DNA of 58,389 nucleotides, from the NCBI GenBank assembly GCA_050942615.1, contig JBMNNQ010000004.1, positions 1-58,389 of the forward strand. Reading direction: 5' to 3'. Shown piece after piece: positions 1 through 58,389 of this stretch. The notes beneath the pieces were generated by a model. The model was not told the DNA's origin. It saw only the letters and a program-made list of their open reading frames with translations, and did no database searches. The position numbers and the translations under genes are program-made. The number at the start of each line of letters is the position of its first letter. The first letter of the stretch is position 1. Source of the stretch: Dethiobacteria bacterium. Its GTDB lineage: Bacteria; Bacillota; Dethiobacteria; DTU022; UBA8154.

Positions 1-296
1 ATCATATCTGCACCCTTTAAGACCCCTTCTATTTCCTGCTTGCTTTCTTCTGCAGCCTGTTGTCCAATTTCAGGGTTACCACCAGAACCAAGGCCCTTGG
101 TCAATTTTCCGCCGATCTGCAATTTTGTACCGGCCTTGGCCATTTCCAAGGCCTGGGCATCAGTATTGACCACAATAAAATCGACACCCTGAAGCCCGGC
201 ATCGATCATGCGGTTAACAGCGTTGTTCCCACCCCCGCCTACACCAATTACCTTTATTTGAGCATAAGGCTCCATTTCTATTTCAAAATCTATCAT
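1..296 (-). CDS. ftsZ: Cell division protein FtsZ, N-terminal part (continues past the window start)
   Basis: Not in the ORF track. Manual translation from ATG 296: [50 protein letters not shown]...[22 protein letters not shown] upstream; follows ftsA. Confidence 0.98.
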
Positions 297-336
297 TTTT
301 TTTTAAACCTCCCAGTTCGCAATAGCCGCCTGTTAA

Positions 337-1566
337 CTATTGCCAAATGTCCAAGACAAAAGCTTTAACCCGTTGCCATAGATGACTAAATAGTCCTATT
401 TTATTTTCCGTGCGCCTGGTTGGCTGCCGGATAACGTGATTGCGTGCTACATAGCTGATAATGCCCACTGCTGTTGAATAAATTGGGCTTTTTACCCCTA
501 AATATTCGGGTTGGGCCAGTCTGACGGAACAGTCAAAAACTTCTTCGGCCAGCTCTGTTATACCTTTGGAAAGAGAGACCCCCCCCGTCAGAACGATCCC
601 CGCCGGGGGCGCCTTGGTAAAACCGAAACGCGCCATCTCCTCCCTGCAAAGCTGTAGCATTTCCAAAACACGCGGTTCAATATAATTGAAAAGTTCCTGG
701 GAAGATATTTTGCGTTTTTCTCTGCCGCTGATATCTTCAATTTCAATATCTTCACTGTCGGAGGTCATATTTTCCAGTACGGTACCATGTTCAATCTTAA
801 TTTTTTCTGCCAATTCAAAGGTTGTCCGCAAACCGACGGCTAAATCATTGGTAATATGGTCACCGCCAACCGATAAAACCGCAATGTCTCTCAATGTTCC
901 TTGTTCAAAAAATGAAACCTCTGTAATCCCTCCCCCAAGATCAATGAGAAAAACACCCATTTCCTTTTCGTCCCGGGAAAGACAGATTTCACCATTGGCC
1001 AACGAATTTAAAACAAGGGCATTAACTTCCAAACCAGCCATATTCAGGCTGCGCAACAAATTGCGCAAAGAAGTCAGTGCACCGGTGATTATCATGGCTT
1101 CCACTTCCAACCGTACCCCCAGCATACCCACCGGATCACGGATACCGTCATAGCCGTCAACAATAAATTCACGGGGAATAACATCTATAATTTCCCTATC
1201 CTGGGGAAGGGCAATCACCCTGGCAGCTTGTAATACCCGTTCTACATCCTGCTCGGTGATTTCTTTGTCATCCCTGGCCACGGCAACAATACCCTTATTG
1301 TTAACCAAGCCGACATTCGAGCCCACAATACCGACGTTTAGCGGCCCTATCTTTGCTCCTACCATGCGTTCGGCCTCATCTACAGCCCTGTTTATAGATT
1401 CAACGGTTCTTTCCAGGTCGATGATGACGCCTTTTTTAATACCTTCCGAGGAGCTTGTCCCCACCCCGATAATATTCATTGCCTCATTATTAATTATTTC
1501 TCCAACCAGAATCCGCACATGAGAAGTTCCAATGTCCATTCCTGCTACTAGATCTCGCCTGGTCAA
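337..1566 (-). CDS. ftsA: Cell division protein FtsA
   Basis: Actin-fold motifs DIGTS, DLGGG, GIVLTGG; PVGMLGVRLE; C-terminal amphipathic helix; upstream of ftsZ. Confidence 0.97.
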   Translation of the reverse strand: MTRRDLVAGMDIGTSHVRILVGEIINNEAMNIIGVGTSSSEGIKKGVIIDLERTVESINRAVDEAERMVGAKIGPLNVGIVGSNVGLVNNKGIVAVARDDKEITEQDVERVLQAARVIALPQDREIIDVIPREFIVDGYDGIRDPVGMLGVRLEVEAMIITGALTSLRNLLRSLNMAGLEVNALVLNSLANGEICLSRDEKEMGVFLIDLGGGITEVSFFEQGTLRDIAVLSVGGDHITNDLAVGLRTTFELAEKIKIEHGTVLENMTSDSEDIEIEDISGREKRKISSQELFNYIEPRVLEMLQLCREEMARFGFTKAPPAGIVLTGGVSLSKGITELAEEVFDCSVRLAQPEYLGVKSPIYSTAVGIISYVARNHVIRQPTRRTENKIGLFSHLWQRVKAFVLDIWQ

Positions 1567-1618
1567 CCCAGCACCCCCTAAAATAACGGGCCCTTCCTTA
1601 ACGGCATATAATTTACTT

Positions 1619-1645
1619 ATTCCACATTTTTAATATATTTCCTTT
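1619..1645 (-). promoter_or_regulatory. Sigma-H-type promoter of ftsA-ftsZ
   Basis: Minus strand AAAGGAAAT-N11-GTGGAAT matches RNAGGAWWW-N11/12-RNNGAAT; B. subtilis ftsAZ has a sigma-H promoter. Confidence 0.7.
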
Positions 1646-1662
1646 TACGGCAAAAATTTATT

Positions 1663-2457
1663 TTAAAAAAAAGGCTTGTATACCGGCGCTTCAGCTACCC
1701 TTAAATCCAGATACCCTTCGTTAATGCCTTTTTCAAGGGGAAAATAATGGTGATGTATATGTTGGAATACTTCTATTTTTCTGGCTAAGTCAACCTTTCC
1801 CCCCAACCATACCTCCATGCCTTCGTTGGTATAAACAATGATTTGTTCCGGGTTTTCAACATTTATTTCAGCTAAAGGCAGGGCGGGCAACTTTTGCAAA
1901 GCCTCCAGAAAAATTGTGATGACTGCCCCCCGTTCCGGATCAATAACTTTTGTACCTACCTCTATTTGCCCCTGGGGCAAGCCGTTAATCAGTGGCAATC
2001 CGCCGTCATAGTTATATCTGATGCCGGTAAACGTACCGTCTGAGGCCAGTTCCAGATAGTAGCTGTGGTAGGGAACAAGGGCCAGAAAATCTTTTTCCCG
2101 GACACAAACCTGTAATTTATTTGGCAAAACCCTTTCCACATCCACCCCGGCAACCCTGGGCAGCTTTAAAATTCGTTCGCGCAATTCCGGGGGACTTATC
2201 TTCCAGATATTCATACCCTCTTGAATACCCATCGCCAAGCGCACTTCTCTTAATGAAAGCTTGTCCGTCCCCTGGATAGAGATCTCCCCAATGGTAAAAT
2301 AAGGGGACCGGAGAAACAACATTAAGGTGAGATTGGCAATAATTAAAAGGAAAATGAAACCAAGTTTGCTCTTAAACTTCTTTTTGGCTTTATGCTGAAC
2401 TACCAGTTCCTGACGGCCAAAAGAATACTTATGGGGAGGGGTTTCCATTCTTTCCAT
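1663..2457 (-). CDS. divIB: Cell division protein FtsQ/DivIB (POTRA domain)
   Basis: Basic N-terminus, one TM helix, SPYFTIGEISIQG POTRA start, YLDLR end; dcw position. Start moved to ATG 2457 (GGTGGTG RBS). Confidence 0.88.
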   Translation of the reverse strand: MERMETPPHKYSFGRQELVVQHKAKKKFKSKLGFIFLLIIANLTLMLFLRSPYFTIGEISIQGTDKLSLREVRLAMGIQEGMNIWKISPPELRERILKLPRVAGVDVERVLPNKLQVCVREKDFLALVPYHSYYLELASDGTFTGIRYNYDGGLPLINGLPQGQIEVGTKVIDPERGAVITIFLEALQKLPALPLAEINVENPEQIIVYTNEGMEVWLGGKVDLARKIEVFQHIHHHYFPLEKGINEGYLDLRVAEAPVYKPFF

Positions 2458-2525
2458 TCTGATCACCACCCTTGCCCGGGGGGCGGGCAAAAAACCCACC
2501 CCCGGTGTACATTATTTGTTTAAAT

Positions 2526-3779
2526 TTATATTCTGGTTATTTTTGCCCCTAACTTTTGCAAGTCTTTTTCGATATGTTCGTAACCGCGGTCAATATATTT
2601 GATATTATGTATAACTGTTTGCCCTGCAGCCGCCAAACCGGCTAAAATCAGGGCCGCACCTGCCCGTAAATCTGTAGCCTCCACTTCTGCCCCGCATAGT
2701 TTTTCAACACCCTGGATGTAAGCCGTCCTTCCTTGCACCGCTATTTTCGCCTGTAGGCGATTAAGCTCATCCGCATGCCGAAAGCGGGCCTCAAAAACGC
2801 TTTCCGTGATTTTACTTTTTCCCCGGGCCAGGGTTAATAAAGCCATCATCGGCGCCTGTAAATCAGTAGGAAAACCGGGATAGGGCAAGGTGCACAGCGT
2901 TTCCACCGCCTTTAATTCGCTTTCCTCTACCTTGATGCTGCTTTCAGCAACCTGGAACAAAACCCCGGCTTCTTTCATTTTTGCTACTACTGCATCCAGA
3001 TGGGAGGGAATGATATCCTGCAACAACAGCTCCCCCCCTGTTATTGCCGCGGCCATCAGGTATGTTCCGGCAACGATCCGATCGGATATGATACGATGGG
3101 TACACCGGCCGACGGATTCAACACCCCGGATACGCAATGTCTCCGTTCCTGCACCCCGGACATCAGCCCCCATTGCATTTAAGAAATTTTCTAGATCGAC
3201 TATTTCCGGTTCCTGCGCAGCATTGTTAATCACTGTTTTTCCCTTGGCCAGAACAGCAGCCATAATCAGGTTTTCTGTTGCGCCGACGCTGGGGTAATCC
3301 AGGTGTATTTCTGTTCCTTGCAATTGGGGAGCAGAGGCAACGATAAAGTCATCTTCCTCACTTATTTTGGCACCCAAAGCCTCCAACCCTTTAAAATGCA
3401 GATCTATAGGGCGCGGGCCGATCGAACAGCCCCCCGGATAAGTTACTCCCACTTTGCCAAAGCGTGCCAACAGCGGCCCCATCAGAAAAATTGAGGAACG
3501 CATTTCCCGCATCAAATCCTCGGGAATGGTAAACCCATGCAAATCCCTGACGTTAATCCGCAGGGTATGATCTGCAAATTTTACCTTTGCTCCCAGAGAA
3601 CGTAATATTTTAGTCATGACATGCATATCAAATATTGAGGGTATATTTTGCAGTACAATATCTTCATGGCTGCTGCTGAGCACTGCAGCAGCCATGATCG
3701 GTAACATGGAATTTTTTGCACCCTTGACCGATAAAGAACCCTGCAGTCTGGTTCCTCCCTCAATTACAAACTTCGTCAT
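2526..3779 (-). CDS. murA: UDP-N-acetylglucosamine 1-carboxyvinyltransferase
   Basis: GAKNS, MRSS, PGGCSIGPRPIDLH (catalytic Cys), PGFPTD, DLRAGA, IDRGYE; start at ATG 3779 after AGAGGAG. Confidence 0.97.
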   Translation of the reverse strand: MTKFVIEGGTRLQGSLSVKGAKNSMLPIMAAAVLSSSHEDIVLQNIPSIFDMHVMTKILRSLGAKVKFADHTLRINVRDLHGFTIPEDLMREMRSSIFLMGPLLARFGKVGVTYPGGCSIGPRPIDLHFKGLEALGAKISEEDDFIVASAPQLQGTEIHLDYPSVGATENLIMAAVLAKGKTVINNAAQEPEIVDLENFLNAMGADVRGAGTETLRIRGVESVGRCTHRIISDRIVAGTYLMAAAITGGELLLQDIIPSHLDAVVAKMKEAGVLFQVAESSIKVEESELKAVETLCTLPYPGFPTDLQAPMMALLTLARGKSKITESVFEARFRHADELNRLQAKIAVQGRTAYIQGVEKLCGAEVEATDLRAGAALILAGLAAAGQTVIHNIKYIDRGYEHIEKDLQKLGAKITRI

Positions 3780-3780
3780 T

Positions 3781-4701
3781 TTATCTTCTCCTCTGTTCAC
3801 CGCCATTTTCACCGATTATTTTTATTTCCAAAACAAGATCTATGCCAAAAGCATCTTTCACTTTTTGTTTGACTGCTGCAATTAAAGTCAATACATCATC
3901 AGCTGTAGCTTTTCCCTTATTAATAATAAAATTGCCGTGTTGCAAGGAAACCTGGGCATCGCCGACGGTCATTCCCTTGGCGCCCACCTGTTCTACCAGC
4001 TGTCCTGCCGGTTTCAGGGGAGGGTTGCGGAAAACACTGCCGGCACTGGGTAAAGAGGGGTGTTTAGAACGTCTGTCCATTTGAATGTCCTTGATCCGTT
4101 TGCGGACTGCATATTTTTCCCCGGGGACAAGGTTTAACATCCCTTCCAGGATGATAACCTCCTCTTCCTGAAAGGTGCTCCAACGGTAGGCAAAATTCAG
4201 CTCTTCCCGGGAGCGTACCCGGCACCTGCCCTGGAAGTCTACTGTGGTAACTTCCCTGACCAATTCACTGATGGCAGAACCATAGGCGCCGGCATTCATA
4301 TATAAGGCACCCCCCAGGCTTCCTGGAATACCGGCGGCAAACTCCAACCCTTTTAAACCCCGGTTAGCAGTTTCCTGGCACAACCTGAACAAAGACACTG
4401 CCGCGCCGGCTTTTAAACCGCTGCCCAAAAATTCAAAGGTGGAACAAAGTTCGCTCAGGTTAATCACTATGCCCCGCAGGCCCCGATCGCTGACCAACAG
4501 GTTGGTTCCCTGGCCGATGATAAACAGGGGAATATTGTGCTGATAAGTTAGTTTAAGCAGACTTTGCAGCTCTGCAATGTTTTGGGGAAAAGCTAAAAAT
4601 TCTGCAGGTCCACCGATGCGTAATGAGGTATGCCTGGACAGGGGTTCTTCTGTCAGGGGGGGTTTGCTTAAAATCTGTCCTATTTTTTCCTTCCAATTCA
4701 T
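3781..4701 (-). CDS. murB: UDP-N-acetylmuramate dehydrogenase
   Basis: HTSLRIGGPA, GQGTNLL, GIPGSLGGALYMNAGAYG, SAGSVFRNP, HGNF. Confidence 0.97.
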   Translation of the reverse strand: MNWKEKIGQILSKPPLTEEPLSRHTSLRIGGPAEFLAFPQNIAELQSLLKLTYQHNIPLFIIGQGTNLLVSDRGLRGIVINLSELCSTFEFLGSGLKAGAAVSLFRLCQETANRGLKGLEFAAGIPGSLGGALYMNAGAYGSAISELVREVTTVDFQGRCRVRSREELNFAYRWSTFQEEEVIILEGMLNLVPGEKYAVRKRIKDIQMDRRSKHPSLPSAGSVFRNPPLKPAGQLVEQVGAKGMTVGDAQVSLQHGNFIINKGKATADDVLTLIAAVKQKVKDAFGIDLVLEIKIIGENGGEQRRR

Positions 4702-4890
4702 TGGGATTCCCCATTCTTTTTTAGGTGTTAACCTGCAGATTTTATTTTGTGTATTATTGCATTACCATATTTAGAGTTCCGACGGCGCCTTTTTATTTTA
4801 GCTTTTTTACAGTATATATTATGCAGCTTTTACAAATAGCGTGCTTTTTGGCACTTGTCCATTCAGCCCTTAAAAAACAGGTTCAAATTT

Positions 4891-5991
4891 TTAAGGGAAC
4901 ATAAGTTTGTAAATGTTTTCTGCAGCCTGTGGGTAACCCAGCCTTTTACTATTATCCTTCATTTGATTTAATTTACCAGGGTTATTTAATAAAGCAAATA
5001 TTTTTTCCTGCAAAAGCTGTGCATTTAAATTTTGTTCTTCAATGACCACTGCCGCTCCCTGGCGGGAAAGTTCACGGGCGTTAATCAGCTGGTGATTATG
5101 AACAACATTGGGGGAAGGAACAACAATCGCCGGTACACCCAAAGCCGTAATTTCAGCCAGGGTAGTAGCGCCGGCCCTGGTAATCATTAAGTCTGCAGCA
5201 GCCAAGGCCAAAGACATTTCCTGTTGATAAGGACGAACTTGCAGACGACCGCCATAAAGCCTGAAGATCCCTGCCGCCTGCAAGCGGGAAATCACTTCAT
5301 CATAGTATATTTCACCGGTAATATACAGTACTTGCATCTTTTTATAGCCTGTGGAACGCAGTAAAAAGTCTATTGTGTGCCGGTTTATTCTTTCAGCTCC
5401 CCTGCTGCCGCCCACTACCAGCAAAAGGGGCTGCTCAAATTGCATATTCAACATTTGAAGTGCCGTTTTTTTGCTTATATGGCCCACCTCAGAAGCACGG
5501 GGATTGCCGGTTACACAAAGGTTGTTCTTTTTTCTGAAGTACCGGCGGGAAGCTTCAAAAGAAAGGCATACTTTATAAACCCAGGGGGCAACAAGGCGAT
5601 TTGTAACCCCCGGGATTACATTTTGTTCATGAATCAAAACTTTTTTGCGCTGCATGATAGCTGCCAGGATCACAGGGGCAGCAGCATAGCCGCCCGTGCC
5701 TATAATCAGGTCCGGTTTGAATGCGGCGAGGATTTTGCCCGCCCGGCAACCCGATTTCCCCAACAGGTAGAAGGTTTTCCAGAATTGCAAATTCAGGCGG
5801 CGGGGGAGTCCTTTTACCGGCAGGGTGTGCAGTCGAAAACCGGCAGCAGGGATAATTTTTTCCTCCATGCCCTTCTCGGCACCGACAAAAATTATTTCCG
5901 CCCCCGGGTTAACCTTTCTAATATAACGTGCCAGGGCCAGGGCCGGATAAATATGACCGCCGGTTCCCCCACCTGTAAAAATTATCCGCAT
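4891..5991 (-). CDS. murG: Lipid II GlcNAc transferase MurG
   Basis: GGGTGGHIYPA, HEQN, GNP, GGSRGA, RAGATT, HQLINA. Confidence 0.98.
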   Translation of the reverse strand: MRIIFTGGGTGGHIYPALALARYIRKVNPGAEIIFVGAEKGMEEKIIPAAGFRLHTLPVKGLPRRLNLQFWKTFYLLGKSGCRAGKILAAFKPDLIIGTGGYAAAPVILAAIMQRKKVLIHEQNVIPGVTNRLVAPWVYKVCLSFEASRRYFRKKNNLCVTGNPRASEVGHISKKTALQMLNMQFEQPLLLVVGGSRGAERINRHTIDFLLRSTGYKKMQVLYITGEIYYDEVISRLQAAGIFRLYGGRLQVRPYQQEMSLALAAADLMITRAGATTLAEITALGVPAIVVPSPNVVHNHQLINARELSRQGAAVVIEEQNLNAQLLQEKIFALLNNPGKLNQMKDNSKRLGYPQAAENIYKLMFP

Positions 5992-6006
5992 TTTTCCTCC
6001 TAAGCT

Positions 6007-7122
6007 TTAACGATTATAACGCGAAATATTCATGAGGATACCCATACTGCACATGGTAAAAAACAAGGAGCTGCCCCCGGCGCTGATGAAGGGGAGGTTG
6101 ATCCCCGTCACGGGAATGGAACCGGTAACCACCCCGATATTCAGCAAGGTCTGCACGGCAACCATCGCCGTTACCCCGGTGGCTAAAAGACTGCTGAAAT
6201 TGTCCGGCGCCAACAGAGAGGTTTTAAAACCCCGCCAGATCAGGACAAAAAAAAGCAGCATGATAGTTACGGCACCCAAAAAACCCAGCTCTTCACCGAT
6301 AATCGAAAAGATAAAATCATTCTGGGGTTCGGGCAGGTAATATAGTTTTTGGCGGCTGCGTCCCAAACCGACGCCAAAAAGCCCCCCCGGGCCCAACGCA
6401 TAAAGGGACTGGATAATCTGGTAACCTGTATCCAAGGGATCGGCCCAGGGATCCAGAAAGGAAAAGATACGCTGCATGCGGTATTTTTCACTTAAAGAAA
6501 AATAAAGCATTAAAGGCAGGCTGAATACAATCAGGTAAAAAAGCTGCTTCCAGGGTATACCCGCTGCAAAAATAATAATGCCGATCGTCATGGCCAGGGC
6601 CACGCTCGTTCCTAAATCGGGCTGTACTAAAATAAGTAAAAAAGAACATCCTGTTATCACCAGCGGCACAAAGCTGCTGCGCAAAAAATCCTGCATATCA
6701 ATGTTTTTTTTGCTTAAGAAGGCTGCTGCAAAAACAATCAGCGCCAACTTTGTAAATTCTGCCGGTTGGACTGTGGGACCGCCCAAGGTAATCCAGCGGC
6801 GGGCCCCGCCTAGTTCTACCCCCAGCCCCGGGATAAAAACACATAGTAATAGTAAAAAATTTACCAAAAGCATGAGCGGCACAACTTTACGCCATTTCCA
6901 GTAATTAAAATTAGTTGTAAAATACATGCCTACTAATCCCAAACCAATCCAGAAAGCCTGGCGGCGCAGAAAAAAAAATGCATCGCCCCTTGATTCCAAA
7001 GCAGTTATGTAACTGGCACTAAAAACCATGACCAGGCCAAAAGCTGTTAAAATAAGTACGGTAAAAAATATTGTAAAGTCAGGGGGTTTACGCAGCTCTT
7101 GTTTTACCGGGGCCTTTCTCAT
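6007..7122 (-). CDS. ftsW: SEDS family peptidoglycan polymerase FtsW/SpoVE
   Basis: Multi-TM; GARRWI, QPAEFTK, QPDLG, LPEPQNDFIF, PFISAGGSS. Confidence 0.93.
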   Translation of the reverse strand: MRKAPVKQELRKPPDFTIFFTVLILTAFGLVMVFSASYITALESRGDAFFFLRRQAFWIGLGLVGMYFTTNFNYWKWRKVVPLMLLVNFLLLLCVFIPGLGVELGGARRWITLGGPTVQPAEFTKLALIVFAAAFLSKKNIDMQDFLRSSFVPLVITGCSFLLILVQPDLGTSVALAMTIGIIIFAAGIPWKQLFYLIVFSLPLMLYFSLSEKYRMQRIFSFLDPWADPLDTGYQIIQSLYALGPGGLFGVGLGRSRQKLYYLPEPQNDFIFSIIGEELGFLGAVTIMLLFFVLIWRGFKTSLLAPDNFSSLLATGVTAMVAVQTLLNIGVVTGSIPVTGINLPFISAGGSSLFFTMCSMGILMNISRYNR

Positions 7123-8516
7123 TTTTCCTGCCCCTCCTTCAATGATAGTACTGCTGCTTTAAAAACCTCGCCCCGTTCCTCAAAATTATTGAACATATCC
7201 CAGCTGGCACAGCCCGGTGAAAGAAGAACGGTATCGCCGGGGAAAGCAATTTGAAAGGCGCGTGTAACTGCCGTTTTCAGGTCAGGGACTGTTTCCAGCT
7301 GTAAAAAACCTTCTTTCCGGGCCAAAGTGGTTAAAAGCGGCGCTGCCTCACCCAAAAGAATCATTTTTTTAACCTGACCCCCGGCTACCGCCTGCATAAA
7401 CGGCTGCAAATCGCCTCCCTTATGCATTCCACCGGCGATGAGCACCTTGGGCCCGTGGACGGCGCGCAGGGCCTGTATGGCAGCATCGGGATTTGTTCCT
7501 TTGGAATCATTAATAAAGGTTACCCCCCGGACGGTTACCACTTTTTCCAGGCGGTGAGGTACGCCGGAAAAGTTTTTTAGCGCTTGCACAATCGCGGGCA
7601 TATCCACACCCGCGGCCCAAGCAATTGCCGCCGCGGCAAGTGCATTTTCCAGGTTATGCTGCCCCGGAATCCTGACCTCCGCGGCCTCACAAATTTTTTG
7701 CGGGCGGGAACCGGCCTGCAGGCCCTGTAAATAAAGGCAGCCGCCTTGCAGGTAAAGGCCCGGGTTGAGCTTTTCCTTGCGGCTGAAAGGCAGGATTTTA
7801 CCCCCTGCAAAGGGGGCCAGTTTTCTTACCAGGGGATCATCCCAATTCAGCACAGCCCAGTCGGTCTTTTGCTGGTTGCACAAAATCTTTTTTTTCGCTG
7901 CAATATACTGTACCATTGTTTGGTGGTAATCAAGATGATCGGGGGTTAGATTCAAAATAGCCGCAATCTGCGCGCGGAAATAACGGGTGTCTGCCAGTTG
8001 AAAGCTGCTTAATTCGGCAACAATAGTGTCGGTAGGGGTGGCTTGCCGGACTGCTTCAGCAAGGGGGAAACCGATATTCCCGGAAACATAAACTTTTGTG
8101 CCCGGCCGTGTTAACATTTCCCCGGTTAACGTCGTAGTTGTCGTCTTGCCATTCGTACCGGTAATTGCTATAAGCGGGACCGGGCTGAAACGAAAAGCAA
8201 TTTCAATCTCTGAATAAATGGGGATTCCTGCCCGGCGGGCTTTGCGTAAAAGGGGCAGTTGCGGGTTGATACCCGGGCTTTTAACAAGCAGCGATACCCC
8301 CGTCAGCAGGTTTTCAGGGTGCCCCCCGGTTACAATTTCCACCCGTGGATCAGCCAAAAAATCTTTTATTTCCTGCTGCAAAAGGGCAGCATCCCGGGCA
8401 TCATTGGCTATAATGCTGAAAGCCCCTGCCTGCAAGAGTAAACGGATTGCCGCCCGGCCGCTTTTGGCCAAGCCGACAACCAGGATTTTTTTGCCTTTAA
8501 TCATGGTTTCTGACAC
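7119..8516 (-). CDS. murD: UDP-MurNAc-L-Ala--D-Glu ligase
   Basis: GLAKSG, KSPGI, ITGTNGKTTT, ELSSFQL, NDSKGTN, SPGCASWDMF. Confidence 0.97.
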   Translation of the reverse strand: MSETMIKGKKILVVGLAKSGRAAIRLLLQAGAFSIIANDARDAALLQQEIKDFLADPRVEIVTGGHPENLLTGVSLLVKSPGINPQLPLLRKARRAGIPIYSEIEIAFRFSPVPLIAITGTNGKTTTTTLTGEMLTRPGTKVYVSGNIGFPLAEAVRQATPTDTIVAELSSFQLADTRYFRAQIAAILNLTPDHLDYHQTMVQYIAAKKKILCNQQKTDWAVLNWDDPLVRKLAPFAGGKILPFSRKEKLNPGLYLQGGCLYLQGLQAGSRPQKICEAAEVRIPGQHNLENALAAAAIAWAAGVDMPAIVQALKNFSGVPHRLEKVVTVRGVTFINDSKGTNPDAAIQALRAVHGPKVLIAGGMHKGGDLQPFMQAVAGGQVKKMILLGEAAPLLTTLARKEGFLQLETVPDLKTAVTRAFQIAFPGDTVLLSPGCASWDMFNNFEERGEVFKAAVLSLKEGQEK

Positions 8517-8519
8517 CCT

Positions 8520-9488
8520 TTACCACCTCAATAAAGGAGTATATTCCAATAAACCTATCAATGCAAAACAAAAGCCCAGCGCCCAAAAGCCAATCACAAC
8601 ATGCCACTCAGACCACCCTTTCATTTCAAAATGGTGGTGCAAAGGACTCATGAGAAAAACCCTTTTCCCTGTAAGCCGGAAAAAAATAACCTGCAGGACT
8701 ACGGAAAGCGTTTCTAAAATAAAAACCCCGCCGATAATCACCAGGGAAAATTCAGCTTTAATCAAAATAGCCACTGCAGCCAAAGCTGTCCCTAAGGACA
8801 AAGAACCCACATCCCCCATAAAGATACGGGCGGGATGCAAATTGTAAATTAAAAAACCAAAACAGGCACCGATCAGTGCACTGCAAAAATATACCAGATC
8901 CTGCATCCCTTGCAGGGAGGCCATAAAAAGCAGGGCTAAAAGGGCCAGAATAGCTGTGCCCCCGGCCAGGCCATCAATCCCGTCCGTCAAGTTTACAGCA
9001 TTGGAAAAACCGACAATCACCACTAAAATTAATAAAGGATAAAACAATCCAAAATCAATTTGTAAGGTGGTGAAGGGTATCTTCACTAGCGTGGAATGGC
9101 CCAGATACAGCAGGCCAAAATAAAATAATAAGGAAAACACAAACTGGGCCAGCAGTTTATCCCTGGCCCTGATACCTAAAGAGCGCCGGTGTATAACTTT
9201 CTGATAGTCGTCCATCAAACCTAAAAGAGCGCTGCTAAAGGTTACAAAAAGGGCCAGAAAAAGCGCGGGGGTTTTGGGTGCAAAGATTAAAATTATGAAA
9301 AGAAATGAGGACAAAAAAACAAGCCCCCCCATTGTAGGCGTTCCCGCTTTATTGAAATGCCGGCGGGGCCCATCCAGCCTTATTTGCTGTCCATAGCGCT
9401 GGCTACGGGAAAAACGGATATAAAGAGGACAAATAATTACACTTAAGAAAAAAGCCACTGCGGCCGTCTGGTAGATTGCAGGCGACAA
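8520..9488 (-). CDS. mraY: Phospho-MurNAc-pentapeptide transferase
   Basis: KAGTPTMGG, DDY, NAVNLTDGIDGL, FMGDVGS, PLHHHFE. Confidence 0.98.
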   Translation of the reverse strand: MSPAIYQTAAVAFFLSVIICPLYIRFSRSQRYGQQIRLDGPRRHFNKAGTPTMGGLVFLSSFLFIILIFAPKTPALFLALFVTFSSALLGLMDDYQKVIHRRSLGIRARDKLLAQFVFSLLFYFGLLYLGHSTLVKIPFTTLQIDFGLFYPLLILVVIVGFSNAVNLTDGIDGLAGGTAILALLALLFMASLQGMQDLVYFCSALIGACFGFLIYNLHPARIFMGDVGSLSLGTALAAVAILIKAEFSLVIIGGVFILETLSVVLQVIFFRLTGKRVFLMSPLHHHFEMKGWSEWHVVIGFWALGFCFALIGLLEYTPLLRW

Positions 9489-9501
9489 AACATCTTCCCC
9501 T

Positions 9502-10902
9502 TTAGTATCTATTTAGCAGCTCCTCAACAATTTTTTCCATCTGCATCCCCCGAGATCCCTTTACCAGAATACAAGAGCCCGGTAAAGACAACGAGGCCAG
9601 GTTGTGCAGTATTTCCTCTTTGCTGTCAGCCGCAAAAATTTTTGCCGGCGCCAACCCTGCCTCCCGGGCGCCCTGGGCAATATAGGCTGCAAGTTTACCA
9701 ACTGTACAGAGATAATCTATTCCTAAAACAACCAAATGCCTACCCACCGCAAGGTGCATTTCTTTTGCCTGTGGGCCAAGTTCAAACATATCCCCCAAGA
9801 TAGCAATTTTTTGCCGGTTTAGGCCCCATTCCTTTAAAATTTGTAATGCCGATCGCACAGACGTGGGGTTGGCATTATAGGCATCGTTTATAACCCAGAA
9901 CCCGCTTTTTGTCAACGTTTTTTCCAGCCGCATAGCGGAAGGTATGCTTTTGGCCAGCCCTTCCTGGATTGCTTCTATTTCCAGGGAAAAATCAAGGCCG
10001 ACGGCTACAGCCGCCAAGGCGTTATAAACGTTGTGTCTCCCCGGCAGGGGGATTAAGAATTCTTCCTGTTTGCTGCCGGGTAACAGCGCCCTAAAGGTAC
10101 AACCTGAATCTGTAAGGGTGTAGGCCAGCGCCTGCAGGTCTGCACCTTTATTAAAACCGAAGTAACTTGTTTCACCGGCATATTCCTGCCCCAGCCTGTT
10201 TAAAAAAGGATCATCACCATTTAAAAAAACTTTGCCCCGGGCAACCATGCCGGCGAGCAACTCGCCTTTAGCCTTGGCAATGTTTTCCCTGCTGCCCAAA
10301 AATTCCAGGTGGGCTTCACCAACATTGGTTATTACACCCCTGGAGGGACGGCAAAGAGCTGTTAGTAAGGCAATTTCTCCCGGCCCATTCATGCCCAGTT
10401 CCAACACAGCCGCCTGATGTTCTTTTTTTAAGCGTAAAAGCATCAGCGGCAAGCCCAAATGGTTGTTAAAGTTGCCTTCTGTTTTAAGCACATTGTAACG
10501 GGTGGAAAGAACAGCAGCAATAAGATCTTTTGTTGTTGTTTTACCATTGCTTCCTGTAACAGCGACAACAGGTAATGCAAACCTGTTACGGTAGTCGGCA
10601 GCTATTTTGTGCAACGCGTGCAAACTGTTTTCTACAACAATAATGGCTTTGTCCGGTGGAAAGGATTCCCTGGCAAACCTCGGCAGCCATTTTTCTTCCA
10701 GCAGGGAACCGGCCGCACCCCTACGCAGGGCATCAGCGATAAAAACATGCCCGTTTTTCTTTTCACCGGGCAAAGGGAAAAACAGCTCCCCGCCCTTAAC
10801 CTGACGGGAATCGATCGCTCCGCCCCGAAAACCGCCGGCGGCCCCCCCCCGCCAAGGCCTTCCAGCTGTTATCCTTAATACCTCTTCCCAGGAAAAGAGC
10901 AT
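9502..10902 (-). CDS. murF: UDP-MurNAc-tripeptide--D-Ala-D-Ala ligase
   Basis: DSR, TGSNGKTTTK, NNHLGLP, ELGMN, NDAYNANP, KGSRG. Confidence 0.97.
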   Translation of the reverse strand: MLFSWEEVLRITAGRPWRGGAAGGFRGGAIDSRQVKGGELFFPLPGEKKNGHVFIADALRRGAAGSLLEEKWLPRFARESFPPDKAIIVVENSLHALHKIAADYRNRFALPVVAVTGSNGKTTTKDLIAAVLSTRYNVLKTEGNFNNHLGLPLMLLRLKKEHQAAVLELGMNGPGEIALLTALCRPSRGVITNVGEAHLEFLGSRENIAKAKGELLAGMVARGKVFLNGDDPFLNRLGQEYAGETSYFGFNKGADLQALAYTLTDSGCTFRALLPGSKQEEFLIPLPGRHNVYNALAAVAVGLDFSLEIEAIQEGLAKSIPSAMRLEKTLTKSGFWVINDAYNANPTSVRSALQILKEWGLNRQKIAILGDMFELGPQAKEMHLAVGRHLVVLGIDYLCTVGKLAAYIAQGAREAGLAPAKIFAADSKEEILHNLASLSLPGSCILVKGSRGMQMEKIVEELLNRY

Positions 10903-12435
10903 TTAATTGTTTTTTTCCTCCTGGTTTTTGTTGGCCAGCCTTTGCACAATAATTTCTGAGGCTACCTCCCGATCGCTGAAAGGGAGCGTATGATCACTGA
11001 AAATCTGGTAGTTTTCATGCCCCTTACCGGCAATAATCACCATATCACCAGGCCGGGCCAGTTCAACACCCAGCTTAATAGCCTCGTAACGATCCGGCTG
11101 AATGGTATAGCCGTTACCCGAAGCTTTATTTTCCTGCAGCCCGGGTTCCACCTCATAAATAATCTGCCAGGGATCTTCCCCACGCGGGTTATCGGAAGTT
11201 AAAATACAGTAATCACTGTATTTACCGGCAATTTGCCCCATTAACGGCCTTTTTGCCCTGTCCCTTTCTCCGCCACAACCAAAAATAGTGATAATTTTTC
11301 CCCGGCAAAACTCCCTGGCAGTTTGTAAAATATTATCCAGCCCGTCGGGAGTATGTGCATAATCAACAATAACCACAAAGTCCTGCCCCAAATCAACCCG
11401 TTCAAAACGACCGGGGACACCCTCTATTTTTTCCAAGGCATCTTTAATAGCCAAAAGATCAACTCCCTCCAGCAGGGCGACAGCAGTCGCCGCCAAAGCA
11501 TTATATATATTAAAATAGCCGTTCAGTTGCAGGGAAAAATCAGCCTTTCCCCAGGGTGAAACCAGCTTGTAATGAACGCCTCTACTTTTCAATTTAATTT
11601 TTTCAGCACGGATGTCGGCAGGGTTTTTAATGCCATAGGAAACGGATTGTGTTGTTACCTGCCGGAAAAAACTGCTGTAATGGATATCGTCCCGGTTCAA
11701 TACTGCAAAACGCGGCTGCGATCCCTTGAAAAAACTGCCCCCCATCTGGGAAAAAAACTTTTTCTTGGCAGCAAGGTAGCGGGCATGGGTTTGGTGAAAA
11801 TCAAGGTGATCATCCGTCACATTGGTCAAAACAGCGTAATCAAAATCACAGCCTGCCACCCTGTTTAGTTCCAAAGCATGGGAGGAAACCTCCATAATGG
11901 CATAAGCGACCTCCTTTTCCACCATGAGACGCAAAGCCTTTTGTAAGTCCGGTGCTTCGGGCGTTGTTGCCAAAACAGGAAAAATTTCCGGTCCGATCTG
12001 ATATTTTATCGTTCCCAGCAAACCTGTTTTATAATTTTGGGCCGCCATAATGGCTTCAATTAAATAGGTGGTGGTTGTTTTGCCATTTGTGCCTGTCACC
12101 CCAATCAACCTCAGCTTGGAAGCAGGCGAATCATAAAAAAACTGGGAAACAGCAGCCATGGCCAGCCTGACATTGGGTACCAAAACCTTTACCGCTCCCC
12201 GGACTGCCCTTTCCTTTTCCAAAAACACAGCAACTGCCCCGGCAGCAACTGCCTGGGATATAAAATCATGGCCGTCAGCTTTACCCCCTTCCAGGCAAAA
12301 GAAAACAGATCCCGGTTGGATACAATCCGTGTGGTAAGCCAGTCCCCTGACAGGTGCATCAATCCGGCCTTCAGTTTTTACTACGTGCAAAAATTTTAGC
12401 AGTGCAGCAAGTTCCTTCACAGTATCCAAAGGCAC
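10903..12435 (-). CDS. murE: UDP-MurNAc-dipeptide--meso-DAP ligase
   Basis: GVTGTNGKTT, MEVSSH, DYAHTPD, DNPR (meso-DAP specificity motif), GKGHE. Confidence 0.97.
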   Translation of the reverse strand: MPLDTVKELAALLKFLHVVKTEGRIDAPVRGLAYHTDCIQPGSVFFCLEGGKADGHDFISQAVAAGAVAVFLEKERAVRGAVKVLVPNVRLAMAAVSQFFYDSPASKLRLIGVTGTNGKTTTTYLIEAIMAAQNYKTGLLGTIKYQIGPEIFPVLATTPEAPDLQKALRLMVEKEVAYAIMEVSSHALELNRVAGCDFDYAVLTNVTDDHLDFHQTHARYLAAKKKFFSQMGGSFFKGSQPRFAVLNRDDIHYSSFFRQVTTQSVSYGIKNPADIRAEKIKLKSRGVHYKLVSPWGKADFSLQLNGYFNIYNALAATAVALLEGVDLLAIKDALEKIEGVPGRFERVDLGQDFVVIVDYAHTPDGLDNILQTAREFCRGKIITIFGCGGERDRAKRPLMGQIAGKYSDYCILTSDNPRGEDPWQIIYEVEPGLQENKASGNGYTIQPDRYEAIKLGVELARPGDMVIIAGKGHENYQIFSDHTLPFSDREVASEIIVQRLANKNQEEKNN

Positions 12436-12524
12436 CCCTACTTCCCGGCAAATTTTCTTCTTCCTGCCCCTGGTATCATAGCGGCTATTGCCTTGATTAT
12501 GTAAACAAACAGTCCCTCTTAATC

Positions 12525-14618
12525 TTAATCCAGCGGCGAAGAAAAGTAAACTTGCACACTGGAATTTTTATTGACCACCGTACCTGCTGCCGGTTCCTGT
12601 TTAACGGCCAGGCCAGAACCGGAAGGCGCTGTTTTTAAACCTAAATAATCCAATATTTCACCTGTTTCCCTGATCGTCAGCCCCTGTAAATTGGGAACAA
12701 CCACTTCCCCGGGGTTTTCTGCACGCCAAAGATCTTCCAAATACACAATGATCTTTGTTTGTAAAGGCACTTTTGCCCCCGCTTTAGGCGTCTGTTCCCT
12801 GATCAGGCCGTTTCTGCCCACCGGCTTGAGGAGCAGCCCCTCTGAATCGAGCAGCGCCCCTGCTTCGTCAATTGTCAAGCCTTTCAAGGCAGGCACTTCA
12901 ACCGAACGCACCTCCGGGGCCGAGGAAATTTCCGATGGGGGAATTTCCAGGTAAGAAAACACATCTTTCATCACCGCCTGGAAGATAGGGGCGCTTATCT
13001 GTGACCCCCACTGTGCCCCTCTTTTTGCCCCGTCCACGGTAATATAAAGCAAAATTTGCGGGTCTTCTGCCGGGGCAAAGCCTACAAAAGCCAGAATATA
13101 TTCACCGGCTTTATAAACACCGCCCGGCCCAACCTTTTGTGCGGTTCCTGTTTTTCCGGCGATACGGTAGCCTTCAATATAAGCATTGATGCCGCTGCCT
13201 TCGTTAACAACTTCCTCCATAATCCAGGACACCTTGTGGGCAGTTTCTTTGGAGATAACCCGCCGGATAATTTCCGGGGTACCGCGCTCTATAATTTCAC
13301 CGTCGGGCCCTTTGATCTCTTTAATCAGATAAGGCCGCAATAAATTTCCCCCGTTGGCAATAGCAGAAACAGCCATCACCTGTTGTAGCGGTGTAACCGA
13401 TACCCCCTGACCAAACGAAGTGGTGGCCAGCTCCAGGGGGCCGATTTGCTCAGGCCTGAAAATTATACCTGTTCCTTCACCAGGAAATTTAAGCCCGGTT
13501 TTACTCCCAAAACCAAACGCCCTTATATATTCAAACATTTTTTCCGGGCCCAGCCTTTCCCCCAAGCGCATAAAGGCGGGGTTACAGGAGCCCAAAACAG
13601 CTTCTAAATAGGAAATTGAACCATGGGTGGTCCAACAATGGACATTATGACCGGCAATATTTGCTGAACCGGTGCAATGGAAATGTTCCTTTTCATCATA
13701 TATGTTTTCTTCTATAGCTGCCGAAAGGGTTATCAATTTAAAGGTCGATCCCGGTTCATAGGTGTCAGTAACAGGGTAAAGCCGCCAGTGTTCCTTGGAG
13801 TACCGGTTATAGTCATTGGGATCAAAGTCGGGCTTGGAGGCAGCAGCTAAAAACGCACCCGTTTGCGGGTTAACAGCCAAACCTATAATCCTGTCGGCGT
13901 CGTATTCAATCATCGCCCGGGAAAGTTCCCGTTCCAAAATATACTGGATCGTTTCATCAATGGTAAGATAAATATCCATGCCTTCCTTGGGGGGATTATA
14001 GCGCCGTACGCCGGCAATTTCCCGACCCCTGTTATCTGTGGGAAATACGATTTGTCCGTCCCGACCCTTTAAATAATCTTCAAAATATAGCTCCAACCCG
14101 GCCCAGCCCTGGTCTGTACCCACAAAACCGAGCAACTGGGATAAAAGAGTTCCGTTTGGATAAAATCGTTTGGTTTCGTGCGTAAAGGTGATCCCCGGCA
14201 GGTTTAAAAGTCTGACTTCTTTGGCGACTTCTTCTTCAACTTTTCTTTTTACGTAGACAGCTGCACGTTCCTGGGTAATAAGCTCGAAGATACTTTCCAC
14301 AGACATTTCCAGGACAGGTGACAGGGCCCGGGCTGTAAAAAGGGGATCTACAATTTGAGGGGGCACAGCAACAACTGTTTCCACTGTCGCACTGCCGGCC
14401 AGCAGGTACCCGTTTCGATCGTAGATGCTGCCCCGCGGTGAACGGGTGGGGATACTGCGGTTCCATTGTTCCCAGGCTTTCTGCTGCAGCTCCTCGGCCC
14501 GTACAAATTGTATCCAGCCCAACCTGAAAATAAGGGCAGCGACGATAAGTGCTGTCAAAACAAAAATACCAAGAACCCTGCGGCGCATATTCAAATTAAA
14601 AGTTGTCTGGCGAAACAT
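12525..14618 (-). CDS. spoVD: Class B penicillin-binding protein SpoVD/FtsI with two PASTA domains
   Basis: RGSIYDRNG, RFYP, EPGSTFK (SxxK), SCN (SxN), KTGTAQ; two C-terminal PASTA repeats. Start likely ATG 14618 after AGAGAGG. Confidence 0.88.
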   Translation of the reverse strand: MFRQTTFNLNMRRRVLGIFVLTALIVAALIFRLGWIQFVRAEELQQKAWEQWNRSIPTRSPRGSIYDRNGYLLAGSATVETVVAVPPQIVDPLFTARALSPVLEMSVESIFELITQERAAVYVKRKVEEEVAKEVRLLNLPGITFTHETKRFYPNGTLLSQLLGFVGTDQGWAGLELYFEDYLKGRDGQIVFPTDNRGREIAGVRRYNPPKEGMDIYLTIDETIQYILERELSRAMIEYDADRIIGLAVNPQTGAFLAAASKPDFDPNDYNRYSKEHWRLYPVTDTYEPGSTFKLITLSAAIEENIYDEKEHFHCTGSANIAGHNVHCWTTHGSISYLEAVLGSCNPAFMRLGERLGPEKMFEYIRAFGFGSKTGLKFPGEGTGIIFRPEQIGPLELATTSFGQGVSVTPLQQVMAVSAIANGGNLLRPYLIKEIKGPDGEIIERGTPEIIRRVISKETAHKVSWIMEEVVNEGSGINAYIEGYRIAGKTGTAQKVGPGGVYKAGEYILAFVGFAPAEDPQILLYITVDGAKRGAQWGSQISAPIFQAVMKDVFSYLEIPPSEISSAPEVRSVEVPALKGLTIDEAGALLDSEGLLLKPVGRNGLIREQTPKAGAKVPLQTKIIVYLEDLWRAENPGEVVVPNLQGLTIRETGEILDYLGLKTAPSGSGLAVKQEPAAGTVVNKNSSVQVYFSSPLD

Positions 14619-14643
14619 TGAACCTCTCTTTCCAGGCATACGG

Positions 14644-15075
14644 TTAATATTTTGTCCCCCGCGCAGAAAGAACCAGCCACTGCCTTTTTTCAGGATGTTG
14701 TAAACCCAGTTCGCCCAAGGCAATCCTTTCTATCCTTTCCAGGGAACCCAGGCGTTTGACTTCAATACAGAGAATTTCCTTTTCCTCCTGCAGCAAGGCC
14801 ATTTCTTTGTGCAGATGCTGGATACGGTAATTACAGGCTACAATGCGCCCGTATTGGCTGATAACACCCACCCCGACCAATATTAATATTGTCAGCAAAA
14901 AATATAAGAGCATTCTTTCCCGCAAAGAATAGCCGCCTGCTGGCAGGGCAGAGGTTGATGCTGCCCTATGTCTTTTGGCAAGGGGCGGCGCTGTGCTTGG
15001 CCCGGATCGGAAACTTCCGGTAGACCCCTGCTGCAGATGATAGTCTGCTTTTGCTTTTTTTCTGGCTAATAACAA
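14644..15075 (-). CDS. ftsL: Cell division protein FtsL
   Basis: TM helix plus coiled coil, LGSLERIERIALGELGL; between rsmH and the PBP. Confidence 0.85.
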   Translation of the reverse strand: MLLARKKAKADYHLQQGSTGSFRSGPSTAPPLAKRHRAASTSALPAGGYSLRERMLLYFLLTILILVGVGVISQYGRIVACNYRIQHLHKEMALLQEEKEILCIEVKRLGSLERIERIALGELGLQHPEKRQWLVLSARGTKY

Positions 15076-15112
15076 CTTTATTCACCTGCCGATTTTCTTA
15101 GAACTTCAATTT

Positions 15113-16066
15113 TCAATACTTTTCCGCTGCTCTTAAACGAGCACTTCTGGCCCGCGGATTTTCTGCCAGTTCTTCTTCACCGGGGAAAAGCGGTTTTTTC
15201 GTTAAAATTTTTAACAGTGGGGTCCTGCCACATCCACATACCGGCATATCGGGAGGGCAGATGCAGCCCCGTGCATATTCCCGGAACATTTCTTTGACAA
15301 TCCTGTCTTCCAGGGAATGATACGCAATAACAACCACCCGGCCACCGGGCCTTAATAGCTTTATACCCTGGTTCAAGCCTTTTTTTAAATTATCAAGCTC
15401 GGCATTGACCGCAATGCGTAAGGCCTGGAAAACACGTTTGGCCGGATGCCCCCCCTTTCTTCTGGCCGGTGCCGGAATAGCCTCTTTGATAATCTCCACT
15501 AACTGGCTGCTATTTATTATCGGCCCTTTGTGCCGGCGGTATTTAACAATCAGGGAGACAATACGCCGGGCCCATTTTTCTTCCCCGTAGACACGGAAAA
15601 TCCTGGCCAGTTCCTGCGGGGGGAGATCTGCTAGAAGCTGGGCAGCTGTCAAAGGCAGGGTCTTGTCCATGCGCATATCCAGGCGAACATCATCCCGGTA
15701 CGAAAAACCCCGTCCCGGGCAGTCCAGCTGGTGGGAAGAGACACCTAGATCCAGTAAAAGACCGTCGACGGCATCAATTCCCAGCTGTGCACAGGCCTGT
15801 TCAATTTCTCCAAAATTGGCCTTAACAGCCTGAAAGACTTCATTAAAGGCAGAAAGCCTGCTTTGTGCAGCTTGCAGGGCCTCCTGATCACAATCAATGC
15901 CCACTAACCTGCCTGCGGGCAAAAGCTGTTTTATAATCGCTGTAGCGTGCCCCCCTCCACCCAAGGTGGCATCAACAATGACTTTGCCGGGTAACGGCTG
16001 TAAATATTTTAGCACCTCCGGCAGCATAACCGGCGTATGCCTGAAATTATCGCTATTAGAAACCAT
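15113..16066 (-). CDS. rsmH: 16S rRNA m4C1402 methyltransferase
   Basis: HTPVM, DATLGGGGH, DLGVSSHQLD, FQALRIAVN, HSLEDR, NPRARSARLR. Confidence 0.98.
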   Translation of the reverse strand: MVSNSDNFRHTPVMLPEVLKYLQPLPGKVIVDATLGGGGHATAIIKQLLPAGRLVGIDCDQEALQAAQSRLSAFNEVFQAVKANFGEIEQACAQLGIDAVDGLLLDLGVSSHQLDCPGRGFSYRDDVRLDMRMDKTLPLTAAQLLADLPPQELARIFRVYGEEKWARRIVSLIVKYRRHKGPIINSSQLVEIIKEAIPAPARRKGGHPAKRVFQALRIAVNAELDNLKKGLNQGIKLLRPGGRVVVIAYHSLEDRIVKEMFREYARGCICPPDMPVCGCGRTPLLKILTKKPLFPGEEELAENPRARSARLRAAEKY

Positions 16067-16082
16067 CTTTTTCCTTTCATAA

Positions 16083-16514
16083 TTAAAGCTGAAAATCCAT
16101 TAAACTTTCTGCCACCTGTTCAAAAGAAAGGTTGGATTTATTACTGTATTCTTCCCAAATTTCTTTACTCCAAATCTCAGCACGGTTGGATACGCCGATA
16201 AAGACAATATCCTTTTTTAACTGGGCATGTTCACGCAAAAGGGGGGGAACCAGAATGCGACCTTGTTTGTCCATTTCCAACTCAGAAGCACCGGAAAAAA
16301 ATATGCGCAGAAAAGCCCTTGTTTCAGCTTTTGTAAAAGGTAAACCTTTCAGTTTGCCTTCAAGATTTTCCCATTCTTGTGCAGGGTAAAGAAACAAACA
16401 GTTGTCCAGGCCGCGGGTAACAAAAAAGCTTTCCCCCAATTTATCACGAAAACGGGAGGGAACAATAACACGGCCTTTTTGATCAAGCGTATGGTTGAAT
16501 TCACCAATTAGCAT
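16083..16514 (-). CDS. mraZ: Transcriptional regulator MraZ
   Basis: DQKGRV and DKQGRI repeats, RGLDNCL; first gene of dcw. Confidence 0.98.
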   Translation of the reverse strand: MLIGEFNHTLDQKGRVIVPSRFRDKLGESFFVTRGLDNCLFLYPAQEWENLEGKLKGLPFTKAETRAFLRIFFSGASELEMDKQGRILVPPLLREHAQLKKDIVFIGVSNRAEIWSKEIWEEYSNKSNLSFEQVAESLMDFQL

Positions 16515-16580
16515 CTACAAACTCCAATTATGGAATATTTAACAAGGATGCAGGTTGGGCGGTTTTGAAAAACAACCCTT

Positions 16581-16620
16581 CCCCACTTTGCACCACTTTG
16601 ACACCATTTTAAACCACTTT
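16581..16620 (-). promoter_or_regulatory. MraZ binding repeats
   Basis: Minus strand AAAGTGG, AAATGG, AAAGTGG, AAAGTGG at 10-11 bp spacing in the mraZ leader. Confidence 0.8.
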
Positions 16621-16628
16621 CGTTTTAT

Positions 16629-16655
16629 ATTCTACCCTCCCCTGAAAATTCCTTC
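16629..16655 (-). promoter_or_regulatory. Sigma-H-type promoter of mraZ/dcw
   Basis: Minus strand GAAGGAATT-N11-GTAGAAT, directly upstream of the MraZ boxes. Confidence 0.65.
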
Positions 16656-16917
16656 TGCCAAATAAAAAACGGGGTTCTAAAAAATAGGGAAAAAGTGGGG
16701 AAAATAATGTAAATTTCCTTCTTTTATTGCAAATTTAACCCAATAATACCTTGATTTGATCGTAATAAGGTGAAATAAAAGGCAAAAAGGGTCGGTAATT
16801 TTTAGATTTCAGGTCATAATTTTTGTTAAAAATATTTAATAATTTTCCGGGAAAAACAAGTCGTCTAAAAAAAACAGACTTTAACCCTCAATCATTATTT
16901 ATTCCTGCAGCACTGCA

Positions 16918-16947
16918 TAAAAAAACACCGGCCCCAAAAACCGGTGT
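16918..16947 (-). terminator. Intrinsic terminator after mgtE
   Basis: Stem ACACCGG/CCGGTGT followed by a U-run on the minus strand. Confidence 0.75.
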
Positions 16948-16978
16948 CATTCCAAAATGTTCGTCTTTACTGCTTACT

Positions 16979-18307
16979 TCAAACTAAATATTTTAAAAAA
17001 ACTGAGGCGGTATAAAAATAAATTAACAGTCCTGTCACATCTTTAATGGTAGTCACAAAAGGTCCGGAAGAAAGTGCAGGGTCCATACCATAATGGTTAA
17101 AAATGATGGGCACCAAAGTGCCGATTATGGCGGCGACGATAATTGTAAAGAACATGGAAAAACCAACCACAAAACCCAAAATAGGCAGGCCCTGCCATAA
17201 AAAAGCAGCAACAGAAATTAAAACCCCGTTCACAACCCCGATGACCAGACCGACTTTAACTTCGCGGCAAAGGTATTGCCAGGCCTTGGCTGTTTCAATT
17301 TCCCCGGTAGCCAGGCCACGCACAAAAACCGTCGAGGACTGGGTGGCTACATTGCCTCCCATATCCATAATTACCGGAATAAAAGCAGCCAGCACCACAA
17401 TGGACTGCAGTGTTGCACTGAAGGCCCCCACGACACTCCCTGAAAAAATTCCCCCTAAAAGGCAGATGATCAGCCAGGGCAGCCTTTTCCAGGCCAGGTC
17501 GAAAATAGGGGCATCCAAAATATTGACACCTTCAATTTCACCCGCACCGGCTAAACGGTAGATATCTTCTGTAGCCTCTTCCTCGATAACATCTAAAATA
17601 TCATCAACCGTAATAATCCCCAACAGGCGGCGATCCCCGTCTACAACCGGCACAGCAAGCAGATCATAGCGGGCTACAACGCGGGCCACCTCTTCCTGAT
17701 CCATATCAGCCGGCACACTGATCACGTTGGTAAGCATTATTTCGTGCAGGAAGGTGCCGTCGCTGGCTGCAATCAGATCCCGCAGAGATAAAACACCGCT
17801 GAGCCGGGTCTGGGAATCGATAATATAAACATAATAAATAATTTCTGCTTCCGGGGCAACTTCACGCAAACGGATGATGGCTTCTTCTGCAGGAATATCT
17901 TCCGGCAAGGCAATAAAGTCGGTGGTCATAATCCCGCCGGCTGTATCTTCAGGATAACGCAGCAAACCCTTGATCTCTTCAGCTTCTTCTTCGATCAGGC
18001 TTAGAAATTCCCGGGCTTCTTCCAGGGAAAGTTCCCCCAAGAGGTCTGTGGCATCATCCACGGCCATTTCCTTGAGGATAGCCGAGGCATGGTGTTTGGT
18101 GAGAAGCCTCAGCAAAGAAACACGATCGAAGCCCTCCATTTCCTGAATAATCCGCGCAGCTTCTTCATCGGAAAGGAGCCCAAAAAGTTCCTTTTTCTGT
18201 TCAACTTTTAATTCGTCAATCAAGTCTAGCAGATCGCTGGGATGCAGTCCTTCTTTTACCCGGCCTATAATTTCCTGCAACGTTTGTTGTATGGACAACT
18301 TTTTCAC
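16979..18307 (-). CDS. mgtE: Magnesium transporter MgtE
   Basis: MgtE_N, YPEDTAGGIMT, CBS pair, KRLPWL, GGNVATQS, DPALSSGPFVTTIKD. Confidence 0.97.
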   Translation of the reverse strand: MKKLSIQQTLQEIIGRVKEGLHPSDLLDLIDELKVEQKKELFGLLSDEEAARIIQEMEGFDRVSLLRLLTKHHASAILKEMAVDDATDLLGELSLEEAREFLSLIEEEAEEIKGLLRYPEDTAGGIMTTDFIALPEDIPAEEAIIRLREVAPEAEIIYYVYIIDSQTRLSGVLSLRDLIAASDGTFLHEIMLTNVISVPADMDQEEVARVVARYDLLAVPVVDGDRRLLGIITVDDILDVIEEEATEDIYRLAGAGEIEGVNILDAPIFDLAWKRLPWLIICLLGGIFSGSVVGAFSATLQSIVVLAAFIPVIMDMGGNVATQSSTVFVRGLATGEIETAKAWQYLCREVKVGLVIGVVNGVLISVAAFLWQGLPILGFVVGFSMFFTIIVAAIIGTLVPIIFNHYGMDPALSSGPFVTTIKDVTGLLIYFYTASVFLKYLV

Positions 18308-18380
18308 CCCCGGCTGTTTACCTTATAAAGGAAAAACAAGTTCATTATAGCATATTACACCTGATTTAATAAGTAAAAAA

Positions 18381-18556
18381 ACCCCACCATGACGTGGAGC
18401 CGCTGTTTTGAACTCTCCCCCAACAGGGGGGTGCCCTCTTAGATGCTTTGTAGGTCCCCTAATGCTTAGGGCTTCTACGCCGCATATAAAGTCAGGCTCC
18501 CATTATAACAGTGTTAGCTCAAAACTTTGGCGACCGGACACGCGCACGGTAGGGTA
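18381..18556 (-). ncRNA. ssrS: 6S RNA
   Basis: About 176-nt rod whose 5' ACCCTACCGTG pairs with the 3' CATGGTGGGGT. Firmicute 6S-like blocks TTTGAGC, GGGAGC, GAGGGCACCC, GTTCAAAAC. Lies downstream of aspS, as B. subtilis 6S-1 does. Confidence 0.88.
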
Positions 18557-18690
18557 TTTTTATTAAAAATTTATAAGATTCCCTGTTTACAGGAAACAAA
18601 GACAATATTTTTTGCCGGGACAGAAAATTCTATTTTATCCGGGAGCATTGAACATAATTACACCCACAGAATATTTAATCAACTGCCTAT

Positions 18691-18719
18691 AGTATATCAG
18701 CCCTTTGTCCTGAAAGCAA
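18691..18719 (-). promoter_or_regulatory. Sigma-A-type promoter upstream of 6S RNA
   Basis: Minus strand TTGCTT-N17-TATACT with extended TG. Confidence 0.55.
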
Positions 18720-18782
18720 GTCTTTACATATTTCTGTTTAATTTATGCAAACAGCGCTGGCGACGGCAACCCTTCGTCAACA

Positions 18783-20573
18783 TTATTTTGCCTTTTCTTT
18801 TTTATTTTCCCTCTTAACCGGCAAAATATGCAGTTCTTTCAACTGTCCGGCAGTAACCTGTGCCGGGGCCCCGGTTAGCAAACAGGTGCCGGCGGCAGTT
18901 TTGGGAAAGGGGATTACGTCCCGGATACTTTTCTTGCCTGCCATGAGCATGACTAAACGATCCAGACCAAAAGCAATGCCCCCATGGGGGGGGAGGCCAT
19001 ATTGAAAGGCTTGCAGGAAAAACCCGAATTTTTCCTGTATTTCCTCTGCCTGCAGACTTAAAATCTGAAAGATTTTTTCCTGAAGTTCCTTTTTATAAAT
19101 ACGCACACTTCCCCCGGCAACTTCGACGCCGTTATAAACCAAATCATAAGCCTGTGAACGGACCTTTGCAGGATCTTCATTTAACAAAGGCAGATCTTCA
19201 TCCAAAGGAGCTGTAAAGGGGTGGTGGTTGGCCATATATCTTTTTTCTGCATTATCATAAGCCACCAAGGGAAAATCTATAACCCAGAGAAAGTGATCTT
19301 TGTCCTTGGGAACCAGTTCTAGGCGTTGGGCCAAATAAACCCTCAGTTGACCCAAAACCTTGAGGGCTGGTTCCCTTTGATCGGCTACAAACAGCAGCAA
19401 GTCCCCCGGTTCCCCCTGCATTTGTTTTTTAATTTCTGCAAACTGTGGGGGGGCAAAAAATTTCTTCAGCGGCGTTTTAAACCCGTTTTCCGTGGGTATC
19501 ATCCAGGCCAGGCCACCTGTCCCCCAGGATTGAACCAGCCGGGTCAAGTCGTCAATTTCTTTGCGACTGAAATGCCCGCAGCCCTTGGCATTCAAACCCT
19601 TAACCACACCACTTTTAGCAATGATCCCCCGGAAGACTTTAAACTCTGATTCCCCCGCTATTTTTGTAATATCGACAATTTCCATGTCAAAGCGGGTGTC
19701 CGGTTTATCGCTGCCAAAACGTTCCATGGCCTCTGCATAAGGCAGCACTTTGAAGGGAATCTCCACTTCTTTCTGCATTGTTTCCCTAAAAATATGTTGG
19801 ACCAGGCCTTCTGTTACCTGCCGGATGTCCCCGCCGGTACAAAATGATAGTTCAAGATCTATCTGGGTAAATTCCGGCTGGCGATCAGCCCTCAGATCCT
19901 CATCCCGGAAACAACGGGCAACCTGAAAATATTTGTCCACCCCGGAAGCCATCAACAGCTGCTTAAACAATTGGGGAGACTGTGGCAAAGCATAAAAACT
20001 GCCGGGTACCGTACGGCTGGGCACCAGGTAGTCCCGGGCTCCCTCTGGTGTGCTGCGGGTCAACAGCGGTGTTTCAACCTCCCGGAAGCCCTGTTCGTCA
20101 AGGTATTGCCGCAAAGACATTAAAACCTTATGGCGTAACTGCAGGGAACGCTGCATTTCCGGGCGCCGCAGATCCAGGTAGCGGTATTTCAAGCGTAGGT
20201 TTTCATCAGTATCGATACCGTCTTCAATATAAAAGGGCGGCGTTTGGGATGAATTTAAAATTTCCAATTCCTGCACATCTATTTCTATTTCCCCTGTAGC
20301 CAAGCCGGGGTTAATCGTTTCTTCCGCACGGTGCCGGACCGGGCCCCGGACGGCCAAAACATATTCTGAACGCAGCTTTTCTGCCTCTTTAAAAAAAACG
20401 GCGCTTTGATCATAATCAAAAACTAGCTGTATAATACCGGAGTGATCCCTTAAATCAACAAAAATCAGCCCGCCATGATCCCTTTTGCCTTGCACCCAGC
20501 CGGCAAGCACTACCTCCCGGTTAACGTCGTTTTCGTTTAGCAAACCACAATAATGGGTTCTTTTCAGGCGCAT
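18783..20573 (-). CDS. aspS: Aspartate--tRNA ligase (probably non-discriminating)
   Basis: RTHYCG, RDHGGLIF, LPQSPQLFKQ, CFRDEDLRADRQPEFTQ, GAD insert, PPHGGIAFGLDR. Confidence 0.98.
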   Translation of the reverse strand: MRLKRTHYCGLLNENDVNREVVLAGWVQGKRDHGGLIFVDLRDHSGIIQLVFDYDQSAVFFKEAEKLRSEYVLAVRGPVRHRAEETINPGLATGEIEIDVQELEILNSSQTPPFYIEDGIDTDENLRLKYRYLDLRRPEMQRSLQLRHKVLMSLRQYLDEQGFREVETPLLTRSTPEGARDYLVPSRTVPGSFYALPQSPQLFKQLLMASGVDKYFQVARCFRDEDLRADRQPEFTQIDLELSFCTGGDIRQVTEGLVQHIFRETMQKEVEIPFKVLPYAEAMERFGSDKPDTRFDMEIVDITKIAGESEFKVFRGIIAKSGVVKGLNAKGCGHFSRKEIDDLTRLVQSWGTGGLAWMIPTENGFKTPLKKFFAPPQFAEIKKQMQGEPGDLLLFVADQREPALKVLGQLRVYLAQRLELVPKDKDHFLWVIDFPLVAYDNAEKRYMANHHPFTAPLDEDLPLLNEDPAKVRSQAYDLVYNGVEVAGGSVRIYKKELQEKIFQILSLQAEEIQEKFGFFLQAFQYGLPPHGGIAFGLDRLVMLMAGKKSIRDVIPFPKTAAGTCLLTGAPAQVTAGQLKELHILPVKRENKKEKAK

Positions 20574-20634
20574 AGTTTTAGTACAGCCCTTCCAGGCTGT
20601 TTACCCCCTTCCAGCAAGCCGGCAACTTCTTTGC

Positions 20635-21885
20635 TCAGGACTTGAAATATTTTAACAGTTCTGCCGGAGACAATTCCTGCTGTTCCCTTAGCAGCAGGTC
20701 CCGCAGTTTAAATTTTTTATTAAGCCTTTCTTCTTCCCCTAAAATAACCACATAGCGAAAACCCTGGCGGTGGGCATATTTCATTTGTGCTTTCAAACTG
20801 CGGTCAAGGTAATCTGTTTCTGCTTTTAAACCCAGGGCCCGCAGCCGGTAAAGCAGGGTTAAACCCTTCTCCCGCAATTCAGGGTCGTCGATCGCCAAAT
20901 AAATCCCGTCAGGGGGATCTTCCACCGGCCATAAATTTTCTTTTTCCATAGCCAGCAAGATCCTTTCCACCCCGGCAGCCATCCCTACACCGGGAACGTA
21001 GGGCCCCCCACAACTCTCCACAAGGTGATCATAGCGCCCTCCGCCCACAAGTGAATTCTGTGTATCCAGGGCGTCAAAAACAAATTCAAAAGCCGTTTTC
21101 GTGTAATAATCGAGTCCCCGTACAAGGAAGGGATCTACCTTATAAGGAATCTGCAACGCCTGCAGAAGTTTTAATACAGTTTCAAAGCTTTCACGGCAGG
21201 AGGGGCAAAGAAATGAATCCAGCCCCGGTGCGTCCTGCATGGCCTGCCGGCAACTTAAAACCTTGCAGTCCAAAAGGCGCAAGGGGTTGGTCAGCATTCT
21301 TTGCCGACAGTCCGGGCACAATGAAGATTCTTTTTCCTGAGCAAAGCTCCTGAGATGATCCTGAAAAGGGGGCCGGCACTGTGGACACCCCACGCTGTTG
21401 ATCAGCAAGGTTAAATTTTCAAAACCCAATTTTGCAAACAAATCTGCAGTAAATTTGATGATTTCGACATCTGCAGCCGGATCCTCTGTGCCAAAGGTTT
21501 CAATGCCCATCTGGTAAAACTGCCTCTGCCTGCCAGCCTGGGGCCGATCATAGCGAAACATGGGGCCAAAATAAAAAAACTTCAGGGGCTGGGCACGGTG
21601 GTTTAAACCATGCTCCAGGTAGGCCCGTGTCACACCGGCTGTTCCTTCCGGCCTGAGGGCCAGTTCCCGGCCCCCGCGATCCTTAAAAACGTACATTTCT
21701 TTTTTAATAATATCGCTTGCTTCCCCTACACTGCGCACAAAAAGCTCCGACTCTTCAAAAATCGGGGTGCGAATTTCCGTGAAATTGTAATTAAAACACA
21801 TTTCCCGGAATGCTTCCTCTAAATATTGCCATTTTACTGCTTCCTGCAGTAGAATATCATGGGTCCCTCGCGGCGCTTTTTTCAT
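20635..21885 (-). CDS. hisS: Histidine--tRNA ligase
   Basis: PRGTHD, LRPEGTA, FRYDRPQAGRQRQF, LVRGLDYY, GGGRYD; start ATG 21885 after AAGGGG. Confidence 0.98.
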   Translation of the reverse strand: MKKAPRGTHDILLQEAVKWQYLEEAFREMCFNYNFTEIRTPIFEESELFVRSVGEASDIIKKEMYVFKDRGGRELALRPEGTAGVTRAYLEHGLNHRAQPLKFFYFGPMFRYDRPQAGRQRQFYQMGIETFGTEDPAADVEIIKFTADLFAKLGFENLTLLINSVGCPQCRPPFQDHLRSFAQEKESSLCPDCRQRMLTNPLRLLDCKVLSCRQAMQDAPGLDSFLCPSCRESFETVLKLLQALQIPYKVDPFLVRGLDYYTKTAFEFVFDALDTQNSLVGGGRYDHLVESCGGPYVPGVGMAAGVERILLAMEKENLWPVEDPPDGIYLAIDDPELREKGLTLLYRLRALGLKAETDYLDRSLKAQMKYAHRQGFRYVVILGEEERLNKKFKLRDLLLREQQELSPAELLKYFKS

Positions 21886-21941
21886 TAACCACACCCCTTT
21901 GAAACTCTTCCCAAAATATAATTAAGACCTGATACACATTG

Positions 21942-21970
21942 ATTTTAGCCAATGGCGGGGGCCTTGTCAA
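21942..21970 (-). promoter_or_regulatory. Sigma-A promoter of hisS-aspS
   Basis: Minus strand TTGACA-N17-TAAAAT. Confidence 0.7.
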
Positions 21971-22016
21971 CTTCGCCGCCCGTGTCGAACCGACCGGGGG
22001 AATTCCCAGCCAGGAC

Positions 22017-22466
22017 TTAAAAAAGCTTTCTGCTGTCCAGCAGGATGGTGACCGGGCCTTCGTTTTCAATTTTCACCTGCATCCTGGCCTGAAATTTACC
22101 GCGGGCCACCGGCAAGCCCTTGTCTGATAAAAATTTGCAAAGCAGATCATAAAAATAGGCCGCCTTTTCAGGTGCAGCCGCCTGCTTAAAACTGGGACGC
22201 CGCCCCTTGCGGCAGTCCCCATAAAGTGTAAATTGTGATATACAGAGCACTGCGCCCCCTGCTTCTGGCAGGGAAAGGTTCATTTTGCCCTGTTCATCCT
22301 CAAAAATACGCAACCCGGCAATTTTTTCTGCAAGGTAGCGGCAGTCGTTTTCTGTATCGTCCGCCGCTATACCAACAAAAACGACCAGCCCGCCGGCGAT
22401 TTCCCCCACAACGCTCCCCTCAACTTCTACCGCAGCCCAACCTGTTCTTTGCACAACAGCACGCAA
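22017..22466 (-). CDS. dtd: D-aminoacyl-tRNA deacylase
   Basis: MRAVVQR, LRIFED, SQFTL, GRRPSF, NEGPVT. Confidence 0.97.
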   Translation of the reverse strand: MRAVVQRTGWAAVEVEGSVVGEIAGGLVVFVGIAADDTENDCRYLAEKIAGLRIFEDEQGKMNLSLPEAGGAVLCISQFTLYGDCRKGRRPSFKQAAAPEKAAYFYDLLCKFLSDKGLPVARGKFQARMQVKIENEGPVTILLDSRKLF

Positions 22467-22488
22467 TTTTTACCAACACCCTTAACCT

Positions 22489-24684
22489 TTATGGTGTATT
22501 GACCTGCGGAGCCGGGGATGAACCCGTCTCCACATGGCGTTTCACGGAAAAAACATCCTTGACTTTTTTTATCCGCTTCATGATATATTCCAGATGATCC
22601 AGATCCTTGACGACCAAGGTTAAATTAATGACAGCCGTTTTATCCCTGGCAATCCGCCCGTTTACGGCTGTAATATTAACCTTGCTTTCACTGATAGTAT
22701 GCATGACCTCTGTCAGAAAGTTGGGACGGTCCATACCGGCCACCTCAATTTCCACCGGGTAGGATAAGCCGTTGTTGACCACCCAGGAAACCTCCAGGTA
22801 ACGATCTTCTTTTTTTGTAGCCCGTAAAATATTGGGGCAATCCTTGCGGTGTACAGAAATACCCCGGCCTCTGGTGATAAAACCGATAATTTTGTCACCC
22901 GGCAACGGGTTGCAACATTTTGAAAAGCGTACCAGCAAATTGTCGATACCCTGTACCTTTACGCCCTGGGTAACCTTGCCGGCACCCTTCCAGGGTTTAA
23001 TTTCTACAGAAGGCAACGGTTTTTTTTCTTCGCCGTATTTTTTGCGGTATTCTTCCCGCAACCTGGTAACAACCTGTTGCGGCGAAACACCCCCGTAACC
23101 GACAGCCGCATAGACATCATCGGCAGAAAGAAAATTGTACCTTACACCAACGTCCTCTAAAAGAGGTTCTTTCAGTAATAAACAGGGTTCCAAGCGCAGC
23201 CTGCCAATTTCTTTTTCCAGTAGATCCCTGCCCTTGGTAATATTTTCTTCGCGCCTTTCTTTTTTAAACCAGTTGCGAATTTTGCTTTTTGCCTGAGAGG
23301 TCATCACTATTTTTGACCAGTCCCGGCTGGGGGTGCCCCCTTTACTGGTAATAACTTCTACTATATCCCCGGTCTGCAGCTTGTATTCCAAAGGGACAAT
23401 CCGCCCGTTAATCCGGGCCCCGACACATTGGTTACCGATATCCGTGTGAATGCGGTAGGCAAAATCCAGGGGTACGGCCCCGGAAGGCAGATCGATCACA
23501 TCACCGCGCGGGGTAAAAACAAAGACTTCATCGGCAAAAAGATCTATTTTCAGGTGTTCCATAAATTCATGGGCATCTTTCAGTTCCTGCTGCCATTCCA
23601 GCAACTGCCGCAGCCAGGAAAGCTTTTCTTCGAATTCCCGGTCATCCCTTGCTTTTTCCTTATACTTCCAGTGGGCTGCAATCCCGTATTCCGCCGTGCG
23701 GTGCATTTCCCTGGTTCGGATTTGTGCTTCCAAAAGCTCATTTTCAGCACAAACTACAGTGGTATGCAAAGACTGGTACATATTTGATTTGGGCATGGCA
23801 ATATAATCGTTGAAATGCCCCGGAATAGGCCGCCAAAGGGTATGCACAATTCCCAGAGCCGCATAACAGTCCCTGATGCTATCTACAATGATACGTACCG
23901 CAGTTAGATCATATATTTCGTTAAAATCCTTGTCCTGGCTCTTCATTTTGTTATAAATACTGTAAATATGCTTGGGACGGCCGTTAATTTCAGCAGTTAT
24001 TCCAGCCTCTGAAATTTTTTCCTGCAAAATAGTGATTACTTCAGATATGAAGTTTTCCCTTTCACGGCGTTTTTTAGAAAGCCGGTCTGCTAAATGGTAA
24101 TATTCTTCTTCATTTAAATAACGGAAAGCCAAGTCTTCAATTTCCCACTTTATTTTATAGATTCCCAAACGGTGTGCCAAAGGGGCATAAATTTCCAGGG
24201 TTTCACGGGATATTTCTTTTTGTTTGGCAGGATGCAGGTAGCGGAGTGTCCGCATATTATGTGTCCGATCAGCCAACTTAATGAGAATAACCCTGATATC
24301 CCGCGCCATGGCCACCAGCATTTTACGCCATGTTTCGGCCTGATGTTCTTCCTTGGATCGAAACTCCATCCGGCTTAATTTAGTGACCCCATCAACCAGG
24401 GAGGCCACCTCTTCGCCAAATACTTTTTCGACCTGTTCGTAACCGTAGGGTGTATCTTCAACGACATCATGCAGCAAGGCAGCCACAATCGTGATCAAAT
24501 CCAGCTCCAGATCAGCCAGTATATAGGCCACCCCCAAGGGATGGGTAATATAAGGTTCACCGGAAATCCTTTTTTGATCGGCATGTGCCTTCACAGCAAA
24601 ATGATACGCCTTGCTGATCAGATCCCAGTTTTCTTTTTTATTATTATACTGTTTAAACCGTTTTTTCAGTGCCTGCAGGCTCAT
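22489..24684 (-). CDS. relA: Bifunctional (p)ppGpp synthetase/hydrolase Rel
   Basis: HD hydrolase (LLHDVVED), synthetase (YQSLHT, EAQIRT), TGS, zinc finger (KCCNP...HRKDC), ACT. Confidence 0.98.
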   Translation of the reverse strand: MSLQALKKRFKQYNNKKENWDLISKAYHFAVKAHADQKRISGEPYITHPLGVAYILADLELDLITIVAALLHDVVEDTPYGYEQVEKVFGEEVASLVDGVTKLSRMEFRSKEEHQAETWRKMLVAMARDIRVILIKLADRTHNMRTLRYLHPAKQKEISRETLEIYAPLAHRLGIYKIKWEIEDLAFRYLNEEEYYHLADRLSKKRRERENFISEVITILQEKISEAGITAEINGRPKHIYSIYNKMKSQDKDFNEIYDLTAVRIIVDSIRDCYAALGIVHTLWRPIPGHFNDYIAMPKSNMYQSLHTTVVCAENELLEAQIRTREMHRTAEYGIAAHWKYKEKARDDREFEEKLSWLRQLLEWQQELKDAHEFMEHLKIDLFADEVFVFTPRGDVIDLPSGAVPLDFAYRIHTDIGNQCVGARINGRIVPLEYKLQTGDIVEVITSKGGTPSRDWSKIVMTSQAKSKIRNWFKKERREENITKGRDLLEKEIGRLRLEPCLLLKEPLLEDVGVRYNFLSADDVYAAVGYGGVSPQQVVTRLREEYRKKYGEEKKPLPSVEIKPWKGAGKVTQGVKVQGIDNLLVRFSKCCNPLPGDKIIGFITRGRGISVHRKDCPNILRATKKEDRYLEVSWVVNNGLSYPVEIEVAGMDRPNFLTEVMHTISESKVNITAVNGRIARDKTAVINLTLVVKDLDHLEYIMKRIKKVKDVFSVKRHVETGSSPAPQVNTP

Positions 24685-24726
24685 TTTTCACCCCTGCTTA
24701 ATTTTACCTCTTTCTTTTAGTATAAG

Positions 24727-27219
24727 TTATGTCCCGCCGAGAGTAAAGTCACTAAATAAATTTAGTATTTTTTTTCCCGCAGCTGCCAATAAAAAAGACT
24801 GCCAGGCAAGGGTTTTTTTCCACTTGTCCTTTTCCAGGCGCAGGGTTTTAGTTGCAGCTAGATCCTTGAGTAAACTGCAGTAATCATGAACAAGGTGTTG
24901 AAAACTAATTTGCTGCCCATTTGACACCAAATATTGTGCTTCTGCAAAAATATCCATACTTTTTTTTAAGAGATGCCTGGTGGCTGGAAAGGGAAGTGTT
25001 TTTTGCAGTTGATAAAATATTTTTTCCGAGGTAAGGTGTGTACCTGTTTTTGTAATTTTTTGCAGGTGATAATAAATCTGTTCCAAGACACAGGCATGGG
25101 GTACGGTTGCCCCCAGCAATTTCAAGTTTTCCCGGTAATCCCTCTGACTATATAGCAAATGAACCTGCAGTTCCTTTCCTGCCCTGCCTGTTTCGGTAAG
25201 CTGAAGCAGCAGTTCCTTTAATTTTTCTTCATTCAAAGGCAGGTCGTAGAGCATCAGCCGGTGGGGTATTTTAGCAGGCGGCCCTTCCGCCGCCCAGGCC
25301 CCCTGATGGCTGAAGGATATTCCCGGCATACCGCTAAAATACTTTTTTAGTTGCTGCCGGCGTCCGGCAGTATTCACAAAAACAAGGATCCCCTGCTCCT
25401 GCTTACATAATTCCCTGATATAAAGGGCTTTCTTTTTCAGACCCCGGCGATCAACTACTGTTAAGGAACTTTTTCCTATGTATTGATCGGCATATACACA
25501 ATCTAAAACCTCCAGCTGCAGGGCGTTGTTTCCCTTCCAAAGATCAAAAGAAACACTGAAAGCCAGGTCTATTTCCCGCTGGGGGGCCAAGGGTGGCAGT
25601 CTGGTTTTACCGTTAAAGCTGATCCCTGCAAAAGATTTGCCTTTTTTTTGCACGCCCAGCTGCAGGTGCTGCCCGTTTTTACCCACACCCCTTATTTTTT
25701 CCAGCAGCCATTTTTCTCCCCAGAAAAGAGGGGGGGGATTGCCATGTCCAAAGGGTTCGAGCAGTTGCAACGCAGTAGCCAGGGCGGGGGTAATTTCTCC
25801 CGGTTCCAGCCGGGCATCAAGGCTCAAGGTTGATACAGGGCCCTGTTCACCAAAAAAATTCAAGGCTAGGTCGTCCAGTTTTTCCCGCAAGGCGGGAATA
25901 CATTCCCCGGCAACTGTTAAACCGGCAGCCTGGCGGTGGCCCCCAAACCCTAGCAGCAGAGTGCTGCAATCTTTTAAAGCCGCAGCCAAATCAAAGTCAC
26001 CGCAGCTTCTGCCGGATCCCTGGCCGATCCCTTCTTCAAGGGCCATCAGGATAACCGGCCGGTTAAAACGCTCGACCATGCGGCTGGCAACAATCCCCAA
26101 AACGCCGGGATGCCAGTTTTTTTCTGCTAAAAGCAGGAAACTACGCCCCACTTTTTCCGGAGGGCTTTCTACAGCCAGAGAATAGGCTTCCTTAAAAATT
26201 TCCTGTTCCAGTTCCTGGCGACGGCTGTTCTCTGCCTGCAGTTCCCGGGCTGTTTGCAAAGCCTTTTCCTCTTTTTCTTCCATCAGCAGGTATAAGGCCC
26301 GCTTGGCATCACCCATCCGCCCGGCTGCATTGAGACGAGGCGCGATGATAAAGGCTATCTCCTCCGCTGTCAGTTTATCATTCCTTACACCGGCCGCCGT
26401 GCGCAAAGCCCGCAGCCCGGGGCGTAATAATTTTGCCATTTGCTGCAGGCCATAGACCACCAGCACCCGGTTTTCATCGCGTAAAGGCACGACATCGGCT
26501 ACTGTTCCCAAGGCTACCAAGTCAAGGTAATCCCAGATTATTGTTTCCCTCCCCACCCGGGAACAGAGGGCCTGACCCAACTTAAAGGCAATACCGGCCC
26601 CGCAAAGAGCTGTAAAGGGGTAGGCACAGTCCCTGCGCCAGGGATTAAGAACAGCACCGGCTGCCGGTAAAACTTCTCCGGGCTGGTGATGATCTGTCAC
26701 AATCACCTCCAGGCCCAAGCGGCGGGCATATTCAATTTCGTCAAGGTTAACAATGCCGCAGTCTACTGTGATCAGCAGGGACACGCCCCGGCTATGCAGA
26801 AGAGCAAGGGCGCTGCTATTTAAACCGTACCCTTCCTGCAGACGATCGGGAAGATAAAAGACGACATCGCCACCCAGCAACTGCAGCAGGGAAAATAATA
26901 AAGCCGTGGCGGTAATTCCGTCAACATCATAGTCACCATAAACAGCTATGCGTTCCCCCTGTTGGAGAGCCGCCAATATAATTTCAACGGCCCGTTCCAT
27001 ATCCTGCATTAAAAAGGGGGAATGAAGCTGTGTCAGGGCGGGGTATAAAAACGTTTTCCCCGCTTCGACACTGTTAATCCCCCGGTTAAGCAAAACCTGG
27101 GCCGCTGGCAGCGGTATCTTGAATTCCTGTGCCAATAAAGTGCATTTTTCCGATTCCTGGGGGAACAGCTGCCAGCTCCGGGCAGACAGTTGCTTTTCCC
27201 CGGTAATTTTTTTTAACAT
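24727..27219 (-). CDS. recJ: ssDNA-specific exonuclease RecJ with C-terminal extension
   Basis: YGDYDVDG, TVDCG, TDHH, GTVADV, PRLNAAGR, GGHRQAAG, LEPFGHGNP. Confidence 0.97.
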   Translation of the reverse strand: MLKKITGEKQLSARSWQLFPQESEKCTLLAQEFKIPLPAAQVLLNRGINSVEAGKTFLYPALTQLHSPFLMQDMERAVEIILAALQQGERIAVYGDYDVDGITATALLFSLLQLLGGDVVFYLPDRLQEGYGLNSSALALLHSRGVSLLITVDCGIVNLDEIEYARRLGLEVIVTDHHQPGEVLPAAGAVLNPWRRDCAYPFTALCGAGIAFKLGQALCSRVGRETIIWDYLDLVALGTVADVVPLRDENRVLVVYGLQQMAKLLRPGLRALRTAAGVRNDKLTAEEIAFIIAPRLNAAGRMGDAKRALYLLMEEKEEKALQTARELQAENSRRQELEQEIFKEAYSLAVESPPEKVGRSFLLLAEKNWHPGVLGIVASRMVERFNRPVILMALEEGIGQGSGRSCGDFDLAAALKDCSTLLLGFGGHRQAAGLTVAGECIPALREKLDDLALNFFGEQGPVSTLSLDARLEPGEITPALATALQLLEPFGHGNPPPLFWGEKWLLEKIRGVGKNGQHLQLGVQKKGKSFAGISFNGKTRLPPLAPQREIDLAFSVSFDLWKGNNALQLEVLDCVYADQYIGKSSLTVVDRRGLKKKALYIRELCKQEQGILVFVNTAGRRQQLKKYFSGMPGISFSHQGAWAAEGPPAKIPHRLMLYDLPLNEEKLKELLLQLTETGRAGKELQVHLLYSQRDYRENLKLLGATVPHACVLEQIYYHLQKITKTGTHLTSEKIFYQLQKTLPFPATRHLLKKSMDIFAEAQYLVSNGQQISFQHLVHDYCSLLKDLAATKTLRLEKDKWKKTLAWQSFLLAAAGKKILNLFSDFTLGGT

Positions 27220-27668
27220 TCCTTAGTTTCCCCAGCCTGCCGTTGCCTCTTTTTGGAATCGACATTCCCCCCGGAAAGAAAATGACCGCTCTCATCCGCC
27301 GCCCAAGGATCTGTTTCTTTCTGGCCGCCTTGGCTTTCCTGTTCCCCGGCGGCAGAAGTTTCCTGCAGTCGCCCAACCTGCGCCAGGAAGGTATCACGTT
27401 CCTTTTTGGTAATTTGTAACTTCTCCTGTAAATTTTTTATTTCCTGGTTTAAAGCACGTATTTGCAACTTGATCATAATATTTTTAAACAAACCAAAGAT
27501 AAAAACAGCCAATGCCCCCAGCACTGCCGAGCCCAAAATTACAAGCACAGCAGACGTCTCCACAACACCATAAAGGTAGTTAACCTCTACCGGTTGGCTG
27601 TTTGCCGAGGCAAAAACAGCAATAATCAGGCAAAGAACAAGCGCAAAAATGATGTTTAAACGGCCCAC
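27213..27668 (-). CDS. LapA (DUF1049) family membrane protein
   Basis: Two TM helices with FASANSQPVEVNYL, then a coiled coil. Confidence 0.8.
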   Translation of the reverse strand: MGRLNIIFALVLCLIIAVFASANSQPVEVNYLYGVVETSAVLVILGSAVLGALAVFIFGLFKNIMIKLQIRALNQEIKNLQEKLQITKKERDTFLAQVGRLQETSAAGEQESQGGQKETDPWAADESGHFLSGGNVDSKKRQRQAGETKEC

Positions 27669-27720
27669 TAAGGTTCACCCTTCCTGATAGTCGGCTTTTT
27701 TTTGTAGCTGCACTCGGCAG

Positions 27721-28644
27721 CTAAGCAAGGGTTTTTTGTCTTTTTTCAGCCGGTTGAAGGGAAAACCACAAAGGGCCGGCAATAAAGACAGAAGAACAGG
27801 TACCAATTACAACCCCCACCAGCAATGCCAAGGCAAAAGCCTTCAGATCCATGCCGCCCACAAAATAATTGAAAGCGATAAAAAGGGAAACGAGCACAAT
27901 CAGGGTGGTCAAAGAGGTGTTTAAAGAACGGATTAAACTATCATTAATGCTTCCGTTAACCACCTCTGCAAGGGGTTTTTTGCGGCTGTACCTTTTTAGG
28001 TTTTCCCGGATACGATCAAAAATTACGATGGTATCATTGATCGAATAACCGACAATTGTTAAAATCGCGGCAATAAAAGGGCTGTTGATCTCAATTTGAA
28101 ACAAGGAAAAAACCGTTAACACGGTAAAAATATCGAATAGCAAAGTTAAAATTGCAGCCACGGCAAACCTGAATTCAAAACGGAAGGTGATATAAAGAAT
28201 CATACCGGCTGCCGCCAGCAGCAGGGCATAGAAGGCTTCCCTGGTCAGCTCCCGGCCGATCGTAGCCCCCACGTTTTCAACCCGCAGGACATCTTCAGCA
28301 GTCATCTCCGGCCAACGTTCCTGAAAGGCGGCAATAACTTCTTTTCTGGTAGCCTCCTGCAGGTAGGGCGCCTTGATGACCACTTCCCTGCCCTCTGCAA
28401 AACCTTCACGCCCGACCCTTTGCAGGGGCACCCCGTCCAGACCAAAGGGAGAAAGAACTTCCTGCACCTCCTGCATCTGGTAGCCTGCCGCCAGACGCAA
28501 TTGCAAGATGGTCCCTTCCTTAAAATCGATCCCAGGATTCAAACTGTTTAAAGACAAGGAAATAATACCGGCAAGCACGATGATAGCAGCCAGCACGAAA
28601 GCCACACGCCGGTATTGCACGAAGGGAAAATTATACTGTTTCAT
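27721..28644 (-). CDS. secF: Protein translocase subunit SecF
   Basis: GIDFKEG, VGATIG, GYSINDTIVIFDRIREN, RSLNTS; start ATG 28644. Confidence 0.97.
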   Translation of the reverse strand: MKQYNFPFVQYRRVAFVLAAIIVLAGIISLSLNSLNPGIDFKEGTILQLRLAAGYQMQEVQEVLSPFGLDGVPLQRVGREGFAEGREVVIKAPYLQEATRKEVIAAFQERWPEMTAEDVLRVENVGATIGRELTREAFYALLLAAAGMILYITFRFEFRFAVAAILTLLFDIFTVLTVFSLFQIEINSPFIAAILTIVGYSINDTIVIFDRIRENLKRYSRKKPLAEVVNGSINDSLIRSLNTSLTTLIVLVSLFIAFNYFVGGMDLKAFALALLVGVVIGTCSSVFIAGPLWFSLQPAEKRQKTLA

Positions 28645-29869
28645 TTTGATACCCCCTGTAACCGAGGTAGGCAGCATTTTTCACCAGGCCGGAACGAACT
28701 GCCAGGCGCAGCAAAAGACGGGTTAAAAAAATAGCCGAAAACATGCTGCAGAGAATACCGGTTAAAAGCACAATGGCAAAGCCCCGCACGGGGCCGCTGG
28801 CCACTAGAAAAAGGACCAGGGCTGCAATAATTGTAGTTATATTGGCGTCCAGAATCGCGCTCCAGGCACGCAGAAAGCCGGCATTGACAGCGCTAAGAAC
28901 TGTTTTACCGGTTCCCAGCTCTTCTTTCACCCGCTCAAAAATAAGGACGTTGGCATCGACAGCCATCCCAATGGAAAGAATTAGGCCGGCAATGCCGGGC
29001 AGGGTCAAAGTAGTCTTAAAAACGGCCAGCACTGAAAAAACCAGCGCAACATAAACAATCAGGCTGATATCGGCCACTAACCCGGCAAAACGGTAGTAAA
29101 AAAGCATGAAAATAATAACAAGGAACAAGCCGATAATACCGGCCCTGGTACTTAACCGGAGGGCGTTTTCTCCCAAAACAGGCCCCACGGAACGGGTTTC
29201 CAGCTCCACTAATTCCACAGGCAGTGCACCGGAACGGAGCATCAAGGCAATGTTGCCGGCCTCTTCTGCGGAGCCAATGCCGGTAATGACAGCCTTACCG
29301 TCTTTGATCACACTCTGTACCTTTGGGGCGGAAACCAGCTCTTCGTCAAGGAAAATAGCAATAATTTCACCCAAATGTTCTTCTGAGGCCCTGGCAAATT
29401 TCTCCTTGCCCGCCGCATCAAATTCCAGGGCCACCTCCGGTTCATTGTACTGCCCGCGCGTAAAAAAGGCTGTTTTCAAATCGGCTCCCGTAAGCAATAC
29501 CTCGCCGGCTGAATTTTTAAAGGTCAAAAGAGCTGTCCGGCCGATGACCTCCATCGCCTGGGTCTGATCTTTCAACCCCGGCAATTCAATTCTGATGCGG
29601 TTTTCCCCTTCGGGCTGCAAAACAGGTTCGCTAACCCCCAACAAGTCAATCCTGTTGCGGATTATGGTCAGGGAACGTTGGATAGCATCCCGATCTGCTT
29701 CGGTATCAGCTGAAGGCTGGGCCTCCAAAAGTACATAGACACCGCCTTCCAAATCGAGCCCCCTTTTCAAAAAACTTTTCCAGTTGTATAAAAAAAATAC
29801 GGAGGCAGTAACCAACAACACAGAAACCAGCACAAAAATAAGGGGGCTTGTCACCTTACGTTTTCTCAA
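28631..29869 (-). CDS. secD: Protein translocase subunit SecD
   Basis: GLDLEGG, RIDLLGVSEP, SGALP, GMAVDANVLIFER, DANITT. Confidence 0.97.
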   Translation of the reverse strand: MRKRKVTSPLIFVLVSVLLVTASVFFLYNWKSFLKRGLDLEGGVYVLLEAQPSADTEADRDAIQRSLTIIRNRIDLLGVSEPVLQPEGENRIRIELPGLKDQTQAMEVIGRTALLTFKNSAGEVLLTGADLKTAFFTRGQYNEPEVALEFDAAGKEKFARASEEHLGEIIAIFLDEELVSAPKVQSVIKDGKAVITGIGSAEEAGNIALMLRSGALPVELVELETRSVGPVLGENALRLSTRAGIIGLFLVIIFMLFYYRFAGLVADISLIVYVALVFSVLAVFKTTLTLPGIAGLILSIGMAVDANVLIFERVKEELGTGKTVLSAVNAGFLRAWSAILDANITTIIAALVLFLVASGPVRGFAIVLLTGILCSMFSAIFLTRLLLRLAVRSGLVKNAAYLGYRGYQNETV

Positions 29870-29906
29870 TTTCCTTCCCTCCTGTCCAAAACCTCAAATC
29901 ACAAAA

Positions 29907-30596
29907 TTATAGCAACTGTATTTCATTAATTACCAGGGCAAAGCAGGCAGAAAGATGATCAGCAGCCCGGCGGCAAAGGATCATGCGGGAAAGAAATATT
30001 TCAAAGTATTCCATCACCCTGCTGATATAGGTATCGATCGTCAGCTGCAGGGTAATAATTTTTTGTTGGGAATCGACATCCAGGTTGGCATCCTGCACAG
30101 CGTAATTAACCCGATCGTGAATGTCAAACCGGGTAAAATCCCTGTTACGGACCCTGGAACGGTGCACATCGGCTTTATCGGCTAAAATTACCGCTGCAGA
30201 AATATTGCTTACAACCTGTCCAAATTCTTCATCGTGGTTACCGATAGCAGAGATAACATCGGCGATTTCTTCGTCATCCATGGACATTTCCTGTAAAATA
30301 CCCATCGCTATTAAAGCACCGGTGGTGTAGTGATGAGTGCGGCCCACCACATTGCCGATATCATGCAGGTAACCGGCAACAGCCGCCAGTTCAGCCTCCC
30401 GGACACTGTAACCAAGATCCAGCAAAATGCGGCGTGCTGTTGTAGCCACCAAATCGGCATGCCGGCGGCCGTGTTCGGTAAAGCCGATGGCCGCCAAGTT
30501 TTCATTGGCCTTGCGTATATAGGTGACCACAGCGGCATTACACCGTACATCCTGTAAAGTTACCAAATTTGGGTTTTGCCTTTTATTTTTATTCAT
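29907..30596 (-). CDS. HD-domain phosphohydrolase
   Basis: FTEHG, YLHDIGN, NHDE, ADKAD, DIHDRVNYA; start ATG 30596. Confidence 0.88.
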   Translation of the reverse strand: MNKNKRQNPNLVTLQDVRCNAAVVTYIRKANENLAAIGFTEHGRRHADLVATTARRILLDLGYSVREAELAAVAGYLHDIGNVVGRTHHYTTGALIAMGILQEMSMDDEEIADVISAIGNHDEEFGQVVSNISAAVILADKADVHRSRVRNRDFTRFDIHDRVNYAVQDANLDVDSQQKIITLQLTIDTYISRVMEYFEIFLSRMILCRRAADHLSACFALVINEIQLL

Positions 30597-30635
30597 TTTA
30601 TTTGCACCCGCAAAAATCAAGATAACCCAAATACA

Positions 30636-30662
30636 CTTCGCCCTGCAGTGTTTTTTTCCTGC
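30636..30662 (-). promoter_or_regulatory. Sigma-H-like promoter upstream of the HD gene and secDF
   Basis: Minus strand GCAGGAAAA-N11-GGCGAAG (one mismatch). Confidence 0.45.
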
Positions 30663-30804
30663 AAAAACCTTTTACATTTTCCCGGGAAAATTTTCTGTAA
30701 AATTTATAAAACAGCCGCTTACAGATCATTTTAACGGCAATCACTTTAAAATCACACCCTCCAATTTAAAAGCTTTACTTTCCTGACCGGGCTGCAAGTA
30801 AATA

Positions 30805-31167
30805 TTATTGCAGCGCATTAAAAGGGAAGGAACGAAAAAAGCAGCTTCTATGCCCGGTATGGCAGGCTGGGCCGTTCGGCTGCACCTTTAACAAAAGGGT
30901 ATCGGCGTCACAATCATAAAAAATTTCTTTTACAACCTGGGTATTACCAGATGTTTCTCCCTTGGTCCAAAGCGTTTTGCGGCTGCGGCTCCAGAAACAG
31001 GCCAGCCCTGTTTTTAGGGTTTTTTGCAGGGATTCCCGGTTCATATAGGCCAACATCAGCACTTCACCGCTGGTATAATCCTGGACGATGGCCGGCAAAA
31101 GTTCATACTTACTAAAGGCCAACTCATCAATTATTGCGGGTATATCCGGTTTATCTTGCGAATTCAT
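30805..31167 (-). CDS. hisI: Phosphoribosyl-AMP cyclohydrolase (monofunctional)
   Basis: [38 protein letters not shown]; no HisE domain. Confidence 0.95.
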
Positions 31168-31927
31168 CGGTTAAACGCACCTCCAGACCCTGTTTTCTAA
31201 GATATTTTTTTACATCTTCCACCGAAAACCGGCGGTAATGAAATACAGAGGCGGCCAGCGCGGCAGCGGCCCGGCCTGCAGTTAAAACATCTGCAAAATG
31301 TTCTATCTTCCCTGCACCTCCGGAAGCAATTATCGGTATCTGCACCTTTTCACTGACTGCTTTCGTCAAAGGCAGATCAAAACCATCACGGCCCCCATCG
31401 GCATCCATACTGGTCAGCAGGATTTCCCCGGCACCCAGTTTTTCTGCCTGCACCGCCCAGTCGGCAGCACTTTTTCCCGTAGCCCGGCTGCCGCCATGCG
31501 TATAGACCTCCCAATCCTGTTTTTCCTCTTCCCAGCGGGCGTCAATGGCTACAACGATGCTATTACGGCCAAAAGCCCGGGCAGCGTCAGCAATAAGCGC
31601 CGGATTTTCCACAGCCGGCGTGTTAAGCGAAATTCTTCCGGCCCCGGCCTGAAAGGTTTTTTGCATCTGTTCCAAGGAACGGATACCGCCCCCGACAGCC
31701 AAGGGCATTTTTATTTTACGGGCGGCCCGGCGGACAACTTCCAGGAGGGCCTCCCTGCCCTCTAAAGAAGCCGTAATATCCAGGAAAAAAAGTTCATCTG
31801 CACCGGAGCGATCATAGAAGGCAGCCAGTTCCACCGGATCGCCGGCGTCCTTAAAATCGGTAAATTTTACACCTTTTACCACCCGGCCTGCTTTCACATC
31901 CAAACAGGGGATGATTCTTTTCATCAT
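31151..31927 (-). CDS. hisF: Imidazole glycerol phosphate synthase cyclase subunit
   Basis: [41 protein letters not shown]. Confidence 0.97.
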
Positions 31928-31978
31928 TATCGCCCCCTCCTCAACTTTAAAATACAACCAGCAGCGCTTGGCCGCCTA

Positions 31979-32701
31979 TTATTCCAATACTGCGAGGGCC
32001 TCCTTCAAAGAAAAACAGCCGGCGTAGAGGGCCTGTCCGGTAATAACGCTCTCGACCCCAAATTGTGCCAAATCTTTTAATAGACGCAGGTCCTCCAGGG
32101 AGGAGACCCCGCCGGCAGCAATAACCGGAATTTCAAGCGTTGTTGCCATTTCCTTTAAAGCCTCCAGGTTGGGCCCTGCCAGGGTCCCGTCACGGGAAAT
32201 ATCTGTATAAATAATTTCCTGCACTCCGTATCCCTGCATTTCCAGGGCAAAATCCAAGGCTTTTTTTGACGAAGCCTCAACCCAGCCTTTAACCGCAACA
32301 AAGCCGTCCCGGGCATCGATGCCCACCAGAATTTTTTCCCCGTAAAGGGCCACCATTTCTTTTACCAGCTCCGGTTTTTCTACAGCTGCTGTCCCCAAAA
32401 TAACCCTGGAGACACCCAGCTCCAGGGCGTTTTTAATTATTTGGTGATCCCTGATACCGCCGCCTAACTGCAGCGGTATTTCTATATTGGCAGCAATTTT
32501 TTCAATAATGGTTGAATTTACCGGCCTGCCGGCAAAGGCACCGTCAAGATCTATAATATGCAGCCGCTTGGCGCCTGCGGATTGCCATTTTAGCGCGACC
32601 TCTACCGGATTAAGGCTATAGACCGTTTCCTTTTCTCTTTTTCCTTGCAGCAGGCGAACGCATTTTCCTCCATGAAGATCGATGGCCGGTATTACCAACA
32701 A
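31979..32701 (-). CDS. hisA: ProFAR isomerase
   Basis: IPAIDL, CVRLLQG, HIIDLDGA, GGGIR, TDISRDGTLAGPN. Confidence 0.97.
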   Translation of the reverse strand: MLVIPAIDLHGGKCVRLLQGKREKETVYSLNPVEVALKWQSAGAKRLHIIDLDGAFAGRPVNSTIIEKIAANIEIPLQLGGGIRDHQIIKNALELGVSRVILGTAAVEKPELVKEMVALYGEKILVGIDARDGFVAVKGWVEASSKKALDFALEMQGYGVQEIIYTDISRDGTLAGPNLEALKEMATTLEIPVIAAGGVSSLEDLRLLKDLAQFGVESVITGQALYAGCFSLKEALAVLE

Positions 32702-32756
32702 AGTAGATCGTCCTCCTTATTTCGAAGATTTACCAAAAAAAGTGGAGCATCATCTT

Positions 32757-33992
32757 TTATTCCCCTGCAGCAGCAGTTAAAATAAAGTGATCGTGCAGGG
32801 TTTTAATGGCACGCTGCAGATCCTGTTGCCTGATCAGCAACGAAATAGTAATGTTTGAATCCCCGGTTTGCTTGATTTCAATCTGCTGTTCATTCAAGGC
32901 CTGGATGACCCGCGCCATAACGCCGGGCACACTGTGCATGCCTGCCCCGACAACAGAAACCTTGGCACATCCCTTTTCCAAAATATAGGAAACAGCCAGT
33001 TTTTTGAGGATACTTTCCACTTTAAGACAATGTTCTTCTTTAACGGTAAAGGCTTTCATTAAAGGAAAAACTGTAATTAAGTCAATATTTACCCCCGCCG
33101 TGGCAATCTCTTGAAAAACAGCCAGCTCCCCGGCAGGATCGGGGTGTTGCAGCTCAAGCATAAATTGCGCCAAATTTGCATTGTGTGCAATCCCTGTCAC
33201 AGCCTGGCGCCCACGCGTCCCGTAATAATTTCGATCCCCCAGGGAAGACTCCGCGGTGATCAGTGTGCCGCTGCCGGGCGCCTCCAGGCTTTTCACCACT
33301 ACACTGACGTTATTACGCATAGCCACCTCCACCGCCCGGGGATGAATTACCCTGGCCCCTTCATGGGCCAGTTGAAAAACCTCCCCATAGGTTATCTTCT
33401 GAATCAGGCGTGCTTCCTTTAAAATGAGGGGATCTGCCGTCATGATGCCGCAAACATCCGTATAGATTTCCACTTTTTCCGCACCTAAAGCCGCCCCTAG
33501 AATCACCGCTGTAGTATCGCTGCCGCCCCGACCAAAGGTGTTGATTTCGCCGGAGGGATCTGCACCTTGAAAGCCGGCAATCACCGGCACTTCATTATGT
33601 TGCAAAACCTCCCTGATTTTTACCGGCTGGCAGTCAACCACCTCTGCCTCACTGTAGTGCCCATCGGTCAGAAAACCGGCCTGTATACCGGTTAAAGCCC
33701 GGGCGGGAAGCCCTTTATTGCCCAGCACAGCCGCCAACACTGTAGCAGAAATAACCTCCCCACAGGACATGACCAGATCAAGTTCCCGGGGGGAAACATC
33801 AGCATATTCTTGTAAAATGAGGGAACGCAATGTATCAGTGGCGTAGGGTTCACCATTGCGCCCCAGGGCTGAAACCACCAAAACCACATGGAAACCCCCA
33901 TTTTGGGCTTCCTGCACACACCGGGCGATCAGTGCCCTTTTTTCCGGCGTGGAAACCGAGGTCCCCCCATATTTTTGGACCAGTATTTTCAT
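32757..33992 (-). CDS. dapG: Aspartate kinase (DapG type)
   Basis: VQKYGGTS, PYATD, GRGGSDTTA, TDVCGIMTADP, two ACT domains; follows asd. Confidence 0.9.
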   Translation of the reverse strand: MKILVQKYGGTSVSTPEKRALIARCVQEAQNGGFHVVLVVSALGRNGEPYATDTLRSLILQEYADVSPRELDLVMSCGEVISATVLAAVLGNKGLPARALTGIQAGFLTDGHYSEAEVVDCQPVKIREVLQHNEVPVIAGFQGADPSGEINTFGRGGSDTTAVILGAALGAEKVEIYTDVCGIMTADPLILKEARLIQKITYGEVFQLAHEGARVIHPRAVEVAMRNNVSVVVKSLEAPGSGTLITAESSLGDRNYYGTRGRQAVTGIAHNANLAQFMLELQHPDPAGELAVFQEIATAGVNIDLITVFPLMKAFTVKEEHCLKVESILKKLAVSYILEKGCAKVSVVGAGMHSVPGVMARVIQALNEQQIEIKQTGDSNITISLLIRQQDLQRAIKTLHDHFILTAAAGE

Positions 33993-34008
33993 GTTTTTAC
34001 CCCCCAGG

Positions 34009-35037
34009 CTAGATTAGCAGCTCGGCAATCTGGATGGAATTGGTAGCTGCACCCTTGCGGATATTATCAGCAACGACCCATATATTCAGGCCGTAGGGCA
34101 CTGAACGATCGTAACGGATGCGCCCGACAAAAACCTCATCCCGGCCGGCAGTATCCACCGGCATGGGGTATAACAGTGCTGCCGGGTCATCCAACACTTT
34201 AATCCCCGGAAACCCAGCCAACGCCTGGCGGGCGGCCCGGGGGGAAAGCGGCGCCTTCAGCTCTACGTTAACCGCTTCTGAATGGCCGTTAAAGACCGGC
34301 ACGCGCACAGTGGTGGCTGTAATTGGCAGGTCCGGCAGTCCCAGGATCTTGCGTGTTTCCAAAATCATTTTCATTTCTTCTTTGGTGTAATCATCTTCGT
34401 CAAAAACATCGATCTGGGGAACCATGTTAAAGGCAATTTGATAGTGTTTTGCAGCTCCCTGAAAAGGGATTCTTTCCTTGATCACTGCTTGTTCATTTAA
34501 AACAGCAGCACTTTGGGCCGCCAGTTCATCCACCGCCTCAATGCCTGCCCCGGAAACCGATTGGTAGGTGGCTACAACCACCCTTTTTAATCCAGCAGCC
34601 AGATGCAGGGGTTGTAAAGCCACAACCATCTGAGTAGTCGAACAGTTGGGGTTGGCCAGCAGGCCCTTGTGTTTAAAAGCAGCCTCGGGATTAACCTCGG
34701 GAACAATCAGGGGGATCTCCGGATCCAGGCGAAAAACACTGCTGTTGTCGATGACAACAGCGCCCTTTTGCACCGCAGCAGGAGCCAGCCGGCTGCTGAT
34801 TTCCCCACCTGCACTGAAAAATGCAAAGTCGACCCCGGCAAAAGATTCCGGGCGGGCTTCTTCCACAGTATAATCCTTGCCGCCAATTTCAATCTTTTTA
34901 CCGGCGGAACGGGAGGAAGCAAGCAGCTTCCAGCCCCTGACGGGAAATTTACGTTCCTGCAGCACTTCAATGAAGGTCTGGCCGACCATCCCCGTAACAC
35001 CGACGATCGCCACATTGTATCCTGCCATAAACATCAA
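34009..35037 (-). CDS. asd: Aspartate-semialdehyde dehydrogenase
   Basis: GVTGMVG, DNSS, ANPNCST, YQSVSGAG, RVPVFNGHS, DNIRKGAATN. Confidence 0.98.
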   Translation of the reverse strand: MMFMAGYNVAIVGVTGMVGQTFIEVLQERKFPVRGWKLLASSRSAGKKIEIGGKDYTVEEARPESFAGVDFAFFSAGGEISSRLAPAAVQKGAVVIDNSSVFRLDPEIPLIVPEVNPEAAFKHKGLLANPNCSTTQMVVALQPLHLAAGLKRVVVATYQSVSGAGIEAVDELAAQSAAVLNEQAVIKERIPFQGAAKHYQIAFNMVPQIDVFDEDDYTKEEMKMILETRKILGLPDLPITATTVRVPVFNGHSEAVNVELKAPLSPRAARQALAGFPGIKVLDDPAALLYPMPVDTAGRDEVFVGRIRYDRSVPYGLNIWVVADNIRKGAATNSIQIAELLI

Positions 35038-35113
35038 CTCCTTGAAACTTTAATTGCTTGAGATTAACAATATATCATATTAAGGCGGTTAATATGATGC
35101 TACAGTAAAAAAA

Positions 35114-36289
35114 TCAGCTGTACTTTACTGCTTTTTTAAGGCGCCCCATGGCTTCCCGCATTCTTTCTTCGTCAACTGTCAAGGCAATGCGGAAATATCC
35201 CTCCCCGTAACGGCCAAAACCCCGGCCGGGGGTAACTACTATACCTGTTTTATCCAGCAGGTAGGCCACAAATTCCTCTGACGTAAAACCCTGGGGCACC
35301 GGTGCCCAGATATAGAAAGTGGCCTGGGGGGTTTGCAGGGGCCAGCCTGCCTCCCGCAGTGCCTGGAGCACAATATCTCTTCTGTTTTGATATTTTTGGC
35401 GCAATTTATCCAAAAAGGGTTCCATTTGCGGGTTGGTCAGCGCTTCCAGACCGGCATATTGAACAGCTTTAAAAAGACCGGAATCAATATTGGTCTTAAA
35501 ACGGTAGAGGGCCTCCACAGCCGCAGCATTGCCCACCGCATAACCGATCCGCCAACCGGTCATATTAAACGTTTTGGAAAGGGAACCAAACTCCAACCCC
35601 ACATCCTTCCCCCCAGCAGCCTCCAAAAAACTTTTCGGCCGGTAGCCGTCAAAGGCAATTTCACTATAGGCGGCGTCATGGCAAACAAGCAGGTTATTTT
35701 TCCGGGCAAAGGCCGCCACTTTTTCAAAAAACTCCAGGGGAGCAATTGCCCCGGTGGGGTTGTTAGGATAATTCAAAAATAAAAGCTTGGCTCGGGCGGC
35801 TGTTTCAGCAGGGATATTTTCCAGAGCGGGCAGGAAACCGTTTTCCTCCTGCAGGGGCATTGTATGCGAAGTCCCACCGGCAAAAAGAGTCCCAATGCTG
35901 TAGACCGGGTAACCGGGATCGGGCACCAGGTTGATGTCTCCCGGATCGGTAAAACAGAAAGAAATATGGGCAATCCCCTCCTTGGAGCCAATCAAGGGTA
36001 CCACTTCGCTCTGGGGGTCAAGTTCTACGCCATGCCGGCGGCGGTAATAAGCAGCCACGGCCTCTTTAAATTCCCGGACCCCTTCGTCAGGAGGGTAGGA
36101 GTGGTTGGCCGGCTTGGCCACTTCTGCCTGCATACGTTGAATAATATAGGCAGGGGTGGGGGAATCCGGATCACCGATCCCCAATTTAATAACATCAATC
36201 CCTTTTTGCTGAGCCTGCTTAACCTTTTTGTCTATTTCAGCAAATAAGTACCTGGGCAGCAAACGAATGCGTTCCGCAGTATTTTTCAT
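35114..36289 (-). CDS. dapL: LL-diaminopimelate aminotransferase
   Basis: [41 protein letters not shown]; next to dapF and lysA; start ATG 36289. Confidence 0.9.
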
Positions 36290-36308
36290 AATTTTGACGC
36301 TGACCTCC

Positions 36309-37154
36309 TTAAAAATCTTGAAGACTGATCCGGCCACTAAAAACCTCTGTAGCCGGCCCTTGCATATATACTTCTTCACCCTGTTTCCAGGATATCTTTA
36401 AAATGCCCCCGGGGAGGTGTACTTCCACCTCGTTGGCCAGGCGCCCGGTTAAAATCCCGGCAGCTGCAGCCGCACAAGCTCCTGTTCCACAGGCCAGTGT
36501 TGGGCCTGCTCCCCTTTCCCAAACCTTCATCTCTATTTTTTGGGGGTTTATAGTTTTTACAAACTCCACATTGGTTCTCTGGGGGAAAAGAGGATCGGTT
36601 TCCAATTTTGCACCCCAGCCCTGCCAGGGAATCCCCTGCAGAGAGGGAACAAAAATTACGCAATGCGGGTTGCCCATGTTTACACCCGTAAAGGTCAGTT
36701 CTGTGTTTCCCACACAGATTTTTTCATTTTCAGCGTGGCGCGGGGGGCCGGCTAAGGGAATTTCCGCGCTACTGAATAACGGCTTGCCCATCGCCACTTT
36801 AACAGCCTTTACAGCTTGTCCCTGTAAAAGCAGGCCAACCTGCTTTACACCGCCTAAGGTTTCAAAGGAAAAAGTCTGTTCCCCGGTAAGACCGCGCTCC
36901 CAAACATATTTAGCCAGGCAGCGGATAGCATTGCCACACATTTCAGCCTCGCTGCCGTCAGCATTAAAAATACGCATTTCAAAAGCAGTCACCCGGGAGG
37001 TATTTAAAAGAACCAGGCCATCGGCTCCAATCCCAAAGTTTCTTTGGCAAAGCCGGGAGGCCAACCCTTGTAAATAAGCAGGCTCCCATTGGCTTTGCAA
37101 GTTATTGACAATAATAAAATCGTTCCCCAACCCGTGCATTTTGACAAATTCCAT
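36309..37154 (-). CDS. dapF: Diaminopimelate epimerase
   Basis: [39 protein letters not shown]; start ATG 37154. Confidence 0.98.
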
Positions 37155-37188
37155 CGCTATCCCCGCCTTTGCAAACATAAATAAAATG

Positions 37189-38484
37189 TTAACCCTGGTG
37201 CAAAGCAATCAGATCTGCGTATGTTTCCCGGCGCACAACAAGGCGGCTTTGACCGTTACGGACAAAAACCACGGCCGGCCGGGGATGACAGTTGTAATTG
37301 CTGGCCAGGGCATAACAATAGGCACCGGTACTTAAAACAGCAAGCAGATCCTCTTTTTCCACCGGAGGCAGATTAATGTGTTCAATAAGCAGATCTCCTG
37401 ATTCACAGGCTTTGCCGGCCACCGTCACTTTTTGGGTTGCTTCCCGGCCGGCCTTGTTGGCCAGCACGGCTGCATACCGGGCCTGGTAAAGGGCCGGGCG
37501 GATGTTATCCATCATGCCGCCATCCACAGTAACATAACGCCTGATACCCGGCAGATCTTTGATAACCCCCACCCGGTAAAGGGTAAGGCCCGCTTCACCG
37601 ACAATTGAACGACCCGGCTCCAGCAGCAGCGCCGGCAAAGGATAGCCTTCCTTTGCAGCAGCCTCTTTTACTGCCCGGGTAACTACCTGGACAAAGGTTT
37701 CAATAGAGGGAGGGTTGTCCACCTGCAAATAGCGGATACCCAGGCCCCCGCCCATATCCAGTTCGCAGGCAACAAAGCCGGTTTCTTTTTTTACTGCCGA
37801 CATTAAATGCAGCATCGAGCGGGCTGCCAGGGCAAAGGACTCCAATTGAAAAATCTGGGAGCCGATATGACAGTGAAAGCCCTTCAGTTCTAGAAAAGGT
37901 GCGGCATTGAGAGCTGTGCGCACTGCCTGCAGGATTTCGGTAAATCCCAGCCCAAATTTGGAATCGTCCTGTCCGGTTTGAATATAATCGTGGGTATGAG
38001 CCTCTATACCAGGCTTGAACCTTAACAAAACTGCTGTTTTCTGCTGTTGGGACTGCGCCAGTACACACAACTCCTGCAGTTCAGCCAGGCTGTCAACCAC
38101 GATTCTGCCTACCCCGGCCCGGAGAGCCTCCTGCAGTTCCACCCCGGATTTATTGTTACCATGAAAATAAATATCTTTGGCCGGAAAACCTGCTTTTAAA
38201 GCAAGATACAGTTCTCCACCGGAAACAACGTCCAGGCCCATTCCCGCTTCTTTAATCAGTTCAGCCATGGCCAAGGTTAAAAAGGCTTTGCCGGCATAGA
38301 GAACCCTGCCGCGGGGATAACACAGCTGTAAAGCTTGACGGTAACGACGGCAATTTTCCCTGATGAACCCTTCGTCCATCACATAGAGGGGTGTTCCGTA
38401 TTCGGCAGCCAAGTCTACGGTATCACACCCGCCTATTTCCAGGTGTTGTTTACTGTTTATTTGTAAGTTTCCACTGTAAATCAC
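37189..38484 (-). CDS. lysA: Diaminopimelate decarboxylase
   Basis: YGTPLY, YAGKAF (PLP Lys), SGGEL, HCHIGSQ, EPGRS, CESGD, GAY. Confidence 0.97.
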   Translation of the reverse strand: MIYSGNLQINSKQHLEIGGCDTVDLAAEYGTPLYVMDEGFIRENCRRYRQALQLCYPRGRVLYAGKAFLTLAMAELIKEAGMGLDVVSGGELYLALKAGFPAKDIYFHGNNKSGVELQEALRAGVGRIVVDSLAELQELCVLAQSQQQKTAVLLRFKPGIEAHTHDYIQTGQDDSKFGLGFTEILQAVRTALNAAPFLELKGFHCHIGSQIFQLESFALAARSMLHLMSAVKKETGFVACELDMGGGLGIRYLQVDNPPSIETFVQVVTRAVKEAAAKEGYPLPALLLEPGRSIVGEAGLTLYRVGVIKDLPGIRRYVTVDGGMMDNIRPALYQARYAAVLANKAGREATQKVTVAGKACESGDLLIEHINLPPVEKEDLLAVLSTGAYCYALASNYNCHPRPAVVFVRNGQSRLVVRRETYADLIALHQG

Positions 38485-38508
38485 CTTAAAGCCTCCCCGA
38501 GAAAAAGT

Positions 38509-38544
38509 AAAAAACGACTAACAGGTTTATACCGCCAGCCGTTT
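38509..38544 (-). terminator. Expression-platform terminator of the lysine riboswitch
   Basis: Minus strand AACGGCTGGCGG/CTGTTAGTCGTT stem (GU-rich) followed by a U-run, between the aptamer and lysA. Confidence 0.7.
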
Positions 38545-38578
38545 GTAAAAACAGCCCCGCAAACCTCTCCGGCCCTGC

Positions 38579-38762
38579 GTGAGATAGCACTCCACCGGCA
38601 AAAAGGGCTTATTTTACCGGTGACAGTCCGCCAGTTATTCACTGGTGGACCAGCTTTTAGCCTTGGGGCAACTAAAAACTTCGGCGGCGGAACCTTTCTA
38701 CACAGTTCATCAAACCCCACTTTCCCTGTGTATATTCATTTCCTGCCGCACCTCTACCTCAC
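38579..38762 (-). promoter_or_regulatory. Lysine riboswitch (L-box)
   Basis: Minus strand GTGAGGTAGAGGTGCG...GAAAGG...GCCGAA...TGG...GAATA...GACTGTCA...GGAGTGCTATCTCAC; P1 closes; upstream of lysA. Confidence 0.95.
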
Positions 38763-38810
38763 CCCGGGTTAAGAGATGAGGCAAATATATAATTAACTCT
38801 TTACCAGCGG

Positions 38811-39260
38811 CTATTCACTTTTACCGACAACTGCAGTTATAACCGCTTTGAAACGTTTGCCGGCCTGGAATTTTTTTTCCTGTCCTCTTAAAATTAAAAA
38901 AACAAAAACCATGGCCGTCAATCCCAGGGCCAGCCCTCCCAAATCCGGACTGATCTGCAACCCCAGGCTGATAGCTAAACTTCTGCCGGCAAAAAGACCT
39001 GCCAGCAAAGCCAGGACCGGCAGGATATAAAGAAGAAATGCAGCATAAAGTATTTCCTGCGATCGCGTTTCCAGGCGGACTACTTCCCCTTTTTGGGCGC
39101 CAACGGGGTTTATTACCTCTACCAGCAGGTGTCCTTTTTCTGCCGGATCACCGAAAAAACCCACGCAAGCGCCACAGCCGGCACAGGAAGAATGTTGGTG
39201 CACCCTGACCAGCGCCCTGTTATTTTCTACAAGCTCCATAACCAGCCCCAATTGTTCCAT
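38811..39260 (-). CDS. rseC: RseC/MucC (RnfF-like) family membrane protein
   Basis: SSCAGCGAC, NPVGAQKGEVV, AAFLLYILP, two TM helices; start ATG 39260. Confidence 0.85.
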   Translation of the reverse strand: MEQLGLVMELVENNRALVRVHQHSSCAGCGACVGFFGDPAEKGHLLVEVINPVGAQKGEVVRLETRSQEILYAAFLLYILPVLALLAGLFAGRSLAISLGLQISPDLGGLALGLTAMVFVFLILRGQEKKFQAGKRFKAVITAVVGKSE

Positions 39261-39478
39261 GGCTTTGACCTGCTCCTTTTCTTCAGTATAAACGCAATTC
39301 ACCTGAAAATCAAGGTATCATTAAGTTTCCCTAAATTTGGTTGCTATATTCTTATATGCCCGCAGTTAAGAAAAAACCGGGTCAACATATACTGTGGACT
39401 CCGATAAAAAAAATATAGTGCGGGATTTATGAAGGGGGGGTAATACATGCGGGTATTATTTTATAGCAAGCCTGGTGT

Positions 39479-39533
39479 AAAAAGCGTCACCCGTTCAGCA
39501 CAGAAACAAATTCTGGCAGCCAGGTGACGCTTT
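39479..39533. terminator. Hairpin terminator ending the flx/hdr operon
   Basis: 11-bp perfect stem AAAGCGTCACC/GGTGACGCTTT, about 50 nt past the flxA stop; U-run on the minus strand. Confidence 0.65.
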
Positions 39534-39586
39534 AATTACCTAATTACCGTTTAGCTCATACTTATACCTTAACCCAGGCAGGGATG

Positions 39587-40435
39587 CTAAGCAAATGCCT
39601 CCGGAATGCTTTTTAGGGTAGCATAACTAAAAACCGGCCCGTCCTTACAGACATAGAGATGGGCCACATTACAGCGGCCGCATTTGCCAATACCGCATTT
39701 CATCCTGTTTTCGAGAGTAGTGAAAATCTGCTCATCCGTGAAGTTCAGCTCTTTCAGATTTTGCAGAACAAAGTTGATCATCACCGGTGGTCCACAGGTA
39801 ATTGCAATTGTGTTTTCCGGCGAAGGATTCACATCCATGAGCAATGAAGGAACAAAACCTACATAGTGTTCCCAGCCCTCTTCTTCGATATCGACGGAAA
39901 GATGATATTTAACATCGTCCCGCTCATCCAGTGCTTTAAATTCGTTTTTAAAGCAAAGGTCTGCAGATGTCCGGGCCCCATAAATTAAGCTTAATCCTTT
40001 ATAATCTGCCCGGTTGGCCTTGACGTATTCAATAATCGGGCGCAGGGGAGCCTGCCCGATGCCACCGCCGATTGTCAGGATATTTTTTCCCTTCCAATCG
40101 TCAACGGGAAAGCTGTTGCCGTAAGGTCCGCGGACAGTCATTTTGTCACCGGGTTCAAGCTCATGCAGAGCCTGGGTAACTTTGCCCGCACGCATCACGG
40201 AAAACCGTAGGAATTTACCCTCTGTAGGGGAACAGGAGATCGAGATCATGCTCTCGCCCACTCCTAAAATCCCAATCATGGCACATTGGCCGGGACGGTG
40301 TGACCAGTTTTCCCTAACTTCTTCATCATCGAGGACAACTTTAAAGGTTTTAATGGCGCGATCGCCGTATGTTTCCTGCCAGGTATCCTCAATAGTTGCT
40401 ATTTCAGGTTTATAGGGATTAGCTATTTCTTTCAT
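39587..40435 (-). CDS. flxA: FAD/NAD(P)-binding [2Fe-2S] subunit, FlxA (AsrB/HydG-like)
   Basis: PGQ, RGPYGNSF, GGGIGQAP, CGPPVM, MKCGIGKCGRC, VCKDGPVF. Confidence 0.88.
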   Translation of the reverse strand: MKEIANPYKPEIATIEDTWQETYGDRAIKTFKVVLDDEEVRENWSHRPGQCAMIGILGVGESMISISCSPTEGKFLRFSVMRAGKVTQALHELEPGDKMTVRGPYGNSFPVDDWKGKNILTIGGGIGQAPLRPIIEYVKANRADYKGLSLIYGARTSADLCFKNEFKALDERDDVKYHLSVDIEEEGWEHYVGFVPSLLMDVNPSPENTIAITCGPPVMINFVLQNLKELNFTDEQIFTTLENRMKCGIGKCGRCNVAHLYVCKDGPVFSYATLKSIPEAFA

Positions 40436-41454
40436 ATTGCCTCCTTAATAACCTCTGCTAAAATGTTGAGGATATCAATATTAACCGGACAAAGGTTAAT
40501 ACACCGGCCACAGCCTACACAAGCGATTTTACCGAATTTGGTTGGAAAGTAAGAATACTTATGATTAACCCGGTTACGTGTACGCTCGCGAACGGTAGGC
40601 CGGGGATTATGTCCCGACGCATGCAGCGTGTACTCCGCAAACATACAGGAGTCCCATACCCGGCATCTACGGCCCTCCAACCCTTCTGCCTCATCTTGAA
40701 TATCAAAACAATAGCAGGTTGGGCAGAGGAAGGTACAGGTCCCACACCCCAGGCAGGCCCTGGAGAGATCCTGCCAAAGGGAACTATCCCAAATTCCCAT
40801 CAGTTTTTCCGTAATACCTTCAGTATCGATATTCCGCACAATTTTACCGGCGGCTTCCTGGTGCAGCTTTTCGGCAGAGGCTATATCTTCCTCTGTCGCC
40901 TGTTCCAGCACCCCTGCCGCCTCCTGGCAAAGAACATTCCCTTTTTCCGTCAGGGGTTGTAGAAGATATACTTCCCCCAAGTCCGTAAGCAGCAAGTCCA
41001 GCCCTTCTGTAGAGGCCGGGCCGCCCCCGACAGAGGTGCAAAAACAATTCACTTCAGGATCGGAACAGGCCAAACCAACCACCGTTGTTTTTTCGCGTTT
41101 GCCCTGATAATAGGGATCGTTAAAATCCCAGGAAAAAAGGTCATCAACAATGGCCATGGCCCGGGCGTCACAGGGTCTTACCCCTAGCAGCACTTTTTCT
41201 GCCTCTTCATCCGGTAAATTAAGATCTGTTTTCCCCAACTCATACCGGTATAAAGTTTCTGTCTGCGGAAAAAGGACGCTTTTCGGTGGAACAGTCGTGT
41301 TGGAGAACTCCAGATCCAGCTTATCTTCCGGGGTAATGGGAACAAACCGGAGGGTTTCCCCCACTTTTTGCGGGGCATACAGCTGTTTATCCAGAGCTGC
41401 TAAAAAATCACCAAACTTCTCTTTACCTATTTTCATCCTTTCCATAGTACCCAC
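40432..41454 (-). CDS. flxB: 4Fe-4S dicluster subunit, FlxB (AsrA-like)
   Basis: RPCD, CFCTS, CLGCGTCTFLCPTCYCF, WDSC, HKY, CVGCGRCINLCP. Confidence 0.85.
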   Translation of the reverse strand: MGTMERMKIGKEKFGDFLAALDKQLYAPQKVGETLRFVPITPEDKLDLEFSNTTVPPKSVLFPQTETLYRYELGKTDLNLPDEEAEKVLLGVRPCDARAMAIVDDLFSWDFNDPYYQGKREKTTVVGLACSDPEVNCFCTSVGGGPASTEGLDLLLTDLGEVYLLQPLTEKGNVLCQEAAGVLEQATEEDIASAEKLHQEAAGKIVRNIDTEGITEKLMGIWDSSLWQDLSRACLGCGTCTFLCPTCYCFDIQDEAEGLEGRRCRVWDSCMFAEYTLHASGHNPRPTVRERTRNRVNHKYSYFPTKFGKIACVGCGRCINLCPVNIDILNILAEVIKEAI

Positions 41455-41456
41455 CC

Positions 41457-42440
41457 CTAGAGAATGAAGTCTTCCTTATCGTCAGGACGATAGCTGGATT
41501 GCAACGGTTTAGCTTCGGGATCGATCCCCGGCCTGTACCCGTACTTTTCCTCAACCTCTTTTGAAAACTTCTGATTGAGTTTCATCAATGGTATATCAAC
41601 CGGACAGACCCTTTCACATTCACCACATTCAATACAGCGCCCGGCAAGGTGAAATGCACGGGACAGATGAAACGCTGTGTTTTCTGAAATATTGGTAGAA
41701 CGGTAGATCCAACTGGGATTAAGTCGATCCAGGATACAGTCCTTACAATAACACATCGGACAAACGTTGCGGCAGGAGTAACACCGGATACAACTGCTGA
41801 ATTTATCCTCCCAAAATGCCCAGCGTTCTTCCGCACTTTTTGCCTCTAATTCTGCAACATCCTGATATTCCCCGTTTCCCCAGGCCTCGACCTCTTCACC
41901 CAACGTAACATCAGCTATAATGGGGTTGGGATCACGGCAGTCCAAACATTTTTGGGCCAGTACTTCCTCCCTGGGGACCTCTACAGCACCTTCCGGCAGT
42001 TGAAAAATAATCTTGTCCTTTCCCCACTGGGCCGTTACCGGATCCAGGATATGGGGAAACCGTTCCTCCACCTTTTTTAAGTCCAGCACTCCCTCGCAGG
42101 GACAACCAATAATATACAGCTCTTCCCTTTTAATGCCCTGTTCTATTATTTGCTGGACAACAGCACGGCTGTCACAGCCTTTAACCATGACGGCAACTTT
42201 GCGCGTATCAGGTTTTTCCCCCCGGGGGAGCGGCAGTTTTTCCATTACAATGAGATAGGATGCCAGGTTATTGGTACAAAGAGGTGAAAAGATCAACTGC
42301 TCTGCTTCTCCCGGTTCCTTTATAAAACATGGAGTTACCCTAAAGCCATAGGTTCCCTGTCTCCAGCCAATCAGATACTTAACGTCATCCCGGGAGATGG
42401 TCTCTTTGGCTACAGTTCTGAGTTTTTCCAGGTCTACCAA
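41457..42440 (-). CDS. flxC: 4Fe-4S subunit, FlxC (FdhB/FrhB-like)
   Basis: KGCDSR, IGCPC, CLDC, CIRCYSCRNVCPMCYCKDC, HLAGRCIECGECERVCP. Confidence 0.82.
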   Translation of the reverse strand: MVDLEKLRTVAKETISRDDVKYLIGWRQGTYGFRVTPCFIKEPGEAEQLIFSPLCTNNLASYLIVMEKLPLPRGEKPDTRKVAVMVKGCDSRAVVQQIIEQGIKREELYIIGCPCEGVLDLKKVEERFPHILDPVTAQWGKDKIIFQLPEGAVEVPREEVLAQKCLDCRDPNPIIADVTLGEEVEAWGNGEYQDVAELEAKSAEERWAFWEDKFSSCIRCYSCRNVCPMCYCKDCILDRLNPSWIYRSTNISENTAFHLSRAFHLAGRCIECGECERVCPVDIPLMKLNQKFSKEVEEKYGYRPGIDPEAKPLQSSYRPDDKEDFIL

Positions 42441-42455
42441 CGCGATCCCCCTCCT

Positions 42456-42890
42456 CTACCAATTGATCTTGTTGCGCCGGAATTGTTCGAAAGGTCCGGC
42501 CTCTTTGGCATTTTCAACCACATCTTCAACCACATCTTTCCACTTGGCTCCTTCGGAGGCAGAAACCCAGCTCATATTAAAGCGCTTGGCATCCACACCC
42601 ACATAATCCAGCAATTCCTTCATCAATGTAAACCGGCGACGGGCATAGAAGTTACCCTCCATATAGTGACAGTCGCCCGGATGGCAGCCGGAAACCAGCA
42701 CACCGTCAGCGCCCTGCTGTAAAGCATTGACAATAAAAAGGGGGTTAACCCTACCGCTGCACATAACCCTGATAACATCCAGGTTAGTGGGGTATTGTAT
42801 CCTGCTGGTTCCAGCCAAGTCAGCGCCGGCATAGGAACACCAGTTACATAAAAAAGCGATGACACCTGGTTCAAATTGTTGTTCGCTCAT
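42456..42890 (-). CDS. mvhD: [2Fe-2S] adaptor MvhD/FlxD
   Basis: FLCNWCSYAGAD, RVMCSGR, GCHPGDCHY, WVSASEG. Confidence 0.95.
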   Translation of the reverse strand: MSEQQFEPGVIAFLCNWCSYAGADLAGTSRIQYPTNLDVIRVMCSGRVNPLFIVNALQQGADGVLVSGCHPGDCHYMEGNFYARRRFTLMKELLDYVGVDAKRFNMSWVSASEGAKWKDVVEDVVENAKEAGPFEQFRRNKINW

Positions 42891-44899
42891 CTCATAACCC
42901 CCAATGCAGCAATTTGCGGCAATATCTGGCCGTCCTTAAAGGACCTCTGCTGGGCAGAACCGGAGAAACAGCCGGCAACACAAGCGCCGCATCCCTTACA
43001 TAAGGCATCGTTGACCCTGGCCACCAAAGCCTCATGTCCAAATTGGTTCACCGTTACCAGTTCAATTGCGCTATAAGGACAGATTTCCACACAGTAGCCA
43101 CAGCCCCGGCAGGTATCCTCATTAATATGTGAAACCTGGGCCTGAACCTTGACTTTGCCGCTGGAAAGCAGCACAAGAGCTGATGAAGCCGCCCCCTTGG
43201 CCTGGGCAACAGTGTCCGGAATATCCTTGGGTCCCTGGGCGCAACCCGCCAGGAAAACCCCGTCTGTAGCCGTATTCACAGGGGCCAACTTGGGGTGGGC
43301 CTCCATATAGAAACCGTCGCCTGACTGGGACAACCGTAAAATATCGATTATTTCCCGGGCGTCCTTACGGGGTTCCAGCCCGACAGCCAGAACAACCATA
43401 TCGACCTCATCCTCAACCGGGGTAGAAGTCAGGGTGTTTTCTGCTTTAACTACAAGTTTGTCACCACGTTTGAATACTTCTGAAGGGTTGCCGCGGATAT
43501 AGCGGACCCCTTCCCGCCGTACACGGTCGTAAAATTCTTCAAACCCCTTACCGAAAGCCCGGACATCCATATAATAAACCCTGACATTGGCATCCGGAAT
43601 TTTTTCTGTCAGTAAGTGTGCCAGTTTAGCTGTATACATACAGCACACACGCGAACAATATTCGTTACCGACACTCTTGTCCCGGGAGCCGACACATTTG
43701 ATGAAAGCAATCTCCTTGGGCTCATACGCTTCATCACCCTTACCGATCAGGATTTTACCCCCGGTAGGGCCGGATGCGGATACCAGCCGTTCCAACTCCA
43801 GGCCGGTAATTACATTGTCATAATCGTTGTAACCATATTCCGGCTTCCTGGAAGCATCAAATACGTCGAAACCGGTCGCAACAATGATCGAACCCACCTT
43901 AAATTCTACAATTTCATCCTCTTGTTCGAAATTAATGGCCCCGACACCGCAAGCGTCTACACATTTGGGCGACTTCCCGCATTTACCCCGGGTCAACATC
44001 AGGCAACGTTCCGGGTCAATGGTATACTTGGCCGGGACAGCTTGAGGGAAAGGCAGGTAGATTGCTGCCCTATTACCCATACCTTCATCAAATTCGCTGG
44101 GGATCCGCCCTGTTAAACGGCATTCCTGGGCGCAAACCCCACAACCGGTACACTTGTCCATATCCACATAACGGGCTTTTTTACGCACTTTGACATCAAA
44201 GTTGCCCACATAGCCGGAGACATCCTCCACCTTGGAGTAGGTTAACAGTTCGATATTGGGATGACTGGCCACATCCACCATTTTGGGTGTAAGAATACAG
44301 GCCGAGCAGTCCAATGTCGGGAATGTTTTATCCAGCTGGGACATTCTACCCCCAACGGAAGGGGTTTTCTCTACCAGGTAAACTTTAAAACCGGCTTCGG
44401 CAATATCCAAGGCCGCCTGTATACCGGCAATACCTGCTCCAATAATCATGGAGGCCGGTTCAACATCCACCTCTTTTTCCTGTAAGGGTTCCAGTAAACG
44501 TGCCTTGACCGCAGCTGCAGACACCAGCCTTTTGGCTTTAGCCGTAGCTTTTTCGCGATCCCCGTGGACCCAGGAACAGTGTTCCCTGATGTTGGCCATT
44601 TCCAGATAATAAGGATTCAACCCTGCTTCTGCAAGGGTTTTGCGAAAGGTCAGCTCGTGCATACGGGGAGAACAGGAGGCTACCACGACGCGGTTTAAGC
44701 CCTCATTTTTAATGTCTTCCCGGATCAGCGCCTGTCCGGGATCAGAACACATGTAGGAATAATCGCGTGCCACCTTGACATTCGGTAGCCGGGAGGCAAA
44801 CTCCGCTACGGCTTCAACATCTACCGTATTGGCAATGTTGATGCCGCAGTGACAGACATACACACCTATTTTGGGCTTGTTGTTCATTGCATCTTTCAT
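42887..44899 (-). CDS. hdrA: Heterodisulfide reductase subunit A (flavin-bifurcating type)
   Basis: CHCGINI, SCSP, REHCSW, GAGIAG, DKTFPTLDCSAC, inserted and C-terminal ferredoxin domains, LELER, YCSRVCCMYTAK, GPKDIP. Start may be ATG 44887. Confidence 0.96.
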   Translation of the reverse strand: MKDAMNNKPKIGVYVCHCGINIANTVDVEAVAEFASRLPNVKVARDYSYMCSDPGQALIREDIKNEGLNRVVVASCSPRMHELTFRKTLAEAGLNPYYLEMANIREHCSWVHGDREKATAKAKRLVSAAAVKARLLEPLQEKEVDVEPASMIIGAGIAGIQAALDIAEAGFKVYLVEKTPSVGGRMSQLDKTFPTLDCSACILTPKMVDVASHPNIELLTYSKVEDVSGYVGNFDVKVRKKARYVDMDKCTGCGVCAQECRLTGRIPSEFDEGMGNRAAIYLPFPQAVPAKYTIDPERCLMLTRGKCGKSPKCVDACGVGAINFEQEDEIVEFKVGSIIVATGFDVFDASRKPEYGYNDYDNVITGLELERLVSASGPTGGKILIGKGDEAYEPKEIAFIKCVGSRDKSVGNEYCSRVCCMYTAKLAHLLTEKIPDANVRVYYMDVRAFGKGFEEFYDRVRREGVRYIRGNPSEVFKRGDKLVVKAENTLTSTPVEDEVDMVVLAVGLEPRKDAREIIDILRLSQSGDGFYMEAHPKLAPVNTATDGVFLAGCAQGPKDIPDTVAQAKGAASSALVLLSSGKVKVQAQVSHINEDTCRGCGYCVEICPYSAIELVTVNQFGHEALVARVNDALCKGCGACVAGCFSGSAQQRSFKDGQILPQIAALGVMR

Positions 44900-44954
44900 C
44901 CTCCAACCAAGAATAACTGATCATGCCTATCTGCAAAAAACATCTTTTTCCCGA

Positions 44955-45929
44955 TTAACCCCGCAGTTCCTTCAACTTTTCTGTCATCTTGGGAACTACC
45001 TTGAAAAGATCATCGATGATAGCAAAATCAGCCACAGTAAAGATGGGTGCATCGGGGTCCCTGTTGATGGCTACGATGGTTTTTGATCCCTTGATGCCGG
45101 CAATGTGCTGGAAAGCACCGGAAATGCCAATGGCGATATAGAGTTTTGGCTTGACCGTCTTACCGGAGGTGCCCACCTGACGATCGTGAGACAGCCAGCC
45201 GGCATCGGTTGCTGCACGCGAACCGCAAAGGTCGGCGTTGATAGCTGTAGCCAGTTCTTCGATCATCGCCATATTTTTTTCTTCCTTGACCCCTCGCCCC
45301 ACCGCAATGAGAATTTCCGACTGGGTAATATCGACATCGCCCACTTCGGCTTCCAAATATTCCACAAAACGGCGGTATTCAATATCTTCCTTCAAGGGGG
45401 AATCGATCTTTTCAATCTGGCCCTTTTTAGAAGGTTCAGCGGCTTCAAGGCTGGCCTCCCGGAAGGTGATTAAGTAGGGAGCCTCTCCTTTAAAAGCAAA
45501 ATTGGCGTTGACCTTGCCCTGGTAATATTGGCGTATCGGTTGCAGCTTGCCATCCACAACCTGCACATCAAATACGTCGGCAATAAAAGGCACTTTCATT
45601 TCCACAGCCAGCGCCGGGGCCAAATCCACACCCTGGGTCGTATGACCAACCATGAAAAGTTCAGGCTTGTACTGGTTAATCAGCTCCGCCAGGACCTTCT
45701 GATACTTTTCAGAGTTGTAATCCGCAAAAAGAGGATCATCAATATAAAGAACCTTATCGCTGTAACCGGCAAGTGTTTCTGCAAAGGAATCCACGCCGCT
45801 GCCCAGAAGGACCGCCACCGTGGAACCACCTAATTCTGCAGCCAATTCGGAAGCTTTGGTCAGCATTTCCTGCGAAACTTCCCGCAATGCTCCTTGACGA
45901 TGTTCAGCTAAAACAAATACGTCACCCAT
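44955..45929 (-). CDS. etfA: Electron transfer flavoprotein alpha subunit
   Basis: [44 protein letters not shown]. Confidence 0.97.
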
Positions 45930-46718
45930 TTAGAGCAGTCCTCCTTTCACTAATTTAGTAGCCATGATTTCCCCTTTTTCTTCCGGTTCACCTTCGATGA
46001 TTTCCGCTGTGGAGACCACTTCAGGGATATAAAATTCTTTCATTTCAACCAAAGAACCGGCCGCACCGATTTCTTCTTCGCTAAGGTTCAAATCCTCAAT
46101 TTTCAACACTTTGAGTTCTTTCTTCTGCGCCTGCCGAATACCCCTGATAGGTGCATAGCGGGGTTCGTTGATCCCGGTCTGAATAGTAACAACAGCCGGC
46201 AGTGTAACCTCTACAACCTCAATGACTCCCCCTTCCAACTCCCGGTGAGCCTTGATCTTGCCGTCTTCAACCTCCACTTTTTTCACCATGGCGGCATGAG
46301 GCACACCCAATTCCTCGGCCAAGGCCACTCCCGTAGACATATTACCGTAATCATTGGACATACATCCGGTTAACACCAGATCGAATTCCTGCCCTTTAAT
46401 CACTGCAGCAAGAGTCTTCGCCACTTGCAAGGGATCATGGGTGTTGATCCGCGGATCATCGATGCGCATCGCGCTGTCGCCGCCTTTGGCCAAGGCCATG
46501 CGGATCATTACATCATCATCTGCCGGCCCCATACAAACAACCTGGACCGTCCCACCCTTAGCTTCCTTAATCAATACTGCTTCTTCAACAGCATAGTTGT
46601 CAGCGTCGTTGATATCAAAGGAAAACTTGCTGCTATCAACATCCTTGCCTGTTGCATCCACCTTTACTTCTGCCTCCGAAGTATCCGGTACTCTTTTGAT
46701 ACAGACAAACGTTTTCAT
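45930..46718 (-). CDS. etfB: Electron transfer flavoprotein beta subunit
   Basis: VCIKRVPD, AVEEA, RELEGG, INEPRY. Confidence 0.96.
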   Translation of the reverse strand: MKTFVCIKRVPDTSEAEVKVDATGKDVDSSKFSFDINDADNYAVEEAVLIKEAKGGTVQVVCMGPADDDVMIRMALAKGGDSAMRIDDPRINTHDPLQVAKTLAAVIKGQEFDLVLTGCMSNDYGNMSTGVALAEELGVPHAAMVKKVEVEDGKIKAHRELEGGVIEVVEVTLPAVVTIQTGINEPRYAPIRGIRQAQKKELKVLKIEDLNLSEEEIGAAGSLVEMKEFYIPEVVSTAEIIEGEPEEKGEIMATKLVKGGLL

Positions 46719-46866
46719 GAAAGCTCCACCTCCTGTAGACAGTTATTTTTCAAAAGATGGGCTCTAAAAACCCAGCAGAAAAACTTTTAAAGTATCCCCC
46801 CTTACGCTGGAAGCATCATTATTTTAATGCTATCCGCATAATTTCAACAAAAGCGCTATGAAAGCA

Positions 46867-48015
46867 CTATTCTATCAGTTTTCCGGCAATTTCCAATATT
46901 TCCATAACCTGCATTTCCTCTTCGAAGCCCTTCGCCTTAACAGCGTCGTCCAAAGTTAAAACACAGAAGGGACAGGCAACGGCCAGGATAGTAGCACCCA
47001 GCTCCTTGGCATCCCGAACTCTCACTTCCGCCAGGCGTTCCTTGTGGGATTCAGTTTCCGCCCACATCTTGCCCCCGCCCCCTTCGCAGCAGAGGCTGCG
47101 TTCCCTGTTGCGTTCAAACTCAACCTGTTCTGCACCGGGAATCTGGCTTAGGATATAGCGTGGCTCATCGTACACATCGTTTCGTTTGCCCAAATAGCAG
47201 GGATCATGAAAAACAATCTTCTGGGCAAACTCTTTTGTAAATACTAATTTTTCATCTTCCAGAATTTCTTTCAACAGATGTGTATAGTGTATCACCTCTG
47301 CCTGCAAATCAGGATACTGATTTTTAAGGGCATCATAACAGTGGGGAGAAAGGGTTACAATCCTGTCGGCATCAAAGCCGTTTAAAAGCTCTGTGCCATC
47401 CTCAACCATCATTTCAAAAAGGCCGTCCTCCCCAACTTCCCCCATGTTGTATACTTCACTGCCACAACAGACCTCGTCATCCCCTACAAAACCATAATCA
47501 ATACCGGCTTTATTAAGTACTTTTACAAAATTTTGGGCGATAACCTGAACCTTGGGGTCATAGGCGATGGTACAACAAACAAAGATGAGGTTTTCCACTT
47601 TTTCTCCGGGCACAGCAACTTTAACATCCAATCCCTGCATCCAGTCACTGCGTGTTGCCTTGGGTTTGCTCCAGGGGTTACCCTCCCGGAAAGCGCTTTC
47701 CAGGGCATCTCTGACTGTGGGCTGAATTACACCGCTTTCTACAAGGATGTTTCTCAGGCCAATCAGCACCTCCATAGGCTTGAGGCCTTTGGGGCACCTG
47801 ATGGCACAGGTTTCACAAGTGGTACAATCCCACACTTCCGGCAATTTTGCCAACTCTTCAAGCATACTTTCATCAAGAGCATCGTAAACAATGCGCCTTA
47901 CATTTAAGTCAGTCCGTGCATTAACCGGGCAGCCTCCGGTACATCTTCCGCACTGGATGCACCCCAACAAATCATGTTTTTGAATAAAACTCTGAACTTC
48001 TGTATTCATCTTCAT
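46867..48015 (-). CDS. Soluble HdrD/GlcF-like Fe-S oxidoreductase (two 4Fe-4S clusters plus two CCG domains)
   Basis: CIQCGRCTGGCP, CTTCETCAIRCP, GNPW, EVCCGS, HDPCYLG, SLCCEGGGG, ACPFC; no TM segment. Confidence 0.9.
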   Translation of the reverse strand: MKMNTEVQSFIQKHDLLGCIQCGRCTGGCPVNARTDLNVRRIVYDALDESMLEELAKLPEVWDCTTCETCAIRCPKGLKPMEVLIGLRNILVESGVIQPTVRDALESAFREGNPWSKPKATRSDWMQGLDVKVAVPGEKVENLIFVCCTIAYDPKVQVIAQNFVKVLNKAGIDYGFVGDDEVCCGSEVYNMGEVGEDGLFEMMVEDGTELLNGFDADRIVTLSPHCYDALKNQYPDLQAEVIHYTHLLKEILEDEKLVFTKEFAQKIVFHDPCYLGKRNDVYDEPRYILSQIPGAEQVEFERNRERSLCCEGGGGKMWAETESHKERLAEVRVRDAKELGATILAVACPFCVLTLDDAVKAKGFEEEMQVMEILEIAGKLIE

Positions 48016-48274
48016 ACCTCGCTAGAGATGTAATTTTATCTACCATCCCTTCAAGATTGCTTGTAACCGCCCACTTATATTCCTCAATTAATAGAAAACT
48101 ACCAATTAACTTAATTACTGTAAAAAACCTGGTTAAAAAAATCTATCATTGGCGGTAATTATGATCAAATTGTTCCCCTGCAAAGCACCTCCCCTGCAAC
48201 CAATTTCGTTCAAAATCCGGACACCTGACCACATAACTTTATTCAGCATTAAATATATTTACCGCCCATTTTGA

Positions 48275-48302
48275 ATTCGACACCAGAAAGAAAAAATCCT
48301 TC
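48275..48302 (-). promoter_or_regulatory. Sigma-H-type promoter with overlapping Spo0A box, facing the Fe-S/etf/hdr/flx operon
   Basis: Minus strand GAAGGATTT-N12-GTCGAAT; TGTCGAA at 48276-48282. Confidence 0.6.
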
Positions 48303-48522
48303 TTACTGGCTTAAACTTTTAAGCATTCAGGAATAGTTTGAAAAATCGGATGCTTTAGCCTCTTCCCTTATAATAGAAACCAATACCAACCCTTTCCAAA
48401 AGGTTGTCAAATATAAATAATCAAGCTGCTTCAGCTAGAAAATAACTAAATCAGACTGATAATGACATTATTTTCAACAAAAGGAATAGTTAGAAATGAT
48501 ATGTATTAATTTTTCTTAATAT

Positions 48523-48549
48523 AGAGGATTTCGGGTCTACATGTCGAAA
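48523..48549 (+). promoter_or_regulatory. Sigma-H-like promoter with overlapping Spo0A box, facing the spo0E-like gene
   Basis: AGAGGATTT-N11-GTCGAAA; TGTCGAA at 48542-48548. Confidence 0.5.
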
Positions 48550-48825
48550 AAAGTTTTTAGGAATTAATTCCTTTAGTTAAATATATTGCCAGAATGTAAC
48601 TTCTTGTGTAAGTTGGGGACAACCATACATGTCCCGGCAATATTTCATTTTCAGTCGCTGTACCGGTGGTTGTTTTGATTTAAGAAAGTTAGACGGCATG
48701 AAGGTCAGTGCTTCAGCCGGCTACAAAAAGTTAAGGCTGCAAAGGGTTACTGCGCCATTATGCGAAAGGAGGCAGGCGTTTTCTTCCACCAATAAAATGG
48801 TGGGTTTCCGCGCCTGGACTTTTCA

Positions 48826-49014
48826 ATGAAACAGGTAGATGAAAAGAAGCTGCTTGCAGATATCGAAAAATTTCGCAAAAAATTAAACAAAGAATTTGAT
48901 CCGGTAAGAAAAACCCCAAAAAGCAGCCAAAAAACTTATTTTTTAAGTTGTGAACTGGACAAGCTGATTAACCAGTACATGAAAATAACACAAACAAAAG
49001 AGTTCGTGAAATGA
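48826..49014 (+). CDS. Spo0E-family aspartyl-phosphate phosphatase
   Basis: 62 aa, two helices; IEKFRKKL and LSCELDKLINQYM (variant of the SQELD signature). Confidence 0.8.
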   Translation: MKQVDEKKLLADIEKFRKKLNKEFDPVRKTPKSSQKTYFLSCELDKLINQYMKITQTKEFVK

Positions 49015-49089
49015 TACACCCGGCAAAATCCGAAGGTGGCAAAAAGAAGGAGCAAAGTTTAGGCATCGCGGGAATCTTCCCGCCGCCTT

Positions 49090-50979
49090 TCAGAACAACT
49101 TCCGGGCCACTCTTTCATCCCCCAGGCGGCGGGTATATTTGCAGCCGTCGAAATATTCTAGCAGAGCCTGTGCATATTTGCGGGAGGTTTGCAGTAGATC
49201 ACGGTATTGGGCAAGGTTAATGCGGGGGTTTATTTGTAAATAATCCCTCAAAACCTGCAGGCAGTGTGCATAAACATTGCTTTGCAGGTAGATTTCTGTA
49301 GCAATCTTTACCAAGACACCCCTATATACAAGGTAATCCAGCAGGTCCCCTGTTTCCTCCTTTTCAAGACCCAATTCAAGGCCTAGATCCTTAGGCGCAG
49401 GTGGTGTGAGCCCGCCTCTCTCAAAAAGTTTTTCAATTTCTGTCATTTTTTTCTCCTGAACTGCGGTAGGCCGGGGCATAAAACCCTTTTTGGTAACTGC
49501 ATCGCCGCTGATGACAAGCAAACCTTTACCTTTTAAATGTTCCAAAAGGGCATCATAGGCCGGGCCGGCAATTTTACGGGGCAGACGCCTGCCAACCCAG
49601 GATTTTGGTGCACCTGGTAACAAAGGTTTTTCCTGATGAAAATGTTCCAGTTCTTTCAGAATCTCTTTTTCCCATTTTTCCTTATCCGCAGCAGTAACAT
49701 ACAAATCACCGAATAAAGCCACTTTTTCCTCCGCTGCGGCCCTTTGCAGCAGCTTTTCCAACCGCTGCGGGGTCATTTTTGTCAGGTGTGATAAATCAGA
49801 CAATGGGGCAGCTTGGACGGCTGTTATTTTTTGCAGCACAAAGGTTAAGGAATCGCCTTCTTCAAGTTCCTGCAACCTTTCCAAAACACCCCTGTGGAAT
49901 CGTTTGTGGCGCAAAGGGCGTTCATCGAGCACCACTCCCCCGCCGACAGTGACAACCGGTGAATAGGAACGTATTATAAACCGATCGCCGCGTTGGGCGA
50001 TCAGGGGTTTATCAAGCCGGCATTGCACAAAGCACTCTTTCCCGGGCAACAGCTCTGCATTCCCCAGTAAAAACAAGGCGGCTACGGCCCGGGCCGTCCC
50101 TAAATAAAAATGAACAGGCGCCATGTTGGTTAGCGGACGGGGAGCTGTAGAAAGCAATTTAAGCTTGGCATCCAGGCGCCGGGTAGTACGAAAATAACCA
50201 GGGGCAGCCACTACTGATCCTCTTAGCACCCCTTCCTTTTCCAAACCAGCCAGGTTCAAAGCGGTCCTTTGCCCTACAAAAGCCTCCGCAACCCCTTCAC
50301 CATGGACCTGAATTCCCCGCACCCTGAAGTTCCGGCCGGGAGGGGTCACTTCAACCGTATCACCTGTTTTTACCGAACCGTTTAAAATCGTCCCTGTAAT
50401 AATGGTTCCAAACCCGGATAGGGAAAAAACCCGGTCCACAGGCAGGCGCAGCGGGGCGTCTTTATCACCGGCGGTTATTTTTTCTGCCATTCGGGCCAAT
50501 GATTCCCGCAGGCTTTCAATGCCCTGTTTTGTAATTGCAGAAACGGGATGCAAGGGGCTGTTCGCCAAAAAGGTACCGGCAAAGGCTTCCTTGACCTCCT
50601 CTATAATCAGTTCCAACCATTCCTCATCCACCAGATCAATTTTGGTTATAACAATTATTCCTCTCTTTATCTGCAGCAGTTCCAGAATGTCAAGATGTTC
50701 TTTTGTCTGGGGCATAACGCCTTCCGTAGCATCAACCACCATCAAAACAAGGTCGATCCCCCCTACCCCGGCCAGCATATTATGAATAAACCTTTCATGT
50801 CCGGGGACATCAACTATCCCTGCCAGAAGGCCGCCGGGAAGTTGAAAGGGGGCAAACCCGAGATCAATGGAAATACCCCGTTTTTTTTCTTCTTTTAACC
50901 GATCTGTATCTGTACCCGTCAGGGCCTTAATCAATTCTGTTTTACCGTGATCCACATGCCCGGCTGTTCCAATAATCAT
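49090..50979 (-). CDS. selB: Selenocysteine-specific elongation factor
   Basis: [39 protein letters not shown], winged-helix tail [13 protein letters not shown]; ATG 50979 overlaps the selA stop. Confidence 0.98.
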
Positions 50980-52442
50980 GGCCCAGAACCCCCCCCCGTT
51001 TCTTCCTCTGCAGACCACGGAAAGGTCTGCACAATTGTTTCTATTAACAGTTCATCCGCTTCTTCCAAAAGAGAACGCAAATCCAGTAAAATCTTATTTT
51101 TCAGTACCCGGGAAATAACAGGCTGCCTGGCTCCCCACAGCTTTTTAACCAGTTCGTTCACATTCGTCCCGGTGCGCTCCAGGGTTACCTGATAGCTGGG
51201 CAGGGAAGCCAGGGGCAGGGAGCCGCCCCCCACCCGTGCCTTTTCCCGGGAAATGCCGATAACCCAGTCTGGACTTAGTTTGGCAGCTAATCTTGCGGCC
51301 AAAACTTCTGCCCGTGCTTTTAAAACCGTGTCCGGTAGGGTAAGCATACGCAAGATGGGAATTTCCCGGAAAGCTATTTCTTCATCCAGGTAAAGGCGTA
51401 AAGTGCTCTCCAGGGCAGCCAAGGTCATTTTGCCCACACGCAAAGCCCTGGTTAACTGGTTGCTTTTTATTCTTTCCAGATATTTTTTCTTACCGATAAT
51501 TAGACCGCTTTGGGGGCCCCCCAGCAGTTTGTCCCCACTAAAGGTCACAATATCAACCCCGGCTTTTATAGAATCCTGAACCCGGGGTTCATAAGGCAGA
51601 TCGTAACGGGTGAGATCAACCAGGACCCCGCTGCCCAAGTCTTCCATGACCGGCAAACCGCATTTCTTACCCAACGCCACAAGTGAAGCGGCGCCTACCG
51701 AGGATGTAAAGCCCATAATCTTAAAGTTACTGCTATGCACCTTCAACAGTAGGGCTGTTCTTTCATTAACAACTTTTTCATAGTCCCGCAGATAGCTCTT
51801 ATTTGTTGTCCCTACTTCAGCAAGCTGCGCTCCGCTGGCAATCATCACTTCCGGCAGACGAAAGGAACCTCCGATTTCCACCAGTTCGCCGCGGGAAACA
51901 ACAACTTCCCGCCCCGCCGCAAGGGTATTCAAAGCCAGGAAAACCGCCCCTGCATTGTTATTGACTACCAGCGCTGCTTCGGCCCCTGTGAGACGGCAAA
52001 TAAGTTCTTCCACATGTTCGTAGCGGTAGGCCCGGCGACCGGTTTGCAAAGAAAGTTCCAGATTGCAGAACGAACTGCTCACCTTCTGCAGCATTTCCGC
52101 TGCAGCCGCCGCCAACGGGGCCCGTCCTAAATTTGTATGCAAGAGCACACCGGTAGCATTAAAAACAGGATGAAAATTGGCCCTGGATTTTGTATCAACC
52201 TTTTTCCTGGCCTGTGAAGCAAGGGCAGCAGGGGAAAAATTTATACCTTCCAGTTGCCGGCCCGTTAAGGCCCTTTGAATAACAGCCCGTTTTTCAGCCA
52301 CTACTTCCTGCACTGCTTCCACAATTAGATCACGTGGTATTTCCCTTTCCATTTCCTTCAAATCTGTTTCCTGCAAAATCTTATCTACAGCCGGCAAAAG
52401 ACGTAAATACTTTTGCCTGAGCTGTTTATAATCCAGGGGCAA
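50976..52442 (-). CDS. selA: L-seryl-tRNA(Sec) selenium transferase
   Basis: NATGVLLHTNLGRA, VNNNA, SRGELVEIGGSFRLP, EDLGSG, FSGDKLLGGPQ. Confidence 0.98.
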   Translation of the reverse strand: MPLDYKQLRQKYLRLLPAVDKILQETDLKEMEREIPRDLIVEAVQEVVAEKRAVIQRALTGRQLEGINFSPAALASQARKKVDTKSRANFHPVFNATGVLLHTNLGRAPLAAAAAEMLQKVSSSFCNLELSLQTGRRAYRYEHVEELICRLTGAEAALVVNNNAGAVFLALNTLAAGREVVVSRGELVEIGGSFRLPEVMIASGAQLAEVGTTNKSYLRDYEKVVNERTALLLKVHSSNFKIMGFTSSVGAASLVALGKKCGLPVMEDLGSGVLVDLTRYDLPYEPRVQDSIKAGVDIVTFSGDKLLGGPQSGLIIGKKKYLERIKSNQLTRALRVGKMTLAALESTLRLYLDEEIAFREIPILRMLTLPDTVLKARAEVLAARLAAKLSPDWVIGISREKARVGGGSLPLASLPSYQVTLERTGTNVNELVKKLWGARQPVISRVLKNKILLDLRSLLEEADELLIETIVQTFPWSAEEETGGGSGP

Positions 52443-52470
52443 TTTTTTTCCTCCTTCCTTTCTCTGTTTA

Positions 52471-52500
52471 ATTATAGCCTGAAGCAGGTTTATTGGACAA
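52471..52500 (-). promoter_or_regulatory. Sigma-A-like promoter of selAB
   Basis: Minus strand TTGTCC-N18-TATAAT. Confidence 0.45.
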
Positions 52501-52544
52501 GGAGGGAACCAGAAAAGCAGAGGCCCGGGGAGAACGTTATCATT

Positions 52545-52787
52545 CTATACCTTGTAGACAACATCGCCAATTTTTACCTTGTTGTCCACTTTCAGGCCGA
52601 TGGCCTGCCCGGCCTGGGCAGTTTCAATATCCTCATGATCGATCTGCATGGATGCAACTGTCTGTTCAAAATCGCTGTCACTGCCCTTAAAAGCAATCCT
52701 GTCCCCAACGCTGATTGTACCCGTCAGCTCCAGCACTGCTACCGATACTTTCCCAAAATAATGGGTCACCTTGCCAATTTCATCCAT
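52545..52787 (-). CDS. 80-aa stand-alone beta-barrel protein (EF-Tu domain II / U32 C-terminal-like)
   Basis: IGKVTHYF, VGDRI, QTVASMQIDH, AQAGQAIGLKV, GDVVY; AAAGGGG RBS. Confidence 0.82.
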   Translation of the reverse strand: MDEIGKVTHYFGKVSVAVLELTGTISVGDRIAFKGSDSDFEQTVASMQIDHEDIETAQAGQAIGLKVDNKVKIGDVVYKV

Positions 52788-53095
52788 ATTGTATACCCCT
52801 TTCTAAAATATAATTTATCCTTTTACTAATTATAACAGACATCCCGCCAAGGAAAAATCGCGTTGCTATATTTTTCCTACATTTATTTTGCCTGATTACA
52901 AAATTCTCATTCCCCCTTTTTTTAAAACAGGACCAGGAACAACATTTTGGCAGCCCCCCCCAACCACCGGGCAGGAATAGGCACCGTGAAACTGGAAGTT
53001 ATTTGTGGGTGTCCAGCCCTATACTATATAATAGAAATATAATGGAAATGCTTAAGAAAAATTTTAAGGGACAGGATGGAGGAAACTCGAAGCCT

Positions 53096-54358
53096 ATGCT
53101 GCGGTCAAAGCGGGGGTTAATTTTTGGTGTTTTATGTTTAACTTTTGTTTCTGCTCTTTTTTTACGTACTTGTACAGCTGTTATTGCTGAAGATCTATTA
53201 AGGGATTTTGCCATACCGCCCACCTCTTTGGGGTTGATGGCCTCCGTTTTCTTTTATGCCTACGCTGTCGCTCAGATACCTGTAGGCATTCTTGCCGATC
53301 GGTTCGGTGTAGGGTGCACCGTTTTTGGTTTTGGGTTGTTGGGTGTTGCTGCCTCCCTATCCTTTGCCTATGCACCAAACATACAGGTTGCCACCTGGAC
53401 CAGGCTGCTTACCGGAGCGGGTACAGCCGGCATCTTTATTCCAACGCTTAAATACCTTTCCATTGCCTACCCACCGCAAAAATTTGCCACCATGAGCAGT
53501 GTCATCAACGCTGCAGGCAGCATGGGAAGCATGCTTTCCACGCTGCCCATGGCCATCCTGGTAGAAAAAATAGGCTGGCGTCATTCCCTGGTCATCCCTA
53601 CAGCAGTGATGTTTGTTTTGCTTTTTTTCGTCTGGTTTTTAATGAAACCACTCACAAAAACAACGGGAAAAACATTAAAAGTGAACTATGAAGGGACAAA
53701 AAGCACACAGGCAGCACCGCACAGTCAAAAGACCACCGTTGCTTTTTGGCAGCAACCGGTATTCTGGCCTTTTGCTATCTGGGCGTTTCTTGTTTATGGT
53801 GTCTTGCTCAGTTTTTCCAGCCTTTGGGGGGCTACATACCTGCAGGAGGTTTTCCATGTAAGCAGAAAAACCGCCGGCAGTCATTTAATGTTCGTCTTTA
53901 TCGGTATGATCGCCGGGGGGGTGCTTTGGGGAGTGCTGTCTGATCGCGTTTTCAAGGCCCGTCGCCCCATCATGTTTATCGCCACGCTGGGCCAGCTGCT
54001 ATTATGGCTGATCATGGTTCTTCTTTCCGCCTACCCCGGCCCCTTTTTAACATCCCTAATCTATTTGGCGATCGGCACCTTCAGCGTCGTTTTTCTCATT
54101 AACCTGAGCTGTGTAAAAGAGCTTTTTCCTGCCAACGTTGCAGCCACAGCCATGGGAACGGTAGACGCCTTTATGTTTTTTGGTGTTGCCTTTTTTCAAG
54201 GTATCACCGGTTATCTTTTGGATATAACTGCCAAAAACCATTCCTTCGGAACAGCCTTTCGCTATATCTTCATCCTCTACCTTATTGGCATTATTTTTGC
54301 TTTTCTTTTAATTTTGTTGATGCCTGAAACCTATCCCACTCACAAAAAAACCAGCTAA
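53096..54358 (+). CDS. MFS transporter (UhpC/GlpT-like)
   Basis: About 12 TM helices, motif A GILADRFG and GVLSDRV, FFYAYAVAQIP; start uncertain (53042-53096). Confidence 0.9.
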   Translation: MLRSKRGLIFGVLCLTFVSALFLRTCTAVIAEDLLRDFAIPPTSLGLMASVFFYAYAVAQIPVGILADRFGVGCTVFGFGLLGVAASLSFAYAPNIQVATWTRLLTGAGTAGIFIPTLKYLSIAYPPQKFATMSSVINAAGSMGSMLSTLPMAILVEKIGWRHSLVIPTAVMFVLLFFVWFLMKPLTKTTGKTLKVNYEGTKSTQAAPHSQKTTVAFWQQPVFWPFAIWAFLVYGVLLSFSSLWGATYLQEVFHVSRKTAGSHLMFVFIGMIAGGVLWGVLSDRVFKARRPIMFIATLGQLLLWLIMVLLSAYPGPFLTSLIYLAIGTFSVVFLINLSCVKELFPANVAATAMGTVDAFMFFGVAFFQGITGYLLDITAKNHSFGTAFRYIFILYLIGIIFAFLLILLMPETYPTHKKTS

Positions 54359-54414
54359 CCCCGCGGTTTTTGCAAACCAGTTAAACGGGTTACCCGGCCA
54401 TGGAATTATACCCC

Positions 54415-54444
54415 ACACCCCTGTGGAGGGGGGTGTTTATTTTT
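54415..54444 (+). terminator. Terminator after the MFS gene
   Basis: ACACCCC/GGGGTGT stem then TTATTTTT. Confidence 0.55.
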
Positions 54445-54469
54445 CCGAAAATATGGTTTTTACCTGTAT

Positions 54470-54634
54470 TTAATCAAAGCTCAAACGTTCTTTATGTTTG
54501 CAACCTATGCAAATTAAATCCACGTCACCGTCATTCCAAATCAGAACGACCCCCTGGTTTCCGTCACAAACCGGGCATTTAACGATATGGCTGTCAATTA
54601 CCTGCGCCTCAAAAGTTTCATATTCCTCTTTCAT
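54470..54634 (-). CDS. 54-aa CxxC...CxxC zinc-ribbon-like micro-protein (not in the ORF track)
   Basis: GGGAGGT RBS, ATG 54634, MKEEYETFEAQVIDSHIVKCPVCDGNQGVVLIWNDGDVDLICIGCKHKERLSFD, TAA. Confidence 0.75.
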   Translation of the reverse strand: MKEEYETFEAQVIDSHIVKCPVCDGNQGVVLIWNDGDVDLICIGCKHKERLSFD

Positions 54635-54686
54635 TTATTCCTATACCTCCCGAACAAAAATCACCCCAAAAAACCCCTGCAATTAT

Positions 54687-54782
54687 TGGCGGGAGTAGAT
54701 GGGAATCGAACCCACCATGGGCCTCGTCAGCCCATCATTGGATTTGAAGTCCAAGGCGCCCACCAGGTGCACAACTACCCCC
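54687..54782 (-). tRNA. selC: tRNA-Sec (anticodon UCA)
   Basis: 8-bp acceptor GGGGGTAG/CTACTCCC, G discriminator, encoded CCA, anticodon arm TTGGA-CTTCAAA-TCCAA, long variable arm, 5-bp T stem with TTCGATT; near selAB. Confidence 0.97.
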
Positions 54783-54801
54783 GTATACCCCATGAAACCT
54801 T

Positions 54802-54810
54802 ATTATACCA
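54802..54810 (-). promoter_or_regulatory. Extended -10 promoter of selC
   Basis: Minus strand TGGTATAAT about 20 nt upstream of the tRNA 5' end. Confidence 0.55.
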
Positions 54811-55151
54811 TGGTTTCTTCGTTTAATTATAAGCCTTTTATTATTTTAAAGCAAGTATATTTTACTTTCGTCCCCTTTATGTTTTTATGAACCGGATCCC
54901 CCTGTAATGCTTGCTGAAAACCCTGTAAATTTTACGCCAGCTTAAAACCTTAATGCCGTATAAAACCAAGAGCAGCAAGGAGCCAGCTTCAAGCCTGCTT
55001 CCCTTGTTATTTAATAAACCCTGTGCTAAAATGCTTGCACTGGAACGAGGGCACAAAAACAAAAATTGTATAATGTTTTTATGAAACATTTTTGCAGACC
55101 CTGTTTGCCGTAAGGACATTGTCCATCAATACACAGCCGGAGGTAGCCCCA

Positions 55152-55766
55152 ATGAAAAAACATTTATTTTTGCAAGGTAATATTGCCATCGGTAAATCAA
55201 CGTTATTACGGGAAGCCCTGTTGCCCCACCTGGAAGAGGTTGGCGGTTTCTATGTGCAAAGAATCTACAAAGACGATCAGCACATCGGCTTTCAATTAAA
55301 ACCCCTCTGTAAAGCAACGGATTACCAACTGAACAGGCAGGTTGCCGGCCTGCAGAAAAAAAACTATTTTATTTACCATGATGAAAAAAAAGGAATGCAG
55401 ATCCAGCTATCCATCTTTGAAAACGAAGGGGTACGCTTCCTGGAAAAAGCCCGGGGAAAAAAGAAAAAAATAATCCTGATGGACGAAATTGGCGGGGTTG
55501 ATCTTTATTGCCCGGCCTTCGTGCAATCGGTAATGCAAATCCTCAACGGCCCCCAGTCTGCAATCGGTGTGTTAAAATTGGCACGCAACAGAAAAAGGCT
55601 GGACGGTAACTTTGCCAACCCTACAGAAAAAGAAAAGGAAGTAATGAAGAATATTTCCTGCATTAAAGAGCACCCGTTAGTCAAAATTTTGGAACTAGGA
55701 CCCGGGAACTACCAGGAAGTGCAAACCCAGGTGCAGATCTTTCTCAAAAACATTTTACAAGTTTAA
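55152..55766 (+). CDS. NTPase_1 (THEP1-like) nucleoside triphosphatase
   Basis: Walker A GNIAIGKST, VGGF, Walker B IILMDEIGG; GGAGG RBS before ATG 55152. Confidence 0.85.
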   Translation: MKKHLFLQGNIAIGKSTLLREALLPHLEEVGGFYVQRIYKDDQHIGFQLKPLCKATDYQLNRQVAGLQKKNYFIYHDEKKGMQIQLSIFENEGVRFLEKARGKKKKIILMDEIGGVDLYCPAFVQSVMQILNGPQSAIGVLKLARNRKRLDGNFANPTEKEKEVMKNISCIKEHPLVKILELGPGNYQEVQTQVQIFLKNILQV

Positions 55767-55870
55767 CGGCGGCCACGGGGTTTTCTTAACTAAATTTTTG
55801 TACCGGTAAAAACCTGCCGAAAATTTCCCGCCTGCCTGTTTATAGTAAAATACCAATAGACACAGGCCCA

Positions 55871-56536
55871 CTAACTGTCTTCTGCAGGGTTGTTTCCCTG
55901 TTTTCCCTTGGATAAGTCTGTTTCATTGTACTGCAGCAAAAAGCGTTGGGCCTTTGTCGCCAGGGGGGAACCTTTTTCTGCCAGCAGCAGGACTTTTTCC
56001 CAATGTTTGCGGGCCTCTTCCCCCTTTTCCCGGGAAAACAGATAAACTCCATAATAAAAATGGGCCTCCGGATTGTCTTCCTGCAGTTCAAAGCTATTTT
56101 GAAAATATTTCTCTGCAAGGGTTTCATCATTTAATATAAAAGCGGCAAGCAGTGCAATTTTTAAAGTTGCCGCTGATTCCAGGGGGTCCTCTGCGATAAC
56201 CTGCAGCAAAAATTTTTTACTTTTTACAGCAAAGGTTTCTTTTTCCTGCAAACCCCTGCCCCAACAATGCATAGCCAGATCATAATAGATACTGCCAAGA
56301 GCAGCTTTATTTTCTAAATCAGCCGGATCCCCTTGCAGGTCTTTCTCCAGAATTTCAGCTTGTTCCTTAAGGCTTAAAATATATTCACCATCACCCGGGG
56401 AAGAAGCCATATTTCTTTTTCCACCCAAAAAATCAAAAAACCCGGCTGTCGCGCTTAAAAGCAAGCCTCCAACCAGCAGCGCAATAACAACGATGGATAA
56501 TAGCTTTTTTCGGTATACTTTACCTTTTTTGAACAT
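55871..56536 (-). CDS. Membrane-anchored TPR protein
   Basis: N-terminal hydrophobic helix; TPR-like LGSIYY, AHFYYGVYL, ARKHWEKVL. Confidence 0.75.
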   Translation of the reverse strand: MFKKGKVYRKKLLSIVVIALLVGGLLLSATAGFFDFLGGKRNMASSPGDGEYILSLKEQAEILEKDLQGDPADLENKAALGSIYYDLAMHCWGRGLQEKETFAVKSKKFLLQVIAEDPLESAATLKIALLAAFILNDETLAEKYFQNSFELQEDNPEAHFYYGVYLFSREKGEEARKHWEKVLLLAEKGSPLATKAQRFLLQYNETDLSKGKQGNNPAEDS

Positions 56537-56558
56537 ACTGTGTTCACCCTTCTATTTT

Positions 56559-57284
56559 TTAGCAGTCTCCGGGGACAAGCAAAGACCCGCAGTTTTCACA
56601 AAAAACATACTGCCCGGGCGTGAGCATACGCGCCCGGAAGGAAGAAGGCAAAGATACGTTGCAGATACCGCAAAGCCCCTGCTGCACAAGGGAAACACAG
56701 CGCCCCCCCCGGCGGGACATCTCTGTGTATTTCTTTAACAGGGCCCCGTCAATTTCCTGCCTTAAATCCTCCCGCCGCCCGTTCAGACCATGCAGTTTTC
56801 CTTGTGCTTTAACAGTATCCTTTTGGGCCTTTGCTTTCAACCGCTGTAGCTTTTCATGTTCTTTTTTCTGCAGTTTCTGCAAGGTTAAGACTTCCTGTTC
56901 CTCCCCTTCTATACTTTCCATAAGGAACAGAATATCATCTTCCAATTTGGATTTTTCTATCTGCTTGACCTGGGCTTTTTTCTCCAGTCCTTCCAGCTCC
57001 CTGACATTGTTAATTTCACCGCTATAGAGCTTCTGCTGCAACTTTGCCAGTAAATCAACGGTTGTTTGCAGTTCCAACTCCTTACGCCGTTGCTTTTTTT
57101 TTGCGGCCGCCAATTCTGCTTCTTCCTTTTTCAAATTTTCCTGGGAGGCCTGATAGTCCTGTTTTTTTTGCTGGTATTCTTTTGTGCTGGCAATGTTTTG
57201 CAGCCCCTGTTCCTGGTGTAAAATTTTTTGTTCCAGTTCCTGCAGCTGCCAAAGTTTTTGCAGCTGTTCTACATGTTGTTTCAT
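56559..57284 (-). CDS. Coiled-coil C4 zinc-ribbon protein (DUF164/CdsZ-like)
   Basis: Long coiled coil, LYSG, C-terminal CGIC...CENCG; usual neighbour of nif3. Confidence 0.9.
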   Translation of the reverse strand: MKQHVEQLQKLWQLQELEQKILHQEQGLQNIASTKEYQQKKQDYQASQENLKKEEAELAAAKKKQRRKELELQTTVDLLAKLQQKLYSGEINNVRELEGLEKKAQVKQIEKSKLEDDILFLMESIEGEEQEVLTLQKLQKKEHEKLQRLKAKAQKDTVKAQGKLHGLNGRREDLRQEIDGALLKKYTEMSRRGGRCVSLVQQGLCGICNVSLPSSFRARMLTPGQYVFCENCGSLLVPGDC

Positions 57285-57342
57285 TTTTTATGAAATCCCC
57301 TTTATAATACCAAAGATTATATAAAAAAAGATAGGACTAAAC

Positions 57343-58389
57343 CTATCCTTTTTTCAGAGATTGCCAGAGGCTGCTTTGTTCCTGCAAAACAACCACCTTC
57401 GTTTTTAACCCCGCCAGTTTAATTTTTTCTTCCAGAAACCCGGCCAAAACCGGCAGTACAGGCCTTTCGGTAGCAGCATGTCCGGCATCAATGAGCGCCA
57501 AACCAGCCATCACTGCATCCTGGGCTGCATGAAATTTAAGATCCCCTGTAATGAAAACCTGCGCTCCGCTTTGCAAAGCAGCAGGGATATAGTCGGCACC
57601 ACTGCCGCCTAAAACAGCAACTTTTTCAACAGCCATCTCCAAGTCACCGGCAACATTGAGGAAGGCGGGTTGAAGAAGTTTATTGCAACGTTGGGCCAGC
57701 TTTCTTAATGATATTTTTTCTGCCAGGCAACCTATTCTTCCCAGGCCCCAGGGCATCCCCCTGGAGGCTAAGGGATAAAGATCATAGGCTACCTCTTCAT
57801 AAGGATGGGCTGCATAAAGAGCTTCCAAAACCCGCCGGCGACAACGACGGTAAAGGACTGTTTCCAGACGGTATTCCCGTACTTTTTCCAAAGTGCCGGG
57901 TGAGCCAATAAAAGGATTGGTGCCCTTTAATGGTAAAAAGGTTCCCATCCCTAAAAGCTGGAAAGTGCAATGGCTGTAGTTACCTATCCAGCCTGCCCCG
58001 GCTGCCGCAAGTGCATCCCTTACCTTATCTTCATGGCCTTCAGGAACAAAGACAACCAGTTTTTCCAGTTCATCCCCGCCGGTGGGGTAAAGGGGTTGCA
58101 TTTTTTTTAATCCTAAGATTTCACCAAGGGCCTGGCCCACCCCCCGGGGGGCAACATCCAAGTTGGTATGGGCTGCAAAAAGGGTAATATCTGCCTTGAT
58201 AGCCCGCATAACCAAGGCTTCCCGCTTGTTTAGCCCGTCCAGCTTTTGCAGCGGCCGGTAAAGAAAAGGATGGTGGGTAAAGATAAAAGAAATTCCCCTG
58301 GCCAGAGCGGCCTCCAACACCTCCGCATTAAAATCAAGCGCCAACAGCAGTGCCGGCTCTTTTCGGGACAAATCCCCCCATTGCAAGCC
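57343..58389 (-). CDS. Nif3-like (YqfO) dinuclear metal protein with PII-like insert; 5' end outside the window
   Basis: THHP, HTNLD, KLVVFVP, GNYSHC, HPYEEVAYD, GLGRIG, TGDLKFH, DAGHAATE. Confidence 0.95.
   Translation of the reverse strand, partial: GLQWGDLSRKEPALLLALDFNAEVLEAALARGISFIFTHHPFLYRPLQKLDGLNKREALVMRAIKADITLFAAHTNLDVAPRGVGQALGEILGLKKMQPLYPTGGDELEKLVVFVPEGHEDKVRDALAAAGAGWIGNYSHCTFQLLGMGTFLPLKGTNPFIGSPGTLEKVREYRLETVLYRRCRRRVLEALYAAHPYEEVAYDLYPLASRGMPWGLGRIGCLAEKISLRKLAQRCNKLLQPAFLNVAGDLEMAVEKVAVLGGSGADYIPAALQSGAQVFITGDLKFHAAQDAVMAGLALIDAGHAATERPVLPVLAGFLEEKIKLAGLKTKVVVLQEQSSLWQSLKKG

Follow-up and report, generated by a model that had tools for sequence, protein, structure and literature searches.

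A candidate soluble complex that would link ETF to NADH and ferredoxin through HdrA in an uncultured Dethiobacteria bacterium

With what does an ETF exchange its electrons when its genes lie between those of an HdrD-like protein and HdrA? This question is raised by a locus of an uncultured digester bacterium, in which eight genes for soluble proteins share the minus strand at positions 39587-48015 of the window (the whole stretch of 58,389 nt that was analysed): an HdrD-like CCG protein, etfB, etfA, hdrA, mvhD and three Flx-like genes. The original prediction of eight co-oriented genes is borne out by the open reading frames together with their Pfam and NCBIfam matches. Spacing along the operon is 148, 0, 55, -4, 15, 2 and -4 bp, and these distances confirm both the predicted gaps of at most 55 bp from etfB onward and the two 4-base overlaps, which lie between hdrA and mvhD and between flxB and flxA; the genes are translationally coupled. 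The claim that the proteins are free of TM segments agrees with a Kyte-Doolittle scan (windows of 19 residues, threshold 1.6), in which seven of the eight are without any TM-like segment and the CCG protein has just four windows above the threshold, at 337-341, within its conserved CCG core. Also as predicted, hdrB, hdrC and genes for a hydrogenase, formate dehydrogenase or acyl-CoA dehydrogenase (ACAD) were found neither in the operon nor in the rest of the window. The next gene, 284 bp 3' of flxA on the same strand (38811..39302), encodes a 163-aa membrane protein of the RseC/MucC family (Pfam RseC_MucC, 88 bits) with TM-like segments (24 windows above the threshold in the same scan). An RseC homologue after flxA is limited to ten loci from closer Dethiobacteria, and the membership of this gene in the system is uncertain.

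The CCG gene (46867..48015) encodes a 382-aa HdrD/BamD/EtfD-like soluble Fe-S protein (Pfam CCG twice, Fer4 dicluster), in which an N-terminal HdrC-like domain with two [4Fe-4S] clusters is followed by two CCG domains. This protein appears to be of the ETF-oxidising kind, because its closest solved relative is Mycobacterium smegmatis EtfD (9ojn) both by sequence (E 5e-49) and by fold (Foldseek E 8.9e-19), whereas HdrB matches only marginally (E 1.5e-4); we propose it as the candidate docking site of ETF and the wire to HdrA. Across 28 orthologues, the second of the two CCG motifs keeps the canonical form (C273, C309, C310, C348 and C351 invariant), while the first, with C147, C148, C184, S223, P224, H225 and C226 invariant, reads S-P-H-C where EtfD has C-P-H-C. 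The same non-canonical first motif occurs in a BamD-like paralogue encoded in this genome, to which the CCG protein is 38% identical. Downstream lie etfB (45930..46718; ETF beta subunit, 262 aa, Pfam ETF) and etfA (44955..45929; ETF alpha subunit, 324 aa, Pfam ETF and ETF_alpha); EtfA carries the mobile FAD domain and has no N-terminal ferredoxin domain.

HdrA (42887..44899, 670 aa), the candidate bifurcating flavoprotein, combines a thioredoxin-reductase-like FAD core with an N-terminal 4-Cys domain and with inserted and C-terminal ferredoxin domains, and its residues 8-665 match the solved HdrA 5odc_A (836.6 bits, E 1.2e-250). The Glu and Lys to which the original prediction had drawn attention (in LELER and CCMYTAK) both align with LELER and CCMYAMK of 5odc_A, E370 and K425 corresponding to E356 and K409 as counted on the alignment. 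Against NCBIfam HdrA2 the protein scores 890 bits, short of the cut-off of 1100, the model being one that extends over a fused MvhD as well. It thus looks like a full-length close relative of a structurally characterised bifurcating HdrA that retains the flavin-near Lys and Glu, and is most likely a methanogen-type electron-splitting flavoprotein. The MvhD/FlxD-like [2Fe-2S] adaptor (42456..42890, 144 aa; Pfam FlpD 178.7 bits) has Cys18, in FLCNWCSY, where the BamF-like protein of the same genome has an in-frame TGA (selenocysteine). Of the three Flx-like proteins, the FlxC-like Fe-S protein (41457..42440, 327 aa, 18 Cys; TTG start as called by the ORF finder) matches 4Fe-4S dicluster domains of Pfam over residues 214-283, and the FlxB-like Fe-S protein (40432..41454, 340 aa; Pfam Fer4_22 119 bits) is a relative of AsrA and of the sulfhydrogenase beta subunit, with NCBIfam scores of 222 bits for ShyB and 155.6 bits for AsrA that stay under the respective cut-offs. 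The putative pyridine-nucleotide site is the FlxA-like protein (39587..40435, 282 aa), a [2Fe-2S] flavoprotein that binds NAD(P)H (Pfam NAD_binding_1, DHODB_Fe-S_bind and FAD_binding_6), whose NCBIfam matches are all below cut-off (PRK08345, hydrogenase gamma, 252.6 bits; HydG 222 bits; AsrB 183 bits).

A synteny search for CCG-etfB-etfA-hdrA-mvhD-flx, which the original prediction had suggested, returned 81 loci with any match, 47 of which extend at least 8.5 kb past the CCG start. The arrangement is not a product of chance, because 45 of these 47 hold all eight genes in identical order and orientation, the position of the FlxC-like gene included. Full loci span Dethiobacteria, Actinomycetota (Geothermincola, Solincola, Anoxymicrobiaceae) and NPL-UPA2, and within the class a CCG orthologue is present in 32 of 61 sampled genomes (10/10 in the bacterium's own family, 13/14 and 2/2 in two others). 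Six distant variants (L079, L080, L082, L084, L085 and L087) have ACAD genes on the same strand, at most 2.4 kb upstream of CCG-etfBA; flxCBA is missing after mvhD in L080 and L082, and in L085 and L087 an ACAD gene follows etfA and hdrA is unseen on the remainder of the short contigs.

The genome was surveyed, as suggested, for hdrBC, dsrC, quinone synthesis and beta-oxidation genes. EtfAB of the operon is its sole ETF pair. HdrB/C was not found in it, and its sole other CCG protein is the BamD-like one, which leaves none spare for an HdrB/C role; likewise not found were DsrC, MenA above cut-off (best 18.5 bits, cut-off 102), any member of the MqnA/D family and the Fer4_ETF_QO family (ETF-QO/FixX). 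These absences are provisional because the genome is a 155-contig MAG of 91% completeness. Two UbiA genes sit within duplicated cell-envelope clusters. Since the ETF is the only one, the other CCG protein is BamD-like, and no ETF-QO/FixX, MenA above cut-off or MqnA/D was found, the ETF appears to be without an alternative outlet in this genome. Its single ACAD lies in a thl-hbd-acad-crt cluster that has no etf genes and adjoins rnfCDG. ACADs occur in 28 of the 28 genomes that hold the operon, and 15 of these have exactly one EtfA, some with 14 to 31 ACAD matches; together with the etf-free ACAD cluster and the six ACAD-adjoining variants, this suggests that the ETF serves acyl-CoA dehydrogenases. 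The presence of ACADs as such discriminates weakly, because they were also matched in 9 of 14 control genomes. Only 2 of the 28 carriers have a MenA that exceeds the cut-off, and 18 have no match at E <= 1e-10; several carriers have MenA-like matches near the cut-off, and quinone independence is therefore not universal.

From the genes present, their conservation, their cofactor motifs and their genomic surroundings, all of which were observed, we infer the formation, electron path, substrates and direction of a complex: the eight genes probably encode a single soluble flavin-based bifurcating/confurcating assembly, Flx(A,B,C)-MvhD-HdrA-(HdrD-like)-EtfAB, that would reversibly pass electrons from NADH to the HdrA FAD and on to ferredoxin and CCG/ETF/ACAD. 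NAD(P)H would be oxidised at FlxA (FAD, 2Fe-2S), and the electrons would travel via FlxB and FlxC and then the [2Fe-2S] cluster of MvhD into the HdrA FAD. The low-potential electron would leave through the ferredoxin domains of HdrA to free ferredoxin, and its high-potential counterpart would cross the HdrD-like protein, by way of two cubane clusters and then the CCG (non-cubane type) clusters, to reach the FAD of ETF, with which acyl-CoA dehydrogenases would swap electrons; the predicted net reaction is 2 NADH + 2 Fd(ox) + enoyl-CoA = 2 NAD+ + 2 Fd(red) + acyl-CoA. In reverse, NAD+ would re-oxidise reduced ETF at the expense of reduced ferredoxin, which Rnf could renew, a quinone-free reverse electron transfer serving beta-oxidation and, in the source organism, also the re-oxidation of ETF reduced by a class II benzoyl-CoA reductase.

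The proposed path can be compared with several described systems. BamE, of HdrA type, bifurcates to BamD and then to ETF, as density seen by cryo-ET and assays of ETF reduction have shown (bioRxiv 10.64898/2026.04.10.717634), and the non-cubane clusters of EMO are the place where the ETF FAD docks, through EtfB, the docked ETF carrying AMP (bioRxiv 10.64898/2026.08.18.745454); with BamE-BamD-ETF and EMO-ETF, each link of the proposed path has an experimental precedent. BamDEF of the Geobacter metallireducens class II benzoyl-CoA reductase, as described in the former preprint, has the sequence of HdrA-type FAD, HdrD-like non-cubane clusters and ETF alpha-FAD that we propose for the operon; in the operon, however, HdrA is a canonical single unit rather than a fused dimer such as BamE, MvhD has Cys instead of Sec, the input comes from Flx instead of BamGHI, free ferredoxin presumably receives the low-potential output in place of BamBC, and the ETF genes lie inside. 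The membrane ETF:(methyl)menaquinone oxidoreductases EMO (Syntrophus aciditrophicus, latter preprint) and EtfD share the cubane and CCG (NCB) domains and take ETF electrons, whereas the operon's CCG protein lacks their membrane heme-b domain, no quinone pathway was found in the genome, and electrons would pass to or from HdrA. In Desulfovibrio vulgaris, FlxABCD-HdrABC (the NADH dehydrogenase/heterodisulfide reductase also called Hdr-Flox; Ramos 2015) likewise combines HdrA and an MvhD-like adaptor with two Fe-S proteins and a FlxA-like flavoprotein that binds NAD(P)H, and its proposed role, too, is NADH-driven ferredoxin reduction together with a high-potential acceptor. The operon differs in its order hdrA-mvhD-flxC-flxB-flxA, in the single fused HdrD-like protein that replaces HdrB and HdrC, and in the etfBA genes inside it. 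Bcd-EtfAB of Clostridia (Demmer 2017, PMC5691135) likewise employs ETF and ACAD in the same predicted reaction of NADH, ferredoxin and enoyl-CoA, but in those complexes bifurcation takes place at the beta-FAD of EtfB, while we assign splitting to HdrA and the EtfB of the operon resembles the AMP-type one of Methylophilus methylotrophus. The guess that related clusters had already been noted was right: etfAB in tandem with 'hydB-hdrAC' was reported for NPL-UPA2 Unc8, with a call for further investigation (Suzuki 2018, PMC6305446), and this tandem is one of our loci (L083), holding all eight genes. Locus I of the hdr genes in D. reducens, HdrD-HdrA-MvhD-FeS-FeS-FAD/NAD(P) oxidoreductase, is unlike the operon in that it has no etf genes (Otwell 2016, PMC4759654). 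The passages of these two papers that concern the loci do not define the eight-gene unit, its spread or the ACAD link.

Could the ETF itself be the bifurcating protein? A two-FAD ETF would oxidise NADH at EtfB, so that the operon would have two sites of bifurcation, arranged serially or in parallel, and Flx would take a second nucleotide, e.g. NADPH. Among PDB matches EtfA scores highest against bifurcating ETFs (CarE 219.6, T. maritima EtfA 208.2, C. difficile 204.8 bits; M. methylotrophus 180.1, human 166.5), and the N-terminus of EtfB, CIKRVPDTSE, is similar to CAKQVPDTNE of CarD, so the ETF could itself bind NADH. We nevertheless hold this reading to be unlikely, for the best solved match of EtfB is the M. 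methylotrophus ETF beta at 170.6 bits, far ahead of CarD (116.7), A. fermentans (99.5) and C. difficile (91.9), and EtfB has SNDYGNMSTG in place of IDGDTAQVG of CarD, a stretch that is said to mark bifurcating ETFs. The M. methylotrophus ETF has been classed as non-bifurcating (Demmer 2017, PMC5691135) and EMO-docking ETFs carry AMP (bioRxiv 10.64898/2026.08.18.745454), whereas coupled bifurcation modules are known in BCRII (bioRxiv 10.64898/2026.04.10.717634). A role of the CCG protein as a genuine (hetero)disulfide reductase of a thiol carrier, as in FlxABCD-HdrABC/DsrC, with ETF as an extra donor or acceptor only, is still less likely. Ten Cys/Ser/His ligand positions conserved over both CCG domains of the protein, its best NCBIfam match, thiol:fumarate reductase TfrB (160.9 bits, below the cut-off of 385), and the Flx-Hdr precedent (Ramos 2015) are consistent with such a role, but the genome is without DsrC, the S-P-H-C motif is common to the BamD-like paralogue, BamD having been argued not to bind heterodisulfide (bioRxiv 10.64898/2026.04.10.717634), HdrB matches marginally next to EtfD, and none of the 45 full loci has the CCG gene without etfBA.

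The partner of ETF might instead be a flavoenzyme other than ACAD, either MetFV of the Wood-Ljungdahl pathway (methyl-/methylene-THF) or class II benzoyl-CoA reductase alone, which we judge as improbable as a bifurcating ETF. The acsCD-acsE-metV-metF genes of this genome lie away from any electron-transfer partner such as Hdr or RnfC, but metFV adjoins the operon in none of 82 loci (tblastn), and we know of no ETF-MetF interaction. Carrier lineages have been described as Wood-Ljungdahl organisms (PMC6305446; PMC7334858). The genome also holds a BamBCDEF-like cluster and has only the operon's ETF to serve it; BamB orthologues, however, occur in just 4 of the 28 carriers, and in the six variants it is ACAD genes that adjoin the operon. 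Least likely of all, in our estimate, is that two systems merely lie side by side, CCG-EtfAB as a soluble ETF oxidoreductase and HdrA-MvhD-FlxCBA as a separate NADH:ferredoxin module with a third partner. The 148-bp and 55-bp gaps before etfB and hdrA, the loci L085 and L087, and the etf-free D. reducens locus (PMC4759654) would fit such a division; against it, the eight genes are kept together across phyla, HdrA requires a high-potential branch for which the CCG protein is the sole HdrC-like candidate, and a soluble CCG protein requires an electron sink.

The core of the original prediction, the coupling of ETF to HdrA by a soluble HdrD-like protein, with ETF replacing the disulfide, NAD(H) and ferredoxin as the other partners and no quinone involved, agrees with all comparative tests made and is thus supported indirectly by the sole ETF, the lack of a spare CCG protein and of DsrC, MenA above cut-off, MqnA/D and ETF-QO, the likeness to EtfD, the six ACAD-adjoining variants and the benzoyl-CoA reductase precedent. 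If the single-complex reading is true, the operon would represent a conserved, quinone-free and soluble link through which a sole ETF, fed by acyl-CoA dehydrogenases, is connected via HdrA with NADH and ferredoxin.

All eight genes of the operon lie in one orientation on the minus strand of the window (39587-48015), as found by ORF calling and annotation with Pfam and NCBIfam. The first encodes the CCG protein, a 382-aa HdrD/BamD/EtfD-like Fe-S protein that combines a 2x[4Fe-4S] dicluster domain with two CCG domains and whose top NCBIfam match, TfrB, is under the cut-off. It is followed by EtfB (262 aa) and EtfA (324 aa), both identified with Pfam, whose ETF and ETF_alpha domains exceed the Pfam cut-offs (135.6, 129.9 and 116.6 bits), and then by HdrA (670 aa, Pfam/NCBIfam), MvhD/FlpD (144 aa, Pfam FlpD), a FlxC-like Cys-rich Fe-S protein (327 aa, Pfam Fer4 dicluster), a FlxB-like Fer4_22 protein (340 aa) related to sulfhydrogenase beta and AsrA, and a FlxA-like FAD/NAD-binding [2Fe-2S] protein (282 aa, NAD_binding_1 and DHODB_Fe-S_bind) akin to sulfhydrogenase gamma and AsrB. 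Successive genes are separated by 148, 0, 55, -4, 15, 2 and -4 bp, the last six values bearing out the original prediction of tight packing from etfB on, with gaps of at most 55 bp and two overlaps. The further claim that none of the eight proteins has a TM segment agrees with our hydropathy scan, which found no TM-like segments; the four windows above threshold are all in the CCG protein, within its conserved CCG core. Pfam revealed no AOR-family gene inside the operon.

The operon is real and strictly conserved. The CCG protein is one of a large and highly conserved family: of 8000 candidates scored, 3778 reach E <= 0.001, the 120 best ones listed are each 64% identical or more, and a species-level scan (one genome per species) gave at least 590 relatives among at least 601 matched stretches, of which the best 80 were kept. 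For synteny, the window proteins were compared by tblastn with 82 loci. Of the 81 loci with a match, 47 continue for 8.5 kb or more beyond the CCG start. In 45 of these 47 the full set of eight genes is present, in the originally predicted order CCG-etfB-etfA-hdrA-mvhD-flx. The carriers, as we call genomes holding the cluster, belong to the Dethiobacteria (often labelled Syntrophomonadaceae or Bacillota), the Actinomycetota (Geothermincola, Solincola, Anoxymicrobiaceae) and NPL-UPA2 (locus L083); among them is a MAG that bears the label Dethiobacter alkaliphilus (locus L019). The operon is widespread, its Dethiobacteria and anaerobic Actinomycetota carriers coming from digesters, soda lakes and serpentinising sites. 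Within the class, 32 of 61 sampled genomes, the one studied here included, have a CCG orthologue at E <= 1e-110, with counts by family of 10/10, 13/14, 2/2, 2/5, 4/23 and 0/6.

The two exceptions to the full order, L080 and L082, read thiolase/ACAD-ACAD-CCG-etfB-etfA-hdrA-mvhD, where ACAD is acyl-CoA dehydrogenase; they have no flx genes, and after mvhD come either cobA, MeaB and methylmalonyl-CoA mutase or unrelated genes. A second variant form, hbd-ACAD-CCG-etfB-etfA-ACAD, has no hdrA on the remaining contig. The variant clusters (L080:30-8377, L082:8525-15372, L085:3692-10459, L087, L079 and L084) come from more distant genomes in which the CCG protein is ~50% identical; in each of them ACAD genes lie directly upstream of CCG-etfBA, and they may represent simpler forms of the machine, or forms with a different input.

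The operon HdrA aligns with the solved HdrA 5odc_A over residues 8-665 (836.6 bits), that is, with full-length architecture. Its LELER and CCMYTAK motifs match LELER and CCMYAMK of 5odc_A, and the flavin-site residues E370 and K425, counted on the alignment, correspond to E356 and K409, so that the bifurcation-linked Glu and Lys originally read from these motifs are indeed kept. The Glu near the flavin has a role in bifurcating HdrA. As for the Lys, a preprint on class II benzoyl-CoA reductase (bioRxiv 10.64898/2026.04.10.717634) regards such a residue beside flavin N5 as characteristic of Hdr-type bifurcating flavins. The NCBIfam model HdrA2 scores 890 bits against a cut-off of 1100; the model includes a fused MvhD (positions 644-775) that is here a separate gene. 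The FlxABCD-HdrABC system of Ramos (2015) reportedly comprises a FlxA-type NAD(P)H/FAD/[2Fe-2S] subunit, the Fe-S subunits FlxB and FlxC, and an MvhD-like FlxD. All four Flx parts are found in the operon (NAD_binding_1 with DHODB_Fe-S_bind, Fer4_22, Fer4 dicluster and FlpD). That system has a separate HdrB, with two canonical CCG motifs, and a separate HdrC, whereas here a single fused 382-aa protein is found; DsrC or another disulfide is the high-potential acceptor there, whereas DsrC (PF04358) has no match in the 91%-complete genome studied here.

By sequence, the best solved relative of the CCG protein is 9ojn_A (phmmer, E 5e-49, residues 61-380 against 9ojn_A 409-741); HdrC matches the N-terminal dicluster part only, and HdrB matches at E 1.5e-4. 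An AlphaFold model, which served the fold search only (mean pLDDT 73.7, with a confident CCG half and poor residues 1-78), ranked M. smegmatis EtfD first (Foldseek E 8.9e-19), followed by LutA and then HdrB chains. Both searches relate the soluble cubane and CCG module to that of EtfD. EtfD and EMO, the membrane ETF:(methyl)menaquinone oxidoreductase, differ in having a membrane heme-b domain and reducing quinone, whereas we found no TM segment, no MenA above cut-off and no MqnA/D family. The second CCG motif keeps its canonical form across 28 orthologues, while the first, which reads S-P-H-C, has C147, C148, C184, S223, P224, H225 and C226 invariant. The sections on this site in two preprints describe a distal non-cubane cluster that varies among EMO, EtfD and BamD, with a Cys-to-Ser change in BamD (bioRxiv 10.64898/2026.04.10.717634, 10.64898/2026.08.18.745454), and the second also reports, in its part on the complex, that EMO and ETF associate demonstrably. 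In our complex prediction (28-row alignment per protein, CCG protein as partner), EtfA, EtfB and the CCG protein gave a median score of 0.65, with controls at 0.00 twice when the partner was replaced and 0.61 when EtfA was replaced, which is evidence neither way.

Elsewhere the genome encodes what looks like a second Hdr-type machine. At its end, contig C131 (L088:11880-15560) holds an AOR-family protein matching benzoyl-CoA reductase BamB 4z3w_A over its full length (970 bits), a 184-aa BamC-sized protein and a 383-aa CCG protein, while the end of contig C16 (L090:6122-9732) holds a 916-aa protein with HdrA matches in three stretches, like a fused double HdrA of the BamE kind, together with an MvhD-ferredoxin fusion. 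That BamF-like fusion (L090:6122-6985, minus strand) has an in-frame TGA (FLCHWU...) which, read as U, gives Sec at residue 19 from Met; BamF carries Sec19 according to the subunit description in the benzoyl-CoA reductase preprint (bioRxiv 10.64898/2026.04.10.717634). Taken together, the genes on C131 and C16 look like a BamBCDEF set on two contigs that are not joined. The operon CCG protein and the BamD-like protein are 38% identical over 369 residues, with S-P-H-C in the first CCG domain of both. The likeness to BamDEF lies in this HdrD-like subunit, the BamD-like relative of which adjoins the BamB orthologue. The differences are that BamE is a fused HdrA dimer whereas the operon has a single 670-aa HdrA, that BamF has selenocysteine whereas the operon MvhD has Cys18 at the Sec position of the BamF-like protein, and that BamBC form a tungsten module whereas the operon is free of AOR-family genes. 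In the mechanistic section of the same preprint, BamE bifurcates to BamD and on to ETF (bioRxiv 10.64898/2026.04.10.717634). Only 4 of the 28 carriers have a BamB orthologue, and the operon is therefore not tied specifically to benzoyl-CoA reductase.

The type of the ETF was judged against solved ETFs. EtfB scores highest with that of M. methylotrophus (170.6 bits), ahead of CarD (116.7), human (106.4) and A. fermentans (99.5), whereas EtfA, unlike EtfB, scores towards bifurcating ETFs. The stretch IDGDTAQVG, a mark of bifurcating ETFs, is present in CarD and absent from EtfB in the alignment. The M. methylotrophus ETF is non-bifurcating in the account given of it by Demmer 2017. A one-FAD kind of ETF is tentatively favoured for the operon. 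The operon pair are the only ETF genes in the genome, and in 15 of the 28 carriers the operon EtfA is the sole one. Some of these single-EtfA carriers hold many ACAD matches (31 in genome G015, 19 each in G019 and G020, 18 in G025 and 14 in G018). ACADs are found in 28/28 carrier genomes, a presence that is weakly informative because 9/14 control genomes have them too. In 2 of the 28 carriers MenA exceeds the cut-off, and in 18 of the 28 nothing matches it at E <= 1e-10.

The genome itself (1.72 Mb, 155 contigs, 91% complete) has only two CCG proteins, both fused, namely that of the operon and the one on C131. MenA reaches 18.5 bits at best against a cut-off of 102, and neither the MqnA/D family nor the Fer4_ETF_QO family was found; all of this fits the original picture of the operon. 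Two UbiA genes lie within duplicated cell-envelope clusters (L093:382-5672 on C46 and L094:1033-6150 on C87), near-duplicates encoding NAGPA, a nucleotidyl transferase, DUF554, UbiA-family and LPG-synthase-like proteins, which may reflect either a genuine duplication or mixed strains in the MAG. The single ACAD has AcrC and Desulfococcus-type glutaryl-CoA dehydrogenase as top NCBIfam models, both under cut-off. It lies at L089:2547-15903 (C15), where a PrpR_N/sigma-54 activator is followed by a thl-hbd-acad-crt cluster without etf genes and, ~5 kb on, by rnfC-rnfD-rnfG; the only ACAD of the genome is thus close to Rnf. There is also one FeFe hydrogenase, of the NADH-dependent group A6 (765.8 bits, cut-off 765). 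The Wood-Ljungdahl genes acsCD-acsE-metV-metF have no gene for an electron-transfer partner next to them.

The sigma-54 activator of the beta-oxidation cluster prompted a search for a sigma-54 promoter upstream of the operon; no match was found on the minus strand of 48016-48600, and the overall count was 38 matches against 36.7 expected. The sigma-70 scan (22 against 14.0 expected) and the terminator scan (20 against 12.7) gave uninformative counts. In assemblies from four metatranscriptomes of four studies, short contigs with 95-100% identity cover parts of flxA/flxB, flxC, hdrA and the CCG gene; DNA carry-over is possible, starts, ends and strand are unreadable, uncovered stretches carry no meaning, and the contigs are proof neither of transcription nor of an operon transcript. 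Base 42441, just upstream of the called flxC start, is absent from the RNA-library contigs of two runs (X3, X5), probably a strain difference.

Elsewhere the window is ordinary chromosome, with selA, selB and tRNA-Sec (49090-52442 and 54687-54782) directly upstream of the operon, a linkage confined to Dethiobacteria-like loci that looks like plain synteny; the selenocysteine suspected in the operon from these neighbours was rejected, the eight ORFs being uninterrupted here and in 45 full loci. Between selB and the operon, in an AT-rich gap of 1 kb, is a 62-aa ORF (48826-49014, plus strand) with a stretch, ...ELDKLINQY..., that we take to be reminiscent of Spo0E-family phosphatases. Downstream, 284 bp from flxA, is an RseC/MucC-family membrane protein (38811-39302, minus strand), its position kept in closer relatives. 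RseC-family proteins have ties to Rnf expression in acetogens, which would fit a ferredoxin-linked system for the operon. After it comes a lysine riboswitch (38577-38764, minus strand, 120.5 bits) ahead of lysA, the start of a separate lysine-biosynthesis unit (lysA-dapF-aminotransferase-asd-lysC), and further along are secDF, hisAF, relA, recJ, aspS, hisS and the dcw cluster, with a 6S RNA gene (18377-18558, minus strand, 88.7 bits) between mgtE and aspS.

The modules of the operon are all known, and there is a precedent for each of its links, while the whole assembly is uncharacterised; full-text literature searches found no prior characterisation of the eight-gene unit. As the original prediction had allowed, related clusters have been noted in genomes: the NPL-UPA2 passage of Suzuki 2018 (PMC6305446) places etfAB in tandem with hydB-hdrAC, suggests that Hdr works with Etf and calls for more work. 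The D. reducens locus, as laid out where Otwell 2016 (PMC4759654) describes it, runs HdrD-HdrA-MvhD-FeS-FeS-FAD/NAD(P) oxidoreductase, with no etf genes.

Most likely, the operon encodes a soluble Flx-MvhD-HdrA-(HdrD-like)-ETF complex in which NAD(P)H, ferredoxin and ETF/acyl-CoA are coupled by bifurcation at HdrA, reversibly and free of quinone. We advance more tentatively, and as rather unlikely, the wider proposal that quinone-free anaerobes generally use this complex as their soluble ETF:NAD+ oxidoreductase, running by ferredoxin-dependent confurcation in place of EMO, EtfD and ETF-QO, with one ETF pool here coupling two HdrA-type bifurcating machines. Under that proposal, ETF would receive the high-potential electrons of class II benzoyl-CoA reductase, and reduced ferredoxin regenerated by Rnf would let the CCG-HdrA-Flx complex raise them to NADH, so that aromatic-ring reduction and beta-oxidation could both proceed without a membrane quinone loop.

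The disposal of the high-potential electrons of acyl-CoA oxidation by syntrophs and strict anaerobes is an old energetic problem, to which the membrane quinone loop (EMO, EtfD) and the bifurcating Bcd-EtfAB are known solutions. The operon would add a third, fully soluble solution on an Hdr-type bifurcation core. If it works as the most likely reading has it, it would widen to canonical HdrA the principle, seen in benzoyl-CoA reductase, of ETF as high-potential partner. It would account for beta-oxidation in genomes with one ETF, many ACADs and no MenA, identify the partner of a large set of bacterial HdrA proteins that lack HdrBC, and offer a compact, testable model of Hdr-type bifurcation in which the substrate is a protein, ETF.
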